This document shows, one piece after another, positions 1-64,000 of a stretch of DNA of 64,000 nucleotides; within the stretch, counting starts at the first letter, position 1; each line of letters opens with the position of its first letter. Source of the DNA: a virus (taxonomy: Duplodnaviria > Heunggongvirae > Uroviricota > Caudoviricetes); IMG/VR virus record IMGVR_UViG_3300027710_000009. One strand, 5' to 3'. The position numbers and the translations under genes were made by a program. The notes beneath the pieces are model-generated. The model was not told where the DNA came from. It worked only from the letters and a program-made list of their open reading frames with translations, and searched no databases.

Positions 1-2
1 GC

Positions 3-1106
3 TACGATCCCAATACTGGCATGCAAACACACGAGCAAGGCGATACCTATACTGTTGAGCGTCCAATGCCAGTGCCGTATCTGATGACCTTGAAGTTGGA
101 TATCTGGACCAGCAACACTGATCAAAAACTGCAACTTATTGAACAAATTGCCACACTGTTTAATCCCAGCTTGGAAATACAAAGCACTGACAACTACATT
201 GACTGGACCAGTTTGAGCTATGTTATGTTAAGCGACATGACTTGGAGTAGCCGTAGTGTTCCAGTGGGCACCGATGATCCAATTGACATTGCCACAATGA
301 CTTTTGAGATGCCAATTTGGATTGCACCTCCTGCCAAAGTTACACACATGAATGTTATACAACGTATTATTGCCAGTGTGTACGACAATGCAGGCAATTT
401 GGACAAAGATATATTTGATCCAGATAAAATTTTAATTCGTCGTGTTATGACTTTGCTTGGTTACGGTGTGGTGTTGGTTGGTAACAAACTCAAACTAGTA
501 AAACAACAACAGGGCCTATCATCTGAAGAATTTGATATTACCACAGAAGTCTACGGCACTGACAAAGTTGTATGGCGCAATGTTCTAAACCAATACGGCA
601 CTATCACCAATGGTGTTAGTCAGATTCGATTAGAAACAGAAACTGGTGCAGAAGTAATTGGCACAGTGGCATTTGATCCAACTGATGAAGCACAGCTATT
701 GTTTAATGTAATCAGCGACACTGTTCCTACCAATACCTTGAATTCAATCAATGCAATTATTGACCCATTCAAAAGCAACATTATCGAACTGCTGTTCAAC
801 AACGATGGTACATATAAAGTAACTGCTGGAACCAGGTTCTTGATACTGAATGATATAGGATCAGAGTCTAGTACAGAATTTGCAAAAGCATGGGCACCGA
901 ACAATATTCCGGTTGTGGCACATGCCAATGATATTGTACAATATGATGGTTCGCGTTGGTCAGTGTCTTTCAACAGCAGAGATGCAACCACAGCGCACTA
1001 TGTAACTAACACCACTACCAATGTGCAGTATCGTTGGGATGGGGAAAATTGGGTAAAAAGCTATGAAGGCCTGTACAGAGAATCATCATGGAGACTAGTG
1101 TTGTAG
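3..1106 (+). CDS. T4 gp15-like tail terminator / sheath stabilizer with C-terminal extension (5'-truncated)
   Basis: The frame is open from the window edge (YDPNTG-MQTHEQ...). The motif VPYLMTLKLDIWTSNTDQKLQLIEQIATLFNP resembles the gp15-type PVPY...QI.EQI.P.F.P signature. Confidence 0.65.
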   Translation, partial: YDPNTGMQTHEQGDTYTVERPMPVPYLMTLKLDIWTSNTDQKLQLIEQIATLFNPSLEIQSTDNYIDWTSLSYVMLSDMTWSSRSVPVGTDDPIDIATMTFEMPIWIAPPAKVTHMNVIQRIIASVYDNAGNLDKDIFDPDKILIRRVMTLLGYGVVLVGNKLKLVKQQQGLSSEEFDITTEVYGTDKVVWRNVLNQYGTITNGVSQIRLETETGAEVIGTVAFDPTDEAQLLFNVISDTVPTNTLNSINAIIDPFKSNIIELLFNNDGTYKVTAGTRFLILNDIGSESSTEFAKAWAPNNIPVVAHANDIVQYDGSRWSVSFNSRDATTAHYVTNTTTNVQYRWDGENWVKSYEGLYRESSWRLVL

Positions 1107-1519
1107 AAAGCTCCGGAGCATTGATCTATGCCAAGAACACGCATAGGTACTTGTTCCTGCTGAGAACCAGCAGTAAGTATCGAAACAGTTGGGGACTTGT
1201 GGGCGGCAAAATTGAAGCAGGAGAAACCATAGTACAAGGCCTGCGACGAGAAATACTTGAAGAACTTGGCGGTGAAATCAAAGATGCAAAAATTCGCCCA
1301 ATTGAAAAATTCACCAGCGACAACAACCAATTTTGTTATCACACTTTTTTAATTGTAGTTGATGAGGAATTTATTCCCCAACTCAACAACGAGCACGACG
1401 GCTATTGTTGGGTTCCGTTAGAAAAATATCCAAAGCCATTACACCCAGGAGTTTGGCGTACATTCAAATTTGATGTAATCATCAATAAAATAAAAACAAT
1501 TGAAAAAATTGTCAAGTGA
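1088..1519 (+). CDS. NUDIX hydrolase
   Basis: Canonical Nudix box GGKIEAGETIVQGLRREILEELG (Gx5Ex7REUxEExG). Overlaps the end of the upstream gene. Confidence 0.9.
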   Translation: METSVVESSGALIYAKNTHRYLFLLRTSSKYRNSWGLVGGKIEAGETIVQGLRREILEELGGEIKDAKIRPIEKFTSDNNQFCYHTFLIVVDEEFIPQLNNEHDGYCWVPLEKYPKPLHPGVWRTFKFDVIINKIKTIEKIVK

Positions 1520-2258
1520 CGCCAAGGTCGGCTTCAATGATATATTGGTTAAAACTAATCTGTCTAAAATTAGATAACTTGCGCCACGCTGGCGGGCATA
1601 CATAATTTGGTGTGCTGGTGACTCTAACAAATTCTACTTCGTTATAAACTGACATCACATGCTCCATGGACAGTATCCAGTAGTCGTCACTGTAGTTGTG
1701 TGATGGATCTGCATAGCCTGGAGTGCCAGCATAGACATTGTTGTTGTAGTTGGCGCCAGCTGAATTGTCAAAACCCAGTAGATATATTTTTTCATGTCCA
1801 TCAAAGCAAGCCAAGTACACAGCAACCGTACCTGCATTGCTCACGTAGTCTTGCGGAACTAGATAAAATTTATTTGGATATTTAAGAATTTTGTCGCTGT
1901 TGGCATACACAATGTTTCTGTCACAGTAGCCATTGTCTGCAATTTCATCGCATATGTCGTTGCCAACTGCAACTAAGAATGTTGGGTTGATATCTCTATA
2001 TGCGGCATTACATGCATAGGTCTGCATGCTCTTAGCACCTAGCCTTCCGGCTAAGTGCGTCATGAGTAACTTGGTAGGGAATGTTTTTCTAGAACTACCA
2101 TTGCCAATGATTGTGGCAATTTTGGAGAGTTGGTTGTTGGCTACTGCTGTAGGAACCCACTCGGTTTTGTAAAGCCATTCAGATCCTCGAAACGCGGCCT
2201 CGGTGGTAATACGCTCACCACCGTAATTGGCCCTATAGATCTTGTTTAGCTTTTGCAA
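1512..2258 (-). CDS. DUF115/Maf (MptE-like, GT42-fold-like) putative glycosyltransferase
   Basis: Motifs IIGNGSS, YACNAAYRD, NAGTVAVYLA and GHEKIYLLGFD are typical of Maf/Cst-like Rossmann proteins. The TTG start lies 2 nt after the upstream stop. Confidence 0.55.
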   Translation of the reverse strand: MQKLNKIYRANYGGERITTEAAFRGSEWLYKTEWVPTAVANNQLSKIATIIGNGSSRKTFPTKLLMTHLAGRLGAKSMQTYACNAAYRDINPTFLVAVGNDICDEIADNGYCDRNIVYANSDKILKYPNKFYLVPQDYVSNAGTVAVYLACFDGHEKIYLLGFDNSAGANYNNNVYAGTPGYADPSHNYSDDYWILSMEHVMSVYNEVEFVRVTSTPNYVCPPAWRKLSNFRQISFNQYIIEADLGVT

Positions 2259-2260
2259 CT

Positions 2261-2599
2261 TTAGACACCGAAGATAATCCCAACGGAGTCAACGTAGCTC
2301 TTTGGAACAATGCTGTTTGCTGTGAACGCACTAGTTGGTGCGGATGCGTAACTCAATGTACCACTAACTGTAAAGTTCTGTACAGTCATGTTGCCAGTAA
2401 AAGTAGGACTAGTCAATGTTTTATTGGCCAGTGTCTGTGTGGCTGTTAGGCTAACCAACTCAGAGATACCACCAGCGGTTGAACCGTCGTGAACAATCAG
2501 AGTTTGTTTATTTGTATCGAGAGTAACTTCACCAACCGCACCAGTGAATGTGCTGTGTTGTACTGATGTACCTCTGCGAAATTGTACTTGTGCAGTCAT
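2261..2599 (-). CDS. Short virion protein with major-tropism-determinant N-terminal (Mtd_N-like) domain
   Basis: QVQFRRGT...FTGAVGEVTLDT...VHDGSTAGG. Paralog of 19232-19603. Confidence 0.75.
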   Translation of the reverse strand: MTAQVQFRRGTSVQHSTFTGAVGEVTLDTNKQTLIVHDGSTAGGISELVSLTATQTLANKTLTSPTFTGNMTVQNFTVSGTLSYASAPTSAFTANSIVPKSYVDSVGIIFGV

Positions 2600-2600
2600 T

Positions 2601-3158
2601 TTATGCTATACTCCCGTAATCTTGTTGGAAATTTGGTGCGTTGGTAATTAAGCCGTAATCAGCTGTGAAATTGTTTGTGGTAACTGGCGCACCGTTAATT
2701 GTAACGATACCTTTGAAATCCCAATTTTCTGGACTTACCCATTGTCCATCATAAACGCTGATGTTACCGTATATGCCGCCTGGACCAATGCTGATTCCGC
2801 CGCCTCGTGCTTGTGTTGCACTGGCTGCGTTATTTGCCAGGGTAATATTCTTGTCATTGGTTGTGATTTCTGTGGTACCTACAGTAGTAGTGTTACCTGC
2901 AATAAACAAGTTACCAATAACATAAACATCGCTTAACGCACTTACTAATCCGCCCACGTTTAGTCGTCCAACAACACCAGCGCCGCCTGTAACTACTAAA
3001 GCACCTGTTGTTGGGCTTAGGCTGGTTGCACCAGCAATAGTTACGTTGGAAATCTGGGTAGCTTGACGTGTCCACGTACCGTAGGTGGAGTTATAGGTAT
3101 ACAGAATGTTATTAACTGTAGCCTGTTGTCCATTAACTGGTGATGATGGAAATGCCAT
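2601..3158 (-). CDS. Virion fibre-associated protein
   Basis: Starts MAFPSSP.NGQ...YTYN...W, carries a TGALVVTGG.GV.G.LNVGG fibre repeat and ends DYGLIT...DYGSIA. Confidence 0.65.
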   Translation of the reverse strand: MAFPSSPVNGQQATVNNILYTYNSTYGTWTRQATQISNVTIAGATSLSPTTGALVVTGGAGVVGRLNVGGLVSALSDVYVIGNLFIAGNTTTVGTTEITTNDKNITLANNAASATQARGGGISIGPGGIYGNISVYDGQWVSPENWDFKGIVTINGAPVTTNNFTADYGLITNAPNFQQDYGSIA

Positions 3159-3185
3159 TTTTACCGTACCTTTTTCTTGTCAAAG

Positions 3186-3192
3186 TATTTAT
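3186..3192 (-). promoter_or_regulatory. T4-late-like promoter box (ATAAATA)
   Basis: Intergenic, 27 nt upstream of the 3158 start. The same box precedes most structural genes. Confidence 0.6.
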
Positions 3193-3205
3193 GCCGAACT
3201 CAAAA

Positions 3206-6200
3206 TTACCATGTGTACAAGCCTGCACGTACCCAGCTATTTGGTGCTACGCACACGTACAACCAGCCGCCATCCCAGGTAATTTCCCCAGTAAGTCCTG
3301 GGCTACCCGGAGTGGCAGGGCTTTGAGTTTTGGTTACACGGAAACGCTCTACTTTGAGAGTGCCCGTAGTTTTATCAAAAGCAAAGTTTGCATTTGCTCC
3401 AAAAGTGCCATTGTCGTTGAACTGTACTTCGCCGTCTCCGCCAGCAATATCCTGACTTGGAAGTACAGCACGTAGCGGAGTAGAGAACAGATCTATCCAG
3501 TATTCATTTGTGCCATCAAATATGTAACGGTATAAAATGTCTGTGCCACTTTGATACCACATGTCGCCGTTGACTGGGCCAGGCGGTGGGGTCGGGCTTG
3601 TGGTAGTTTTGATACCACCGCCTTGGTATATTAAGTTGCCGTTTACTGTGAAATCAGTGAAGCTAATATTTGGTGTAAAACCAATGCTGATTGTATTGCC
3701 AGCAACTGTGGTACTGATTTGATTTGGTACGCCAACAACAACCAGTGTGTTGCCACCATTGATTGAGCTGGTTCCTACATTACCAACCAAGCCAAATGTT
3801 GTGCTAACTGAATTACTTGTGATGCTGGTGATACGACCTTTGTCGTCTACAACCACAGTTGGTATACTTGTTGCACTTCCGTAGTTGCCTGCCGCAACAC
3901 CTGTAGGTGTTAGGTCAAGTCCTAGGTTAAAACCGTTTGTAATATTAGCAACAATATTCTGTGTGTTAGCAACAGTTGTAGTTACAAAACTCACACCGTT
4001 CGCATAGTAGTAGTTGTCGCTGACAATACCATTACCAATCACGTTTCCAATAGTTTGAAAGTCGCCAAGCCCATCAAAATCGTTTGTGATATTTGCCACA
4101 GTGGCAGACGCAAAGTCAACCCAGTATGTGTTTGTACCATCATCAATGTATTGATACAAGATATCAGTATCAGTCTTGTACCACTGGTCACCCACAGTTG
4201 GACTTGCTGGAGCACTGATACTGGTTGTCTTACGAATACCACCACCTACTACGTTGCCGGTAATTGTTACATTGCCGCCAATTGTGGCACTACCAATCAC
4301 ATCCAAACTAGCAATAGATCCAAAGCCACCGTTGGCAATAGTCAACCCACCAATGACGGCAGTTGTACCTGTTGCCGTGATATTACCGTTTAGCGCAGTA
4401 AAACCATTGACAGCCAAGTATGAGCCTGTTGCACTCAGGTTACCAGGTACAACAGATAGTCCACCAACTGTCAGTTGCCCAGTTGCTGTTACATTACCAT
4501 TATTTGTGCTGAATCCATATGCTGTAATATTACCAGCAGTTAGATTACCAACCACTGCATTGCCTGCAATACTTAAAGTTGCACCAGCAACACTTGTGTT
4601 AGAAACAATGCTTTGCCCAGTAATGGTGTCTAACGCAGTTACCTTACCAGTCAAGTTAATGTTGCCTGTTATGCCAACACCGCCAATCACAACCACAGCG
4701 CCGGTTGTTTGATCTGTACTCAATGTGCCAGAAACAAATCCTACGTCACTGCCATACTGTGAGTTTGCCACCGTGATGTTGGCAATTGCCGCACTAGTAT
4801 AGTCAATCCAGTATGTGCTTGTGCCATCATTGACAAATTGATAGTACACATCTGTGTCTGTTTTGTACCAAACATCGCCCACAATTGGATTTGCTGGGGT
4901 AAAAGTTTGAGCATACTTGCGAAGTCCGCCACCAGATATATTGCCAGTAACAATGACATCACCACCTGCTGTGATGTTGCCAATTACTCCTAGACTTGTA
5001 ATGTCTGCAAACGATCCATTTTCAATTGTGAGTCCACCAACAACAGCGCGAGCACCTGTTGACAATATGTTGCCATTGCTGGTACTAAACCCTTGAGCTG
5101 TGATATTGCCAGCTGTGACACTTAGCCCGGCTGCTGAGAAATACTGTCCTGTAGCAACAAGATTTCCGCCTGTTGTGGTAATTCCTTGTGCTGTTAAATA
5201 TCCGCCAACATTGGCATTTGAGTATGTGCCAAAATAATATCCGTCTAGGATACTTGCGCCATTTGGATATGTGAACGCAGTTGCACGTATTGCTGGAGTG
5301 TACACAGTGCCGGCAATAACATTGCCAACTGTGATATTGGCACTGATGTTTACATCGCCTACAACACCAACACCACCTGCAACACGCAATGCACCAGAGG
5401 TTGAATCTATACTAGGCGTGCCGCTAACAATTTCTAAATCACTAACTGTTTCTGCGCTTTGTGTTACATTTGCAACAGTTGGACTGACCATGTCAACCCA
5501 ATAAGTGCCAGTTCCATCATTGATGTACTCATAGTAGACATCAGTATCTGTTTTGTACCAGATGTCTCCTACTATTGGATTCACAGGAGCATTAGTGCTT
5601 GTGGTTTTACGAATACCACCGCCCGTGACATTGCCTGTGATTGTAACATCACCACCAATTGTAGCTGAGCCAACTACACCTAAACTTGCCAGTGAGCCAA
5701 AGCCACCATTGATAATTTCAAGTCCACCAATCTGAGCATAGGTACCAGTTGCAATTACATTACCGTTGCTGGTTGAGAATCCATAAGCTGTGATATTGCC
5801 TGCTGTGACACTCAATCCACCAGCTGAAAAATAAGAACCAGTTGCGCTTAGATTACCCGGAATTTGTGCTAGGCCGCCAACTGTCAGTTGCCCAGTTGCT
5901 GTTACATTGCCATTGTTAGTGGAGAATCCATAGCCTGTGATATTACCAGCAGTTAGATTACCAACTACGGCAGCACCTGCAATACTCAGTGTTGCACCTG
6001 TGATGCTGGTATTAGATACAATGCGTTGACCAGTAACGGTATCTAGTGCTGTCACTTGTCCGGTTAAATTAATATTTCCTGTGACGCCAACACCACCAAT
6101 CACAACCACAGCACCTGTTGTTTGGTCTGTACTCAATGTGCCGGAAACAAATCCTACATCAGTTCCGTATTGAGCATTGGCTGTGCTGATATTTGCTACT

Positions 6201-9200
6201 GTGGCGCTAGTGTAGTCAATCCAGTAGGTATTGGTACCGTCATTGACATATTGATAAAATACGTCAGTGTCTGTTTTGTACCAAACATCTCCTTGTACTG
6301 GATTTACTGGAGCAGTAGTGCTTTGTGTTTTGCGGATGCCGCCGCCTGTGATGTTACCAGTTACTGCAAGGTCGTTGCCAATTGTGACTGAGCCAATTAC
6401 TCCCAAACTTGCAACATTTCCAAACGCACCATTTTCAATGGTGAGTCCACCAACAACTGCTCGAGAACCTGTGGTAATCAAATTGCCGTTGTTGGTTGAG
6501 AATCCATACCCAACAATGTTGCCTAGAGTTACATTTCCTGCTAGAGCAGTTAGACCGCCTGCTGAAAAATACTGTCCTGTAGCAGTGACATTGCCGTATT
6601 CTGCTTGGAATCCGCCGCCGGTAATTTTGTTACCGCGACCAATAATGTTTCCATTGACGCCAACAAACTCGCCAAACTCGGCATAGCTTTGTGACACAAA
6701 ATATCTGTCAATTTCAATAGCCCCTTGGATAAACAAGTTGCCACCAATACTGGCACCACCATTGCCTGCAATTACCAGTGCACCAGTGTTGTGCTGTGTT
6801 GCTCTAGCGTCGCCATCAATAACAACATTACCGCTAATGGTTGCATTAGCGCCAAGATTTAGATTTCCAGTTGCACCAATGCCGCCAACCACAGTGAGTG
6901 CGCCTGTGCTGGTGCTGGTACTTTCTGTGCCGCTGGCAATTGAAAAATTACTATTGGTACTGTTGTCAACTGCGGCGTTACTTACTGTTGCGCCTGCATA
7001 ATCAATCCAGTAACTGGCAGTGCCATCATTGATGTATTGATAGTACACATCTGTGTCTGTCTTGTACCAAACATCGCCTTGCACTGGGTTCACAGGAGGT
7101 GTTGTGCTTTGTGTTTTGCGTAGGCCACCACCAGTGATGTTGCCAGTTACTGCAAGATCAGCGCCCACAGTTGCTGAACCAATCACGCCCAAACTTGCAA
7201 GACTGCTCAACCCACCGTTGCTGATAACTAGTCCGCCAATATTAGCACTTGGTGCAAAAATATTACCAGCTGTTGCTGTAAATCCACCTGCGCTCAAATA
7301 ACTGCCTGTGGCAACAATATTTCCGTCAGCAATAGTAACGTTACGAGCTGTTAGGTAAGCAGTGACATTGGCATTGGAGTAGGTACCTTCATTGCCAACC
7401 AAAATGCTCACACCATTGGCATAAGTGAATGCAGTACCTGTAACAGTGCCGTCTGCTTTTAAGTTTCCACCTAGATTTACATTACCAACAACACCAACAC
7501 CTCCTACAACTTGTAGTGCGCCGGTTGAATTACTAGTGCTGAGTGTGCCGCTAGCAATTAAAAAATCACTGTTGGTGCTGTTGTTAACAGTGGCATTGGA
7601 AATAGTAGCGCCAATGTAGTCTACCCAATAGTTGTTTGTACCGTCATTGATGTACTGATAGTACACATCAGTATCAGTTTTGTACCAAACATCACCCACC
7701 ACTGGATTTGCAGGAGCACCTAATTGTGCATACTTGCGTAGTCCACCGCCAGTGATATTGCCAGACAATGTGACATCTCTAGCAACAATATCCAATGCTG
7801 AAACATTGGCAGCAATTATATTACCAGCCGCAATGTTACCAGTTGTGATTGCTCCAGTCAAGTAAGCGGCTACATTGGTATTGCTGAATGTACCTGTGAT
7901 ACGCGATGCTAAAGATTGACCGTTTGCAAATATAAAATTGTCTGAACGGAAACTGGTTGCTGTTGCATTGCCAGCAAATACATTTCCAGTTATGCCAACA
8001 CCGCCAACAACAGTCAACGCACCTGTATCAACATCAGTGCTTTCTGTACCGCTGGCAACACGATAATCATTATTGGTGCTTGCAGAAACTGCGGCATTAG
8101 AAACAGTTGCACCTACATAGTCAATCCAGTATTTGTTGGTACCATCTGATGTGTACTGATAGTACACATCCGTATCAGTTTTGTACCACAGGTCACCAAC
8201 TGTTGGATTAACAGGAGCAGTTGTGCTTTGTGTTTTACGCACACCGCCAGCAACAATGTTTCCTGTAACAGTTACATCACCACCAACTGCAAGTGCGCCA
8301 GCTATGTCAGCACGAGCAATGGATGCAATACCTGTGGACAAATTGGCACTGGTTAAATTACCGCCAATTGTGCCTGCACCTGTTACTGCAAGAGTAGCAG
8401 ACTGTAGGTTGAGATTTGCTGTGATGTTGTTTGCAACCAGGTTGGCACCAATTATTGACAAACCACCCACATACAAGTTTTCAGTGATGCCCACACCGCC
8501 AGTGATTCTTGCCGCACCTGTTATGGTGCTGGTGCTAGAGGTGCCAGTCACAACCTCCAAATCAGACAACAAGCCAGTGCTTGGACTTGCGTTACTTACA
8601 CTAGGACCAACATAGTCAATCCAGAAATTGTTTGTGCCATCGTGTGTGTATTGGTACAAAACGTCTGTGTCAGTCTTGTACCAAATATCACCCACTGTTG
8701 GGTTGGCTGGTGCGTTGATACTTGTGGTCTTGCGAATACCACCACCAACCACTCGTCCTGTGACATCCAAGTTGCCGCCAATGGTTGCAGCGCCACTGAT
8801 AGCCATTGCTCCAGCAATGTCAGCACGGCCAGCTAGGCTCATGTTGGTACCAGATAGGTTACCAGATAAGTTTGTTGGGCCAGCTACTGTTAAACTGTCT
8901 GCGGCAAGAGCACCACCAATATTGGTGTTGGCACTTACACCAAGTCCACCAGTGACTACCAATGCACCTGTTGTGGTACTAGTACTTTGAACACCGCTAA
9001 TGGCACGTAGTTGTCCTTGTGCGCTTACAATACCGCCTGCAAAGATATTACCAACAACACCTACACCACCAACAACTGTAATTGCACCAGTATCGGTATT
9101 GATGCTTTCTGTACCACTTGCCACACGCAAGTCAACTGATTGGCTTGCAGTAGTTGCGGCATTGCTTACTGTGGCACTTACATAGTCAATCCAATAATTG

Positions 9201-12200
9201 GTTGTTCCGTCATTGACATAGGTGTAGTAAACATCTGTGTCTGTTTTGTACCATACATCGCCCACTGCTGGGGAAACTGGAGCAGTTGTCTGTGCATACT
9301 TACGGATACCAGGAGCATCAATGCTTGTGGTTACATTTAGAGTTGGTACTGTCAGTGTACTACTCAGATTCAATGTTGTCAAGTTTGCAGAAGAAGCAAA
9401 CAACGATGTGAATGTACCCACGCCTGCATTTACATTGCCTGTTACGTTTACATGCTGACCAACACTCAAAGTTTTGGCTACGCTGGCATTGCCTGCTGTG
9501 TTAATTTTGAACGCATCAGCTTGTACTGTGGATCCAATTGCATTCTTAATGCCAATACTGAATGTGTTGGCGTTGATACCAAATGGAGTTGCACCAGTTA
9601 GTTCATTGTTCAGTGCATCAATTTCAAAGCCGCCACCTGCCACGCTGGTCTTGATTCCAAGTACGTCATCTGCGGCATCGCTAGAACGAACTTGTACTGT
9701 GTAATTTGGTGTGCCTGGGCCGTGAATAACAACGTTACCGTAGCTGTCAATACCATCTGCAACGTTTAGATAACCTGCGGTCACTGCGGTACATGCTGTG
9801 AATGTACCATCAATTGAGAAGTCGCCGGTGACATTGATATCACCTGTTACTCCAACTCCACCAACCACTACCAACGCACCAGTGTCAGCATCTGTGCTTG
9901 CTGTTCCACTTGCAATGGTAAAATCATTATTTGTACTGTTGTCAACTGCGGCGTTGGAAACAGTAGCACCTACATAGTCAATCCAATAACTGCTGGTACC
10001 GTCATTGACATAGGTGTAGTAAACATCAGTATCAGTTTTGTACCAAACATCTCCTGGTACTGCATTGGCGGGTTTGGTAGTTTGAGCATACTTGCGCACA
10101 CCGCCTGCAACGATATTGCCAGATGCAATAATGTCGCGAGTTATGTTTACGTTACCAGTTACATCTACGTTGGCACCAAATGTTGCGGCACCAATCACAC
10201 CCAAAGTTGGTAGGCTTGGCAAGCCACCATTGTTGATAACTAGTCCGCCAATTGTGGCTGTTGTACCAGTGGCAACTACATTACCATTTGTTACGCTGAT
10301 ACCACCTGCAGAAAAATATGTGCCAGAGCTGGTGATATTACCAACTGCTGTTAGTTTGTTTACATTGGTGTCACCAATTACCTGCAAGGTTGTTGTCTGC
10401 AGGTTGTTGTTTGCTAGAATATTGCCAGCAGTTAAATTGCCACCAAAGTCAGCAATACCAGTGGTATAGATATTGCCAATTAAACCAATACCACCTTGGA
10501 CTCGAACAGCACCTGTTGTTGTGCTTGTGCTTTGAGTATCAGTTGTGATAACAATATCGTAGGCAATTTGATCGCTTGTGATAGACGCATTAGAAACTGT
10601 AGCACCAGCAACGTCAACCCAATATTTGGTTGTGCCATCGTTGATGTATTGGTACAGTGTATCAGTATCTGACTTGTACCACTGATCACCCACAACAGGG
10701 TTGACTGGTGCAGATGCACTGGTGGTCTTGCGAATACCGCCACCAGTAACATTGCCAGTGATTGTGACATCACCACCAATGGTGGCTCCACCAATCACAT
10801 TCAAACTTGCAAGCGAACCAATGCCACCTGCTTCAATTATTACGCCGCCAATGTTGGCAGATGCGGTTTTCAAGTTACCTGCGGTAACTGTCATACCAGC
10901 TGTGCTCAAGAAGCCATCGCTGATGGTTGTGGTACGAGCTGTTAGGTAAGCAGTGACATTGGCGTTGGAGTACGTGCCTTCATTGCCAACCAGGATACTT
11001 ACACCATTTGCATAAGTGAATCCTGTACCAACAACAACTCCAGATGAATTCACTGTTGTGGCTGTTATTGTACCTGTTGTTACATTTCCTGCATTGACAT
11101 TGCCAGAAATGCCTGCGCCGCCAGTTACTTGTAATGCACCGCTTGTGGTGTTTGTGCTTGGTGTACCAGAAACAATTTGTAAATCCTGCAAGCTCTGTGG
11201 ACTTGTGGGATTTGCATTAGAAACTGTGGCACTGGTGTAATCAATCCAGTACTTGCTAGTACCGTCATCAACGTATTGATAAAATACATCGGTGTCTGTT
11301 TTGTACCAAACGTCACCAACTATTGGGTTGGCAGGGGCTCCTGGTTGAGCATACTTGCGAAGGCCACCTGCGCTAATATTGCCAGTAATAGCAACATCAC
11401 CAGTAATAGCAACATTGCCACCAATTGTTGCTGCACCCAACACGCCCAAACTTGCCAGCTGACCAATACCACCTGACTCAATAACAACACCACCAATGTT
11501 GGCAGATGTAGTTTTTAGATTGCCTGCTGTGACAGTCATGCCTGCTGAAGACAGGAAGCCATCACTTATAGTTGTTGTACGTGCTGTTAGATATGCTGTT
11601 ACATTTGCGTTGGAGTATGTGCCTTCGTTACCAACCAGGATACTTACACCATTGGCATAGGTAAAGTTACCAGCAGATACTGTGGCAGTGGATAGGTTGC
11701 CAACAAATACATTTCCGCTTGCGCCAATTCCGCCTTGTACAACCAATGCACCAGTTGATGTACTTGTGCTTGGTGTGCCGCTTACGATCTGTAGGTCTTG
11801 CAGGCTTTGTGATGTGGTTGGACTTGCATTAGAAACTGTGGCACTTGAGTAGTCAACCCAGTACTTGTTTGTGCCATCATTGATGTATTGATAGTACACA
11901 TCTGTGTCTGTCTTGTACCACACATCGCCCACAACAGGGTTAGTAGGTGCGCCTGCCTGGGCATACTTGCGCAGTCCGCCACCTGTTATGTTGCCTGTAA
12001 CAGCTAGGTCAGCACCAATAGTGGCAGCACCCAACACACCCAAACTTGCCAGCTGACCAATGCCGCCTGACTCAATGATAACACCGCCAATGTTGGCAGA
12101 TGTTGTGCGAATGTTACCTGCTGTGGCTATGAAACCACCTGCGGCCAGATAGCCGCCGGTTGCTGTGATGTTGCCGTCAGCAATGGTGACACTGCGAGCA

Positions 12201-15028
12201 GTTAGGTAAGCAGTGACATTGGCGTTGGAGTACGTGCCTTCGTTGCCGGTCAAAATGCTCACACCATTGGCATAAGTGAATTGATCTGCGGCAATGGTTG
12301 CTGTTGTTAGGTTACCTGTGAATACGTTGCCTGTTACTGCGGCACCGCCTGTTACTTGTAATGCGCCTGTGCCAGAACCTGTTGAGGGTGTGCCCGAAAC
12401 AATTTGTAAATCTTGTAAACTTTGTGGGCTGGTTGGGCTGGCGTTAGAAACTGTGGCACTGGTATAATCAATCCAATACTTGTTGGTTCCATCGTTGACA
12501 TATTGATAGAATACGTCAGTATCCGTTTTGTACCAAACGTCACCCACTATTGGGTTGGCAGGTGCTCCTACTTGTGCGTATTTTCTTAAGCCGCCAGCGG
12601 TAATGTTACCAGTGATTGCAAAGTCGCCACCTAAGGTGCCTGAACCAATGACATTTAGACTTGCAAGGCTGCTAATACCGCCGTTCTCGATGGTCAAACC
12701 ACCAATAACTGCCCTGGCTCCTGTTGCTAGTATATTGCCCGCTGTAACGCTTAATCCACCTGCAGAAAAGAATGATCCGCTGGCAGTTAGGTTACCAGTT
12801 GCCAAAATGCTTCCGCCAACACTGATGTTGCTTGCGGCCAAATATGCCGTAACGTTGGCGTTTGAATAAGTGCCTTGATTGCCTTCTAAAATACTTACGC
12901 CGTTTGCATAAGTGAAGTTGGTTGCAGAAACGGTTGCTGTGTTTAGATTTCCAGTAAACACGTTACCAGTAATACCTGCTCCGCCTTGTACTTGTAAGGC
13001 ACCACTTGTTGTATCTGTTGCAGGAGTACCACTTACAATTACAATATCGCTAAGTGTCTGATTTGTTTGTGGACTGATGTTGGCCACAGTGGCGCCTGCA
13101 TAGTCAACCCAGTATTTGTTTGTGCCATCATTGATGTATTGATAAAATACGTCTGTGTCTGTTTTGTACCAAACATCGCCCACAACTGGATTGGTAGGAG
13201 TATTAATTTGTGCGTACTTGCGAAGTCCACCACCTGCAATGTTGCCACTTGTACTGATATCACCAGTTGCAATCAGTGCGCCGCCAAGTGTAATGTTGCC
13301 GGTTACACCAAGATTGGTAAGTCCGCTGATTGCACCTGCGGTAATTGTTAGCCCACCAATTTGTGCTGTTGTTCCACTGGCAACTACGTTGCCGTTGGTT
13401 ACACTGAGTCCACCACCAGTAAAGTATGTGCCACTTGAAATCAAGTTAGCAGAAATGATTACGTTTTGTAGGAAACTGGCAGTTTGTGCAACACTTAGGT
13501 TACCGCCAACGTTGATATTGCCACCAACGCCAACACCACCTTGCCCAGTAACAACCATTGATCCTGTGGTAGTGTCAATGCTGGTAACATTTTGATTGGC
13601 AACAATATTACCGCTGGTAATATTAAATCCACCTTGTAGATTCAAGTTGCCTTGAATCCCAACACCACCGCTGACTGTTAGTGCGCCTGTGCTGGCGCTG
13701 GTACTTGGAGTACCACTCACAATTTGTATGTCAGTTAAACTTTGTTGGCTTTGTGCAGAAATGTTTGCAACTGTTGCACCAGCAATGTCAACCCAATAGC
13801 TACCAGTACCATCACTCACATACTGATATAAAATATCTGTGCCCAGCTGGTACCATTGGTCACCAACCACAGGATTTGCAGGAGCACCAGAACTGATAGT
13901 TTGACGTACACTGCCACCAGTGATATTTCCAGCTACATTTAAGTTTTGGCCAACAAACACATTGCCGCCAACGCCCAATCCACCTATGCCAGGAACAACA
14001 ATTGCACCAGTTGTGATACTGGTACTTGGAATTCTACTATTGGCAACAATGGCGCCGCCAGCCCAGATGTTACCACCCACACCCAGCCCGCCTGGACTGG
14101 CAATACGAATGGCACCTGTTGTTTCGCTAGTGCTGGTTGTGTTTGATGATATTACTAGATCGCTGCCTAGCTGACCGCCACCAAAAGATACTGACCCACC
14201 CACATTTAGATTGCCAGTAATACCAACACCACCAACAACTTGTAGAGCACCTGTGGTTGTGCTTGTGCTTTCGTCACCACTGTTGACTACCAGTGTGCCA
14301 ACGTTTTGCCCAGTGATTGGATTGATGTTGGCAATGGTTGCACCGCTGATGTCAATCCAGTATGCTGTTGCGCCGTCTTGCAACCATTCGTATAAAATGT
14401 CTGTGCCAACCTGATACCATTGGTCGCCCACTGCCGGAGTAGACGGAGGTGTTGCACTGGTAAACACCTGCGGCACACGTTTGCCGTTTTGATACAGTAG
14501 CGTGGTGTTTACATTGCCTGTTAGAACCAAGTTGCCTGTTACATAATCGTAGCTGGTGGTTGTTGCACCACCAATCACGTTGTTGACGTTGGCAAACTGT
14601 AGCTGTCCTGTTGCGCCCGCTGGTTCTGCGGCTTGTATTCCAAAACTTAAATTTGTTGTGCCAAGATCAATATTACCTGTTGTGGTTAACTTGAAGGTAC
14701 GATTTTTATTAACAGTACCTTCTTCAACTTGAGTAACAATAGAAGGAGTAACTGCACCCAGTGCGCCACCAGAACTGGCATCTTTGGTACGTTCCCAAAT
14801 GCCGTTGACACCTGTGCCCACTGCTTTGACATAGTAGATACCATTCTGTGCCGCATTGGCCTGTGACGTTAGAAGAACACGATCGTAGAAATTAAGTGTA
14901 ACGCCATCAACTGAGTTTGGCATTGCTGCCAACATCACGTTACCTACATCGGCAGTCGTGGCCACCCGGACACTTTGTTTCCAATCGGTGTCAGGTATCT
15001 GACTATAGCGCGGTCTTGTTAATGCCAT
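3206..15028 (-). CDS. Giant 3940-aa repetitive virion fibre protein
   Basis: N-terminus MALTRPR...DWKQSVRVATT...RVLL..Q...QNGIY (fibre attachment type), G/T/V/N-rich beta repeats, 18 GDxWY modules, and C-terminal GEITWDGGWLYVCVAPNSWVR. Confidence 0.85.
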   Translation of the reverse strand: MALTRPRYSQIPDTDWKQSVRVATTADVGNVMLAAMPNSVDGVTLNFYDRVLLTSQANAAQNGIYYVKAVGTGVNGIWERTKDASSGGALGAVTPSIVTQVEEGTVNKNRTFKLTTTGNIDLGTTNLSFGIQAAEPAGATGQLQFANVNNVIGGATTTSYDYVTGNLVLTGNVNTTLLYQNGKRVPQVFTSATPPSTPAVGDQWYQVGTDILYEWLQDGATAYWIDISGATIANINPITGQNVGTLVVNSGDESTSTTTGALQVVGGVGITGNLNVGGSVSFGGGQLGSDLVISSNTTSTSETTGAIRIASPGGLGVGGNIWAGGAIVANSRIPSTSITTGAIVVPGIGGLGVGGNVFVGQNLNVAGNITGGSVRQTISSGAPANPVVGDQWYQLGTDILYQYVSDGTGSYWVDIAGATVANISAQSQQSLTDIQIVSGTPSTSASTGALTVSGGVGIQGNLNLQGGFNITSGNIVANQNVTSIDTTTGSMVVTGQGGVGVGGNINVGGNLSVAQTASFLQNVIISANLISSGTYFTGGGLSVTNGNVVASGTTAQIGGLTITAGAISGLTNLGVTGNITLGGALIATGDISTSGNIAGGGLRKYAQINTPTNPVVGDVWYKTDTDVFYQYINDGTNKYWVDYAGATVANISPQTNQTLSDIVIVSGTPATDTTSGALQVQGGAGITGNVFTGNLNTATVSATNFTYANGVSILEGNQGTYSNANVTAYLAASNISVGGSILATGNLTASGSFFSAGGLSVTAGNILATGARAVIGGLTIENGGISSLASLNVIGSGTLGGDFAITGNITAGGLRKYAQVGAPANPIVGDVWYKTDTDVFYQYVNDGTNKYWIDYTSATVSNASPTSPQSLQDLQIVSGTPSTGSGTGALQVTGGAAVTGNVFTGNLTTATIAADQFTYANGVSILTGNEGTYSNANVTAYLTARSVTIADGNITATGGYLAAGGFIATAGNIRTTSANIGGVIIESGGIGQLASLGVLGAATIGADLAVTGNITGGGLRKYAQAGAPTNPVVGDVWYKTDTDVYYQYINDGTNKYWVDYSSATVSNASPTTSQSLQDLQIVSGTPSTSTSTGALVVQGGIGASGNVFVGNLSTATVSAGNFTYANGVSILVGNEGTYSNANVTAYLTARTTTISDGFLSSAGMTVTAGNLKTTSANIGGVVIESGGIGQLASLGVLGAATIGGNVAITGDVAITGNISAGGLRKYAQPGAPANPIVGDVWYKTDTDVFYQYVDDGTSKYWIDYTSATVSNANPTSPQSLQDLQIVSGTPSTNTTSGALQVTGGAGISGNVNAGNVTTGTITATTVNSSGVVVGTGFTYANGVSILVGNEGTYSNANVTAYLTARTTTISDGFLSTAGMTVTAGNLKTASANIGGVIIEAGGIGSLASLNVIGGATIGGDVTITGNVTGGGIRKTTSASAPVNPVVGDQWYKSDTDTLYQYINDGTTKYWVDVAGATVSNASITSDQIAYDIVITTDTQSTSTTTGAVRVQGGIGLIGNIYTTGIADFGGNLTAGNILANNNLQTTTLQVIGDTNVNKLTAVGNITSSGTYFSAGGISVTNGNVVATGTTATIGGLVINNGGLPSLPTLGVIGAATFGANVDVTGNVNITRDIIASGNIVAGGVRKYAQTTKPANAVPGDVWYKTDTDVYYTYVNDGTSSYWIDYVGATVSNAAVDNSTNNDFTIASGTASTDADTGALVVVGGVGVTGDINVTGDFSIDGTFTACTAVTAGYLNVADGIDSYGNVVIHGPGTPNYTVQVRSSDAADDVLGIKTSVAGGGFEIDALNNELTGATPFGINANTFSIGIKNAIGSTVQADAFKINTAGNASVAKTLSVGQHVNVTGNVNAGVGTFTSLFASSANLTTLNLSSTLTVPTLNVTTSIDAPGIRKYAQTTAPVSPAVGDVWYKTDTDVYYTYVNDGTTNYWIDYVSATVSNAATTASQSVDLRVASGTESINTDTGAITVVGGVGVVGNIFAGGIVSAQGQLRAISGVQSTSTTTGALVVTGGLGVSANTNIGGALAADSLTVAGPTNLSGNLSGTNMSLAGRADIAGAMAISGAATIGGNLDVTGRVVGGGIRKTTSINAPANPTVGDIWYKTDTDVLYQYTHDGTNNFWIDYVGPSVSNASPSTGLLSDLEVVTGTSSTSTITGAARITGGVGITENLYVGGLSIIGANLVANNITANLNLQSATLAVTGAGTIGGNLTSANLSTGIASIARADIAGALAVGGDVTVTGNIVAGGVRKTQSTTAPVNPTVGDLWYKTDTDVYYQYTSDGTNKYWIDYVGATVSNAAVSASTNNDYRVASGTESTDVDTGALTVVGGVGITGNVFAGNATATSFRSDNFIFANGQSLASRITGTFSNTNVAAYLTGAITTGNIAAGNIIAANVSALDIVARDVTLSGNITGGGLRKYAQLGAPANPVVGDVWYKTDTDVYYQYINDGTNNYWVDYIGATISNATVNNSTNSDFLIASGTLSTSNSTGALQVVGGVGVVGNVNLGGNLKADGTVTGTAFTYANGVSILVGNEGTYSNANVTAYLTARNVTIADGNIVATGSYLSAGGFTATAGNIFAPSANIGGLVISNGGLSSLASLGVIGSATVGADLAVTGNITGGGLRKTQSTTPPVNPVQGDVWYKTDTDVYYQYINDGTASYWIDYAGATVSNAAVDNSTNSNFSIASGTESTSTSTGALTVVGGIGATGNLNLGANATISGNVVIDGDARATQHNTGALVIAGNGGASIGGNLFIQGAIEIDRYFVSQSYAEFGEFVGVNGNIIGRGNKITGGGFQAEYGNVTATGQYFSAGGLTALAGNVTLGNIVGYGFSTNNGNLITTGSRAVVGGLTIENGAFGNVASLGVIGSVTIGNDLAVTGNITGGGIRKTQSTTAPVNPVQGDVWYKTDTDVFYQYVNDGTNTYWIDYTSATVANISTANAQYGTDVGFVSGTLSTDQTTGAVVVIGGVGVTGNINLTGQVTALDTVTGQRIVSNTSITGATLSIAGAAVVGNLTAGNITGYGFSTNNGNVTATGQLTVGGLAQIPGNLSATGSYFSAGGLSVTAGNITAYGFSTSNGNVIATGTYAQIGGLEIINGGFGSLASLGVVGSATIGGDVTITGNVTGGGIRKTTSTNAPVNPIVGDIWYKTDTDVYYEYINDGTGTYWVDMVSPTVANVTQSAETVSDLEIVSGTPSIDSTSGALRVAGGVGVVGDVNISANITVGNVIAGTVYTPAIRATAFTYPNGASILDGYYFGTYSNANVGGYLTAQGITTTGGNLVATGQYFSAAGLSVTAGNITAQGFSTSNGNILSTGARAVVGGLTIENGSFADITSLGVIGNITAGGDVIVTGNISGGGLRKYAQTFTPANPIVGDVWYKTDTDVYYQFVNDGTSTYWIDYTSAAIANITVANSQYGSDVGFVSGTLSTDQTTGAVVVIGGVGITGNINLTGKVTALDTITGQSIVSNTSVAGATLSIAGNAVVGNLTAGNITAYGFSTNNGNVTATGQLTVGGLSVVPGNLSATGSYLAVNGFTALNGNITATGTTAVIGGLTIANGGFGSIASLDVIGSATIGGNVTITGNVVGGGIRKTTSISAPASPTVGDQWYKTDTDILYQYIDDGTNTYWVDFASATVANITNDFDGLGDFQTIGNVIGNGIVSDNYYYANGVSFVTTTVANTQNIVANITNGFNLGLDLTPTGVAAGNYGSATSIPTVVVDDKGRITSITSNSVSTTFGLVGNVGTSSINGGNTLVVVGVPNQISTTVAGNTISIGFTPNISFTDFTVNGNLIYQGGGIKTTTSPTPPPGPVNGDMWYQSGTDILYRYIFDGTNEYWIDLFSTPLRAVLPSQDIAGGDGEVQFNDNGTFGANANFAFDKTTGTLKVERFRVTKTQSPATPGSPGLTGEITWDGGWLYVCVAPNSWVRAGLYTW
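3490..14460 (-). repeat. 18 in-frame copies of a ~45-aa module (GGGLRK...PxNPVVGDVWYKTDTDVYYQYINDGTNKYWIDY.GATVSN)
   Basis: Counted in the translation. Module cores lie near 3555, 4177, 4863, 5553, 6275, 7062, 7680, 8181, 8677, 9246, 10038, 10673, 11301, 11913, 12528, 13163, 13850 and 14412 (spacing ~500-800 bp). Confidence 0.9.
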
Positions 15029-15049
15029 GGGAATCTATCTCGTTTGTAC

Positions 15050-15056
15050 TATTTAT
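15050..15056 (-). promoter_or_regulatory. T4-late-like promoter box (ATAAATA)
   Basis: 21 nt upstream of the 3940-aa start and just downstream of a terminator. Confidence 0.65.
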
Positions 15057-15084
15057 GGAAAAGCGTCCAAATGAAAAACAGCCC

Positions 15085-15110
15085 AAAGAAAAAGGCCCTT
15101 GCGGGCCTTT
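15085..15110 (-). terminator. Intrinsic terminator
   Basis: Minus strand reads AAAGGCCC-GCAA-GGGCCTTT followed by TTCTTT (GNRA loop), right after the 15129 stop. Confidence 0.85.
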
Positions 15111-15128
15111 CTCTCGAGTGGCTTTGGA

Positions 15129-18100
15129 TTAAGCCTGTGATTCAACGTATGTAACTTGAATGTCAACGTTAGCTTGTGAGCCCTGAGCAGGCACAATGTT
15201 AAACGCAACAATTTCGTTACCGTTTGGATAGAAGCCAGTTCCTGGAAGAATAGCACCACCAATTTCCTTAACGTTGGTCAAGTCAATGAAGCCAGAGTTC
15301 TGAGCTGACACTGGAATGGAGAACAACTGCTCACCACCCTGTGCATATGGCTGACCGTTGTGCTGGCCGCTTGCACGTGTGTCAAACAACACGTTGTTAA
15401 CACCATGTAGTGTTGTTGGCTTGTCACTGGCTGGATACACGTTAGCAACGAACTGTGTAAACGATGGTTGGTTGAAACCACCAGTTTGGTTGGTACCACC
15501 AATTGAACCACCTACGTTGAAACGTTGATTCAACGGTGCCCAGTTACATGACAATACGTTGGTTGGATTCAAAATCGCTTGCAACAAGAAGCGTGGCTTC
15601 AAGCTGGCTGATGTGTCAGCAACGTTGATGTACATGTTCTGCAACAACATCTGTGCGCGGTTGATAATGTCTTTGGATCCCAAGTCGCCTGTGATAGCGT
15701 TTGTAATACTTGGTGCCAAGCGCATCATGAACAGAGTCTGCACTGCTGTTCCAAGCACGTTAACGTTGGCCAGGTTGTATGTGAACTGGTATGAACGGTC
15801 CTTGGTAAATCCACCGTCTAGAATAACAGCAGAGCCCCAGTGATTCAAGTCTGGTGAAGCTGTTACACTGAACAAGCGAACTGCAACACCTACTGCATGC
15901 TGAACACCCGAACCTTGTGGCTGCACACCTATACTCAATGAACGATTTTGACCAAGGTTGTAGTTGGAGATAACTGCACTACGTGTTAGAGTACAAATGT
16001 TACCGTTGGCTGCAAATGGACCTGCGCTGTAGGTAATCAATTCATCTGTGTCAGTTCCAAATCCAGAAACAAGTACTGTTGCTGGGTAGGTCACGTTGGC
16101 TGTTGGGAATCCAACAATGCTGGCTAGGTTGATGTTGCCTGTTTCGTTTGGTGCCAGGCCAAGATTCAAACGTGTGTACGCTGTGTTATTAGCTGTCTTA
16201 TAACGAGCTGGCAAGTTACCAGAACGCATAAAAGCTTCATCGTTTGTGTTGTTGTTTTTGCTACGATGTGCCCAGATCATTTGACCGTCTGTGGCTCTCA
16301 TGCCCCAGTCAATAAAACCAGCACCGTACCAGGTGTACTGAATGGCCACCATCTGCATCTTGGTCTTGTCCATTACATAGCCGCTTGGGCCTGTACCGTC
16401 CAGTCGATCTTTGTTGAACTGGTCTTGTGGAATCAAGAACTCGTCAACCACAACCATACGTGCATCTTCTGCGTTTACCACACCACGATATGCTGGTGAA
16501 ACGTACATGGTGTTTTGACTTTCAATGCGACTCACAGTGTGACTCATACCGCGGATAACAATTTGATCACCTGCTAGCACTTGATCCTGGAAGCGAGTGA
16601 ATTGGTTACCGTTCACACGATATGTGTTGGTACCAATGTTCACACGGCCTAGAATTTCACGTGTTGAAGTACGACGACCTGCGTAGACCTTTTGACCATC
16701 ATAGTGCCAGAACACACCGTTTTGGTCATCAAACATACCCACACGCACTTTACCACCGTGCCAGTTGAGCACTGCGAATTTAGGGAATGTGCCATATTGT
16801 GGTGTTGTTGCACCCAATGTAGCTGTGGCTAGAACTGTGAATGAGTTCTGTGACACCACAGTGGCCACACGATAGAATGTGTTGTAACCTGAAGTTGTAA
16901 CGCCTGTAATCTGAACGTTGGCACCAACTTGTAAACCATGGTCTAGTTCTGTAACAATAGTAATTGCACTGCCAACGCTGGTGCCAGCGGCTGCAATGTT
17001 GGTCACAGTAAATTGTGGACACATGCTGATACCAGTTGTGAACATCATGCCTTTACCAGACTGGTAGCGGAAGTATTTCTTGGTTTGACGAGCAACTTCG
17101 TAACCAAACGCTGGAGCATTAACACCAATGTTTGTACCGCCGTCAATTGGACGGTGACGTACCAAGCTGGTTGGGAACATCACAATGTTACCAAACAATG
17201 TTGATTGTGTGCCTAGTGCGGCAACCAATGCGTTTGGTTGTGTGATAGTTGCACCTGGTTTTGCAATAAACGTAAACTGGTTCAAATACGGAACACTGTT
17301 AACTGTGAAAATACCAGAAGCGTGTGTGTTGGCATTTACTGCACCATACATCACTGTTTGTATCAACTGTCCTGGGAACACACCATGTGGCTCGTTTGTG
17401 GTCACTGTGATTGAACTTGGTGAACCACCGTTGGACACAAAGCTGATGTACTGAATGTTGGCACCAGTAAACACGCCGCCTTTGCGGATTGTCACGTCAG
17501 TTTGATTGCTGACTGGATTCAACTGCTGACCAATTTCACGATTTGGCCATACTTTTGGATAGTAGGCTGCGTAGTGAATGTCATTGATTTGGTTGAAGTA
17601 AACACCTTCTACGTTGGCGTTGTTTAGACCCAAGGTAGAAACATAAGCGTTGGCGTTGCCTGTACCAGCAACTGCGGCACTTAGACCAAATGGGCCTGCG
17701 CCTTGTACAGCACTGGCAATACCGTGTGAGTTGGCGTTGATACCAATGACCGGAACGTTAATGTTACCTGCTACGAACACACCTGCGGCAGTCACAACCA
17801 ATGATCCTGCAGTAATTGAGCTCAATGCTGTGGTACCCAGTGCGCCACGAACAACAGTTTGTGAACCGTTTAGGCCAACTGCTGGAGTTGTAACACGAAC
17901 AATTTCAATGTTACCTGTAGCGCCTGTACCAACTGCGGCAGGGCCATTGCCCATGCCAGGACCACGATCGTTGAACATGTTAACACGTACGATAGCAGAA
18001 CCTGGATTGAACTGTGGTGCGGCATTGGTGTTCATGAAGCCACGAGTGACTGTTAGTGAGTTTGTGCCTTGATCCACTGAGTCAACGCGAACAATTTCAA

Positions 18101-19196
18101 TGTTGGATGCGTCAGCGGCTGTGGCAGTTGGAATCAAACGCTTCAAACGTGCGCCTGCTGAAAGATTAGCGGCTCTTTGGTTTGTGCCAAGCACTTGGCG
18201 AACCACTGTCAATGAACTTGTGCCGCCACCTGATGTGACGCTCATCAATTCATATTCACCTGGATCAACAGTTTCAACAGCAATAATATCACCGTTGAGC
18301 ACAGCAGTACCACTAATGGCCACTGTGGTAGTACCAGTACTGGTCAGACCAGCTGTGATTGTTGTTGTGTCTGTGGTTGGAATACCAATCAAGGCTGCAA
18401 CGTCACCTGCGTTCCACGATGTGATATCACGTGTCACAGTGAAAGTACGTTGGCTAGGGCCACCGTTGGCAGTAGTAATACTTCTTGCACCTGCTATAAC
18501 AGCAGAGTTGGCCAAAGAAGTAGTACCACGTGGTGCTGTTGCGCCTGTGCCTGTGCCTTGGTTGATAACAATTTTGTAATCGCCAGTGAAGTGTATTGGT
18601 GCAGTGTTACCACCGTAACCAGCTGCTGGTGTAAAACCTTGATTCAACAAGGTCATTGATGTTGTGGTTGCGGCAGAAATTGCAGTGGTAAGCAATGTGG
18701 CATAACCAAACACGTTGGCTTGAACGTCTGTACCAGGAACTTCAAAAGTGGTTGGGTAGTTGAACACTGTGGTCCAGCTGGCCCATTTGGTTTGTTGTAG
18801 ACCGTATTCAAAGTCAGCGTCAATCAATGATTCTGGCTGAGCAACACGTTGGCGTTCAACCGCATCAATACCAAAGTCATGAGTGCGAACACGCATTTCG
18901 GTGGCTTCAACATAGATCATCAGCTTGTCATTGGCGCTCATGGCGCTGGTGTCAAGATCCAAAGTCAGTGTTGTTACACCGTTTTGATAGTTAGGGAATG
19001 TGGTTGTATCATTCTCGTTGTACGAGAATGCAAACGCACCGCGAGTGGCGTCGCTGAAGTTGTAGATCACCGTGTTTGTGGTCACGTTTGTGATCATTAG
19101 GATGTCTTTTAATTGATAAACATCTGGAATTTTCACTGTTCCGGTGTTAGCGGCTCCAGGTGTGAAAATATAGTATTGTATGCTCTTTCTTGCCAT
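15129..19196 (-). CDS. 1355-aa virion structural protein (cyanomyovirus-type)
   Basis: MARK...YIFTP, RVAQPESLIDADFEYGLQQTKW, RQTKKYFRYQSGKG, GMFDDQNG, YTWYGAG and EAFMRSGNLPARY motifs, plus HG-containing FCCH-like repeats. Confidence 0.75.
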   Translation of the reverse strand: MARKSIQYYIFTPGAANTGTVKIPDVYQLKDILMITNVTTNTVIYNFSDATRGAFAFSYNENDTTTFPNYQNGVTTLTLDLDTSAMSANDKLMIYVEATEMRVRTHDFGIDAVERQRVAQPESLIDADFEYGLQQTKWASWTTVFNYPTTFEVPGTDVQANVFGYATLLTTAISAATTTSMTLLNQGFTPAAGYGGNTAPIHFTGDYKIVINQGTGTGATAPRGTTSLANSAVIAGARSITTANGGPSQRTFTVTRDITSWNAGDVAALIGIPTTDTTTITAGLTSTGTTTVAISGTAVLNGDIIAVETVDPGEYELMSVTSGGGTSSLTVVRQVLGTNQRAANLSAGARLKRLIPTATAADASNIEIVRVDSVDQGTNSLTVTRGFMNTNAAPQFNPGSAIVRVNMFNDRGPGMGNGPAAVGTGATGNIEIVRVTTPAVGLNGSQTVVRGALGTTALSSITAGSLVVTAAGVFVAGNINVPVIGINANSHGIASAVQGAGPFGLSAAVAGTGNANAYVSTLGLNNANVEGVYFNQINDIHYAAYYPKVWPNREIGQQLNPVSNQTDVTIRKGGVFTGANIQYISFVSNGGSPSSITVTTNEPHGVFPGQLIQTVMYGAVNANTHASGIFTVNSVPYLNQFTFIAKPGATITQPNALVAALGTQSTLFGNIVMFPTSLVRHRPIDGGTNIGVNAPAFGYEVARQTKKYFRYQSGKGMMFTTGISMCPQFTVTNIAAAGTSVGSAITIVTELDHGLQVGANVQITGVTTSGYNTFYRVATVVSQNSFTVLATATLGATTPQYGTFPKFAVLNWHGGKVRVGMFDDQNGVFWHYDGQKVYAGRRTSTREILGRVNIGTNTYRVNGNQFTRFQDQVLAGDQIVIRGMSHTVSRIESQNTMYVSPAYRGVVNAEDARMVVVDEFLIPQDQFNKDRLDGTGPSGYVMDKTKMQMVAIQYTWYGAGFIDWGMRATDGQMIWAHRSKNNNTNDEAFMRSGNLPARYKTANNTAYTRLNLGLAPNETGNINLASIVGFPTANVTYPATVLVSGFGTDTDELITYSAGPFAANGNICTLTRSAVISNYNLGQNRSLSIGVQPQGSGVQHAVGVAVRLFSVTASPDLNHWGSAVILDGGFTKDRSYQFTYNLANVNVLGTAVQTLFMMRLAPSITNAITGDLGSKDIINRAQMLLQNMYINVADTSASLKPRFLLQAILNPTNVLSCNWAPLNQRFNVGGSIGGTNQTGGFNQPSFTQFVANVYPASDKPTTLHGVNNVLFDTRASGQHNGQPYAQGGEQLFSIPVSAQNSGFIDLTNVKEIGGAILPGTGFYPNGNEIVAFNIVPAQGSQANVDIQVTYVESQA

Positions 19197-19228
19197 TTTG
19201 GTCTACCTTATGGTTAATATGCTTCTTT

Positions 19229-19236
19229 TATTTATA
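19229..19236 (-). promoter_or_regulatory. Perfect T4 late promoter TATAAATA overlapping the upstream stop codon
   Basis: Reads GTA-TAA-ATA, 32 nt upstream of the 19196 start. Confidence 0.7.
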
Positions 19237-19603
19237 CACCGAACACAATTCCAATGGAATCCACGTAACTTTTAGGCACAATTGAATTGGCCGTAGTTGA
19301 GAAGGTTCCAAGGGTTGGATTGTTAAAAGTTGCGGCGGTGAAAGTTTCTACACCACTGAAAGTTGCAGTTCCTGCAAAAGTCGTATTGTTTAGTGTAGCA
19401 CTATTGATCGTAGGGCTGGTCAGTGTCTTGTTGGTCAGCGTTTGGTTGGCAGTTAGTCCAACCATTTGTTGACCACCTGCCGCGGAGCCGTCATGCACAC
19501 GCAGTACTTTTAGCGTGGTGTCAACGGTAACTTCACCGACAGCGCCGGTAAAACTGTTGTTTTGGGTCGTTGTCCCTCTTCGGAACTGTACTTGTGTTGG
19601 CAT
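19232..19603 (-). CDS. Short virion protein with Mtd_N-like domain (paralog of 2261-2599)
   Basis: MPTQVQFRRGT...FTGAVGEVTVDT...VHDGSAAGG, with the shared C-terminus ANSIVPKSYVDS.GI.FGV. Confidence 0.75.
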   Translation of the reverse strand: MPTQVQFRRGTTTQNNSFTGAVGEVTVDTTLKVLRVHDGSAAGGQQMVGLTANQTLTNKTLTSPTINSATLNNTTFAGTATFSGVETFTAATFNNPTLGTFSTTANSIVPKSYVDSIGIVFGV

Positions 19604-19625
19604 TTGTTAACCGACTCCTGATTCG

Positions 19626-19643
19626 TATTTATATGGTATTTAT
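19626..19643 (-). promoter_or_regulatory. Tandem late promoter boxes (ATAAATA, TATAAATA)
   Basis: GTATTTAT occurs twice on the + strand, upstream of the 19603 start. Confidence 0.65.
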
Positions 19644-20038
19644 GCGAGCTCGCCTAGATCCACTGTTTCAATTGACCCAATGGGCTCCATGCAATCATAA
19701 ATGTCTGTTGCGCCGCCGGCGCTTTCTGCGGTAACAACGCCAAATGCATCTGTTACAGCTATTAAAGTTGCTAGCCCTGCCACTGTTTCGTCAACGGTTG
19801 TTGCTACTCCGTCAACTGTTGTGGTAGTTTGGGCATAATCTGTTGACCCGCCTTGCACGCCTGGAAAATACAAAGTGGTTGAATTGACAAATCCAGTGCT
19901 GGGGGATGTAATTGAAGTATCTGGGCCACTTTGTGTGTAAACAATATTGCCGCTGGTTCGTATATCGCCGTTTGAGGCAAAGATTGTCAATGGTCCTACC
20001 ACTAACCCAGTGTCAACTACAAATTTACTGTTAGCCAT
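19640..20038 (-). CDS. Hypothetical virion protein
   Basis: AGGA RBS, in the structural operon, ends ...TVDLGELA. Confidence 0.65.
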   Translation of the reverse strand: MANSKFVVDTGLVVGPLTIFASNGDIRTSGNIVYTQSGPDTSITSPSTGFVNSTTLYFPGVQGGSTDYAQTTTTVDGVATTVDETVAGLATLIAVTDAFGVVTAESAGGATDIYDCMEPIGSIETVDLGELA

Positions 20039-20056
20039 TTTTATTCCTGTCCATCT

Positions 20057-20063
20057 TATTTAT
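20057..20063 (-). promoter_or_regulatory. Late promoter box (ATAAATA)
   Basis: Intergenic, 18 nt upstream of the 20038 start. Confidence 0.55.
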
Positions 20064-20072
20064 TCATTTAGA

Positions 20073-23000
20073 TCAGAACGGCTCCCATGGTTGGTCATTG
20101 CTGATCATGTCTGCACGAAGTTTTATTGTGCAGTTGCTGGTAACTGCTGATGTATAATACAAGCTGACATTTCCAGCACTGAGTGCCGCAGTAATTGACC
20201 CAAGAGCTGCCGCATTGGCAAATGTACTGATCATGTTGTATTGTGTTCTGTATGCATAGGTGCCATTGTGAATTACCATCACATCACTGACTTCATATGC
20301 ATTAACTGTGTCATTTTCAACCTGCACAACATATTTTGCACTGCGATATCGTCCAGCATCAAATGTGTGAATCAGTGTTGGTGTGTTGTATGCAACAGGA
20401 ATTTGTGGTGTTCCATTCCACCCAACTGTGCCGTCATGTTTGAACAATATGGTGTTGGCAGTGAGAGTACCGTTGGCTCCGGTGACTAGTACACCTTCGT
20501 CAATTGATTGTACAGTTACCAAACCTTGTGCAGCCGACATACCTGCTGTGACTGACAACGCCAGGTATCTACTGCTAATCACATCGCCCGGAGCAGGTGG
20601 CTCAGTGAATGTAATCACATTTCCGGTCACACTGTAGGCAGTAACTGGTTGTTGTAGTGTACCGTTAATGGCAATAAATGTGGCGGCTGTGGTTGCTTCA
20701 CGAGAAGTTGTGAACTGTGTTGTTAAGCCGTCACCGCTGAATGTTTCTGCCACAATGGTTGCTGTTTGGCCGCTTTGTGGTTGATACCATTTGCCGCCAT
20801 CCCAATATTCCATGTCATTGACAATGGTATTGAAACGCATCATACCAGCACTTGGCGAACCGTATCCTGCAAAGCCTGGACGTTGTGCTTCTGTACCACG
20901 TGGTATTAGAATTGCATCAGTTGAGTTGATTTGTAACTTTGCACCGGTTACCAGGTTGGCACCAATTGCTGAATTACCAATTATTACTTGATTGTATGCA
21001 CTTGATGTGCTGGCCCAGATCAGTGTTGCATCATTGCCACCACGAACATAAAAATCTCTGTTGTGGTTCTGTTGATCGTTAAAACGTGCGCCTTGGCTGA
21101 CGTTTAGGTTACCACCAATTGCTGTGCCACCCTGTACATAGAATGCGCCACTTGAAGTGGTTGTGCTTGCGGTACTGTTGGCAATAGACACTTGACCGTA
21201 GAAGGTGGCTTTCTGATTGTTGTCCACACGCAGAGCAAGAGTAGTTGACGCTAGGCCATCTGTCTTGGTCCAAAGTTGAGCTTCACCGCCGAGGCCGTTG
21301 CTGACAACTGTGGTGCCTTGTGCCACATGGCGCCAACCAGACAGTTCTCTATATGCACCAGCACTGTATCCGTATGCGCCAACCACACCAGTGAAATCAC
21401 CGTCTTGTAAGTTGGCAGGAGCATGGCCTGTGCCACGACTTGATGATGTGGTCCATCCAGGTGCTTGTCCCACAGTGTTTGCAGAGATTGCGCTCTGTGG
21501 CAAGTAAGCATCACCTTGATAGTAGATGTTTAGCGTGTCAGTACCAGTGAAGTCGCCATTGGTACCAATGCTCAGGCTCACAGTAGAAATTGTGTTGCCA
21601 GTTGCACGTTGGTAATTGAAGTTTTCGTTGTTTTGATCAACTGCTAGATTGCCGCTTGGACTCATGAACAAAATAGAGTTTGCTTCAAATGATCCTAGTA
21701 GGAAATCGTATTGTACATTGGCAGTGGTGAATGTTGCACCACGTGGAGTACTGTTACCAATGTAGATATTGTTCATATCACCTGGCAGTGTTGGATTCAA
21801 TACCAAGTTACCAGATGGAGAAATGTTACCGCTACCGCTGCCACTGATAGTCAATGTATCAGTGATTGTGACGTTGGTAAAGGTTGCCCTAACTGGCGTA
21901 CTGCTGCCAATGATCATGTTGTCAATGGTGCCAGTGGTTGTTGGGTTAATTGTTACATAACCATTGGCAGTTGGAGCAAATGTAATAATAGCATTTGATC
22001 CACTTGCTGTTAGATTGTTGTCAACAACAGCGTTGTTGGCAGTTAGTCTGCCTTCAATACCAACTCCGCCCACAACTTGCAAGGCGCCGGTTGTTTGACT
22101 TGTGCTGGGATTTACATTGCTGAGTTTCAGCTGACCAAACTGTACGCTGCCATATGTGCCTGTGAACACGTTACCAGCACTTTCAACTGCGGCTTGCAGG
22201 TAAACCAAGTTGCTGGTGGTATTTTGCCAACCCAGGAAGGTACTGCGATCAGCACCTTCATAATAGTGCATGCGCAGGCCACGGTCTTTGCCATCATTGG
22301 TTGTTAGTACGCTGGCATTGGCTAGTCCACCCATTTCAATAACAGGATCAACCACAGTCATGAACGTGGAATTGATTGTGCTTACTGTGCCAATCACATT
22401 CAAGTTGCCTGTAACTGTTAGGTTGCCACCAATGCGTGTGTTCTTGTAAACACTCAGTCCACCGTCAACAATCAATGCACCTGTGCCAATTGAATCAGTT
22501 TCGACTGTGCTGGTGATTTCTGTAGAACCTGTGTTGGTGATGTTGATTCTGGCAATGCCTTGACCATCAGCAATGATAATTTGGTTGCTCAACGTGTCAA
22601 TTGTGCTGCCAGTGTTACCACCAAGAATCACATTGTTGTTGCCTGTTGATATTTGGCTACCAGCACGATAACCAAAAAATTGATTCTGTAGTGCTGTGCT
22701 TTGTAGACTCAAGCCAGCTTGTGATCCAATGGCAGTTGTGTTTTGTCCAGGACCTGCGGTACCAGTACGATAACCAACCAGGGTTATCTCAGCGCCGTTT
22801 GTGTTTGTTGCGGCTGCTTCGCTACCAATGATAGTAGACTTGGCGCCAAAATTTGTGCCACTGCCAATCTTCTGACCAATAATAACTGAGTCTGTTGATA
22901 GGTATGATGTGGCAGTGTTGCCTGCTAGTACAATAGAAGTTTGAGTTGCTTCAAGAACAGCTCTGCCGCTTGATACACCAATCACTCCACCAACATTTAA

Positions 23001-24389
23001 GTTGCCACCAATACCAGTGCCACCTTGAACAACAAACGCACCAGTGTTGGCAGTTGTGGAATTTACACCGCTGACAACAAATGTGTTGCCAGTGGCATCA
23101 ATGCGAATACGTGGAGCACCGCTACCATCTGCCACAACCACTTGATTGTTCAAGTCAGCAATTACATTGCCGTCATACGAGCCAAGGATTACGTTAAATG
23201 ATCCGCTGGTGATCAGTCGCCCGGAGTTGTGACCAAAGAATTGATTGTCTGTGCCTGTGACAATGTTGCCAGAGCTTTTACCAACCAAGGTAGAGTTTGC
23301 GCCAGGAGCACCTGCGCCTGCACCCATACCAATGATGGTTGTGTTTTCGCCAATGCTGGTTATGCCTTGTGCGGCGCCCAGTGCTGTTACATTTGCACCA
23401 ATGCCTATCTTGAGTTGATCTTTACCAATTACAACGTCATTGGTCTTGTTGCTTTGAACATAAACATTTTTGCTTTCAAAGCTGGCGCTGGTACCAATAT
23501 TCAAATTGCCGCCAATGCCTGCGCCGCCTGATCCAGTCACTACCAGTGCGCCAATGTTTGCACTTGAACTGTTGAGACCGTTGTCTACCAGTACACTGGC
23601 ATTGCCTGCGGGCAACCAGATGCTCTTTTTACGATCTGGCTGTATGTATATGTCGTTGTTGGTTCCACCAAATGTGTGTATCTCTGCGCCAGAGCCTGTA
23701 CTTGTTTTGACAGCAAGCGCACCAGCATTGCTGGTATCTGTTATCATCAGACCATAACGTGTGCTTGACTCTTGTGTGATTTGCACAACAGGTATGTTGC
23801 CGTTGATTGCAACTGCACCTGTGTTGGCTCCAAATACTGATCCGCTGCCACCAACCTGCAAATTTTGTGTAAAACTTGCTCCGCCTTTTACCTGCAGAGC
23901 ACCTGTGTTGGTGTCAGTTGCTTCGACCACGCTGGAGTCTGTTCCAGCTGTTCTAATTGTGGTATTGCCAATTATCAAATTGGCATAGGCTGTTCTGTTG
24001 ATTACACCCTGTGTGGTTCCTGTTTCTGTTGTTAGCAGGCCTTGAAAACTGCCATCTGCTTCGCGCCAGACCCAGGCTGAATTCAGTGGGCCATAATTGG
24101 TTGGTGTAACTGGTTGAAGGTTTCTATCTATTAGAATACCCACATCATAGCTGGGAGTGCCTGCGTATCCATTGTTGAATATCACCAGCGGATCATTGAC
24201 CAGTGTGTTTGTGCTGTTGATTGTGTTGGTGTTTCCAGAAACCGTAAGGTTTCCAACAATAGCAATATTAGAATTGATTGTTACATCTGGGTTAAACAAA
24301 GACCCAACGATTGTACCTGGAGCAATTTTTACGTTAGCAAAAATAGTTGCATCAGTGATCTGATTATTTTTAATCCGCGTTACGGCCAT
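20073..24389 (-). CDS. 1438-aa virion fibre protein
   Basis: MAVTRIK start, TGALQVxGG repeats, two blocks of N..IG..AG beta-roll repeats, then C-terminal GTEAQRP/MRFNT, ETFSGDG...INGTLQQP and YRSAKY domains. Confidence 0.8.
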   Translation of the reverse strand: MAVTRIKNNQITDATIFANVKIAPGTIVGSLFNPDVTINSNIAIVGNLTVSGNTNTINSTNTLVNDPLVIFNNGYAGTPSYDVGILIDRNLQPVTPTNYGPLNSAWVWREADGSFQGLLTTETGTTQGVINRTAYANLIIGNTTIRTAGTDSSVVEATDTNTGALQVKGGASFTQNLQVGGSGSVFGANTGAVAINGNIPVVQITQESSTRYGLMITDTSNAGALAVKTSTGSGAEIHTFGGTNNDIYIQPDRKKSIWLPAGNASVLVDNGLNSSSANIGALVVTGSGGAGIGGNLNIGTSASFESKNVYVQSNKTNDVVIGKDQLKIGIGANVTALGAAQGITSIGENTTIIGMGAGAGAPGANSTLVGKSSGNIVTGTDNQFFGHNSGRLITSGSFNVILGSYDGNVIADLNNQVVVADGSGAPRIRIDATGNTFVVSGVNSTTANTGAFVVQGGTGIGGNLNVGGVIGVSSGRAVLEATQTSIVLAGNTATSYLSTDSVIIGQKIGSGTNFGAKSTIIGSEAAATNTNGAEITLVGYRTGTAGPGQNTTAIGSQAGLSLQSTALQNQFFGYRAGSQISTGNNNVILGGNTGSTIDTLSNQIIIADGQGIARINITNTGSTEITSTVETDSIGTGALIVDGGLSVYKNTRIGGNLTVTGNLNVIGTVSTINSTFMTVVDPVIEMGGLANASVLTTNDGKDRGLRMHYYEGADRSTFLGWQNTTSNLVYLQAAVESAGNVFTGTYGSVQFGQLKLSNVNPSTSQTTGALQVVGGVGIEGRLTANNAVVDNNLTASGSNAIITFAPTANGYVTINPTTTGTIDNMIIGSSTPVRATFTNVTITDTLTISGSGSGNISPSGNLVLNPTLPGDMNNIYIGNSTPRGATFTTANVQYDFLLGSFEANSILFMSPSGNLAVDQNNENFNYQRATGNTISTVSLSIGTNGDFTGTDTLNIYYQGDAYLPQSAISANTVGQAPGWTTSSSRGTGHAPANLQDGDFTGVVGAYGYSAGAYRELSGWRHVAQGTTVVSNGLGGEAQLWTKTDGLASTTLALRVDNNQKATFYGQVSIANSTASTTTSSGAFYVQGGTAIGGNLNVSQGARFNDQQNHNRDFYVRGGNDATLIWASTSSAYNQVIIGNSAIGANLVTGAKLQINSTDAILIPRGTEAQRPGFAGYGSPSAGMMRFNTIVNDMEYWDGGKWYQPQSGQTATIVAETFSGDGLTTQFTTSREATTAATFIAINGTLQQPVTAYSVTGNVITFTEPPAPGDVISSRYLALSVTAGMSAAQGLVTVQSIDEGVLVTGANGTLTANTILFKHDGTVGWNGTPQIPVAYNTPTLIHTFDAGRYRSAKYVVQVENDTVNAYEVSDVMVIHNGTYAYRTQYNMISTFANAAALGSITAALSAGNVSLYYTSAVTSNCTIKLRADMISNDQPWEPF

Positions 24390-24419
24390 TATTCTGGTTC
24401 CTAGAGCATCGGTTATAGC

Positions 24420-24426
24420 TATTTAG
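24420..24426 (-). promoter_or_regulatory. Late promoter box (CTAAATA) within an inverted repeat
   Basis: 30 nt upstream of the 24389 start, inside the palindrome AGCTATTT-N8-AAATAGCT (24417-24440). Confidence 0.55.
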
Positions 24427-24483
24427 CAGACCAAATAGCTTTTGATTCTAGCTTGGTTTTGACGCAAAATTTGTAAATTTTGG

Positions 24484-26421
24484 TTAGATAACTGGGTCTG
24501 TGATGTACATCGCGTGATATTTTATCTGCGTGTCTGCATTGGTGCCCTGTGCTTTGATATTCATTATAGCAGTAAAGCTAACTTCAGTGCTCCAGGTTAG
24601 CATGGACGACCCAGTCTTGCTCACAAACGTGCTGGTGTGAAATCCTGCCAGGTCATCATGCACAACATACAATTCACCTATTTCGTAATTGTCACCTGTT
24701 ACAGTTTTGGCTGTGTAGGTATATTTGGCAGCACGGTATAAATGAATGTCCCAAGTGTCAACAGTAAAAGTAGAAACACCTACATTGGCATACGCTGTGT
24801 CCACCACAATTGGATTTGTTGCAACCGATATTCCAGCTGAAAGAGAACGTATTTCAATAATGTCTGTGGTCAACGGAACTGTGGAAAAAGTAATTATGTT
24901 TCCTGCCACAGAGTATGTGGTGCTTGGTCGCTGTATCACACCGTTGAAATTGACCAGTACAGATGTTGTGGTACTTTCTTGTGCCAGGCTAAACGATGCT
25001 GATGTTCCGTCTGGAACTATAGTTTCGCTAGTGATTACATTGGTTGTGGGATTGATCCAGCCAGCACCATCGTACCATTCAATTGATCCTAGATCTGTGC
25101 TGAATCTAAGATCGCCCACTTGTTCCAGTCCTGGAGTTGGACGTTGTGCTTCTGTGCCAACTGGCAATCTCAAAACACTGCTGGTATCAATTACCACACG
25201 ATCATTGTTGAAGCCAGTTAGTCTTAGTTCACCTGCAACAGTGCTAACAGTGTTGTCAGCGATGGTTATGTCCTGCCAGGTTATTTTGCCATCTTCAATC
25301 CTGCCCTGTTCCACACCTCTCACGCTAAAAATCACGTTGCCTGCAAAGATTCCGCCTGCGTCACTGTTGTCGTTTACAATAACTCTACTGCGTCCCAATG
25401 GACCATCAAAAATACTTCTAGTAGATGCCGCGCTAACACTGATAAGAGAATCAACATATGATTTGGTTGCCGCATCACTGGCCAGCGTTGGCACACCAAC
25501 ATCTGTTACTCTGTGGTTGTTAACAGTGATTACGCCATTGCCGTTGGGATCTAAAATCAAGTCTTGATTGGTAGTAGCAGTTCTTATTCTGTTGTTGAGA
25601 ACTTCAACATCACCCATTCTGGTAATACCGTTGGCTCGTAAATTTTGCCCGTCATAGGTTAAAAAGCTGGTTCCTTTGATCTTGCTATTTTCAGCTGCAT
25701 CAGCAAACAACACCTGATTGGTGTTGACGTTGTCCAATCTTATATTGCCAGTTCTTAATAAACTGTTGCTGTTAAAGAAGGTCAAGTTGGTAGTGGTCAC
25801 TACCCAGTTGTTTGCCGCAATGTATGCAATACTGGTTGGATTGCTGTTTTGTATCACTAGGTTAGCAGGTGCTAGTGTGTCAAATGTTTGAGAACCTGTG
25901 ACAGTGAGATTGGCCAAAACCATGGCACTGTTGGCATTAAAAAATTTAAGGCCAGGGTTGTCAATCAATATGTTGTTGTTGGCAGCAACAAAGGGAATGC
26001 GATCAGCTGATAAATTACTGATGTTGGCTGTGGCAAATGTTCCTAGTACATTTGCATTCAAATATGTAAAAGTAGCTGGACGAGGATCTAGTCCACCAAT
26101 AACAGTTCCGTCCACACGACCACTGATAACATTTGCATTGATAACTGTTACGTTGGCAATACCATTGGCTTGTAGCGTAAGATTTTGATTTAGTCCTTGG
26201 GTAGTAACTAGAGCACCTGCGTCTAGCACCACGTTGCCTATTGCGGCATTGCCGCCAACGTTGAAAACATATGGACCACCGCTGCCACCTCGCAACGCCA
26301 TTATGAACTCTGAGAAATTCAAAGTAACCAACTCAAACGAATTGGTCGTAAAAGTCAGATCTATGCCTTGCCGGTCTAATTCCTGCAATAGCATGGGTCC
26401 TGCAACTCTTCCAATGGCCAT
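24484..26421 (-). CDS. 645-aa virion structural protein
   Basis: MAIGRVAGPML start, GGAGG RBS, a DAATKSYVD fibre motif, and C-terminal domains shared with 20073-24389. Confidence 0.8.
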   Translation of the reverse strand: MAIGRVAGPMLLQELDRQGIDLTFTTNSFELVTLNFSEFIMALRGGSGGPYVFNVGGNAAIGNVVLDAGALVTTQGLNQNLTLQANGIANVTVINANVISGRVDGTVIGGLDPRPATFTYLNANVLGTFATANISNLSADRIPFVAANNNILIDNPGLKFFNANSAMVLANLTVTGSQTFDTLAPANLVIQNSNPTSIAYIAANNWVVTTTNLTFFNSNSLLRTGNIRLDNVNTNQVLFADAAENSKIKGTSFLTYDGQNLRANGITRMGDVEVLNNRIRTATTNQDLILDPNGNGVITVNNHRVTDVGVPTLASDAATKSYVDSLISVSAASTRSIFDGPLGRSRVIVNDNSDAGGIFAGNVIFSVRGVEQGRIEDGKITWQDITIADNTVSTVAGELRLTGFNNDRVVIDTSSVLRLPVGTEAQRPTPGLEQVGDLRFSTDLGSIEWYDGAGWINPTTNVITSETIVPDGTSASFSLAQESTTTSVLVNFNGVIQRPSTTYSVAGNIITFSTVPLTTDIIEIRSLSAGISVATNPIVVDTAYANVGVSTFTVDTWDIHLYRAAKYTYTAKTVTGDNYEIGELYVVHDDLAGFHTSTFVSKTGSSMLTWSTEVSFTAIMNIKAQGTNADTQIKYHAMYITDPVI

Positions 26422-26439
26422 TTGCTTCCTCCTACTCTG

Positions 26440-26446
26440 TATTTAC
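26440..26446 (-). promoter_or_regulatory. Late promoter box (GTAAATA)
   Basis: 18 nt upstream of the 26421 start. Confidence 0.55.
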
Positions 26447-26454
26447 CGAGTAGA

Positions 26455-26871
26455 TTATGCCGCTACTGTGCTGGCGTATCCGTGCAAAACTATTACAGTT
26501 TGTCCAAACGGAGGTGCTGAAGTAAATGTAATTGTTGTACCGCTGACTGTGTATGCCACACCAGGATTTTGAAAAATGTTACCAACAACCACAATAATAC
26601 GAGTTTCTTGTCCTGCAGAATAACTCTGACTCATTGTAAATGGTGTGGTGAATCCATCGCCAGTGAATGTGTCTTTAGTAACGTTAACCGGACCTTCACG
26701 TGTGAGCGTGTTCCATTGAGCACTGTAGTATACTTCTACCAAGTTGGTATCTGTGTTGAATCTAAAGTCACCTGAAATTGGTGTGAGTGGACGTAGACTT
26801 GTTGGGCCAAATGGCATGACTGCGCCACTGCCAGCTGTTCTAATCCTGTCGTTTTTAAGATGTCGTCCCAT
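26455..26871 (-). CDS. Small virion structural protein
   Basis: P.G....RP...G.FRFNT plus TFTGDG...Q.P...ITFT.APP modules, shared with the two downstream genes. Confidence 0.75.
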   Translation of the reverse strand: MGRHLKNDRIRTAGSGAVMPFGPTSLRPLTPISGDFRFNTDTNLVEVYYSAQWNTLTREGPVNVTKDTFTGDGFTTPFTMSQSYSAGQETRIIVVVGNIFQNPGVAYTVSGTTITFTSAPPFGQTVIVLHGYASTVAA

Positions 26872-26872
26872 A

Positions 26873-27199
26873 TTAGATATTTGTAAAGCTCACTGTGGCA
26901 ATGAGCAAATTGTCAGTTAGATTATCCACCCCCACGTTGCCTTGAATTGAATCGCCTGTGTCTAATAGAATACGTTCATTTTCTAAAATGTATGTATCAC
27001 CGCCTGCAATTCGCAAGTTATGGTAAATGACTGTGTTTGCATAATCTGTACTGCCGCTTGGCATTAAAAATATATTGCAAGTCAAAGTGTTTGCAGATTT
27101 ATTACACAAGTACATGGTGGTAACCGCAACATTGCTGTTTGCAGTCAAGATAGGCAATGCTGTTGCCGAGTACTTCATTGGAGAATTGGTAATTGCCAT
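26873..27199 (-). CDS. Small beta-rich hypothetical virion protein
   Basis: Tightly packed in the operon. Pattern MYLCN...C.I.L.P.G...ILLDTGDSI. Confidence 0.7.
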   Translation of the reverse strand: MAITNSPMKYSATALPILTANSNVAVTTMYLCNKSANTLTCNIFLMPSGSTDYANTVIYHNLRIAGGDTYILENERILLDTGDSIQGNVGVDNLTDNLLIATVSFTNI

Positions 27200-27211
27200 T
27201 CTTTATTTTTC

Positions 27212-27880
27212 CTAAAATATAATTGAGTAAACGATTGCTCTTTTTTTGCTAATAAGTTCTTCGCCAACCACTGTGCCATCACCGGTGGTAACATACACAC
27301 CTGTTCCACCAGCGGCAACATTGCCACCGTGAACGGTATTTCTGTCGCTGACCACGGCAGGAGCACTTGGATATATTTGCAAAGCTAGATTGCTGTTTAC
27401 TTTTATATACTGAGTGGTAACTCCTTCTGCGGCAATGCTCACATTGGTATTACTGGTCACCCAGTTTGGTCCTACATTCAAGTTGGCGCTCAACTCTGGT
27501 GCAAGATCTTCGTTTAATTTTGTTAGGCCTGTGCTGGTGGCAACAATGTTAGATTCAAGTCCGCTAGGGTCTTTTACTGTCCACGAATCAAAATCTTCAT
27601 TCCACAACAAATATGTGTTTGGAGAGCTGCCACGATTGACTTCAATACCAGCACTTAATGAAGGTGCCGCATCTGGCGCCAAATTTGCAGTAAGTGTAAT
27701 CTGGTTGTCAGTTATGTAAGTGTTTTGGATGTTTGCGGCAGTGTAGTTCAACAGGTATGTATCGCCATTGATACGCAGATTTCCGTTGATAATTACCACA
27801 TTTGAATCCAAAGTGATAGGATCACTTCTATTGACTGTGTTAATTGTGTATGGACCGCTAACGTTTTTAATAATGCTCAT
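27212..27880 (-). CDS. Virion structural protein
   Basis: INGNLRING...ITDNQITL...AGIEVNRG...LLWNE fibre motif and a hydrophobic C-terminus AIVYSIIF. Confidence 0.75.
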   Translation of the reverse strand: MSIIKNVSGPYTINTVNRSDPITLDSNVVIINGNLRINGDTYLLNYTAANIQNTYITDNQITLTANLAPDAAPSLSAGIEVNRGSSPNTYLLWNEDFDSWTVKDPSGLESNIVATSTGLTKLNEDLAPELSANLNVGPNWVTSNTNVSIAAEGVTTQYIKVNSNLALQIYPSAPAVVSDRNTVHGGNVAAGGTGVYVTTGDGTVVGEELISKKRAIVYSIIF

Positions 27881-27899
27881 ATGAATTCGCCATTTGCTT

Positions 27900-27906
27900 T
27901 ATTTAT
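27900..27906 (-). promoter_or_regulatory. Late promoter box (ATAAATA)
   Basis: 19 nt upstream of the 27880 start, downstream of a terminator. Confidence 0.65.
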
Positions 27907-27920
27907 GCGGTAAGGAGCTC

Positions 27921-27948
27921 AAACAAAAAGAGGGCCGAAGCCCTCTTT
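27921..27948 (-). terminator. Intrinsic terminator
   Basis: Minus strand reads AAAGAGGGC-TTCG-GCCCTCTTT-TTGTTT (UUCG tetraloop). Confidence 0.9.
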
Positions 27949-27971
27949 AGGATCCACTGCAAACGAGGATA

Positions 27972-28700
27972 TTAAGCGTTGGCTAACACAACAGTAGGTA
28001 GTTCTACTACTGATGGGCCGTCTGCGGCTGATGGGTTTCCACCGCTGGTGCCTGCTTCTGCAGATCCAGTAATGGTCCATTTTGCAGTATCACCATCAGG
28101 AACATCAAATCCTGTGCCGCCGTCGGTGTTTTGTACCAATTCAACTTTGTTCTTGTTGATCTTCTTGACCCAGTATGTGCTGCTTTGGCTGTCTGTAGCA
28201 ACAATGGCCATTTCGCCAGCGGCGCTTGGTGTAGCGGCCACTAGCTTGCAAACTGCGGTGCCGTCTTGCGATCTAACTCTAAAACGCTTGCTACCAACTT
28301 GTTTCAAAATGTCGTTGCCAGTGGTGCGGTTTGTGGAACTGATACGCACTTGCGGTGCCAGTGCATTAGCACGAGCAGTTGCAGCCGATACGGAAGTTAA
28401 TACTGCTGTCAAAGTTAGTGTACCTTGTGTGCCTGTGTCTGCAGAGATAGTTGCTGATGTGTAGCCAGAACCAACTGTGCTAATGGACACGTTGCCAATT
28501 ACACCGTTTGCAAAAGCATTGACAGTACCAACTGCTTGTGTACTACCTGCAATCTGCGGTGCAGAAATTGTTAGTGCATCACCTGTTGTGTAGCCAGATG
28601 AATTGTTAGTGCCACCTAATGTGACACTGGAGATACCTTCACCGCCAATGTTGTCGGGGTTTGATTCACCAAAGAATTTTTTATTTAGAGGACGTCCCAT
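27972..28700 (-). CDS. 242-aa virion protein downstream of MCP (candidate head decoration protein)
   Basis: Likely start is MGRPLNKKFFG at 28700, after an AAGGAG RBS, rather than the track start at 28754. Contains I.SV....GSGYT repeats and ILKQVGSKRFRV. Confidence 0.75.
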   Translation of the reverse strand: MGRPLNKKFFGESNPDNIGGEGISSVTLGGTNNSSGYTTGDALTISAPQIAGSTQAVGTVNAFANGVIGNVSISTVGSGYTSATISADTGTQGTLTLTAVLTSVSAATARANALAPQVRISSTNRTTGNDILKQVGSKRFRVRSQDGTAVCKLVAATPSAAGEMAIVATDSQSSTYWVKKINKNKVELVQNTDGGTGFDVPDGDTAKWTITGSAEAGTSGGNPSAADGPSVVELPTVVLANA

Positions 28701-28724
28701 TTGTTTTCTCCTTAATATGATTAG

Positions 28725-28779
28725 CGTTCTAGGCCTACGCGGTGGGTACCGCATAAGTTACTTGAGTGTCAAGTGAACA
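28725..28779 (-). promoter_or_regulatory. Structured 5' leader (putative three-way junction)
   Basis: P1 UGUUC/GAACG, P2 ACUUGA-CAC-UCAAGU, P3 CUUAUGCGGU-ACCC-ACCGCGUAGG. Lies between the late promoter and the RBS. Confidence 0.5.
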
Positions 28780-28782
28780 TTA

Positions 28783-28789
28783 TATTTAC
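28783..28789 (-). promoter_or_regulatory. Late promoter box (GTAAATA)
   Basis: Immediately upstream of the structured leader of the 28700 gene. Confidence 0.6.
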
Positions 28790-28797
28790 CTAATAGT

Positions 28798-28826
28798 TTG
28801 CTTTGTAGTTGTGTCTGCTATATAAT
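28798..28826 (+). promoter_or_regulatory. Sigma70-type promoter TTGCTT-17bp-TATAAT
   Basis: Exact -10 and a 17-bp spacer. The same -35 hexamer occurs in the promoter at 48017-48045. Confidence 0.75.
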
Positions 28827-28830
28827 AGCT

Positions 28831-28900
28831 ACAGGTGCTAGTCAGACAGCATCCTGTTTAGTTGGTACCCGAGTGTAGAAATATGCTCGGGTATTTTTTT
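28831..28900 (+). ncRNA. Putative ~70-nt small RNA
   Basis: Bounded by its own sigma70 promoter and terminator. 5' hairpin ACAGGUGCU-AGUCAGAC-AGCAUCCUGU, linker UUAGUUGG, then the terminator hairpin. Confidence 0.6.
28866..28900 (+). terminator. Intrinsic terminator (+ strand)
   Basis: TACCCGAGTGTA-GAAA-TATGCTCGGGTA followed by T7. Its G-U wobbles form only on the + strand. Confidence 0.8.
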
Positions 28901-28904
28901 AGCC

Positions 28905-28930
28905 AACAAAAAAGCGCCTTGCGGCGCTTT
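28905..28930 (-). terminator. Intrinsic terminator of the MCP transcript
   Basis: Minus strand reads AAAGCGCC-GCAA-GGCGCTTT-TTTG, about 40 nt after the MCP stop. Confidence 0.85.
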
Positions 28931-28969
28931 CCTGCTCTTCCCATCCCTGAGTCGATTTTACTTTTGTGA

Positions 28970-30151
28970 TTACTGGAAAGACAAAGTACCAGAAGTGATA
29001 CCAATCTTGCCCAGGTAGTCGCCAGCATTGCCAAGAGACGATGCTGTGTTGGTCAATTCTACATAACCATAACGTGTCATAAAGCCCACGACTGGTTCGA
29101 ATGTAGCTGGATCCAGCACAACGCCAGAGCTCATTAGCGGTACGTATGGGCAATAGAACGCGGCAGCATCTGCCTCGCTAGAACCTTTGTAACCGATAAG
29201 AACTGCTGTGCCTGTGTTAGCATAGCTGTCAACGTAAACACGCATTGCGCCGTTCAATGTACCAACAAACTTGGTGTTTGTAGGTGCTTCGAAAGTGCCT
29301 TCTGTAGTGCGAGCAAAAGCAGAAGTTGTAGCAGACTGAAGAACTGTTAGAGCCTCAGCAGATACAACTGCCCAGTTTGCCGCGCCACGACGTGTACGCT
29401 GAGCGATCAAGTTAGCAGTACGGTTGATTAGAACTGCCAATGCGGCATGCTCGTCACCAACGAATGTAGCTGTACCAGAAACGCTTGACTGGTCATATGT
29501 GAATTCAGTTGCGGCCAAAGAACGTAGGCTAGCTAGGATTTCTTGGTCAATTTCAACTGTGATTTCTTGTGCAAGTGCGGCCATGATTTCTGCCTCAACA
29601 TCCAAACCATGCATGGCTTGTGCGTCTTGAGCAGCTTCAAATGTCCAACGTGCTGACAACTTACGAGTCTTAGCTTCAACAACTTGTTTCAAGATTTGAA
29701 CATTGATACGATTACCTGGTACGCCTTCTAGTGTAGCTGTGTTGCTAGCTCTAGAAGTTGCGCTGTTACCGGAGTAAGCAGTAGCAATACGGAATGGGCT
29801 TAGAGCCTCATCACCGGCTGTTGCGCCATCACCGCTTGTGGTTGCGCTAACTGTGTCAGCGTAACGTACACGTAGTGTATGGATTTGTGCAACTGGACCT
29901 GTCATAGGTTGTACACCAACGATTTCGTTAGCAATAACGGTTGGCATAACGCGACGGATCACTGGCAGAATCACGCGATTCAATGTAGCTACGTTGCTTG
30001 AAGCTGTAGCGCCACCTGTTGCATTTTCTGACAGATACTTGCGGGTGTTCTCTAGGATTACACCCATTGTAGTTCTTTTAGAACCATTTAGGCCTTCTAA
30101 CAGGGCATCTTTTGTTTCGCCCCAACGGCTCTCTAGTAGTGCGGTTGTCAT
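28970..30151 (-). CDS. gp23: Major capsid protein (T4 gp23-like)
   Basis: IVGVQPMTGPVAQI..LR, VEAKTRKLSARWT.EAAQD...HGLD.EAE, YCPYVPL and TRYG motifs. Confidence 0.95.
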   Translation of the reverse strand: MTTALLESRWGETKDALLEGLNGSKRTTMGVILENTRKYLSENATGGATASSNVATLNRVILPVIRRVMPTVIANEIVGVQPMTGPVAQIHTLRVRYADTVSATTSGDGATAGDEALSPFRIATAYSGNSATSRASNTATLEGVPGNRINVQILKQVVEAKTRKLSARWTFEAAQDAQAMHGLDVEAEIMAALAQEITVEIDQEILASLRSLAATEFTYDQSSVSGTATFVGDEHAALAVLINRTANLIAQRTRRGAANWAVVSAEALTVLQSATTSAFARTTEGTFEAPTNTKFVGTLNGAMRVYVDSYANTGTAVLIGYKGSSEADAAAFYCPYVPLMSSGVVLDPATFEPVVGFMTRYGYVELTNTASSLGNAGDYLGKIGITSGTLSFQ

Positions 30152-30178
30152 TTCTTTTTCCTTCTCCTGTTTAGGGTT

Positions 30179-31276
30179 TTACTTTAGCCCTGCTAAACGC
30201 TTGATTTCAATCACGTTAGTGAAATCTTCAGTGGCGCTGACCTTAGCAGTCTTATCACCAGTTACTGCCGAACGACCTTCGCTGAGCATAGCTTTTGGCT
30301 GCGCTTTAACTGGGGTGTTGTTCAACACGGCTGGAAGATACTTATCAAATGCTTGCTGAAGTTTGTCAGCTTGCACTGATTCAAGAAGTTCGCTCATGAT
30401 TGAAGCTTTCTCCTTGTTCAAAGGCTTCAACAAGTTTACAAGGATTTCCTTGCGAGTTGTTGACTCTTTGATAATCTTAATTTCTTTTTCTTTACTTTCC
30501 ACCAGTGCGGTTTTTTCTTCTGCCGCACGTGTAGCTTCTGCTAACTTCTGTGACTGAGTGTTCATTTCTACACGTAGTTTAGCAATCTCACGATTCTCAT
30601 TGAGGTGTGTGACTGCAAACTCACTAGCAAAAGCTTCAAACAAACGACGACCAAACATGTTCTCGCGAGCAACTTGGATGTCTTCTTTGAGCTGAACCAT
30701 TTCAGTTTGTAGATTATTAGCAATAGCTTCCTTTACCAACTTGGCGCTACGTGTAACAAACTGACCTTTTAACTTGGTCAATTCTTGCTTGGCTTCTGAC
30801 ACCAAACGAACACGAGCTTCTACCACTGCTCTCTTATCTGTTTCAAATTCTTGAATTTCTTCGGCCAGAGCAGAAACAACAAACTTCTCAAGACGGCTTA
30901 CGCTTTCTTGATAGTTTTTGCGATCTGCACGTAGTTCTTTCAATTCTTCGGCTAGCTTGCTAACCATGAACTGATCAAACTTGTTTGCGTTCTCAACCAT
31001 GCGAGTTTGGAACTTCACACGATCTTCAGCAAGGGCACGTTTTTCTTCTGCGAACTCTTTAATTTCAGTAGAGAGAGCTTCGGTAACCATGTTGTCTAAG
31101 GCATCAACCATTACACTTTTATCATGCTCGTAGCGTTGCGCAAATTCTTCACGCAACTCTGCACGTATAGTTTCACGTGCTTCGTGAAGCTTGGTTTCCC
31201 ATGCTTCTGAAATAGCTTGATGGGTGTCTTCGTTAACAATACCGGCGTCAACCAGCGGTTTGATAGCATCAAACAT
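30179..31276 (-). CDS. Prohead scaffold/core protein (gp22-like)
   Basis: Glu/Lys-rich coiled coil between protease and MCP, ending IKRLAGLK. Confidence 0.8.
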   Translation of the reverse strand: MFDAIKPLVDAGIVNEDTHQAISEAWETKLHEARETIRAELREEFAQRYEHDKSVMVDALDNMVTEALSTEIKEFAEEKRALAEDRVKFQTRMVENANKFDQFMVSKLAEELKELRADRKNYQESVSRLEKFVVSALAEEIQEFETDKRAVVEARVRLVSEAKQELTKLKGQFVTRSAKLVKEAIANNLQTEMVQLKEDIQVARENMFGRRLFEAFASEFAVTHLNENREIAKLRVEMNTQSQKLAEATRAAEEKTALVESKEKEIKIIKESTTRKEILVNLLKPLNKEKASIMSELLESVQADKLQQAFDKYLPAVLNNTPVKAQPKAMLSEGRSAVTGDKTAKVSATEDFTNVIEIKRLAGLK

Positions 31277-31286
31277 TACCTATCTC

Positions 31287-31922
31287 CTATAGTTTCAAAT
31301 CATTGATCAGGCGCACAACTGCCTCTTTCAGATACTTCTGAACTTTTTGATTATGTACTGCATCACCTGCTACCTCCATCACTCTATGACCGCCTCTCAT
31401 GTTGAGTAGACCTTCATAAATTGCTTTTGGATATGCGTGAGGTGCAGATGGTTGTGCTACAATGTCCACAGTGATTATTTCAAAATCACTGACATGACCA
31501 GAGCCTTCGTTTACGTTTCCGCTTCCACGACTGCTCACTCCTAACTTAACACCACTAGTTAACATGGCTTTCACCAGTTCACCCATTGGGGTTGGTAGAA
31601 TCTTTAGTTTACCTATGCCCGCATGTCCGTCCATGTACATTTCTGTAATCATGTGGCTCACGCGGTCAAGGTTAATTTTTAAGTCATCTGGATGATCAAC
31701 TTCACCCAGTACACTTTTTCCGCTTCTTAGTTGCTCGTTGATTTGGCCTACAGCTTTTTCAATCTCAGGAATTGGATAGATACGTTTGTTCTCGTTTCTA
31801 ATTCCACCCTCGATGCATGTACCCTTAAGATACCAGTTTTTCTTGCCGTCTGGAGCTTCTTCGTTGAGAAGCTCCAGCTTGGCTGCATCAAAGGTAAGAT
31901 TTTCTTTTAAGTACACTGCCAT
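31287..31922 (-). CDS. gp21: Prohead protease (T4 gp21-like)
   Basis: RNENKRIYP, LGEVDHP, RVSH, LGVSSRGSG and DIVAQPSAP motifs. Confidence 0.93.
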   Translation of the reverse strand: MAVYLKENLTFDAAKLELLNEEAPDGKKNWYLKGTCIEGGIRNENKRIYPIPEIEKAVGQINEQLRSGKSVLGEVDHPDDLKINLDRVSHMITEMYMDGHAGIGKLKILPTPMGELVKAMLTSGVKLGVSSRGSGNVNEGSGHVSDFEIITVDIVAQPSAPHAYPKAIYEGLLNMRGGHRVMEVAGDAVHNQKVQKYLKEAVVRLINDLKL

Positions 31923-31935
31923 ATAATTTGCCTAA

Positions 31936-32928
31936 TTACTTTGCGCGGCCAGGTGCGCCATTTAGTGGGCTGTTAGCATTTACGCTTTGCTCACCAGTTT
32001 TAGCACTTGCTTTGCTGTTGTAATAGTCTTGAGCACCCTTGTTGCCGCCTGGTTTGTTGACATTGCGCTTGGCAACATCAATCTCTTGTGGGCTCTTTAG
32101 AAAACCGCCTGCTTTGCCTTTTGGTGATGTACCGCTTGGATCAGCTTCGCTGCCTTGACGCATCATGTTAGCACTTGTGCCGCCCATGTCGTTTTTGCCA
32201 GCTACTGGGCTTTTGGTGTTCTTTTCACCTTGGTTTTCGCTTTTGTTGCCGGTACCGACGTTTTCGCCTTTAGGACCCTTGTAGGCTCCTTTGTCCCAGT
32301 CTGTACCAACTTTTTCTACGTATTCACGAATACGCTCTGCTTCTGTCATTGTGCTAGCATTACGCTTTGCACGGCTTTCAGCAACAGGCTTTTCTTCTTC
32401 TTCATCATCAGCAGGTTCGTCGCCTTCTTCGTCGTCGGCGCTAGCAAATGGATTTTCACCACCTTCGTCGTCGCCGCCTTCGTCGTCGCCTTCTTCACCG
32501 TCCATGTCCATTTCGTCATCAGCTGAACCACCTTCGTCGCTCATCAAACGATCAAATTCTGCTTTGAGTTCGTCAATTGCTGACTCTAGGTCCATGATGT
32601 CGTCTTTGGTAGCAGGAGCACTGCTATCGCCGCCCATGTCGTCACCAGGCATATCGCCCATGTCACCGCCCATGTCGTCAGGCTCACCACCCATGTCGTC
32701 GCCAGGCATGCCTAGCTCATCGTCGGCTTCGTGCATGCCAGTTTCGTCCATCTCAATTTCGTTTTCGAGATTACCGACTGCATTGTTGCTCACTGCTGGT
32801 TGTTCTTCGTCCATCAATGATTCATAGATTTCGCGACTGCGCTCAATTACAATTTGGTGGAAAAGAGCGCGAGCTTTGGACTCGTCATCATTGATAATGT
32901 GTTCTATAAGCTGTTCATATTTGTTCAT
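31936..32928 (-). CDS. Acidic prohead core protein
   Basis: D/E/M/G low-complexity middle, basic C-terminal half, GAGGAG RBS, located between portal and protease. Confidence 0.7.
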   Translation of the reverse strand: MNKYEQLIEHIINDDESKARALFHQIVIERSREIYESLMDEEQPAVSNNAVGNLENEIEMDETGMHEADDELGMPGDDMGGEPDDMGGDMGDMPGDDMGGDSSAPATKDDIMDLESAIDELKAEFDRLMSDEGGSADDEMDMDGEEGDDEGGDDEGGENPFASADDEEGDEPADDEEEEKPVAESRAKRNASTMTEAERIREYVEKVGTDWDKGAYKGPKGENVGTGNKSENQGEKNTKSPVAGKNDMGGTSANMMRQGSEADPSGTSPKGKAGGFLKSPQEIDVAKRNVNKPGGNKGAQDYYNSKASAKTGEQSVNANSPLNGAPGRAK

Positions 32929-32959
32929 GAGAACTCCTCTTGGTATATGGCTGTTAAGT

Positions 32960-32966
32960 TATTTAA
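32960..32966 (-). promoter_or_regulatory. Late promoter box (TTAAATA)
   Basis: 31 nt upstream of the 32928 start. Confidence 0.5.
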
Positions 32967-33022
32967 GATAACGGCTAAGATTTAGCCAGTTATGTGGATG
33001 TTTTTGAATAATTTGCAACTTT

Positions 33023-33268
33023 TTATAGGCTTGCAGGTGCTCCAGCGCCTGCCGCACCTTCTTCTGACGGTGCTTTGTACTGTTTACTCACTCGTTTAAG
33101 TTGCTGTTCGTGTTCCACTTTGCGCACATCATTCATCATGCGCAAGCGGTTAATTTGTGCTAGGGTCAGGCGTGTTTTACGTCTGTCGTCTATTTTGATC
33201 GTGGAATTGTCTTGAGACGGATCTTCTCTTCCGGGAATGGCTGCATCAAAAAATTCATAAATCAACAT
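33023..33268 (-). CDS. Small head-module protein
   Basis: RKTRLTL.QINRLR.M motif, directly after the portal gene. Confidence 0.75.
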   Translation of the reverse strand: MLIYEFFDAAIPGREDPSQDNSTIKIDDRRKTRLTLAQINRLRMMNDVRKVEHEQQLKRVSKQYKAPSEEGAAGAGAPASL

Positions 33269-33276
33269 GGTATTGA

Positions 33277-33283
33277 TATTTAC
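33277..33283 (-). promoter_or_regulatory. Late promoter box (GTAAATA)
   Basis: 8 nt upstream of the 33268 start, implying a near-leaderless late mRNA. Confidence 0.5.
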
Positions 33284-33295
33284 CTAATGTTGAGT

Positions 33296-35029
33296 TTATA
33301 CTGGTGCTGGCATGCCGCCAGCTGGTGCCGCGCCTGCTACAGGACTGGCTAATCCTGTGGCGCCTGTTGCATCTACCGGAGCACCAGGGTCTCCTTCTGC
33401 ACCTGGCTCTGGTGGTGTAGCGGCATCTAGATCACCTTGAATGCCACCTGGTGTCACGCCCACACTGCGCAAGCCTGCTGGATCTGCTGGAGCAGATTCT
33501 ACATCTCCTTGCTCTTGTGCCCACATGGTTTCGTTTTCTGTCATTTCTTGTTCTGTTAGGCCCAAGAAACGTTGCATCAAGAAACGTTTGGAGAAGTAAG
33601 GATATTGTTCTAGCTGTGAAAATGTGTTGATACGTGCCATATCAACGTCAGCTTGACGGTACTGTGCAAAGTTCTGTGGCGGATTAAACTTCAAATCAAA
33701 CAGTTGTCCGTCAATGCTAATGCCGCGCCAGCGCATGTACAGCTTGAATTCTTTGTCCAGGTATTCGCCCACAATCTTTTGCAGTCGCAAACAATACTGG
33801 TTAAAGCGCCATTCTTGAATCAGTGCTGTGCCTACTTTGCCGTCTGTAAAACTGCCGGCTGCACCGTCATCAAGCCCTGTAGGCAAGTAGCTGGATGGAA
33901 TACGCAAGCCTCTAAACAGCTTGTTAGTGAAAAAGTGCAAGTCAGTTATTTCACCTAGATTCTGTCCGCCCTGTAGTGTTTCCACACTAGAACCACGTCC
34001 ATCAGCTGTGGTTGGAAAAAAGAAGTCTTCGTTTTGACTCAATGGATTGTATGTGGCATCCATCATGTTGGTACCACCACCTGTTTGTGTGGGTATCCTA
34101 CGCTGATGCACTTCGTTCTTGATACGTTCCACAAACGCCATGGCCATGTGGCTGGGCATGTTGCCCACGTCAATCTTGAAGATTCTGCGCTCTGGAGCAC
34201 GTTGCACACGATAGATAATAATAGCATCTTCCAGCAGTTCTTTTTGCTTGAACACTTTGAAAATGTTTTCTAGTACTGAGTTGCCAAAGGGCCAGTACAC
34301 ATCCAGGCCTTCTGTTAGACTCATGTGCAACACATGTTCTGCGTTGACTGCCAGTTCATTTTGTGCTTGTTGGAATCTACTGCCACCAGCAAAAGGTGCG
34401 GCTGGCTGTATGTAGCTGCCACTAGGACCACCCACCTGTGGGTGATTCAAGAATGTGTCTGTTGCGGCCACAGCAGTCACTGAGAGATTCTGCAGATTTG
34501 GATTCAAATCTTTAATAATATACTGCTCAGGTTCTTTGCCCTTGGCTTCATTCACAATGATCTTTACAACCTTGCTCATTTCCACCCAGTACATTTTGAA
34601 TGTTTCTGGATCACGTACAAACACTTGGTCGCCGTATTTGATCACTGAACGGAAAATTCTAAAGATACGTTTGTTTAATTCGTTCAGCTTGACCCACTGC
34701 TGTAGCTGTTCTTTGATGATTTTGATTTCGTTCTCTGTGGGTTGCTCTTTGAAATCAAGTTGAAAAGCAGTACCGTTTTCGTCATTGTCCTGTGTTGAAA
34801 ATTCTGCTAGAATATCCAGTGCGGCATTGACTTCTGAGTCCATGTCCATTTGTTCATACTGGTTGTAGCGTTCCACACGGTTTGGATGTCCAACGTAGAT
34901 CTCTGGCAGATTGCTTTGCCAGTTACGATAACCAGGTGCGGCCATTTGACTGTTGAAAGTAAATGGGCTGACTGCTCCCCCCATGTTCTGGGGAATGTTA
35001 CTGCTCTTAAAATATTTTTTCCAAGACAT
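33296..35029 (-). CDS. gp20: Portal protein (T4 gp20-like)
   Basis: LLEDAIIIYRVQRAPERRIFKIDVGNMP, EDFFFP...GRGSSVETLQGG.NLGEI.D and LRIPSSYL motifs. Confidence 0.95.
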   Translation of the reverse strand: MSWKKYFKSSNIPQNMGGAVSPFTFNSQMAAPGYRNWQSNLPEIYVGHPNRVERYNQYEQMDMDSEVNAALDILAEFSTQDNDENGTAFQLDFKEQPTENEIKIIKEQLQQWVKLNELNKRIFRIFRSVIKYGDQVFVRDPETFKMYWVEMSKVVKIIVNEAKGKEPEQYIIKDLNPNLQNLSVTAVAATDTFLNHPQVGGPSGSYIQPAAPFAGGSRFQQAQNELAVNAEHVLHMSLTEGLDVYWPFGNSVLENIFKVFKQKELLEDAIIIYRVQRAPERRIFKIDVGNMPSHMAMAFVERIKNEVHQRRIPTQTGGGTNMMDATYNPLSQNEDFFFPTTADGRGSSVETLQGGQNLGEITDLHFFTNKLFRGLRIPSSYLPTGLDDGAAGSFTDGKVGTALIQEWRFNQYCLRLQKIVGEYLDKEFKLYMRWRGISIDGQLFDLKFNPPQNFAQYRQADVDMARINTFSQLEQYPYFSKRFLMQRFLGLTEQEMTENETMWAQEQGDVESAPADPAGLRSVGVTPGGIQGDLDAATPPEPGAEGDPGAPVDATGATGLASPVAGAAPAGGMPAPV

Positions 35030-35051
35030 TGAGAATATGTTCCGTGTTGTG

Positions 35052-35058
35052 TATTTAC
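35052..35058 (-). promoter_or_regulatory. Late promoter box (GTAAATA)
   Basis: 22 nt upstream of the portal start. Confidence 0.6.
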
Positions 35059-35059
35059 G

Positions 35060-38000
35060 TTATCTAAAGGCGTTGGTCATGTTTCTGAGGTAACGTTTGG
35101 AATCGCCTTGTGTTTCCAAAGATGCACCCATCTTCTGTGCCAGACTACGCATGTCAACAGCTGATTCGGCAGCAATTTTTGTCAGTTTACCAATTGCATA
35201 TACCACTGGGTCACCTTTGCCTAGTTCAGCAAAGTCTGCTTCTGTCACTACAGCACCTTTTGGATTCAGTTTGGGTTTATAGAATCCTGTGCTAGGGCTC
35301 GTGGTGCCCAGTGAACCAGCACCGCCTTGAGCACTTTTCAATGCGGTAGTAAACGCTTCTGCAAATGCTATTTTGCCTTGTGCATCCAATGATACAAAAT
35401 TACCATCTTTCATTAAACTCACACCAAGCCCGCCGGCATACATTGCAAGTCCTTTTGGTAATGCTGTGGTAACTTGTGTTGACACCGGTACAGGTGCTGG
35501 TGGCTGTGAAGACGATGCCTGTTGAGCAGGTGTAGGTGGTTGCTTGGGTTTGTCTCCAAAGTTAAACCATCCGGTGACTGTTTTATAAGCACCATCTGCC
35601 CAGTCACTGACCACAGTCATGGCACTGCCAAGTCCTTTACCAATGCTGTCCCATATGCCTTTGAAGGTCCAGCTCTGCCACCATTTGGAAAATCCTTCAC
35701 CAATTTTCTTTGTCCAGGTCTGTAAAGGTGAAAGATAATACAACAAACCGCCACCAATGGCGCCTAGTATACCACCAATGATAGCGCCCGGGCCTGCACC
35801 CACACCACCAAACCACACACCAATGCTAGCACCCATGATAGCGCCAATTTTACCGCCGGCGGCTGAACTGCCAAGTGCGCCTGCAAAGTCAAATGCTTCG
35901 GCTGTGACTTTGGCATTGGCGTCTGTTGCACTAATTTTGCCTTCTCTCTCTTGTTGACGAATGTCAGCCGCATTTGAAATGTTTGTAACACCTTGCACTG
36001 CTACACCTAACGCACCAGCACCTTTTATGTACTTGCCATACTTGGCTGTTATTCTGGCTGTTCTTGCGGCTTCAATCTCAGCAGGAGTCGCATTGCCACT
36101 CAGCCCAAGTTGCATTCGTGCAATATCTAATTGGGCACCGCTTGGGGCCTTGGGTTTGACTTTTTCTGCTAATTTTGACAGTCTGCTTTGTTCTTGCGCT
36201 TTGGCTGTTTCTGTTTTAGCTGTTTCAGTTGTTGTGGTGGTAGTGCCAGTGGGTTTACCGCCAGGTAATATGGCCCTGATAGCGCCATATGCTTTGGACA
36301 CTATCAGTGCGGCCGCTGCCAGGCCTGTTAATATCGTAGCTAGATCCGTTACTTTATCCAACGGCCCTGTGTTGACAGTGGGACCTGTCTTTAATAATTT
36401 TTCAGCGTCTTCCAGAGCCTTTTTCAACAACTTGGCAATCTGTGGAATCCTTGTAATAATTTCATCTTGAAACTTGGCAGAGAATTCTTCACCAATGCTT
36501 TTCATTGACAACAACACCGAAGTCAAGTCGCTACCATCTAGTTGGGCGTTTTTACCTTTTGCAAATTGCTCATCTACTATCTTTTTTTGCCCCTCTACTG
36601 TTTTGCCAGCTGATGCCAAGGTTGAATCTATTATTTTTGTAAATGCGTCAAGAGGTGCTTTGAATTTAGTGTTAGCTGCCGCAAGAATAGTCAACATCTC
36701 GTCGTTCTTTAATGCGTATTCCAGCTGAGGTGCTAGTTTGGCTCTGAGATCTAATTCTTTTTGCCTGTCAACATTGCCCTCTTTGAACAAAATAGCCATG
36801 TCGGTTAGATAACTTTTATACGCAGGTATCACCTCTGCTAATTTGCGAGTTTCTTCATCACTGATATATCCTAGATTGGCAATGTCTACAATAGCGCGGC
36901 GAACTGTGGCATCCAGGTCATCCATGGTGCCTTTTTGTTCTTTGTTGGCTTTTTCACCCAGTCGTGCCATAGAAGATCTGTAGGCATAATCACTTTGTGC
37001 CGCGGCTCTGTTGGCCAGTAGATCTTTTACTGTTTTACCTGACAGGCTGGCCATCAATGCAAGATTTTTAGCATACACTACAGTCTGTTGTTCAACTTCT
37101 ACTTGTCCAGGTGTTCGGCCTTGTTGTGCAATGTCTCGCATGACAGTGGCAATGATAGTTCCTGTTTCTTCAAAGCCAATACCCAGGGCCTGCAGACCTT
37201 TATCTATGCCCTGCGACTTGAGTTTGGCTGCTACTTTGCCCAACAACTCTGATGCCTGGGCCATTCCCATCCTGGAGTTGGCCAATAGTTCTGTGTTGCC
37301 TGCTATCATTTTTTCAAATGTTTGAAAACTGATCTGCATGGTACCATTAACTGCTAGTGACCTTCTTATTTGATCTGCACCACCGGCCAGTACCACACCA
37401 CTTCTGGTCAAGTTTTCAAAAGATTTAAGCAACTGGTCGCCACCTGCCATCAGCAGGTTGTTGAACATTTTCTTGGCGTCTGTTTGCAGTTGACTGGATG
37501 ATTTTTTAGCTTCAGCACCTATGATCAAACCAAATCCTACCAGCTTGCTGGCAATACCAGGTATCATGGCAATAGCACCACCAGCGGCCTGTGTGGCACC
37601 GGCTAGTTGTTGCACATGCACATTGGCCACATCCAGTTGCATGGCCATTTGAGCATTGGCAATAGCAAATCCACTACCACCTGCTTGCACTGTGCTGAGT
37701 ACTTGTCCTATGCCTTGCAGTGTGGCCTGTTGAACAGCAGTATAGTAACCAATCAAGAACTTGGCACCGTCTTGCAATTTGTTCACAAACGTTTGTGCTG
37801 CCGTACTCTGTTGTGTCATGCTCTCCAGTTCTTTGCGTCTGGCTTCAACAGATTTTAATTGAGCATCAGTCAATAGATTGGTGCCTCGACGATGCTTGGT
37901 CAGTGCTAGTTCTAGTTCATACAACTCATCGTTGGCTTCTTTCATGGCCATGCGATGTTCATACTGTGCCCGACTGGTTAATTTGAGTCCACCGTTTAGT

Positions 38001-38167
38001 TTGTTAAAACTGTCACCTGCTTGTTTTGAACTTTTGATCAGATCGTCCATGCGCTCTTTATAAGAACGGTTGTCTGTGTTGCCCGCACCAGCTGAGCCAG
38101 CAGACGGGTTACGCCCTTCGGACATGAGCTCTCTGAGCATTCGTTTTAGATCTTCAGTATCAGACAT
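35060..38167 (-). CDS. Tape-measure-like protein
   Basis: 1035 aa, Ala/Gln/Lys-rich and helical, with a glycine-zipper hydrophobic segment (GGKIGAIMGASIG...GAIIGGILGAIGG) and Trp repeats. Adjacent to the chaperone-like gp26/gp51 pair. Confidence 0.7.
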   Translation of the reverse strand: MSDTEDLKRMLRELMSEGRNPSAGSAGAGNTDNRSYKERMDDLIKSSKQAGDSFNKLNGGLKLTSRAQYEHRMAMKEANDELYELELALTKHRRGTNLLTDAQLKSVEARRKELESMTQQSTAAQTFVNKLQDGAKFLIGYYTAVQQATLQGIGQVLSTVQAGGSGFAIANAQMAMQLDVANVHVQQLAGATQAAGGAIAMIPGIASKLVGFGLIIGAEAKKSSSQLQTDAKKMFNNLLMAGGDQLLKSFENLTRSGVVLAGGADQIRRSLAVNGTMQISFQTFEKMIAGNTELLANSRMGMAQASELLGKVAAKLKSQGIDKGLQALGIGFEETGTIIATVMRDIAQQGRTPGQVEVEQQTVVYAKNLALMASLSGKTVKDLLANRAAAQSDYAYRSSMARLGEKANKEQKGTMDDLDATVRRAIVDIANLGYISDEETRKLAEVIPAYKSYLTDMAILFKEGNVDRQKELDLRAKLAPQLEYALKNDEMLTILAAANTKFKAPLDAFTKIIDSTLASAGKTVEGQKKIVDEQFAKGKNAQLDGSDLTSVLLSMKSIGEEFSAKFQDEIITRIPQIAKLLKKALEDAEKLLKTGPTVNTGPLDKVTDLATILTGLAAAALIVSKAYGAIRAILPGGKPTGTTTTTTETAKTETAKAQEQSRLSKLAEKVKPKAPSGAQLDIARMQLGLSGNATPAEIEAARTARITAKYGKYIKGAGALGVAVQGVTNISNAADIRQQEREGKISATDANAKVTAEAFDFAGALGSSAAGGKIGAIMGASIGVWFGGVGAGPGAIIGGILGAIGGGLLYYLSPLQTWTKKIGEGFSKWWQSWTFKGIWDSIGKGLGSAMTVVSDWADGAYKTVTGWFNFGDKPKQPPTPAQQASSSQPPAPVPVSTQVTTALPKGLAMYAGGLGVSLMKDGNFVSLDAQGKIAFAEAFTTALKSAQGGAGSLGTTSPSTGFYKPKLNPKGAVVTEADFAELGKGDPVVYAIGKLTKIAAESAVDMRSLAQKMGASLETQGDSKRYLRNMTNAFR

Positions 38168-38183
38168 GGTGGAGTTTTTTGCC

Positions 38184-38191
38184 TATAAATA
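38184..38191 (+). promoter_or_regulatory. Perfect T4 late promoter TATAAATA
   Basis: 33 nt upstream of ATG 38225. Confidence 0.7.
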
Positions 38192-38205
38192 AGTGTGTAT
38201 TTCAA

Positions 38206-38212
38206 TATTTAT
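38206..38212 (-). promoter_or_regulatory. Late promoter box (ATAAATA) for the tape-measure gene
   Basis: 38 nt upstream of the 38167 start, facing the + strand promoter. Confidence 0.55.
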
Positions 38213-38224
38213 GAGGATCAAAAT

Positions 38225-39100
38225 ATGAGCACAGAACCAAACGCAACAGCCAGCGTAAACCCACTGAGTAAATTTTTCCGTACTCCGGCCATTTACTTTT
38301 CGCTGCCATCTGGTGGAAAATGGTGGCCAGAGGGCAGTTTGGACCTGCCCGAATCCAACGAAATTGCAGTTTACCCAATGACCAACAAAGACGAAATTTT
38401 AATTCGTACTCCAGATGCGCTGATCAACGGGCAGGGTGTGGTAGAAGTCATACAAAGTTGCATTCCCAACATCAAAGATGCATGGAAAATGCCAGCTACC
38501 GATGTGGATGCGGCTCTTATTGCCATGCGCATTGCCAGCTACGGACACAAAATGGATTTTTCCAATCAGTGCCCACACTGCAAAGAAGAGCATGATTATG
38601 CTCTAGATCTACGACACATGCTGGAAACTATCACTGCACCAGACTATGAAACCAAACATCTAGACCTAGAAGTGATAAAAATTCGATTTAGACCGCAAAA
38701 GTACTGGGAAGTAAATCACGCTAACAAAACAGCATTTGAAGTGCGCAAGCTACAGATGGCCTTGGAAAACTTGCCGGTTACCGAAGAAGACGAAGAAAAA
38801 ACTCGTGCAGTAACACAACAACTCAAACGTGTTAACGAAATCAATCACAACATCATGGCCAAAAGCACAGAGTACATTGAAATCATTGACTCTGGGGAGA
38901 GGGTTGAAAGTCCTGAGCAGATTGAAGAATTCTACGGACAGATTGGTAGAATAATGTTTGACAAGATTCAAGAAGAAATCACAAACATACAAAAAGAAGG
39001 TTCAGTTAAACCTGTGTCTGTCAACTGCTTGAGTTGCCAAAAGCCCATGGAAATAACCATACTGTTTGACTACGCTAATTTTTTCGTAGTCGGCTCTTGA
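38225..39100 (+). CDS. Baseplate hub assembly protein (T4 gp26-like)
   Basis: LPSGG, YPMTNKDE, D.DAALIAMRIASYG, and CPHC...CLSC zinc motifs. A GAGGA RBS favours ATG 38225. Confidence 0.8.
   Translation: MSTEPNATASVNPLSKFFRTPAIYFSLPSGGKWWPEGSLDLPESNEIAVYPMTNKDEILIRTPDALINGQGVVEVIQSCIPNIKDAWKMPATDVDAALIAMRIASYGHKMDFSNQCPHCKEEHDYALDLRHMLETITAPDYETKHLDLEVIKIRFRPQKYWEVNHANKTAFEVRKLQMALENLPVTEEDEEKTRAVTQQLKRVNEINHNIMAKSTEYIEIIDSGERVESPEQIEEFYGQIGRIMFDKIQEEITNIQKEGSVKPVSVNCLSCQKPMEITILFDYANFFVVGS
39079..39085 (+). other. Putative -1 programmed ribosomal frameshift site T TTT TTC
   Basis: In-frame X XXY YYZ heptamer 4 codons before the stop. The -1 frame opens exactly here (TAA at 39076-39078) and runs to 39315. 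Confidence 0.65.
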
Positions 39101-39315
39101 CTCTCGACGATGATGAAATTGGTCTACTCCTAGAAGAGTACGATCAGCAGTCAAGGGCCATACGAGAAGAGATGTTGCGATTTACCTGGTGGATGCGTGG
39201 AGGATTGAGTTATGATGATGCTTATTCATTAAGCTCAGACGAGAACGATATCATTCGCAAGATCATCAAAGAGAATATGGAAGCAACAAAAACTTCAGGT
39301 ATGCCATTCTTTTAA
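39079..39315 (+). CDS. gp51-like hub assembly domain, probably the frameshift extension of the gp26-like protein
   Basis: -1 frame reads FFRSRLLTLDDDEI...WWMRGGLSYDDAYSLS..E..II.K.IKEN. Only a TTG start, with no clear RBS. Confidence 0.7.
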   Translation, partial: FFRSRLLTLDDDEIGLLLEEYDQQSRAIREEMLRFTWWMRGGLSYDDAYSLSSDENDIIRKIIKENMEATKTSGMPFF

Positions 39316-39742
39316 GATCGCTTGCGCGATCTATTGATTTCGCTATCGCTCATCAATATTGTTTTTTTCTTTACGCTCAAGCGAATTAAGTTTCATCTAG
39401 ATTCTATGGTCACACTTTGCCCTGGCCGGGCAAAGGTTAGCTTCATCTGAGTTCTGATAGCCACATAGCGTTACAACATTACAGAGGCGGTTGTCCGGTA
39501 CCTCGAGTTGCGTCTTTATTACAACGGCGGGCTTGTACACATACGCTAACATACATACAAACCGTGTGCTATCGCTAGCACGTCTTTTTGCCTTTATTAT
39601 CTTCAAACAATCAAACCACAGCAATTTGCGATCTTCGTCCTGTAAAGGATAGTGATTGAGTACTCTGTACAGCGCAGAGAATTCCGTCCCTGTGATCCGA
39701 GATCCAGGTTTAGAGCACACGATGTTGGCCTGTGCTAGCCTT
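39315..39742 (-). ncRNA. Large structured non-coding element (~430 nt), unknown family
   Basis: At least 11 helices, a 5' pseudoknot, GNRA-type loops, and a 15-bp stem with six G-U pairs that forms only on the minus strand. Confidence 0.6.
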
Positions 39743-39751
39743 AACTGTTGA

Positions 39752-40267
39752 TTATTTGCAGAGTTGCTTGACAGCGTCTGCGTTTATTTCCCAAAACGTA
39801 TCATAGTCCATGATGAACCAATGACCGTGTTTGGCGGAGCCATAATTAAAATGCCGTGTAAAAGTAAGGGGAGTTGAGTTGGGCTGTGCTTGTACTGCTA
39901 CAAACATTCCTTTGCGATTGAACTTCATGAACAAAATGTTGAAATCGCCTTCGTCGGCTACATCCATGGTTTGTTCAATCCATTCGTCTAGTTGCTTACA
40001 TGAGCCTTGAAAGAGTTGATGAAATGGAAAGTCTTTGTAACTTTTGCACTCAGCGTTGAACTTCGGAAAACTCTGTCCAGGGATAATGTCCCCTTTGAAG
40101 CTTCGAATCTGTCCTTCGTGCAATACCTCTTTGCGTGAGGCATTTGACCCACCAATATAAGCGCCAGAGTGCGGAACGCGGATAAAGCGTTCTCCGTAGG
40201 TTACTGTAAGGTGATCTGCTACCCTACGTTCCCATGCGTTGCCTTTGGCTTTTTGTGGTGATGTCAT
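39752..40267 (-). CDS. Holliday junction resolvase (PD-(D/E)xK, Hjc-like)
   Basis: KAKGNAWERRVA, P.SGA, GDII and AECK motifs. Confidence 0.8.
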   Translation of the reverse strand: MTSPQKAKGNAWERRVADHLTVTYGERFIRVPHSGAYIGGSNASRKEVLHEGQIRSFKGDIIPGQSFPKFNAECKSYKDFPFHQLFQGSCKQLDEWIEQTMDVADEGDFNILFMKFNRKGMFVAVQAQPNSTPLTFTRHFNYGSAKHGHWFIMDYDTFWEINADAVKQLCK

Positions 40268-40319
40268 AATGCTAAGTTAGTTATGTTAAAATTGTGCCAT
40301 GATAAAATTTCATATTTTG

Positions 40320-41336
40320 CTACCATTCGGTAGCATATTCTTTGTTTACAACCTGTTTAGAACACTTGGTTTTGCACTCTTGCCAGCGGAAAGTTTGGAA
40401 TTCTGTAGTCCAAAAAACATCATCTAACACGTCTTTCAACGTGCGCTGAGTGAGGTCAAAGTAGCGACCTCGTTCCTGCCATTCTGCGTTATGTTCGTAT
40501 CTATTTGCCACCCAACAGCAAGGAAACAAGTGACCCTGCGAGTTTATATACACGCCCTTGTTGCCTACTGCACACAGTGGAATCACTGGTTTATCACGAT
40601 ATTCTGCTTGTGTTTTGTGCCACGCGGCAGTGTTTTCTGCATGCACACTCGCTGGCACACGATCGCGCAGTTGTTTAATAGTTCGCTCAAAACGTTGATT
40701 TTGAGCTATGTGTTCAGCTCGAGGTTGCAACACATCTGTTGGCCCGTATATTGGGTATACCTGTGCAAACTTGGTTGAACGTGTGATTTGTAAAAAATCA
40801 AATCCACGACTTGTGGCATGACGTTCAATTTTGTCCAAATGATCTTGATTGAATTCAAATGCTATAGCGGCCCAGGTCATTTGCACTGAACTGTGAGCTC
40901 TAAGCACATCAATACCTTCCATGATACTGTCCCAATCAGAATTAGCCCTGTACTGGTTGTTGCTGATGTTGTCGTAGCCATCAATGCTAAAGTGTACATG
41001 ATCACGATGTGTCAACACATGAGCTAGACCGCGCCACCAGTCGGTGCTTTTGTAACTGCCATTGGTAATAATGACAATTTCAACATCAGCCAGGCTTTTC
41101 AAATAAGCAATGATAGATATCAAGTCATGTGCATAGATAGGGTCACCGTCGTCACCGCAGAATGTAATTTTACGCACTTGCTGTTCGACAAACTGCTGTG
41201 TGAAGTTTCGTTTGAAAAACTCTAGATCTAATTCTGTATTCACAAGTCCGTTGGGAACTTCTTGCCTGGCACAACGTGGGCAATGTAACGTACACTTGCT
41301 GGACACTTCAATGTGCCAATGCCACGTGGCTAGCAT
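40320..41336 (-). CDS. Radical SAM protein with C-terminal SPASM/Twitch domain
   Basis: CTLHCPRC, ITNGS and FSIDG motifs, then PLC...YINSQGHLFPCCW...CKTKC. Confidence 0.9.
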   Translation of the reverse strand: MLATWHWHIEVSSKCTLHCPRCARQEVPNGLVNTELDLEFFKRNFTQQFVEQQVRKITFCGDDGDPIYAHDLISIIAYLKSLADVEIVIITNGSYKSTDWWRGLAHVLTHRDHVHFSIDGYDNISNNQYRANSDWDSIMEGIDVLRAHSSVQMTWAAIAFEFNQDHLDKIERHATSRGFDFLQITRSTKFAQVYPIYGPTDVLQPRAEHIAQNQRFERTIKQLRDRVPASVHAENTAAWHKTQAEYRDKPVIPLCAVGNKGVYINSQGHLFPCCWVANRYEHNAEWQERGRYFDLTQRTLKDVLDDVFWTTEFQTFRWQECKTKCSKQVVNKEYATEW

Positions 41337-42235
41337 AATGCGGTGTCCTCTTGAAACTGACTTTCAAATCTTGTTTGGTCATTTGTGGTTGCACAAAACT
41401 TGGTGCATACAGGGTGTGGATTGTCTTTCCAGCTAGCAATCAGTGTAACAGGATCTGCTACTAATTGCTTGAGTCTTTTGTCCATGCGAAAAACTTCACT
41501 GCCTATAAAACAACAAGGCAGTATCTCGCCTGTGGCGGCCATGTAGATACTTTGTTCGCGCATGGCATGACAGTCCACAGGACCATCTGCTGTTACCGGC
41601 ACAAAGTCCTTGGGTGGAGCAAGAAATTTAATTGGTCGCTCTTGAAAGCGTGAACTGACTTTGGTACGGAAACGCACAAAGCCCATCTTTCTAGCATGCT
41701 CTCTGCAGGTGTCAACATGATGTTGATTGTGTTGGAACACCAGCATGTCCCAGTGTGCTCTACCGCCAGCTGAAATAAATGTTTCTGCATTGAGCATGAT
41801 TCGATGCCACATCACACCTTGGCGATATATGTCATTGGTGCTGGCCATGCCGTCAATGCTGAATACACAGTAGTCTAGCTCACGGCTTAATAGCTTGCCC
41901 ATGTCTAACCAAAACAGTGTGTCACGTAGCGCACCATTGGTATTGAGTCCGATCACAATGTCAGGATTGACTTCACGGAACCACTGAAATATCTGCAGAC
42001 ATTCTCGCGCCGCACATGGATCACCAAAGTTACCACATGCAAATACCTTGCTTAGATTACGTACAAATTGTTCAGGAAATGTACGTTTAATAAGTGCAAG
42101 ACCAACATCGTGATCCGTAGTGTACCCTGACTCGGGATCCATTCTAGCACATTGAGGACAGCTGGCTTGACAGCGAGTGGTTAGCTCAAGATGCAGAACT
42201 TGGATGTCTTCAAACAATGTCGGTGTCTGTACCAT
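41330..42235 (-). CDS. Radical SAM protein with C-terminal SPASM/Twitch domain
   Basis: CQASCPQC, NTNG and FSIDG motifs, then C...YMAATGEILPCCF...CTKFC. Confidence 0.9.
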   Translation of the reverse strand: MVQTPTLFEDIQVLHLELTTRCQASCPQCARMDPESGYTTDHDVGLALIKRTFPEQFVRNLSKVFACGNFGDPCAARECLQIFQWFREVNPDIVIGLNTNGALRDTLFWLDMGKLLSRELDYCVFSIDGMASTNDIYRQGVMWHRIMLNAETFISAGGRAHWDMLVFQHNQHHVDTCREHARKMGFVRFRTKVSSRFQERPIKFLAPPKDFVPVTADGPVDCHAMREQSIYMAATGEILPCCFIGSEVFRMDKRLKQLVADPVTLIASWKDNPHPVCTKFCATTNDQTRFESQFQEDTALC

Positions 42236-43979
42236 AACTTGTGAATCCGTTTTCTTTTGTGACTGTTAGCACGTTGTTTACTCGACTGGTCAGTTCGTCT
42301 TTGTGTGATACCAACCAAACAGATTTATTACGATCACGTGACATCTTCTTGAGAATAGACAAGGCGGCTTCTACACCTGAACTGTCCATACCTGAGTCAA
42401 CCACTTCGTCAATAAACATCAAATTGATAGGCTGATACAAACTTTCCCACACATCACGGAACGCCCAGGACAATGACAGGATCAAACGATTGCGTTCGCC
42501 TCGGCTCAAGTTATCAAAGTCCAGCTCACGTCCTAGCTCTGTGATGTTCACTGTGAGATCGTTTTGGAATATCACAGTGTGCGGTAGTCCAATCTTGTCC
42601 AAGTAGTGACTCAGTCGTTGATTTAGATAAGTTAAATTTTGATCAATGATGCGTTTGCGCACATAACTGTCTTTGCTGGTCAAGAGCTTGAGCAAGAAGT
42701 CTTGATGATCACGCAAACTTACCAAGCGGTTCATTTCATCGTAATCAATTTCTTCTACTGCTTTGTTTTCCATTTCTGTAATTTGTTCAGCATAAGGATC
42801 TGCTTCGTCCTGTTTGGCTGTGATTTGACTCAATATATTGCCCAAGCTCGCACGATGTTCAAATGCATCTGCTTCTTTGTCGTAGAATGTTTCTGGAACT
42901 GGTCCAAGCTCGCCTAGTGCCTGTAGTGCATCAGTATGCTCCATCCACTGAGTATTTGTTGCCAGTGCTTGTAGTGCGGCTTCTTGCAGACTTTTACGTT
43001 TGTCAGCCAACACCTGCTCATGCTTTTCATCATGCATTTCCTGTCCACAAGCATAGCACTTGTGTTCTTCCAGTTGAGCAATTTCTGCTTTGAGCTTGGC
43101 AATGGTCTTGTTTTCTTTGGCTTCGTCAACTTCGCAACGTGCAATATATTTTTGTAAATCAGCACGATCCTTGACCAATTGAGTGTGCCGCACCAGATCT
43201 TGATGTGCTAGCAGTTCGGCTTCGATGTCAATCTTGCCCAGCTCGTCATAGGCTATTGCTAGCTTGTCAAGATCTTCTTGCTTTTTACGTAGCCACAAAG
43301 TTTGTCGTCGACGCAGATTTTCAATTTGATCTTCCATGCGTTTGTTGGCATCACGCACAGCATTGATACGATATTCTTCCTTGGTTATAGATTCTTTGCC
43401 AAGTTTGATTTGTTCTTTGAGATTTTCTGCTTTTTCACTCAGTTGTGTAACACCCAACAGTTGCTCAATCAACACACGCTGATCCGCGGCTCTTAGACTC
43501 AGGAAAGGTTCAGTGTAGGTGTTCAGTGCAACAATATGTTTGAACATTTCATGGCTCATGCCCAACAGTTGTTCAATTGCATGCTGTGTTTCGCGACTGT
43601 CACCTTGGCTTTCGTCTTTGACTTCTTGTTCTTGGTCGCCAATAAAAAACTTCATGATGTTGGGCTTGCGTCCACGTTCAACTCTATAGGTTTGTCCGTT
43701 GTTTTCAAACTCAAGATTGACTATCATGGCTTTGCCATTGGTCTTGTTAATCAAGTTTTCTTTGCGAATACGAGTAAGAGCTTCACCGTACATGGCATAA
43801 CTCAGGGCATTGATAATTGTAGTTTTGCCTGTGCCATTACGTGCGCCAGTATCATCTCCGCCTAGATCCAAGTTTTGTCCTAGTACCAAGGTCAAATCAT
43901 TTCTATTGAAATTCACAGCCTGAGTTACATTACCCACGCTCATGAAGTTTTTAACAGTTAGAGTTTTTATTTTGAGCAT
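42210..43979 (-). CDS. gp46: Recombination endonuclease ATPase subunit (T4 gp46 / Rad50-SbcC)
   Basis: Walker A NGTGKTT, coiled coil with a CYAC zinc hook, signature LSRGE, Walker B FIDEVVDSGMD, and H-loop VSH. Confidence 0.95.
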   Translation of the reverse strand: MLKIKTLTVKNFMSVGNVTQAVNFNRNDLTLVLGQNLDLGGDDTGARNGTGKTTIINALSYAMYGEALTRIRKENLINKTNGKAMIVNLEFENNGQTYRVERGRKPNIMKFFIGDQEQEVKDESQGDSRETQHAIEQLLGMSHEMFKHIVALNTYTEPFLSLRAADQRVLIEQLLGVTQLSEKAENLKEQIKLGKESITKEEYRINAVRDANKRMEDQIENLRRRQTLWLRKKQEDLDKLAIAYDELGKIDIEAELLAHQDLVRHTQLVKDRADLQKYIARCEVDEAKENKTIAKLKAEIAQLEEHKCYACGQEMHDEKHEQVLADKRKSLQEAALQALATNTQWMEHTDALQALGELGPVPETFYDKEADAFEHRASLGNILSQITAKQDEADPYAEQITEMENKAVEEIDYDEMNRLVSLRDHQDFLLKLLTSKDSYVRKRIIDQNLTYLNQRLSHYLDKIGLPHTVIFQNDLTVNITELGRELDFDNLSRGERNRLILSLSWAFRDVWESLYQPINLMFIDEVVDSGMDSSGVEAALSILKKMSRDRNKSVWLVSHKDELTSRVNNVLTVTKENGFTSYGTDTDIV

Positions 43980-44926
43980 TTTTGTGTACAGATTAAATTA
44001 GGTGATTGATTGAAACTTGCCGGATATCTTTTTTGCCACAGGTCACCATTGATTATGTCCTCTAATGTGCTAGTGTAGAGATTTATTTGGTCAAAGTCAA
44101 TAGCCAGCGTGTTCCTAAAATGATAGTTGACCACTTCATAGGTTAGTTTTTGTTGTGTGGCCTTGTGCCACCCCATGAGATAACAGCAGGGCCATACTGT
44201 GCCATCAGCATAGATAGATATCCATCCTTCGCGCTGACTTTCGCATGAAATTTTTCCAGTTGTGGGTTTTATGAAATCTTTTTCAACAAAAGTCACTGTG
44301 GCTGGCACAAGTTCTAGATTGGCAGGCTGTAGGTGTGCCTGCGACTGGTCTTTCAAGTTGAATCTATCTTGCCGCAGTACAAAAAACTTTTCAAAATTCA
44401 GTTGCTCACTCAACTGCTTACAAGACTCTATTTGATGTGCATTGTGTTCAAACAAAATAAACTGCCAATGTGCATGGCCACCACCTTGCACAAATGCCTG
44501 GGCATTGTCAATAATCTTTTGCCAATTGGTATTGGTTCTGTAGATTTCGTGTGTATCTTCAAGTCCGTCAATGCCAAATACCACACTGTGATTGTGTTTG
44601 CTCAATAGTTTGCCCAGTTGTTGCCACCAGCTGGTACTGCGCAAACTGCCATTGGTGTGTATGTTGATCTCAGCGGTGGTATTGCAAACAACCCACTCAA
44701 TGATATTGAAAATATCTGGGTGCATGATGTTGTCACCCGTGGTACCATTAAAATTGATTGTTTTGAGATTTTGCCATACATGCAACGGAACCTGTTTGAC
44801 AACGTGATGCCAGTCCAGCGTGTCATTGGTACGCATGCCCGGGTGTCGCAAACACTGGACACATCCTGCATTGCAGTTGTTTATGGTTTCAACGTCTAAC
44901 ACAACTATGTCGTTAACAGTCAGCAT
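43967..44926 (-). CDS. Radical SAM protein with C-terminal SPASM/Twitch domain
   Basis: CNAGCVQC, HTNGS and FGIDG motifs, then C...IYADGTVWPCCY...CTQKC. Confidence 0.9.
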   Translation of the reverse strand: MLTVNDIVVLDVETINNCNAGCVQCLRHPGMRTNDTLDWHHVVKQVPLHVWQNLKTINFNGTTGDNIMHPDIFNIIEWVVCNTTAEINIHTNGSLRSTSWWQQLGKLLSKHNHSVVFGIDGLEDTHEIYRTNTNWQKIIDNAQAFVQGGGHAHWQFILFEHNAHQIESCKQLSEQLNFEKFFVLRQDRFNLKDQSQAHLQPANLELVPATVTFVEKDFIKPTTGKISCESQREGWISIYADGTVWPCCYLMGWHKATQQKLTYEVVNYHFRNTLAIDFDQINLYTSTLEDIINGDLWQKRYPASFNQSPNLICTQKCSK

Positions 44927-46037
44927 TTAGTCGTTCAACCAGTTCTGGAAAAGACTCTGCAACACTGTTGCCACGACGGAGGTCTAGTTTTTGGCAATAG
45001 TCAAGTATGTCCTGCGCGGCACTGTAATGCGGCGTGTGCAGTTGTGTTTGTATTTGTTTGATTGAAGGATTATCAATGCCGTTGAGTCGACTGTGTATCC
45101 AGGCTCGAGTTTTTACCGGAGCTCGATGCATGTTAAGAATCAATGGATCCTGCAACTTGTTGTAGAACACTTCAAGATCATTTGTTTTGCAAAATTCTTC
45201 TACTTCTGCAAGATAACCCACATTGAATATACTGGTCGTGTGCAAGATCAGCAGTCTAACTTTTTGTAGCTTTTTATATTGTTGAATATTTTTAACCAAA
45301 GTATCCCAACTGGCCGGAAATCTTAAATATTCAAATCTACTACCAATGCCATCCATGCTGATGTTTATATCAACTCGTTTGAAGTGCTGCCAGTATTCCA
45401 ATTGCTCATCAGGCATGCGTGTACCATTGGTGGTGTACAACAAGGTAATGTGTTTGGAATGTCCAGATTCAACCAAGTACTTGAATAAATCAGCTTGTTC
45501 TTGTTCCAACATCATGAACGGTTCACCGCCAATAAATTCTATCATACCAATACCTGCGGCACGGTCTCTCAAACTCTGCCAGACTGGATCAGTTTTTTTC
45601 AGCATGATAGGACGACTGGCTGGATCACCAAACTTTTTGTTTTCGCTAATCCAGCCAGTACTTACATCATCATTACAGGTAACACAGCGAAGATTGCAGT
45701 GATTTCCCAATCTTACATAGTAACGAACAAACTCATCCTGTACAACATCCAATGCTGGCTTGTACTTGTAGTCAAACACTTGACTGTAGAGTTGATTGTC
45801 TCGCAATCGCTTACTGGAATATCCTTGTGATTCTTCCTCCCAGCAATGCACACAATCTTTGACAGGAACTCCGTCTAGTAATTGTTTTTTAAGCGTGGCA
45901 AGTTCAGTACTGTTGGCATATTCATTGATACTTGCAAATCCGTGGGACGAGGCGTAGACACAACAAGGGCTATAACCTTGCCCAAATTGATAGTTTATAG
46001 AAATCCATGGATTAACGCAAAAGGTTTTTTCATTCAT
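44913..46037 (-). CDS. Radical SAM protein with N-terminal Twitch-like cysteine domain
   Basis: FCVNPW...PCC...CVHC precedes CNLRCVTC. Also GGEPF, TTNGT and ISMDG. Confidence 0.9.
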   Translation of the reverse strand: MNEKTFCVNPWISINYQFGQGYSPCCVYASSHGFASINEYANSTELATLKKQLLDGVPVKDCVHCWEEESQGYSSKRLRDNQLYSQVFDYKYKPALDVVQDEFVRYYVRLGNHCNLRCVTCNDDVSTGWISENKKFGDPASRPIMLKKTDPVWQSLRDRAAGIGMIEFIGGEPFMMLEQEQADLFKYLVESGHSKHITLLYTTNGTRMPDEQLEYWQHFKRVDINISMDGIGSRFEYLRFPASWDTLVKNIQQYKKLQKVRLLILHTTSIFNVGYLAEVEEFCKTNDLEVFYNKLQDPLILNMHRAPVKTRAWIHSRLNGIDNPSIKQIQTQLHTPHYSAAQDILDYCQKLDLRRGNSVAESFPELVERLNADC

Positions 46038-47047
46038 AGATGTTTGTAGATATCCAGCAATAGATTTCTATCATAATGCTCACTGGATATTGCGTTTAAC
46101 TGATTTTGCACTATGGTATCAACGCTTTCAAATTTGATTTCACCTTGTGTTCCGTCCACCATTTCTACTTCTTTTTTAGGAATCAAACTGAGTTCTCTCA
46201 ACTGATACGTTTCAATGAAAGTTTCTTTGATAAAGTTTGCTTCTTCGTAGCTGAGATCAATGTCAATGTTCACTCGAGCATGCATTCGAGGTTTGAATAC
46301 CTTTTCTGCATCAGTGACCACACTGCTCAAACTCAGCACACGATAGGTAGGCTGATCTGGCCATGCGTGATACTCCGGCTCTTTGTCCCATTCCAGGATC
46401 ATCATGCCGCGATCTTCGTCACCGTCATCTGCATAGTTGTGCGGAAAACAGTTGCCAATGTATGTGATGTTGTTGGCAGTTTGGCGCTTGTGGAAATGTC
46501 CAGTGAATACTTTTTCAAAGCCCACAAAGTCTTCTCTACGAGCTTCGCCCACATCGGGCATTTGAATCATGGCGTTCATAAAGTAGCCTGGTAATTCAAA
46601 GTGTCCAAAGCAGTACTTGCCTTTTTTCTTCAGAAGCTTTTTGTGATCATCACCCACTAGCCACGGAGCAATGGTCACATCTCCTTGGCTGAACCAGTCA
46701 TTGCAAATGTGAATGTTAGGAAGATGTCGAGCCCATTCTACACTCTGCACATCACGTTTGTCTCTGTAGTACAAGTCATGATTGCCAGGGATAAAATACA
46801 CAGCATCAAAATTGTCATTCATATGCTCCAGTGCTTTGAGACTGTAGTTCAAAGTCAGAATGTTCAACGCAGATCTGTTGTTGTGCCAGTCGCCAAGAAA
46901 CAAGCAGGTTTCACAACCTTCTTCTTTGGCTTTGGCGGTGGCCCATTTGACAAACGCCAAACAGTCTTCGTTGTGCGTGATACTGTTGGATTTCAATCCA
47001 AAATGGATATCAGTCCATACTGCGGCTTTTTTGAATAGATTAGGCAT
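46034..47047 (-). CDS. gp47: Recombination endonuclease nuclease subunit (T4 gp47 / Mre11-SbcD)
   Basis: Metallophosphoesterase motifs DIHFG, LGDW, GNHD, GHFE and GHFH. Confidence 0.95.
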   Translation of the reverse strand: MPNLFKKAAVWTDIHFGLKSNSITHNEDCLAFVKWATAKAKEEGCETCLFLGDWHNNRSALNILTLNYSLKALEHMNDNFDAVYFIPGNHDLYYRDKRDVQSVEWARHLPNIHICNDWFSQGDVTIAPWLVGDDHKKLLKKKGKYCFGHFELPGYFMNAMIQMPDVGEARREDFVGFEKVFTGHFHKRQTANNITYIGNCFPHNYADDGDEDRGMMILEWDKEPEYHAWPDQPTYRVLSLSSVVTDAEKVFKPRMHARVNIDIDLSYEEANFIKETFIETYQLRELSLIPKKEVEMVDGTQGEIKFESVDTIVQNQLNAISSEHYDRNLLLDIYKHL

Positions 47048-47055
47048 AGTAACTT

Positions 47056-47084
47056 ATTATAGACACAATTCGTTTGAAATGCAA
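47056..47084 (-). promoter_or_regulatory. Sigma70-type promoter TTGCAT-17bp-TATAAT (leaderless gp47 mRNA)
   Basis: The -10 ends 8 nt before the gp47 ATG and there is no Shine-Dalgarno. Confidence 0.75.
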
Positions 47085-47097
47085 CTAAGTTGGCAAT

Positions 47098-47985
47098 CTA
47101 CTCTTCGTGACCGCCGCCTCCACTGCTGGCCATTTGACGTGTGTAACTTGGGTTCAAGTTGTTCATTTGCAAGATGTCGTCCCTTAGATTCTGGTTGCGT
47201 TTTTCAATGTTAAGCACACGAGTGAATGAGTTGGTAATAGCTGCCGTGTAATAAGCAAATGGATTTTGACTCTTGCTTTCATCAAACTGCAAACCAATCT
47301 GACTCAACTGTAGCAGAGCTTGTGAGCGCATTTCATCATTGTATGTGTAGCCACGCCAGTTAGATCTTGTGGCATAGCGTTCACACAGTTTCATAAACAT
47401 GTGAGCCAGCTTGTTGGTCATTGCTCCGTGGTCTCTAGAATAGCATCCTGTGTCTGGATCGCCTTTCCAATGACTGATGCCCACTACCACTTGCAACAGG
47501 TTGTCTTCTGTGTCACGAGCAAGTTTTATGTGCTTGAACGGCGGAAAATTAACCTTGACAAATTTGGTAGGCTTGGCCGGCTCGTCAGCATCGTACTCGG
47601 TGTCTGCGGAGTCTTCATCTTCTTCAATCACAGGTTCAGCTTTGCCACGTTTTTTGCTGACTTTTACAATTTCTTGTGTGGGCACATGTTCCCATGTCAT
47701 GACACGAAACACTACTTCGTCTTCGGGAATCTTGGTATGCTTGATCAAAAAATCTTCTAGTTTGGCCTTGGTTCCGCCCAGCAAGGCTTCTTCTTGGGCA
47801 ATTTTAGCCAGGCGCTCGGCACGATTTTTCTTTGCTTCGGTTATGTCTTTTTTAGTAATTTTTCGCCCGTCAGTGATGATCATGTCGTAATCAGCATCCA
47901 GTGGGTTTTTATACCAGCAGTAGGTGTTCTTACTCTTGTGTATCTCTTTCAAGATATCTTTATTGTTGAGATAATTGTGCTTCAT
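47098..47985 (-). CDS. gp55: Late-transcription sigma factor (T4 gp55-like)
   Basis: NYLNNKD N-terminus and NWRGYTYNDEM...FDESKSQNPFAYYT...NSF.R.LNIEKRNQ. Likely start is MKHNY at 47985, after AGGA. Confidence 0.85.
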   Translation of the reverse strand: MKHNYLNNKDILKEIHKSKNTYCWYKNPLDADYDMIITDGRKITKKDITEAKKNRAERLAKIAQEEALLGGTKAKLEDFLIKHTKIPEDEVVFRVMTWEHVPTQEIVKVSKKRGKAEPVIEEDEDSADTEYDADEPAKPTKFVKVNFPPFKHIKLARDTEDNLLQVVVGISHWKGDPDTGCYSRDHGAMTNKLAHMFMKLCERYATRSNWRGYTYNDEMRSQALLQLSQIGLQFDESKSQNPFAYYTAAITNSFTRVLNIEKRNQNLRDDILQMNNLNPSYTRQMASSGGGGHEE

Positions 47986-48016
47986 GTTTAGCAGTATCCT
48001 TATAAAACTACCACTT

Positions 48017-48045
48017 ATTTTAGCAGGTAAATAGTACAAAAGCAA
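48017..48045 (-). promoter_or_regulatory. Sigma70-type promoter TTGCTT-17bp-TAAAAT (extended -10 TG) for gp55
   Basis: 17-bp spacer ending in TGC, 31 nt upstream of ATG 47985. Confidence 0.7.
48027..48033 (+). promoter_or_regulatory. Late promoter box (GTAAATA) for the baseplate operon
   Basis: 24 nt upstream of 48058, inside the spacer of the gp55 promoter. Confidence 0.65.
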
Positions 48046-48057
48046 GAGGTTTTTACC

Positions 48058-48894
48058 ATGCCAGACAGATTAAAAAATGCGTTACCCGGAGGCCTGCCCA
48101 AATATGTGGACATTGGCCAGACCAAACTTCCTAACAACAGCGCAATTCTGAATGCGCAAACTGCTCTTCAACGCAAAACTGAAAAACTTGACAAAACAAA
48201 AGACTGGCGAGTTCGTATCAGTCTTCCTCCAGGTAGCAAATTTGCCTTTAGAGGCCAAAGCGGCCAACCAAATGGCAATACCAGAGACAACGGAGAAGGC
48301 GGAACTTATAGCACACTAGGCTTTATGTATCCTCTCTCTGACGCTGCTGGCCCAGACGGAGTAGTGTTTCCACAAACACCTTCAATTACTGTTACTCATA
48401 ATGCAAGATATCAAGAACAAGCTCTAACGCATAGCAACTATAAAAGTTACTTTTACGAAGGTAGCGATGTTGCGGCAATTCAGATAGCTGGAGTATTTAC
48501 CTGTCAAAATGCCGCAGAAGCAGAATATGTCATGGCCTGCGTACAGTTCTTGAGAGCTTGTACCAAGATGTTTTTTGGAAAAACTCAATCTGGCAGTAGC
48601 CACCCATCGGGTACTCCTCCTACACTGGTAAGACTCAGTGGGTACGGAGATTTTTATCTGCCCGACCTAACCTGTGTGGTCACTTCAGTTGCACACACCA
48701 TGCCTGACGATTGCGACTACATTAAATTTAGAACTGTTGACGGCGAAAACTATGGTTGGATGCCAACAGTAAGCACTCTCACAGTTACCCTACAACCAGT
48801 AGTCAGCCGCAAACGACAAGCCGAAGAAATAAGTTTAGACAAATTTGTAAACGCAGAATACATATCTAGAAATGGCAGTGGAGGACTTATCTAA
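48058..48894 (+). CDS. Tail-tube-like baseplate protein (gp48/gp54-like tube initiator)
   Basis: DWRVRISL, GVVFP.TP.I, THSNY, FLR..TKMFFG and PP.LVRL.GYG...CVVTS motifs. Located before the LysM-like gp53. Confidence 0.6.
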   Translation: MPDRLKNALPGGLPKYVDIGQTKLPNNSAILNAQTALQRKTEKLDKTKDWRVRISLPPGSKFAFRGQSGQPNGNTRDNGEGGTYSTLGFMYPLSDAAGPDGVVFPQTPSITVTHNARYQEQALTHSNYKSYFYEGSDVAAIQIAGVFTCQNAAEAEYVMACVQFLRACTKMFFGKTQSGSSHPSGTPPTLVRLSGYGDFYLPDLTCVVTSVAHTMPDDCDYIKFRTVDGENYGWMPTVSTLTVTLQPVVSRKRQAEEISLDKFVNAEYISRNGSGGLI

Positions 48895-49193
48895 TGGCCA
48901 CCTATGGTAAAAACAGTCCCTACTATAACACTCCGCAGTATGGTACTTTCCTAGACATACTTGAAAAACGTTCTATTCCTTTTAGAAAAGACGACACAAT
49001 ATATGTGATTGAACGTGCATATCAATATCGTCCTGATCTGCTGGCATATGATTTATATGGTGATGCAGGCTTGTGGTGGGTGTTTATCGTGCGCAACCCA
49101 AATATCATCACAGATCCAATTGGCGATTTTGTGCCCGGGCTTTCAATCAGACTGCCCAAGCAACAGGATTTGATCACAGCATTGGGATTGTAA
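48894..49193 (+). CDS. Baseplate wedge protein (gp53-like, LysM-like)
   Basis: YQYRPDLLAYDLYGDAGLWWVF...N...I.LP. Confidence 0.8.
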   Translation: MATYGKNSPYYNTPQYGTFLDILEKRSIPFRKDDTIYVIERAYQYRPDLLAYDLYGDAGLWWVFIVRNPNIITDPIGDFVPGLSIRLPKQQDLITALGL

Positions 49194-49197
49194 GTCA

Positions 49198-52100
49198 ATG
49201 TCTAATCGTAAATTTTTCAAAGACCTCACACCGGGTGAACTACAATATCTCCGGAGCAATGCTGCCGCGATAGGACTATCAGATCCAACTATTCTATTAC
49301 GACGTGATGATGGTACAACTAAATTTGATGAATATCTCAGTCCGCAACAGAGAGACAATCTTTTTAATCTGTTGGATCGACCATCTGTTCGAGAAGCTAC
49401 CATCAGATTTGATCAGGCCTGGAACAATGTCCCCACACTAGATCGCGGAAATCTTACCAATGCTGATCTCAACATCAGTATTGCCAATGGTGGTGTTTTT
49501 GTAGCACCAACAGTGTTGACTGCAGATCAAGCTCGAGCACGAGGCATTGCAGGCTATGATGCCATAAAAGAAGTTGTAACATCAAGGCCACCTGTGGCCA
49601 GCGTTGAAGTGACCGCAGCCGTATCACGGTCTGGTGATTATTTTAGATTGTCACAAAAACAAACTATTGCCGAACAAAGTGCCGCAGAAACTGCAATACG
49701 CGGTCGCAATGGTGGTGCGCCAGTTACTGGTGTACGTACTGATGCCACCACGGGTGTTGTAACTGTTAGAGATAACAAAGGTGATCAGTATGTTCTAAAT
49801 CGAGACGAGCAAGAAGTGTTTGTCAAGCAGAGACAAACGCAGTTTTCTGTTGTGGAACAAGAAGAAAACGAACTACGATATTTTAGAAGCTGGGCCGAAG
49901 AACGAGGTGTTGATCGAGCAGAAATAGATGCTGCTTTTAATTACAGAGTACTGAATCCCGCCACTAACACCTTACAGTTGCCAACAACAGTCAATTCAGA
50001 TTTTCAAAATCACCTGGCAGAATACAAAGCCGCAAACGGTCGTTTGCCTTTTGCTACACCTGCAACAAATCTTGAACAATTTGGAATAGTGTCTCAGCAA
50101 ACCCTTATTGCAGAAGCAGATAGCAGGAGCAGACCACCAGGCAGTGGTGCTGGCGACAAACTTGAATCAACAAACAGTGTGGACACTGCTGTAACGCTGA
50201 CCGAAGCTGAACGTGCTCGCTTGGCTGCAAACGCTGCCAATGATTCTCTAAAACGTGAAATAATCACAAACGGAACAGCACCAGTGGTTGCTCCCACAAA
50301 GGTTGTTTCATCGCAATCGGCTGTGGTTGAGGTAACAGCCGACAGTAGCGTTGCCGCAAATAGCGTTCAAGTTGACGGATCAGGTACAATCAAGACAACA
50401 ACAGATTCAGCTGGTAATGCGGGCAATAACACAGCGGCAATACAAAACAATCCACTGGACGAATACGAAAGTTATACCTATGGAATTGCATTGCATGTGC
50501 TAAAAAAAGATGAATACGACAGACTAGCACAAAATTCCAAACAATGGACTCCGCAACACACCCTGATTGCCAGCGCCGGTCGTTGGAATGAGTCAGGGGA
50601 TCCCGACAACTCAAGCTATACTGGCGGCAATTTCAAAAGAGCAAAAGGTTGGGAAGATAACTTTTATTTTGACAACTTAAAAATGACTCAGTTGCAGTCG
50701 CCCAGTATTATTGGACGCGGAACCAACACACTGGACATGGAATTTACCATTATTGAACCATATGGGTTAACACTGTTGGATCGCATGATACGAACTGCAA
50801 ATGACCTCAAACAATCAAGTTACATGCACCTGTGCTACATGTTGCAGATAGATTTTTTTGATTCAGTAAAAGGTCTACTGATTGATCATAGAAAATACAT
50901 ACCAATACAACTAATTGGTATGAATATTAAAGTAAGTGGGAAAGGCTCACAGTATGTTGTCAATGCCGCACCGTTTCATCACAAGGCATTGATGAACACA
51001 ATTACTACCACACCGCAACACATGGATGTGATGTCTGGAACTCTTCGTGAAGTTTTTGCCGACACCAATGCCAGCAGTGAGTCGGCAGGCGGCGAAGCAG
51101 CCACCATCAACTTTAGAGAACAACAAGATAATACTGGTCCTAGTAATACCTCGTCTTACACTGGTACCGGTAATGCTAATGGAACAAGGGTAGCAACTGC
51201 TGAAGGAAATCCCAGCGACAAAGTATACCAAGTAAACAGTTATGTTGCAATGTACAACGGCTGGTGGAAAAAAATGAAAGAGCTAAATGCAACTGATCCC
51301 CAGTGGGAACCACAGAATATAAAAGTTAGGTTCGCAGACGAAATTATCAAATTTGAAAAACTTACTAAACCAGCAAACGCGGTAGTTGCTAAAGGCCCAA
51401 TGGCCAGGTCTGATGCCAAGCAAGGTGTTGCTGTGCCTGAAACTACTAAATTTGAAGGGTTTCATTTCAAAGCAGGATCTAACATTATTGAAGTAATTAA
51501 TACTGTCATGCTGTCAAGTGAATACATTCGCAGGCAGGTGTTGATATCCAACAAAAACGAAAGCAAGACAGGTCCTATACTCAACACAGTAGACTGGTGG
51601 AAAGTTTTGCCACAGGTGAAACTAAATGGGTTTGACAACGTGCTCAATCGCTGGAGCTATTCTATAACGTATTTTGTTGTACCTTATACAGTCTGGAATA
51701 CTAAACATCCTAATTTGCCCAAAAAAAGTCCTGTTCGCGCCAACTGTGTAAAACAATACAATTATCTCTACACAGGTGATAATAGATCAGTTATTGATTT
51801 TCAGGTTGAATTTGACATGTTGTATTTTACTACCGTGGCAGGACTCAAACAATACAATATTGATAATACTGGTCGTAAAGAATCTGGTGGCAAAGAAGGC
51901 GCAGATCAAACTAACCCTCAAATAATTTCAGACTCTCGCGGAGCCAACAGCAACACTCTCACACCAGTCACACACAATCTAATACCACATGATGCTAGAA
52001 ATGCAGGCAACAATCTTCAGCAGGATCCTATAGCAGTGGCGCTGGGCACAATACAAGACAGTATCTACAGTGGTCCCAATGGGGAGATGCTGACAGTTAA

Positions 52101-52752
52101 TATGAAAATCATTGGAGATCCGACATTGGTCAAACAAGATGATTTGTTTATTAACATTGGTGAATACTATGATCCAAACGGCAGAAGTCAAAGTTCAGAT
52201 GGTATAAAACTAAACAGTTCAAATCTTAAAGATGCTTCTCTAAATAATAATAGTATTATTACAGATGCAGGCGAAGTGCTTGCATGGGTGCAAGTTCTTG
52301 TGCCACCCGATATTGATGAAAACACTGGCGGCCTACGGCTTGGCGCCAGCGCAAGTAGCGTAAACAGTTTTACTGGTGTTTATAAAATCATGGAAGTGCA
52401 AAATGAATTCAGTCAAGGTAAATTTGTACAAACACTGATTCTCATACGTTACCAAGAACAAGAAGCTGACAAGGCCTATAGAGACGCATTGGCTGCGGAA
52501 AGTCAAAGAACAACTGGCGCTGGATCAAATGATCAATCCAATCTTGCAAGAAGTTCAGACACTGTAGCTGATGCAGTTAGTTCTGTAGTTTCCGTAGATC
52601 AATCATCACAGGTGGCAACTTTGTCAAATGGCACAAATGAAGAGCCAACTATTCCACAACCAACATCAGTAAATCAGCCACCAACGCAACTTGCTCTATT
52701 GAACACAGGCGACTTTCCTGAGTCAGTGATAGAACAAACAGATCTAGCTTAA
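49198..52752 (+). CDS. Baseplate hub protein (gp27/late-control-D-like) with long N-terminal extension
   Basis: NPLDEYESYTY, FTIIEPYG.TL, YNYLYTG.N, MKIIGDP and FTGVYKIMEVQNEFSQGKFVQTL motifs. Located before the gp5-like gene. Confidence 0.65.
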   Translation: MSNRKFFKDLTPGELQYLRSNAAAIGLSDPTILLRRDDGTTKFDEYLSPQQRDNLFNLLDRPSVREATIRFDQAWNNVPTLDRGNLTNADLNISIANGGVFVAPTVLTADQARARGIAGYDAIKEVVTSRPPVASVEVTAAVSRSGDYFRLSQKQTIAEQSAAETAIRGRNGGAPVTGVRTDATTGVVTVRDNKGDQYVLNRDEQEVFVKQRQTQFSVVEQEENELRYFRSWAEERGVDRAEIDAAFNYRVLNPATNTLQLPTTVNSDFQNHLAEYKAANGRLPFATPATNLEQFGIVSQQTLIAEADSRSRPPGSGAGDKLESTNSVDTAVTLTEAERARLAANAANDSLKREIITNGTAPVVAPTKVVSSQSAVVEVTADSSVAANSVQVDGSGTIKTTTDSAGNAGNNTAAIQNNPLDEYESYTYGIALHVLKKDEYDRLAQNSKQWTPQHTLIASAGRWNESGDPDNSSYTGGNFKRAKGWEDNFYFDNLKMTQLQSPSIIGRGTNTLDMEFTIIEPYGLTLLDRMIRTANDLKQSSYMHLCYMLQIDFFDSVKGLLIDHRKYIPIQLIGMNIKVSGKGSQYVVNAAPFHHKALMNTITTTPQHMDVMSGTLREVFADTNASSESAGGEAATINFREQQDNTGPSNTSSYTGTGNANGTRVATAEGNPSDKVYQVNSYVAMYNGWWKKMKELNATDPQWEPQNIKVRFADEIIKFEKLTKPANAVVAKGPMARSDAKQGVAVPETTKFEGFHFKAGSNIIEVINTVMLSSEYIRRQVLISNKNESKTGPILNTVDWWKVLPQVKLNGFDNVLNRWSYSITYFVVPYTVWNTKHPNLPKKSPVRANCVKQYNYLYTGDNRSVIDFQVEFDMLYFTTVAGLKQYNIDNTGRKESGGKEGADQTNPQIISDSRGANSNTLTPVTHNLIPHDARNAGNNLQQDPIAVALGTIQDSIYSGPNGEMLTVNMKIIGDPTLVKQDDLFINIGEYYDPNGRSQSSDGIKLNSSNLKDASLNNNSIITDAGEVLAWVQVLVPPDIDENTGGLRLGASASSVNSFTGVYKIMEVQNEFSQGKFVQTLILIRYQEQEADKAYRDALAAESQRTTGAGSNDQSNLARSSDTVADAVSSVVSVDQSSQVATLSNGTNEEPTIPQPTSVNQPPTQLALLNTGDFPESVIEQTDLA

Positions 52753-52765
52753 CTCAAGGTAAAAA

Positions 52766-54958
52766 ATGTCAGACAAATTATTTGGAAAAGCACCACCAAA
52801 AGAATTTGATAGAAATCAAAGCAGTACTCCTGTGGACACAGGAACCTATATTGGTGTAGTAAAAAATGTAAATGATCCCAAACGCAATGGACGATTGAGT
52901 GTGTGGGTGCCAGAACTAGGTGGCGCTGAAAATGATTCAAAAAGCTGGATCACAGTACGTTATGCCAGTCCTTTTTTGGGCAGTACAGACAATCCCGGAG
53001 TACCAGGAAAATACAACAAGGACAACACCTATAGAAGCAGTAGTCAAACCTACGGATTCTGGGCAGTGCCGCCAGACGTTGGCAATCAAGTGTTGATAAC
53101 TTTTGTTAATGGTCAGCGCGACAAAGGCTTTTGGTTTGCTTGTGTGTTTGATAGAGATGGTCATCACATGGTTCCTGGCAATCCAGGTGGCGCACCCGGT
53201 AAGGATTTTGACGCATCCAGTGTGTCCGATCCTGATCTCAAAAGCATTATTAATTCTACCAAGGGCGATGTTAATACTCCACTAAGCGAAACCAATCAAT
53301 ACGCTTCCAGTGACAATCCGTTGTTGTATCGAAAGAAAACTGTGCATGAGGTACAGGCATTTACCTACATCAATCAAGGACTTGACAGAGACATCACACG
53401 AGGTCCTGGTAGAAGCAGCAGTCAACGAGATATGCCTAGCAATGTTTATGGGTGGAGCACCCCGGGCCGAGGAAAGAATGATCCTGGCAAAGGTGACGGC
53501 GATGCAACCAAGCCCATATATGAACGCAAAGGTGGACACACGTTTGTAATGGATGATGGCGACTTTTACGGACAAAATCAACAGATACGTTTGCGCAGTT
53601 CTACTGGGCATCAAATACTCATGGACGACACCACTGGCGTCATGCACATTATAAATGCAGCCGGCAGTTCGTGGGTTGAAATGACACCAAGCGGACACAT
53701 AAGCGTGTACGCCGGCGGCGGAATAAATTTACGGTCTCGTGGAGATTTTAATATTCACAGTGACAGTTATGTAAAAATATATGGTGATGCCGGAATTCAA
53801 ATGTACACCGACGGAAAGTTTATTATTGAAGGCAAAAAAGAAGTTGGTATTACCGGCGGTGGTTCTCTTACACTTCATGGCTATCAAAAACTTGCAATGT
53901 TCAGTCAAAATGGGCCAGTACAAATTGATGCTTCGGGAAAAGTTACAATCAAAGGCAAAGGAGAAGTCTTGGTTGATTCTGGTAAAGAGGTAGCTTTACA
54001 AACCGGTACAACACCAGCTCCTCCTAAGGCAACAGAAGGTATTAGCATTTATGATCACGACGACACATTCAACAATGGTCGTGGATGGAACAGCATCAAA
54101 CGAAGCAGTAAAAGCATTGTGTCAATATTCCCAACACATGAACCCTGGAATCGTGCTGGGTACGATGCAATATCTGGGGCACCAGTTCAAATTGACAAAC
54201 AGCCTATTCCTGCACAGACCTATGTGGGCGGCGAAGCATCGTCTAGTAGAAACGTAATTGGAAATATACCTCGTGTGGGCACTCCGTTGCCGGCAGACTT
54301 TTTGAGCAAGTTTCCAGGCGTTGATCGAGCAATACTGGAAAATATTGGTCTTGATCTTTTGCCCAAAACAAATAGTTTTACCGCACTGACTGCTCCTCGC
54401 GCTAGCCAGGCTATTGGTACACTGAATGTTGAACAAATGAGTTCTGCATTGATTGGTATAGCATTCACCGAAACACGTGGCGATTCAGCCAGGGATGGTA
54501 GTGATTATCAAGTGATTAATCCCAGCACACGACAACTAGGCCGCTACCAACACAGTCCGCAAACCCTGGAAACTCTTGGATACATCAAAGCAGGAAGTAC
54601 ATCGTTATACGGCTCACAAGCAGTGGACAGGTCAGATGTCTGGACTTCTCGTGCTCGCAGTGAAGGAGTGACCACTGGCAGAGATTATTTACAAAGTCCA
54701 GGACTACAAGAAAAAGCACAAATGGAATATATGAATCTTGCACACAAAACAATGACTGCGTCAGGTGTGATCACCGCCACTAGTCCTCCGGAACATGTAG
54801 CAGGCATGTTGTCTGTAGCGCAAGCAATTGGACCAACAAATGCAGTAAAATGGGCACGAGGTGATTCTAGCGTGACAGATAGAAACCCAAGCGGAGTTAC
54901 CGCAACCAGTTATTATGCAGTCGGGCGCAACTCTATTCTAAGCAACTACAAGTACTAA
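52766..54958 (+). CDS. Baseplate central spike (gp5/VgrG-like) with C-terminal lysozyme-like domain
   Basis: OB fold (GVVKNVNDP...GRL.V, PPDVGNQVL), GHTFVMDD/GHQILMDD beta-helix, PTHEPW, then FTETRG...LGRYQ...LQEKA. Confidence 0.8.
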   Translation: MSDKLFGKAPPKEFDRNQSSTPVDTGTYIGVVKNVNDPKRNGRLSVWVPELGGAENDSKSWITVRYASPFLGSTDNPGVPGKYNKDNTYRSSSQTYGFWAVPPDVGNQVLITFVNGQRDKGFWFACVFDRDGHHMVPGNPGGAPGKDFDASSVSDPDLKSIINSTKGDVNTPLSETNQYASSDNPLLYRKKTVHEVQAFTYINQGLDRDITRGPGRSSSQRDMPSNVYGWSTPGRGKNDPGKGDGDATKPIYERKGGHTFVMDDGDFYGQNQQIRLRSSTGHQILMDDTTGVMHIINAAGSSWVEMTPSGHISVYAGGGINLRSRGDFNIHSDSYVKIYGDAGIQMYTDGKFIIEGKKEVGITGGGSLTLHGYQKLAMFSQNGPVQIDASGKVTIKGKGEVLVDSGKEVALQTGTTPAPPKATEGISIYDHDDTFNNGRGWNSIKRSSKSIVSIFPTHEPWNRAGYDAISGAPVQIDKQPIPAQTYVGGEASSSRNVIGNIPRVGTPLPADFLSKFPGVDRAILENIGLDLLPKTNSFTALTAPRASQAIGTLNVEQMSSALIGIAFTETRGDSARDGSDYQVINPSTRQLGRYQHSPQTLETLGYIKAGSTSLYGSQAVDRSDVWTSRARSEGVTTGRDYLQSPGLQEKAQMEYMNLAHKTMTASGVITATSPPEHVAGMLSVAQAIGPTNAVKWARGDSSVTDRNPSGVTATSYYAVGRNSILSNYKY

Positions 54959-54967
54959 GGAGCAAAC

Positions 54968-55345
54968 ATGACAGTATTCAAAGGATTTAGCACTTACAAT
55001 CGTACCAAGCGATACACACTGACTGACTTTGATTTGGTCAAACAAGATATCTTTAATCATTTCAACATTCGCAAAGGCGAAAAGCTCATGCGTCCTGAAT
55101 TTGGCACAAGCCTGTGGGATTTATTGTTTGAGCCTTTTGGCAACGAAATATCTTCAGCAATTGAACAAGAAGTTAGACAAATTGTTTCCGTTGACCCTCG
55201 TGTGCGCCTAGAAAAAGTCATTGTTGACACCTATGACAACGGCATCAATATAGCAATTAGCCTGGTGTTTGTACCGTTGAACCTTGGAGATGTTCTTTAT
55301 TTGAAGTTTGATTTAGAAAACAAAGCTGTTAGCCTAGCCCAATAA
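54968..55345 (+). CDS. gp25: Baseplate wedge subunit (gp25-like)
   Basis: GEKLMRPEFGTSLWDLLFEP...DPRV. Confidence 0.9.
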   Translation: MTVFKGFSTYNRTKRYTLTDFDLVKQDIFNHFNIRKGEKLMRPEFGTSLWDLLFEPFGNEISSAIEQEVRQIVSVDPRVRLEKVIVDTYDNGINIAISLVFVPLNLGDVLYLKFDLENKAVSLAQ

Positions 55346-55365
55346 AGTACCAGATTTACTCAACG

Positions 55366-55372
55366 GTAAATA
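55366..55372 (+). promoter_or_regulatory. Late promoter box (GTAAATA)
   Basis: 20 nt upstream of the gp6-like start. Confidence 0.6.
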
Positions 55373-55392
55373 CACAATACAGGAATTAACAG

Positions 55393-58300
55393 ATGGCCGC
55401 CACGACAAGACAAACTAACCTGCTGGTGCAACAGGATTGGAAAAAAGTATATCAGAGTTTCCAGAACGCTGATTTCCAAAGCTATGATTTTGAAACATTG
55501 CGCAAGACAATGATTGACTACTTGCGCACGTACTATCCTGAAGATTTCAACGACTTTATTGAATCCAGTGAATACATAGCCCTGATTGACTTGATTGCGT
55601 TTTTAGGGCAGAGTCTTGCATTCCGTGCTGATCTAAATGCTAGGGAAAACTTTATTGACACAGCAGAGCGCCGTGACAGTGTGTTGAAACTGGCTCGTTT
55701 GGTAAGTTATGTACCTAAGAGAAATGTAAGTTCCAGTGGTTTGTTGCGCATTGAAGCAATCAGCACCACAGAAGACATTGTGGACAGCAACGGAATAAAC
55801 CTTGCAAACTTCCCAATCAACTGGAATGATCCTGGCAACGACAACTGGCTTGAACAGTTTAATCTGTTGCTAAACTCCGCTTTGGTAGATAGTCAGGTGG
55901 TTGGAAATCCTGGAAACAATCAAATAATTGGCGGCATTGCCACAGACGAATACAGTCTCAACATATTAAACAATGTGATTCCTACTTTTAATTTTGAAAG
56001 TCAGGTCAATGGTACTGTGATGCGCTTTGAAGTAGTAAGCCCTACCAGCGTGAATCAAGAATATTTGTACGAAGCAGAGCCAAGACCACGCAGTTTGTTT
56101 AACTTGTTGTATCGCAATGATAACCTAGGAAACGACAGCACCAACAGCGGCTGGTTCTTGCACTTCAAGCAAGGTGAACTACGTAACTTAGACTTTACAC
56201 TGGATCAAAAACTGCCCAACCGGGTGGTCAACGTGCAAGTTGACAACATCAACAATGATGATGTTTGGTTGTACCAATTGGACGATGCAGGCAATTACAC
56301 ACAGCTATGGGAAAAAGTAGACAGCGTAAATGGAGTCAACGTGGTATACAATACCAGCGCCACTCGCACATTGTATCAGGTCAACACACGTGTTGGCGAT
56401 CAAATTGATCTAGTGTTTGGCGATGGTGCATTTGCAGATATTCCAAGTGGAAGATTCCGTTTGTTTTATCGAGTAAGCAATGCACTAGACTACAAAATTT
56501 CTCCAAGCGAAATGCAAAACATATTGATTCCCTTTACCTATGTGAGTCGTCAGAATCGCAGTGAATCGCTGACCGTACGTGCTAGTTTGTACTATACGGT
56601 AAACAATGCCAGTGGTCGCGAATCTCTAGCAGAAATTAAAAACAAAGCACCACAGCAGTACTACACACAAAATCGCATGATAACTGGCGAGGACTACAAC
56701 ATCCTGCCATTTACAAAATTTAATAGTATTCTTAAAATAAAGAGTACCAATCGTTCTAGTTCTGGTATCAGTCGTTATTTGGACACAGTTGACGTAACTG
56801 GAAAATATTCCAGCACCAATATCTTTGCTGAAGACGGTATTTTATATCGTAACGAAACCATTGACAGCGTGGAATTTATTCCACGCACCAGCGGTGATAT
56901 TATTGGACAAATCAATGAGGTATTGAACAACCAACTGTTGGTTGATAACTACGTGGCATTTAGTCAGTTTATCTATGCCAAGCTACGCAGATTCACCACA
57001 ACTGACGTTGAAATCAACGGCAGTATCTTTACGTCAGCCTGGCAGCAAATGACAGTGAGCACCAATCAAAGCACAGGATTTCTAACGTTGAATTCATCGT
57101 ACCTTGCTACAATTAATCCTGCCACTGGCAATCAGTCTGCAAATACTCTTGCACTGCCTGCACTCAAAGTAGGACAAGCCAGCTCCAATAGTCTACGTTA
57201 TGTCAAGCCTGGATCAATTATCAAGTTCCGTGCCAGTGGTAGTAATTCTCTTGTGGCCAAGTATTTCAACGCGGCAAATGAAATAGTCACTGGCTTTCCA
57301 AGCGTAACAGGTGACAAGTTATTTTTGTATGCCACTGTTGTCAACGTTGCTGGTGACGGCACTGGCAACGGCGTGCTAACAGTCAGTGACAGCGGTCCAA
57401 TTACATTGAGTACCTTTGTGCCAACTGGTGCATACATTGAGGAAATTATTCCTAAGATATATAATATTATTCCGCAAGATGTTTTGCGTAGTGCAGTGAC
57501 ATTGATTTCTAGTAAGAAAAACTTTGGACTCAGACTTGACCAAGTGCTAGGCACCTGGAATATTATACAACCACAGAACTTAAAGTTAAAACAGGATGAC
57601 TCAGTGCTGATTAATACTGATGGATACACCGCTGAATATTCAGATACCAATTCTGGTGATGTGTCTAGCGCAAGTCTTGACAGTTCGTGGATCATTTCGT
57701 TCGTGAGTGGAACTTTTGGTTACAATATCTATTATCGCCAAATCAATTATATTTTTGAAAGTGCGCAGGAAACTAAATTTTATTTTGATCCCAGGGTGCG
57801 TGTGTACGACAGCAAGAGTGCAACCACATTGAGCGATCAAATCAAAGTGCTTCGTTCTAATAGTGTGCCTGATGGTAACACAGCGTTGTACGAAGACAAA
57901 ACTTGGTTTATTTACAAGATGATTGTGGATCCAGATGGTCGTGAAAACACCAGTAAGATTCTAGTTAAATTTGCAGACAGCAACAGAGACGGCGTACCCG
58001 ACAACCCAGACATTTTTGAAGAGTTGGTAAATCCTGCGGTCAACCCAACCAACAAGTATGTGTACTTTGAACGCACTTTCAACACCAACAGTTTTGTTCA
58101 ATACAAACCAATTGACAGCATTTTGGTATCCACACTGTATGGATCGCAGGGCGAAATTGTGCAGGCTTATAATTTGTACGAAGATGGACAAATTTTTTAT
58201 GCCACTGACGAAAACAAATTCTATGATTTGACCGTGACTTCTGTTAGGGGAATTGAAACACGCAGTCTCACACAAAGCAACAACGGTGACAAGTATCTTT

Positions 58301-58926
58301 GGTTGTTTGGCCGTACAAATGTGTATTTCCAATACCGCCATTTAAGCCCAGCCAATCGCAGAATTGATCCAAGCCCCAACAACATTGTGGACTTGTATAT
58401 TCTAACCAAACAATATGCAGATGATTATTCAATTTGGATTAGAGACACCAGTGGTAAAATTGCTGAGCCTGAAAAAACTGATGTTGAACAACTTCGTCTT
58501 GCATATGGAGAATTGGAAAATTTCAAAACTATCAGTGATACAATTATCTACAATCCTGCAAGATTCAAGCCAGTGTTTGGCGCCAAGGCAAACGAAAGCC
58601 TGCGGGCAAAGTTCAAAGTTGTAAAAAACAGTGAAGCTGTTATAAGTGACAACGACATAAAGGTAGCAGTAATTACTGCAATCAACAAGTATTTTGATAC
58701 TGCCAACTGGGACTTTGGTGAAAGTTTTTATTTTAGTGAACTTAGCGCATATCTACATGCCGAGCTCAACACAAGGATTAGTAGTATTATTATTGTTCCT
58801 AAAAACACACAACAAAGTTTTGGTAATCTTTATCAAATCAACGCAGAACCAGATGAAATTATTATCAGCTGTGCAACGCCGGATGACGTTGAAATTATCA
58901 CAGCTATCACAGCAGTACAACTATAA
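55393..58926 (+). CDS. gp6: Baseplate wedge subunit (T4 gp6-like), 1177 aa
   Basis: YDFETLR, ENFIDTAERRDSVLKLAR...Y.P, FGDG, ESLAEIK.KAP..YYTQNRMITGEDY and FGESFYFSEL motifs. Confidence 0.88.
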   Translation: MAATTRQTNLLVQQDWKKVYQSFQNADFQSYDFETLRKTMIDYLRTYYPEDFNDFIESSEYIALIDLIAFLGQSLAFRADLNARENFIDTAERRDSVLKLARLVSYVPKRNVSSSGLLRIEAISTTEDIVDSNGINLANFPINWNDPGNDNWLEQFNLLLNSALVDSQVVGNPGNNQIIGGIATDEYSLNILNNVIPTFNFESQVNGTVMRFEVVSPTSVNQEYLYEAEPRPRSLFNLLYRNDNLGNDSTNSGWFLHFKQGELRNLDFTLDQKLPNRVVNVQVDNINNDDVWLYQLDDAGNYTQLWEKVDSVNGVNVVYNTSATRTLYQVNTRVGDQIDLVFGDGAFADIPSGRFRLFYRVSNALDYKISPSEMQNILIPFTYVSRQNRSESLTVRASLYYTVNNASGRESLAEIKNKAPQQYYTQNRMITGEDYNILPFTKFNSILKIKSTNRSSSGISRYLDTVDVTGKYSSTNIFAEDGILYRNETIDSVEFIPRTSGDIIGQINEVLNNQLLVDNYVAFSQFIYAKLRRFTTTDVEINGSIFTSAWQQMTVSTNQSTGFLTLNSSYLATINPATGNQSANTLALPALKVGQASSNSLRYVKPGSIIKFRASGSNSLVAKYFNAANEIVTGFPSVTGDKLFLYATVVNVAGDGTGNGVLTVSDSGPITLSTFVPTGAYIEEIIPKIYNIIPQDVLRSAVTLISSKKNFGLRLDQVLGTWNIIQPQNLKLKQDDSVLINTDGYTAEYSDTNSGDVSSASLDSSWIISFVSGTFGYNIYYRQINYIFESAQETKFYFDPRVRVYDSKSATTLSDQIKVLRSNSVPDGNTALYEDKTWFIYKMIVDPDGRENTSKILVKFADSNRDGVPDNPDIFEELVNPAVNPTNKYVYFERTFNTNSFVQYKPIDSILVSTLYGSQGEIVQAYNLYEDGQIFYATDENKFYDLTVTSVRGIETRSLTQSNNGDKYLWLFGRTNVYFQYRHLSPANRRIDPSPNNIVDLYILTKQYADDYSIWIRDTSGKIAEPEKTDVEQLRLAYGELENFKTISDTIIYNPARFKPVFGAKANESLRAKFKVVKNSEAVISDNDIKVAVITAINKYFDTANWDFGESFYFSELSAYLHAELNTRISSIIIVPKNTQQSFGNLYQINAEPDEIIISCATPDDVEIITAITAVQL

Positions 58927-58935
58927 AATGACCGT

Positions 58936-61900
58936 ATGAGCATCAAAAGCATAAATCTTTTACCCGAAGTATTTCGTACAGAGCCTAACCGCAAGTTTCT
59001 GGCAGCAACCATTGATCAGTTGATCAGTGAAGGCGATCAAAGTGTAAGATTAGATTCCTACATTGGTCGTAAAAATGCTCCCACTTGGAAAACTGGTGAC
59101 ACCTATGTGAAAGAAACCAATAGCGATAGACAAAATTATCAGCTTGAAACATCAGTCATTGTTGATGGTGGACAAGGCCGCACAGATTTTTACAGCAGTT
59201 ATCTAGACCTATTGCAACAAATTGCATACTATGGTGGTATTACCACAGACCATAGCAGATTATTTGCCAATCAGAGTTATACATTTGATGGATGTTTTGA
59301 TGTTGATAAATTTGTAAACTTCAACAATTATCTATGGCTTCCAAATGGCCCACCAGAGATTACTATCACGGCTGGCAATCAAGACATTGCATTAGAATAC
59401 AGTGTTGTTCGCAATCTCAATGCACGTGGATATCAGTTTACCGAGTATGGAGACAACAGAAATCCCATTATTACATTGGTAAAAGGTCAGTCTTACAAAT
59501 TCTTAATCAACCAAACAGGAAATCCTTTTTGGATTCAAACAGCCGCTGGTGTATCAGGCACACTAGGGCCTGTTGCTGAACAGTTGAACAGACAGATACT
59601 GGGACTAAGCAATAACGGAATTGATTCAGGCATACTTGAATTCAATGTGCCACTAGGTGATGCACAAGACGTACAGGTCACTGCTGTGTCTGCAGCCACA
59701 GTGGACTTTGCTACCACTGCCAGCTACAGCAAAATTCAAAGTTATTTGGTAAATCAACTGGCCAAACAAGGCGGCATTGACGGAGTAAGTCAAGGACTGA
59801 ATGGAAAAACCCTTGTGTTTGCAAATGCAGATGTGGACAACGAACTGTGGAAAGATGCCGGCAATTTTGATTTTGACAAGTTTGACGAAACACCATTTGA
59901 ATATGGCGAACTGGTGCCAGGCGAAAAACGTCGCTGGGTGTTCCGCATTCGTACAATTGATGTAGGAAACAATCGCCAAATTATAAAACTTGATCCTATC
60001 ACTGAAGTATTACCTGGCCAGAAAGTCTATGTAAAAGCCGGACAAAGATATTCCAACGTTGAATTATTGTTAAACAACAGTGGGTTCTATGAAACTATAG
60101 ATCCTATCACTGCACCGTTGGACACACTGTACTATCAAGACAATTCAGAGCCTGGCTTCTTTGGCATCATACGTTTGGTCAATCCAGGCACAGAAACCAT
60201 CAACATTGACAATGACATCATTGGAACAGAAAACTATACCAGCCCTAATCAAGTTGTATTGACCAATGGCATGCATATCAAGTTTGATAACACTGCTACT
60301 CCAGCAAGATATGCAAACAACAACTATATTGTTGAAGGTGTTGGCACAGCAATTAAACTAATCAACGTTGGTAATTTCACTGTGCCAGAACAATACGCAG
60401 TTGACAGCGGATTAGCGACTCCGGACTACATCACTATCAATCGTGCCAGCAAAGATCTCAATGCATGGAGCCGTAGCAATCGCTGGTTCCATATAAGCAC
60501 CATTGAAGACGCCGCCAAATATAGAGAAGATCCAACACTGTTGGATCTATCAATGGTTCAGCGTGGCAAACGCCCAATTATTGAGTTTGATCCAAACATC
60601 TATTTGTTTGACTATGGCCGTACATCCAAGAGCCCAGTGGACATTATTGATTTTACAATAACCAATGCTTTCCAAGACGTTGAAGGTCAAGAGTACTATA
60701 CAGTACGCATGCCTAACGGAATTGTTCGTCAGCTGACACCAGGTGTTCGAGTAATTTTTGCAGCCGACGATGATCTTGAAGTGCGCCGTAGAATATATCG
60801 AGTGGATTTTATCACAACATCAACTGGTAACAGAATTCACTTGGTAAGCCAAAACACACAAGATTTACCTGCATACGAAGTTGCTGGTGTAACTATTACC
60901 AGCAACTTGTCTTATAATTTTATACCAACTGTTACTTTTGCCAAGCCATTGCCAGGTATCGGCACACGAGTTGCACAAGGCAATGTGGTACTTAAAAATA
61001 GTGGAATTGAAAGCATTGATATTGCTTACGGTGGTGTCAACTTTATTGCTGATCCCTATATTAAAATCAACAGCGACTACATTGATCAAGTTCAAACAGA
61101 AATTAACTATCGCACATTCAAACAGATAGATTATGTTAGAATTGATTCTGCTGGTACCGGCTATACAACTACAACTCCTAACATCAGCATTAGCAACCCA
61201 AATCAATATTGGGCAACAGTAACAAATGTGAGTCTTGGCACATCAGGTTTGACATTTGAAGTGGCAGCAGGTCCATTAATTAATCCTCCGACCACTGGTG
61301 TGATTCAAGTTGACGGATCTGGCAATGTGGTTGCTACATTTGGCAATATTGGACTTGGGTATTACCAAGCAAACGTGAGTGCAAGCATCAGCGCCCCAAC
61401 TGCACCTGCAGGCACAGTACCAGTTGTAAACAATGTTTATTTGTATGCAAATGGAGCAATTAAATCTATTAGATTAAGCAGTTATGGATCCGGATACCTA
61501 ACTGCGCCTACTATTACATTCACTGGCGCAAACACCTACACTGCTTCAGTAACTACAGTTGGTCGAGTTACAACATCTGCCACATTGTGGGATTTCCTAA
61601 CACCGGGATATCAAATTATTGCCAATGGTATCATTGGTGGCACAATCGTTTCTGCAATTGACAATGAAGCAAATTTAATTACAATCAATGCGCCAGCTGT
61701 GTCTGCAAATCTAGAAGCTGCCACTCCATTAACTGGAGTAAGCACAGTTTCAGTTGGTGATTTGTGGACCTTCAAAGCCAATGCAACTGCTGGCACATTT
61801 GCAACTGCCACAGCAACACAATTGGCCAGCAAATCAGTCAAAGTCAACGATACCAGCATGTTAGATGTTGGAATGGTTATAAGTGGCGGTATTGACCCAG

Positions 61901-64000
61901 TATTGATTTCTGATATTCGTATTGATGTTGTTCCAACAAGAATTATTACTGCGTCTAACCACGGATTTGTTGACAAAGACCTTGTCTACATACGAAATAT
62001 TGTAGGCACAGTAGAACTAAACTTTTCTCGATACTATGTCAAGCGCATTAGTGAAAATGCAATTGACTTGTATGCAAGCAGTGACTTGTCAGACGCATCA
62101 GCGCAAGACTCTCGTAACTTTACAGATTATCTAAGTGGCGGACAGATAACTGCGTACACCATTGACTATGCAACTACTAGAGTAACAAAAGTATTGAGCG
62201 AAACTGAATTTGAAGTTAATCGTGAAATTAGTATTCTTAACGGAACCAAACTAGTGTTTGGTGGTGTGCCAGCACAGTCTGTTGCTCGCAGTGATGGTAA
62301 CGCAATCTATAACATCAGCATTACGGAACCTGGCAGTGGATATACCACGGTTCCAAACGTAACAATTGAATCTAGCCTTGGCAATCAAGCAGTTGCATCC
62401 GCTATTACAAATGATAATATCATTAATTATATCCGTATTGTTGATCCTGGTACAGGATACACAGTGTCGTCGGCTACCACAGCCGACATTATCAGTGAAG
62501 TAGAAGTTTTAACTTCGGCAGTTTCTACCTACGGATCAACAACATTGTATTTTGACAATGCCGACGATTTGCTTCCTGTACAAACAGGATGGTTGGCATT
62601 TTTAGTATCAACCATTAATGGAGAAGAAATTCTCACAGACTTTGGACAAGAGCCATATGCGGCAACTGATACCACAGGACCAAATACAAACACGTTCCAG
62701 TCATTCATGGACGTGAGTAAAACTACTGCCATTGTTCGATCAGTTATCAATGTTGACAGTGATCAAATTATTCTAAGCGGTCCAATTAATGCTCAGGACA
62801 GCGACGGCGAGTTGATTGACCTCCCAGCTGGGTCACGTATCGTGTTCACTGCCCAGAATAGATTTTTTACCACAGAAGGTGTAGGAAGTAGCGCAAGATT
62901 TAACGGCCATACAAAAACTGGATTTATTAGTGTTAATGAATTGGTTGACGAAACTGTCATGGCACTAGATAATGTAAATGGTGTCCAGCCAGGCATGTTG
63001 GTTGGAGATCTGGCCGGGTTACTGCCTGCAGGTATTCAAGTCCGCACAGTTGATGCATATACCAGAAGAATTACACTAAACAATTCTGTTACCCTTCCGT
63101 CGCTGACGCAGGTAACATTCAGTGATTTTGTACAAGCAACACCAGCTGTGGCACCTGCAGAAATTAGCAGTATCACCATTACTGATCCAGGACTGGGTTA
63201 TGTGCATGCACCTGAGATAATCATACAGGCGCTGGTGCCTGTGGTAGAATTAATTGGTGCCTGCACCGGAAGTGATCAATTGGCCACGTACCTGGATCCA
63301 ATCACATTAGATCCAGTGCTTTATCAATCTGGAAACGTAATTATTGTTGATAGCTATGATGGTGTAGTGATTGGCAGCAAGTTGACCAGTAACTATAATA
63401 ATCAAGGCGTAGGTGTAACCACTGGTGCAGATCGACCAACAGTTGTGGCACTGGTATTAGAACAAACAGCCAGCGCAGTGTTTGAACCAAGAATTGTAAT
63501 TGATAAAAAACAGTCAGAGTTCAACGACATCATTATTACATTCACACAAGCCGCTGAAGGTGTGGCACAGATTGTTCAATACAATAATGCAATTGATTAT
63601 CAAGATGACACACCAGAAACATATGATGTTGACGACACTGTTGTTGTCAACATTCCTGCCAATCAGGAACAAACAACAACAAATGTGATAGCATACAATC
63701 AATTTTATTTTGATGGTATTGCTTGGTCACCAAGTCAACAAAAACAAGATACAAATCAAGAACCATTGTATGATGCATTTGATACCAATGGGGATAGTGC
63801 CGGTGACACATCAGTGTACCAGGGAACTAAATTTATTGGAACTAGAATTTTTGGTTACAAGTTGGGTGCTGGAAAAAGCGACAATGTATTGAATTTTCCA
63901 TTGAGTTATAAGAATTTTGAAAACGTTGGTGATATTGAATTTAGTAATTATTTCCAGACTGACTCGTTCAACTTCTTGGACGGATTTGCTGAAACAAATA
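58936..64000 (+). CDS. Very large baseplate wedge-type structural protein (gp7-like position), 3'-truncated, >1688 aa
   Basis: Absent from the ORF track, consistent with having no stop before the window end. Reads MSIKSINLLPEVFRTEPNRKFLAATIDQL..., DKFVNFNNYLWLP.GP, PDYITINRAS.DLNAWSRSNRWFH, KRPIIEF, and is still in frame at LSYKNFENVGDIEF near 63900. Confidence 0.85.
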   Translation, partial: MSIKSINLLPEVFRTEPNRKFLAATIDQLISEGDQSVRLDSYIGRKNAPTWKTGDTYVKETNSDRQNYQLETSVIVDGGQGRTDFYSSYLDLLQQIAYYGGITTDHSRLFANQSYTFDGCFDVDKFVNFNNYLWLPNGPPEITITAGNQDIALEYSVVRNLNARGYQFTEYGDNRNPIITLVKGQSYKFLINQTGNPFWIQTAAGVSGTLGPVAEQLNRQILGLSNNGIDSGILEFNVPLGDAQDVQVTAVSAATVDFATTASYSKIQSYLVNQLAKQGGIDGVSQGLNGKTLVFANADVDNELWKDAGNFDFDKFDETPFEYGELVPGEKRRWVFRIRTIDVGNNRQIIKLDPITEVLPGQKVYVKAGQRYSNVELLLNNSGFYETIDPITAPLDTLYYQDNSEPGFFGIIRLVNPGTETINIDNDIIGTENYTSPNQVVLTNGMHIKFDNTATPARYANNNYIVEGVGTAIKLINVGNFTVPEQYAVDSGLATPDYITINRASKDLNAWSRSNRWFHISTIEDAAKYREDPTLLDLSMVQRGKRPIIEFDPNIYLFDYGRTSKSPVDIIDFTITNAFQDVEGQEYYTVRMPNGIVRQLTPGVRVIFAADDDLEVRRRIYRVDFITTSTGNRIHLVSQNTQDLPAYEVAGVTITSNLSYNFIPTVTFAKPLPGIGTRVAQGNVVLKNSGIESIDIAYGGVNFIADPYIKINSDYIDQVQTEINYRTFKQIDYVRIDSAGTGYTTTTPNISISNPNQYWATVTNVSLGTSGLTFEVAAGPLINPPTTGVIQVDGSGNVVATFGNIGLGYYQANVSASISAPTAPAGTVPVVNNVYLYANGAIKSIRLSSYGSGYLTAPTITFTGANTYTASVTTVGRVTTSATLWDFLTPGYQIIANGIIGGTIVSAIDNEANLITINAPAVSANLEAATPLTGVSTVSVGDLWTFKANATAGTFATATATQLASKSVKVNDTSMLDVGMVISGGIDPVLISDIRIDVVPTRIITASNHGFVDKDLVYIRNIVGTVELNFSRYYVKRISENAIDLYASSDLSDASAQDSRNFTDYLSGGQITAYTIDYATTRVTKVLSETEFEVNREISILNGTKLVFGGVPAQSVARSDGNAIYNISITEPGSGYTTVPNVTIESSLGNQAVASAITNDNIINYIRIVDPGTGYTVSSATTADIISEVEVLTSAVSTYGSTTLYFDNADDLLPVQTGWLAFLVSTINGEEILTDFGQEPYAATDTTGPNTNTFQSFMDVSKTTAIVRSVINVDSDQIILSGPINAQDSDGELIDLPAGSRIVFTAQNRFFTTEGVGSSARFNGHTKTGFISVNELVDETVMALDNVNGVQPGMLVGDLAGLLPAGIQVRTVDAYTRRITLNNSVTLPSLTQVTFSDFVQATPAVAPAEISSITITDPGLGYVHAPEIIIQALVPVVELIGACTGSDQLATYLDPITLDPVLYQSGNVIIVDSYDGVVIGSKLTSNYNNQGVGVTTGADRPTVVALVLEQTASAVFEPRIVIDKKQSEFNDIIITFTQAAEGVAQIVQYNNAIDYQDDTPETYDVDDTVVVNIPANQEQTTTNVIAYNQFYFDGIAWSPSQQKQDTNQEPLYDAFDTNGDSAGDTSVYQGTKFIGTRIFGYKLGAGKSDNVLNFPLSYKNFENVGDIEFSNYFQTDSFNFLDGFAETN

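Follow-up and report, generated by a model that had tools for sequence, protein, structure and literature searches.

A Polynucleobacter-1 RNA with unreported 3′ architecture in a T4-like jumbo phage, a candidate template-anchored primer

What is encoded in the structured stretch that closes a gp55-to-nuclease gene run in a jumbo phage, and what might it do there? The window, that is, the whole 64,000-nucleotide stretch of viral DNA analyzed here (IMG/VR record IMGVR_UViG_3300027710_000009), is part of a T4-like jumbo phage, judged from the major head protein, late sigma factor and baseplate hub that it encodes. Between a resolvase-like gene with its stop at 39752 and a convergent 72-aa gene, positions 39315 to 39742 (minus strand) form a non-coding structured element. 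Its 5′ start lies about 10 nt past the nuclease stop codon, and its 3′ limit is the stop of the convergent gene (Table 1). The gene run closed by the element has the order gp55-gp47-gp46-radical SAM genes-nuclease; the names gp46 and gp47 are our assignments, made from the translations and the syntenic annotation in PA5oct. Four radical-SAM-like genes are interleaved with gp46/gp47 at 40320-46037 (minus strand), a slot with variable genes in relatives. In the window, no radical SAM gene directly precedes the RNA, and the gene that does differs from phage to phage. The first-pass annotation had called the element the only long gene-free stretch, which was not established, as other gaps of 300 to 440 nt without ORFs of at least 130 aa exist (small genes aside). 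Contigs assembled from RNA runs, which carry no strand, ends or level, cover the element and its flanking genes in pieces at depths of 2 to 22, and two of them (X2 and X5) are continuous from the resolvase into the RNA. On the plus strand, a TTTTTTC run occurs at 39079-39085, close to the end of the baseplate-hub-like gene and ahead of the overlapping 72-aa gene.

Table 1. Coordinates of the element's parts and of its neighbors in the window
Feature	Position	Strand	Remarks
Gene run leading into the RNA	42210-48045	-	gp55-like late sigma factor (47098-48045), then gp47- and gp46-like genes
PD-(D/E)XK nuclease, PF24608, phrog_244 RusA-like resolvase	39752-40267	-	Last gene before the RNA; SegE-type GIY-YIG instead in other phages
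5′ domain, RF01718	39605-39740	-	Pseudoknot 39715-39740; hairpins 39689-39708 and 39663-39679; multiloop 39609-39657
GNRA-capped hairpin	39566-39581	-	Covariation model
Long 12-bp stem, loop forming PK1	39531-39562	-	Covariation model
Long-range pseudoknot PK1	39543-39548 with 39466-39471	-	Double changes in 6/6 pairs; 97.5% paired
H-type pseudoknot PK2	39521-39525 with 39490-39494; 39501-39504 with 39484-39487	-	Most conserved core (39484-39525)
Repeat 1: TGRC, ~10 nt, A-CTC, box 1 AGATGAA	39440-39464	-	Box 1 at 39442-39448; +8/+9 at 39441-39440
Hairpin between boxes	39415-39435	-	96% paired
Repeat 2: TGRC, ~10 nt, A-TCT, box 2 AGATGAA	39390-39413	-	Box 2 at 39392-39398, 50 nt from box 1
Inverted small hairpin (39374-39385) and A-rich tract	39358-39385		Candidate unwinding element
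Zipper hairpin: stem, tandem GA, 2 bp, GNNA/GNA loop	39333-39357	-	Sole copy in the 64-kb window
Perfect terminal hairpin	39315-39332	-	In relatives, GNA triloops 54/74, C-G closed 67/74
Baseplate-hub-like gene and 72-aa gene, convergent	38195-39315	+	Downstream boundary of the element in most relatives

The 5′ 136 nt of the element (39605-39740) matched the full Rfam model RF01718, Polynucleobacter-1 (model positions 1-141), with 120.5 bits against a gathering cutoff of 37 (E = 1e-25). Weinberg et al. (2010; PMC2864571) describe this motif as a probable RNA, probably cis-regulatory, from Burkholderiales and fresh water. The Rfam entry covers 141 positions only, compared with an RNA of about 350 nt here (39390-39740, minus strand) that has three pseudoknots backed by covariation. 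The alignment in the 2010 supplement comprises 16 sequences, many of about 280 to 300 nt, that extend to just beyond PK1 (~39463 in the window) and hold the long stem, the core and PK1; its downstream stems and PK1 are present in the window copy. Because that alignment reached just beyond PK1, about two-thirds of the element was already in print, and the claim that it is undescribed fails for the 5′ ~280 nt, given this alignment and the RF01718 match. Neither the twin boxes with the hairpin between them nor the DNA hairpins are in the 2010 alignment, and its core is drawn differently, with PK2 missing. What is new relative to it is the 3′-most ~75 nt of the RNA, together with the DNA tail. A literature search on the motif name found nothing beyond the 2010 paper and no function assigned since.

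Rfam gave no match to GOLLD, ROOL, MISL or HEARO, against which a comparison had been proposed. The large ornate RNAs (these four and IMES) resemble the element in size class and multipseudoknot fold, but they have no Rfam match here, and in the window the element adjoins no tRNAs and has no HNH/IscB neighbor. As had been noted at first pass, there is no tRNA or tmRNA (ARAGORN and Rfam), and RNase P and intron families gave nothing at the gathering score or at E ≤ 5. The element is a member of a described RNA family, with a 3′ architecture not reported before, and the mechanism set out below, though testable, is a candidate only.

Relatives were collected as 80 loci via the nuclease and 120 via an RNA core pattern, the latter from about 970 IMG/VR stretches; 116 of the 120 passed the HMM. 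Of 124 distinct copies retained, 35 have the Rfam-type 5′ domain (class A), 17 are unassigned, and 72 carry a second 5′ domain that is invisible to Rfam. Two more 5′ types occur among the nuclease loci, and Rfam detects none of the types outside class A. Polynucleobacter-1 is here mainly an element of jumbo phages (~970 IMG/VR stretches), with a single copy per record. A blastn search of the element against named phages and plasmids gave no match, a scan of bacterial genomes with the RNA pattern yielded 120 loci of which none passed the HMM (chance matches dominate), and family- and genus-level genome searches added no copies. Two other RNA types of 400 to 600 nt occupy the same slot downstream of the nuclease (L052-L063 and L064-L079); they have no Rfam match, have twin boxes of their own (ACATGA and GGCAA) and share the zipper. 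The RNA is inverted relative to its usual neighbors in L203 and L207, so that its orientation toward the baseplate genes is not fixed. Many copies (L210, L259, L262, L314) have short AGGCA repeats, up to four, immediately ahead of the RNA 5′ end, a possible processing or protein-binding signal.

Among 27 class-A homologs, the 75 pairs of 14 helices were 87% paired, and 53 pairs had double changes. None of 500 shuffles reached this model, and slid controls were 38 to 45% paired. The part shared by class B has the same fold, with double changes in 24 of 43 pairs. These results bear out the first-pass view of a structured non-coding element on the minus strand and support a large conserved phage ncRNA on the resolvase strand. 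The 107-aa ORF over the element is spurious: a frame of at least 100 codons is open in 1 of 35 class-A sequences, namely, the window itself. Folding energy gave no such support; the z-scores of -1.88 (minus strand), -1.20 (plus strand) and -0.77 (39390-39742) were not significant. Weak values are to be expected where pseudoknots lie outside the energy model; the structural case rests on covariation.

Much of the helix-by-helix reading held under covariation in class A, including the hairpins at 39689-39708, 39663-39679, 39608-39658, 39566-39581, 39531-39562 and 39415-39435. In the 5′ pseudoknot, GCACA/UGUGC showed double changes in five of five pairs, and the GGC/GCC stem was 83% paired with one covarying pair. 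The local GUUGU/GCAAC helix did not survive: it was 78% paired and, when tested jointly with CGG/CCG, no better than shuffles. The covarying partner of GUUGU is ACAAC at 39490-39494 (98.5% paired), so that PK2, whose core contains invariant unpaired residues, replaces it. PK1 and the twin boxes had been missed. The 5′ domain is swapped for unrelated 5′ domains in the other classes of the family. The hairpin between the boxes is predicted to place box 1 beside box 2.

The box 6-mers were identical to each other in 94 of 99 parsed loci, while their sequence varied, with at least 10 types across phages and islands. Agreement per position from +1 to +7 was 0.94 to 0.99, compared with 0.52 to 0.88 expected at variable positions. 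The spacing between boxes was 47 to 65 nt, changed with the hairpin and was not helically phased. A complement of the box was found in the upstream RNA in 1 of 99 loci, compared with 15 of 99 for the control, indicating that the common partner of both boxes lies outside the RNA. The remaining 25 of the 124 loci could not be parsed for boxes, and two mis-parsed loci (L016 and L309) were excluded from the +8/+9 and tree counts. The trimers just 5′ of the boxes, CTC versus TCT, are mostly mismatched in the favored direction described below; their constancy is partly built in because they belonged to the parsing rule.

The mismatches between the boxes were one-directional. Across all IMG/VR, 14 stretches, representing seven lineages at 80 to 90% identity, combined a G in box 1 and an A in box 2 at +1, and the reverse gave one chance match in coding DNA and no real case. 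This 7:0 bias has a P of ~0.016 under equal odds; an island copy (L439) adds an eighth G/A case. Wobble-compatible mismatches had the same direction by 61:1 at +8 and 18:3 at +9 (n = 97). G-T and U-G wobbles of this kind are expected if box 1, as RNA, anneals to the template strand at box 2 over ~9 bp. With RNA energy parameters as a proxy, 73 of 97 loci favored the proposed direction and 22 the opposite. No intermediates were found at +2 to +6 (n = 97), and a G/A intermediate at +5 had no match in IMG/VR, although wobble tolerance is expected there. Apparent joint switches of both boxes on the tree numbered 23 to 25 at +1 and 17 at +5. They may be swaps of the whole 3′ module by recombination, and the count of independent double changes is thus overestimated.

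From this pattern, box 2 would be an anchoring site on the template strand, and we consider it fairly probable that the RNA anchors to its own template, whatever the purpose. The remaining confidence is spread over a protein-bound regulatory RNA, a ribozyme and a nuclease partner. Antiparallel pairing of box 1 with box 2, a C/D box or k-turn, a tmRNA tag and a hammerhead were rejected by eye, as the variant boxes or motifs do not fit. An ACUC/GAGU pairing drawn by RNAalifold in class B, a possible cause of CTC/TCT, was also rejected; it has no double changes, and GAG is missing in 15 class-A loci.

Past box 2, an AT-rich tract follows in the relatives (mean ~73% A+T, median 32 nt), and the zipper hairpin was found in 92 of 99. 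Zipper loops (n = 92) were GNYA in 32, GNRA in 23 and GNA or ANA triloops in 26. Loops within the RNA body have the reverse preference, with 32 GNRA, 6 GNYA and 4 GNA. Phage records G001 and G003 have a zipper on each strand at the end of the RNA. The two terminal hairpins of the first-pass annotation look like hairpins of DNA rather than RNA. Mini-hairpins of the types GCGNNAGC/GCGNAGC are far more stable in DNA than in RNA and occur at the G4/St-1/alpha3 priming sites, RSF1010 ssiA and N4 promoters, according to PMC13037366. What these systems share with the tail is hairpins of the GCGNNAGC/GCGNAGC type on one strand; compared with the published examples, those here have tandem GA pairs and an outer stem in addition, and they follow an RNA gene in a double-stranded jumbo phage. 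The tail past box 2 is probably DNA, not RNA, and the zipper would be a single-stranded DNA mini-hairpin on the non-template strand. The tail hairpins lie on the strand that an R-loop would displace.

The RNA also occurs outside phages. RF01718 scored above its cutoff in 3 of 151 sampled Burkholderiales genomes, always in small mobile-looking contexts; DUF6641 is divergent upstream in two, a tyrosine recombinase lies downstream in two, and tRNA-Arg is near one. DUF6641 was not found in the five phage records, and the literature gave no match for it either. Among 48 distinct metagenomic DUF6641 loci, 46 have TAAATA at a fixed place before the RNA slot. As read from the sequence, this hexamer is the late promoter of these phages: in the window, 17 of 25 TAAATA occurrences are no more than 40 nt from an ORF start, against 0.3 expected, and the numbers are 61 of 203 in G005 and 58 of 308 in G003. 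The phage's own RNA copy has no TAAATA promoter, the hexamer being absent from the element's strand between 39700 and 48200. Class-A-like RNAs occur in 12 of the 48 DUF6641 loci, nearly all with twin boxes, and in 13 of 15 class-A-like island or genome RNAs, the boxes are identical or G/A. The island copies also depart from the phage pattern: class E, the commonest island RNA type, has the zipper but no identical boxes, the zipper is missing in 19 of 44 island loci of sufficient sequence, and copy L396 has two non-wobble box mismatches.

Recurrent island genes encode integrases and, in 11 loci each, a clamp-loader-like ATPase and a DnaQ-like exonuclease. Among 20 recurrent island proteins scanned (6-kb flanks), no Rep/initiator, primase or helicase family was found, and no capsid or terminase family was found among the recurrent island genes scanned. 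Integrase and an apparently helper-responsive promoter, the pair by which a satellite was to be recognized, occur together in the island copies. The islands likely carry the module to exploit these phages. One ~10-kb island family (L378-L457, e.g., L388, L419, L423 and L452) with DUF6641, two tyrosine recombinases, the clamp-loader-like ATPase, the DnaQ-like exonuclease and the fixed late promoter is apparently undescribed, and its members are candidate satellites or defense islands of jumbo phages. The class E RNA and a repeat-rich type share the slot behind TAAATA (L378, ~400 to 760 nt upstream of DUF6641; L412, L428, L441 and L442); the elements of L378, L404 and L412 had no Rfam match at E ≤ 0.5. 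In L374 (16262-19663) and L375 (256-4426), genes for an SNF2/Mrr helicase, an EH-signature protein, MotB/OmpA and membrane proteins adjoin the island RNA; from the MotB/OmpA, EH-signature and SNF2 domains, we take this set to be Zorya-like defense.

The co-changing boxes and the DNA-type hairpins together suggest that the RNA re-pairs with its own gene to start DNA copying. In the proposed sequence of events, the RNA would be made as the 3′ end of the gp55-gp47-gp46-nuclease transcript, with no late promoter. Once the polymerase had passed box 2, the hairpin would bring the nascent box 1 beside the template strand of box 2, and a hybrid of ~9 bp (+1 to +9), held by the pseudoknotted body, would form. 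It would nucleate a persistent R-loop extending into the AT-rich tract. The displaced non-template strand could then fold into C-GNA-G and tandem-GA mini-hairpins for the loading of primase or helicase, and the RNA 3′ end would prime the phage polymerase. Integrase islands in which no initiator is recognized would fire the module from TAAATA only when a phage supplies the late sigma factor and replisome.

Other observations bear on this reading to different degrees. In the window and in records G003 and G005, a divergent coding-strand switch is found 5 to 9 kb away from the element, which is weak support because synteny is also reflected in it. GC and AT skew follow the coding strand and show no independent replication switch, and G005 has no two-arm layout. 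A 9-bp hybrid without protein help would be marginal. Profile PF00075 found no RNase HI in any of the five phage records; a host enzyme is possible. No mapping of origins was found in the literature for this jumbo-phage group. Among the functional guesses of the first-pass annotation, an origin-priming RNA fits best, and we rate the chance that the element is a ColE1/T4-like R-loop primer at a phage replication origin, borrowed by satellites, as about even. If so, the orphan Polynucleobacter-1 RNA gains a function, a structured primer of ColE1 type is combined with a T4-type replisome, and a kind of satellite is defined whose replication needs no self-encoded initiator. A fuller proposal, that replication in a large T4-like jumbo-phage clade begins with a self-anchoring pseudoknotted primer RNA with a 9-bp twin-box hybrid and that new initiator-less satellites use the same RNA origin under a late promoter with a clamp-loader-like subunit, is tentative and, taken whole, rather doubtful.

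In ColE1, anchoring occurs by pairing of an upstream run of the RNA with a downstream run of the template, and RNA-primed origins of this type depend on primer trimming by RNase H and are controlled by the antisense RNA I. In PMC5043065, ColE1 RNA II is described as a folded ncRNA of several hundred nucleotides; it stays hybridized to the template from which it was made, and helicase is then loaded on the displaced strand. The proposed likeness is one of layout (folded transcript, template anchor, displaced strand). In contrast to the G runs of ColE1, mixed-sequence boxes of 7 to 9 nt lie 50 nt apart here; the five phage records have no RNase HI gene, no counterpart of the antisense RNA I is known, and the RNA appears to be an mRNA tail. 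T4 oriE, oriF and oriG lie near coding-strand switches, and oriF and oriG combine a promoter, an AT-rich element and an R-loop (PMC3016281). Like oriF/oriG, the element has a T4-type replisome context and nearby strand switches, and its transcript would likewise run into a downstream AT-rich element. The T4 origins, according to that source, require ~100 bp and have no conserved folded RNA or common motifs, whereas the element has a 350-nt fold, twin boxes and DNA hairpins.

The twin boxes might instead both be bound by a single phage or host protein (for example, RNA polymerase, gp55/gp33 or some dimeric regulator), with the RNA a scaffold or decoy that times late transcription and the island copy an anti-phage decoy. 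This would suit an RNA that terminates the gp55 gene run, bipartite repeats in which TGRC, ~10 nt and the box span about one DNA turn, the lack of intermediates at +2 to +6, and islands with defense cargo (the Zorya-like set) and a clamp-loader-like subunit. However, at least 10 box sequences in matched pairs would need repeated co-evolution of the protein, mismatches at +1, +8 and +9 (G/A and T/C) run in one direction, in keeping with base pairing, the spacing shows no helical phasing, and the DNA-type hairpins are left unexplained. Protein sites are therefore an unlikely explanation, though one to be taken seriously. Somewhat less probable still is an R-loop that forms but serves sliding-clamp entry for late transcription, a gp46/47-nuclease recombination hotspot or the start of packaging. 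The pairing evidence is equal to that of the origin reading, the neighbors (gp55, gp46/47 and a structure-type nuclease that has one of two unrelated folds) would be apt, and the islands encode a clamp-loader-like protein and use the late promoter. On the other hand, the RNA lacks a late promoter in the phage, other genes often stand between it and the nuclease, and the published mini-hairpin precedents (PMC13037366) are priming and promoter sites.

A ribozyme, one of the earlier guesses, is very improbable. The double-pseudoknot core could act as a ribozyme or in RNA processing, cutting or maturing the operon transcript at its 3′ end, with the tail as its terminator, and the invariant unpaired PK2 residues, the nested pseudoknots, the operon-end position and the zipper, read on the plus strand and followed by a T-run, would agree with this. 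No ribozyme family matched: there was no Rfam ribozyme at E ≤ 5, nor one in the other classes at E ≤ 0.5, and the co-changing direct repeats and GNA triloops would be left without a reason.

In the window and in many relatives, ~10 nt separate the nuclease stop codon from the start of the RNA, and the other common neighbor is also a nuclease, which could suggest a guide or scaffold for the adjacent PD-(D/E)XK enzyme in the manner of omega-RNA or HEARO. In the RNA-defined loci, the upstream gene is a SegE-type GIY-YIG in 38 and the resolvase in only 3. The two nucleases have unrelated folds and are mutually exclusive: GIY-YIG was found in none of the 80 resolvase loci, G005 has only GIY-YIG, and G001 to G004 have only PDDEXK. 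Nuclease and RNA often have unrelated genes between them, and neither nuclease adjoins the island copies. A reverse transcriptase (PF00078) was found in none of five phage records, one of them complete, at profile level, which a very divergent enzyme could escape. Since the nuclease is replaceable and no reverse transcriptase was found, the guide and retron readings are weak, and with genes intervening, islands lacking either nuclease, a single-copy element without a variable guide segment and hence none of the pairing of one fixed nuclease family with a variable guide, the guide for an adjoining nuclease suggested at first pass is the least credible of the explanations.

The resolvases of the cultured relatives PA5oct, SCTP-2 and Phosso are 40 to 47% identical to that of the window, and the RNA core was not found in these three phages with HMMs and Rfam. 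Hairpin-rich syntenic gaps are present in Sinorhizobium phage Phosso (L460, 2486-3501) and PA5oct (L458, 1978-3492), which are possible distant homologs; PA5oct has four published ncRNAs, all of them outside the syntenic gap. The Phosso gap, of ~1 kb, has one zipper match and an adjoining RNase HI gene. Elsewhere in the window, a copy of the Rfam freshwater-2 RNA (RF02980, 60 bits) at 28698-28775 (minus strand) has a TAAATA late promoter (28788) on one side and, on the other, the start codon of the gene following the major capsid gene, and it resembles a late-gene translational operator.
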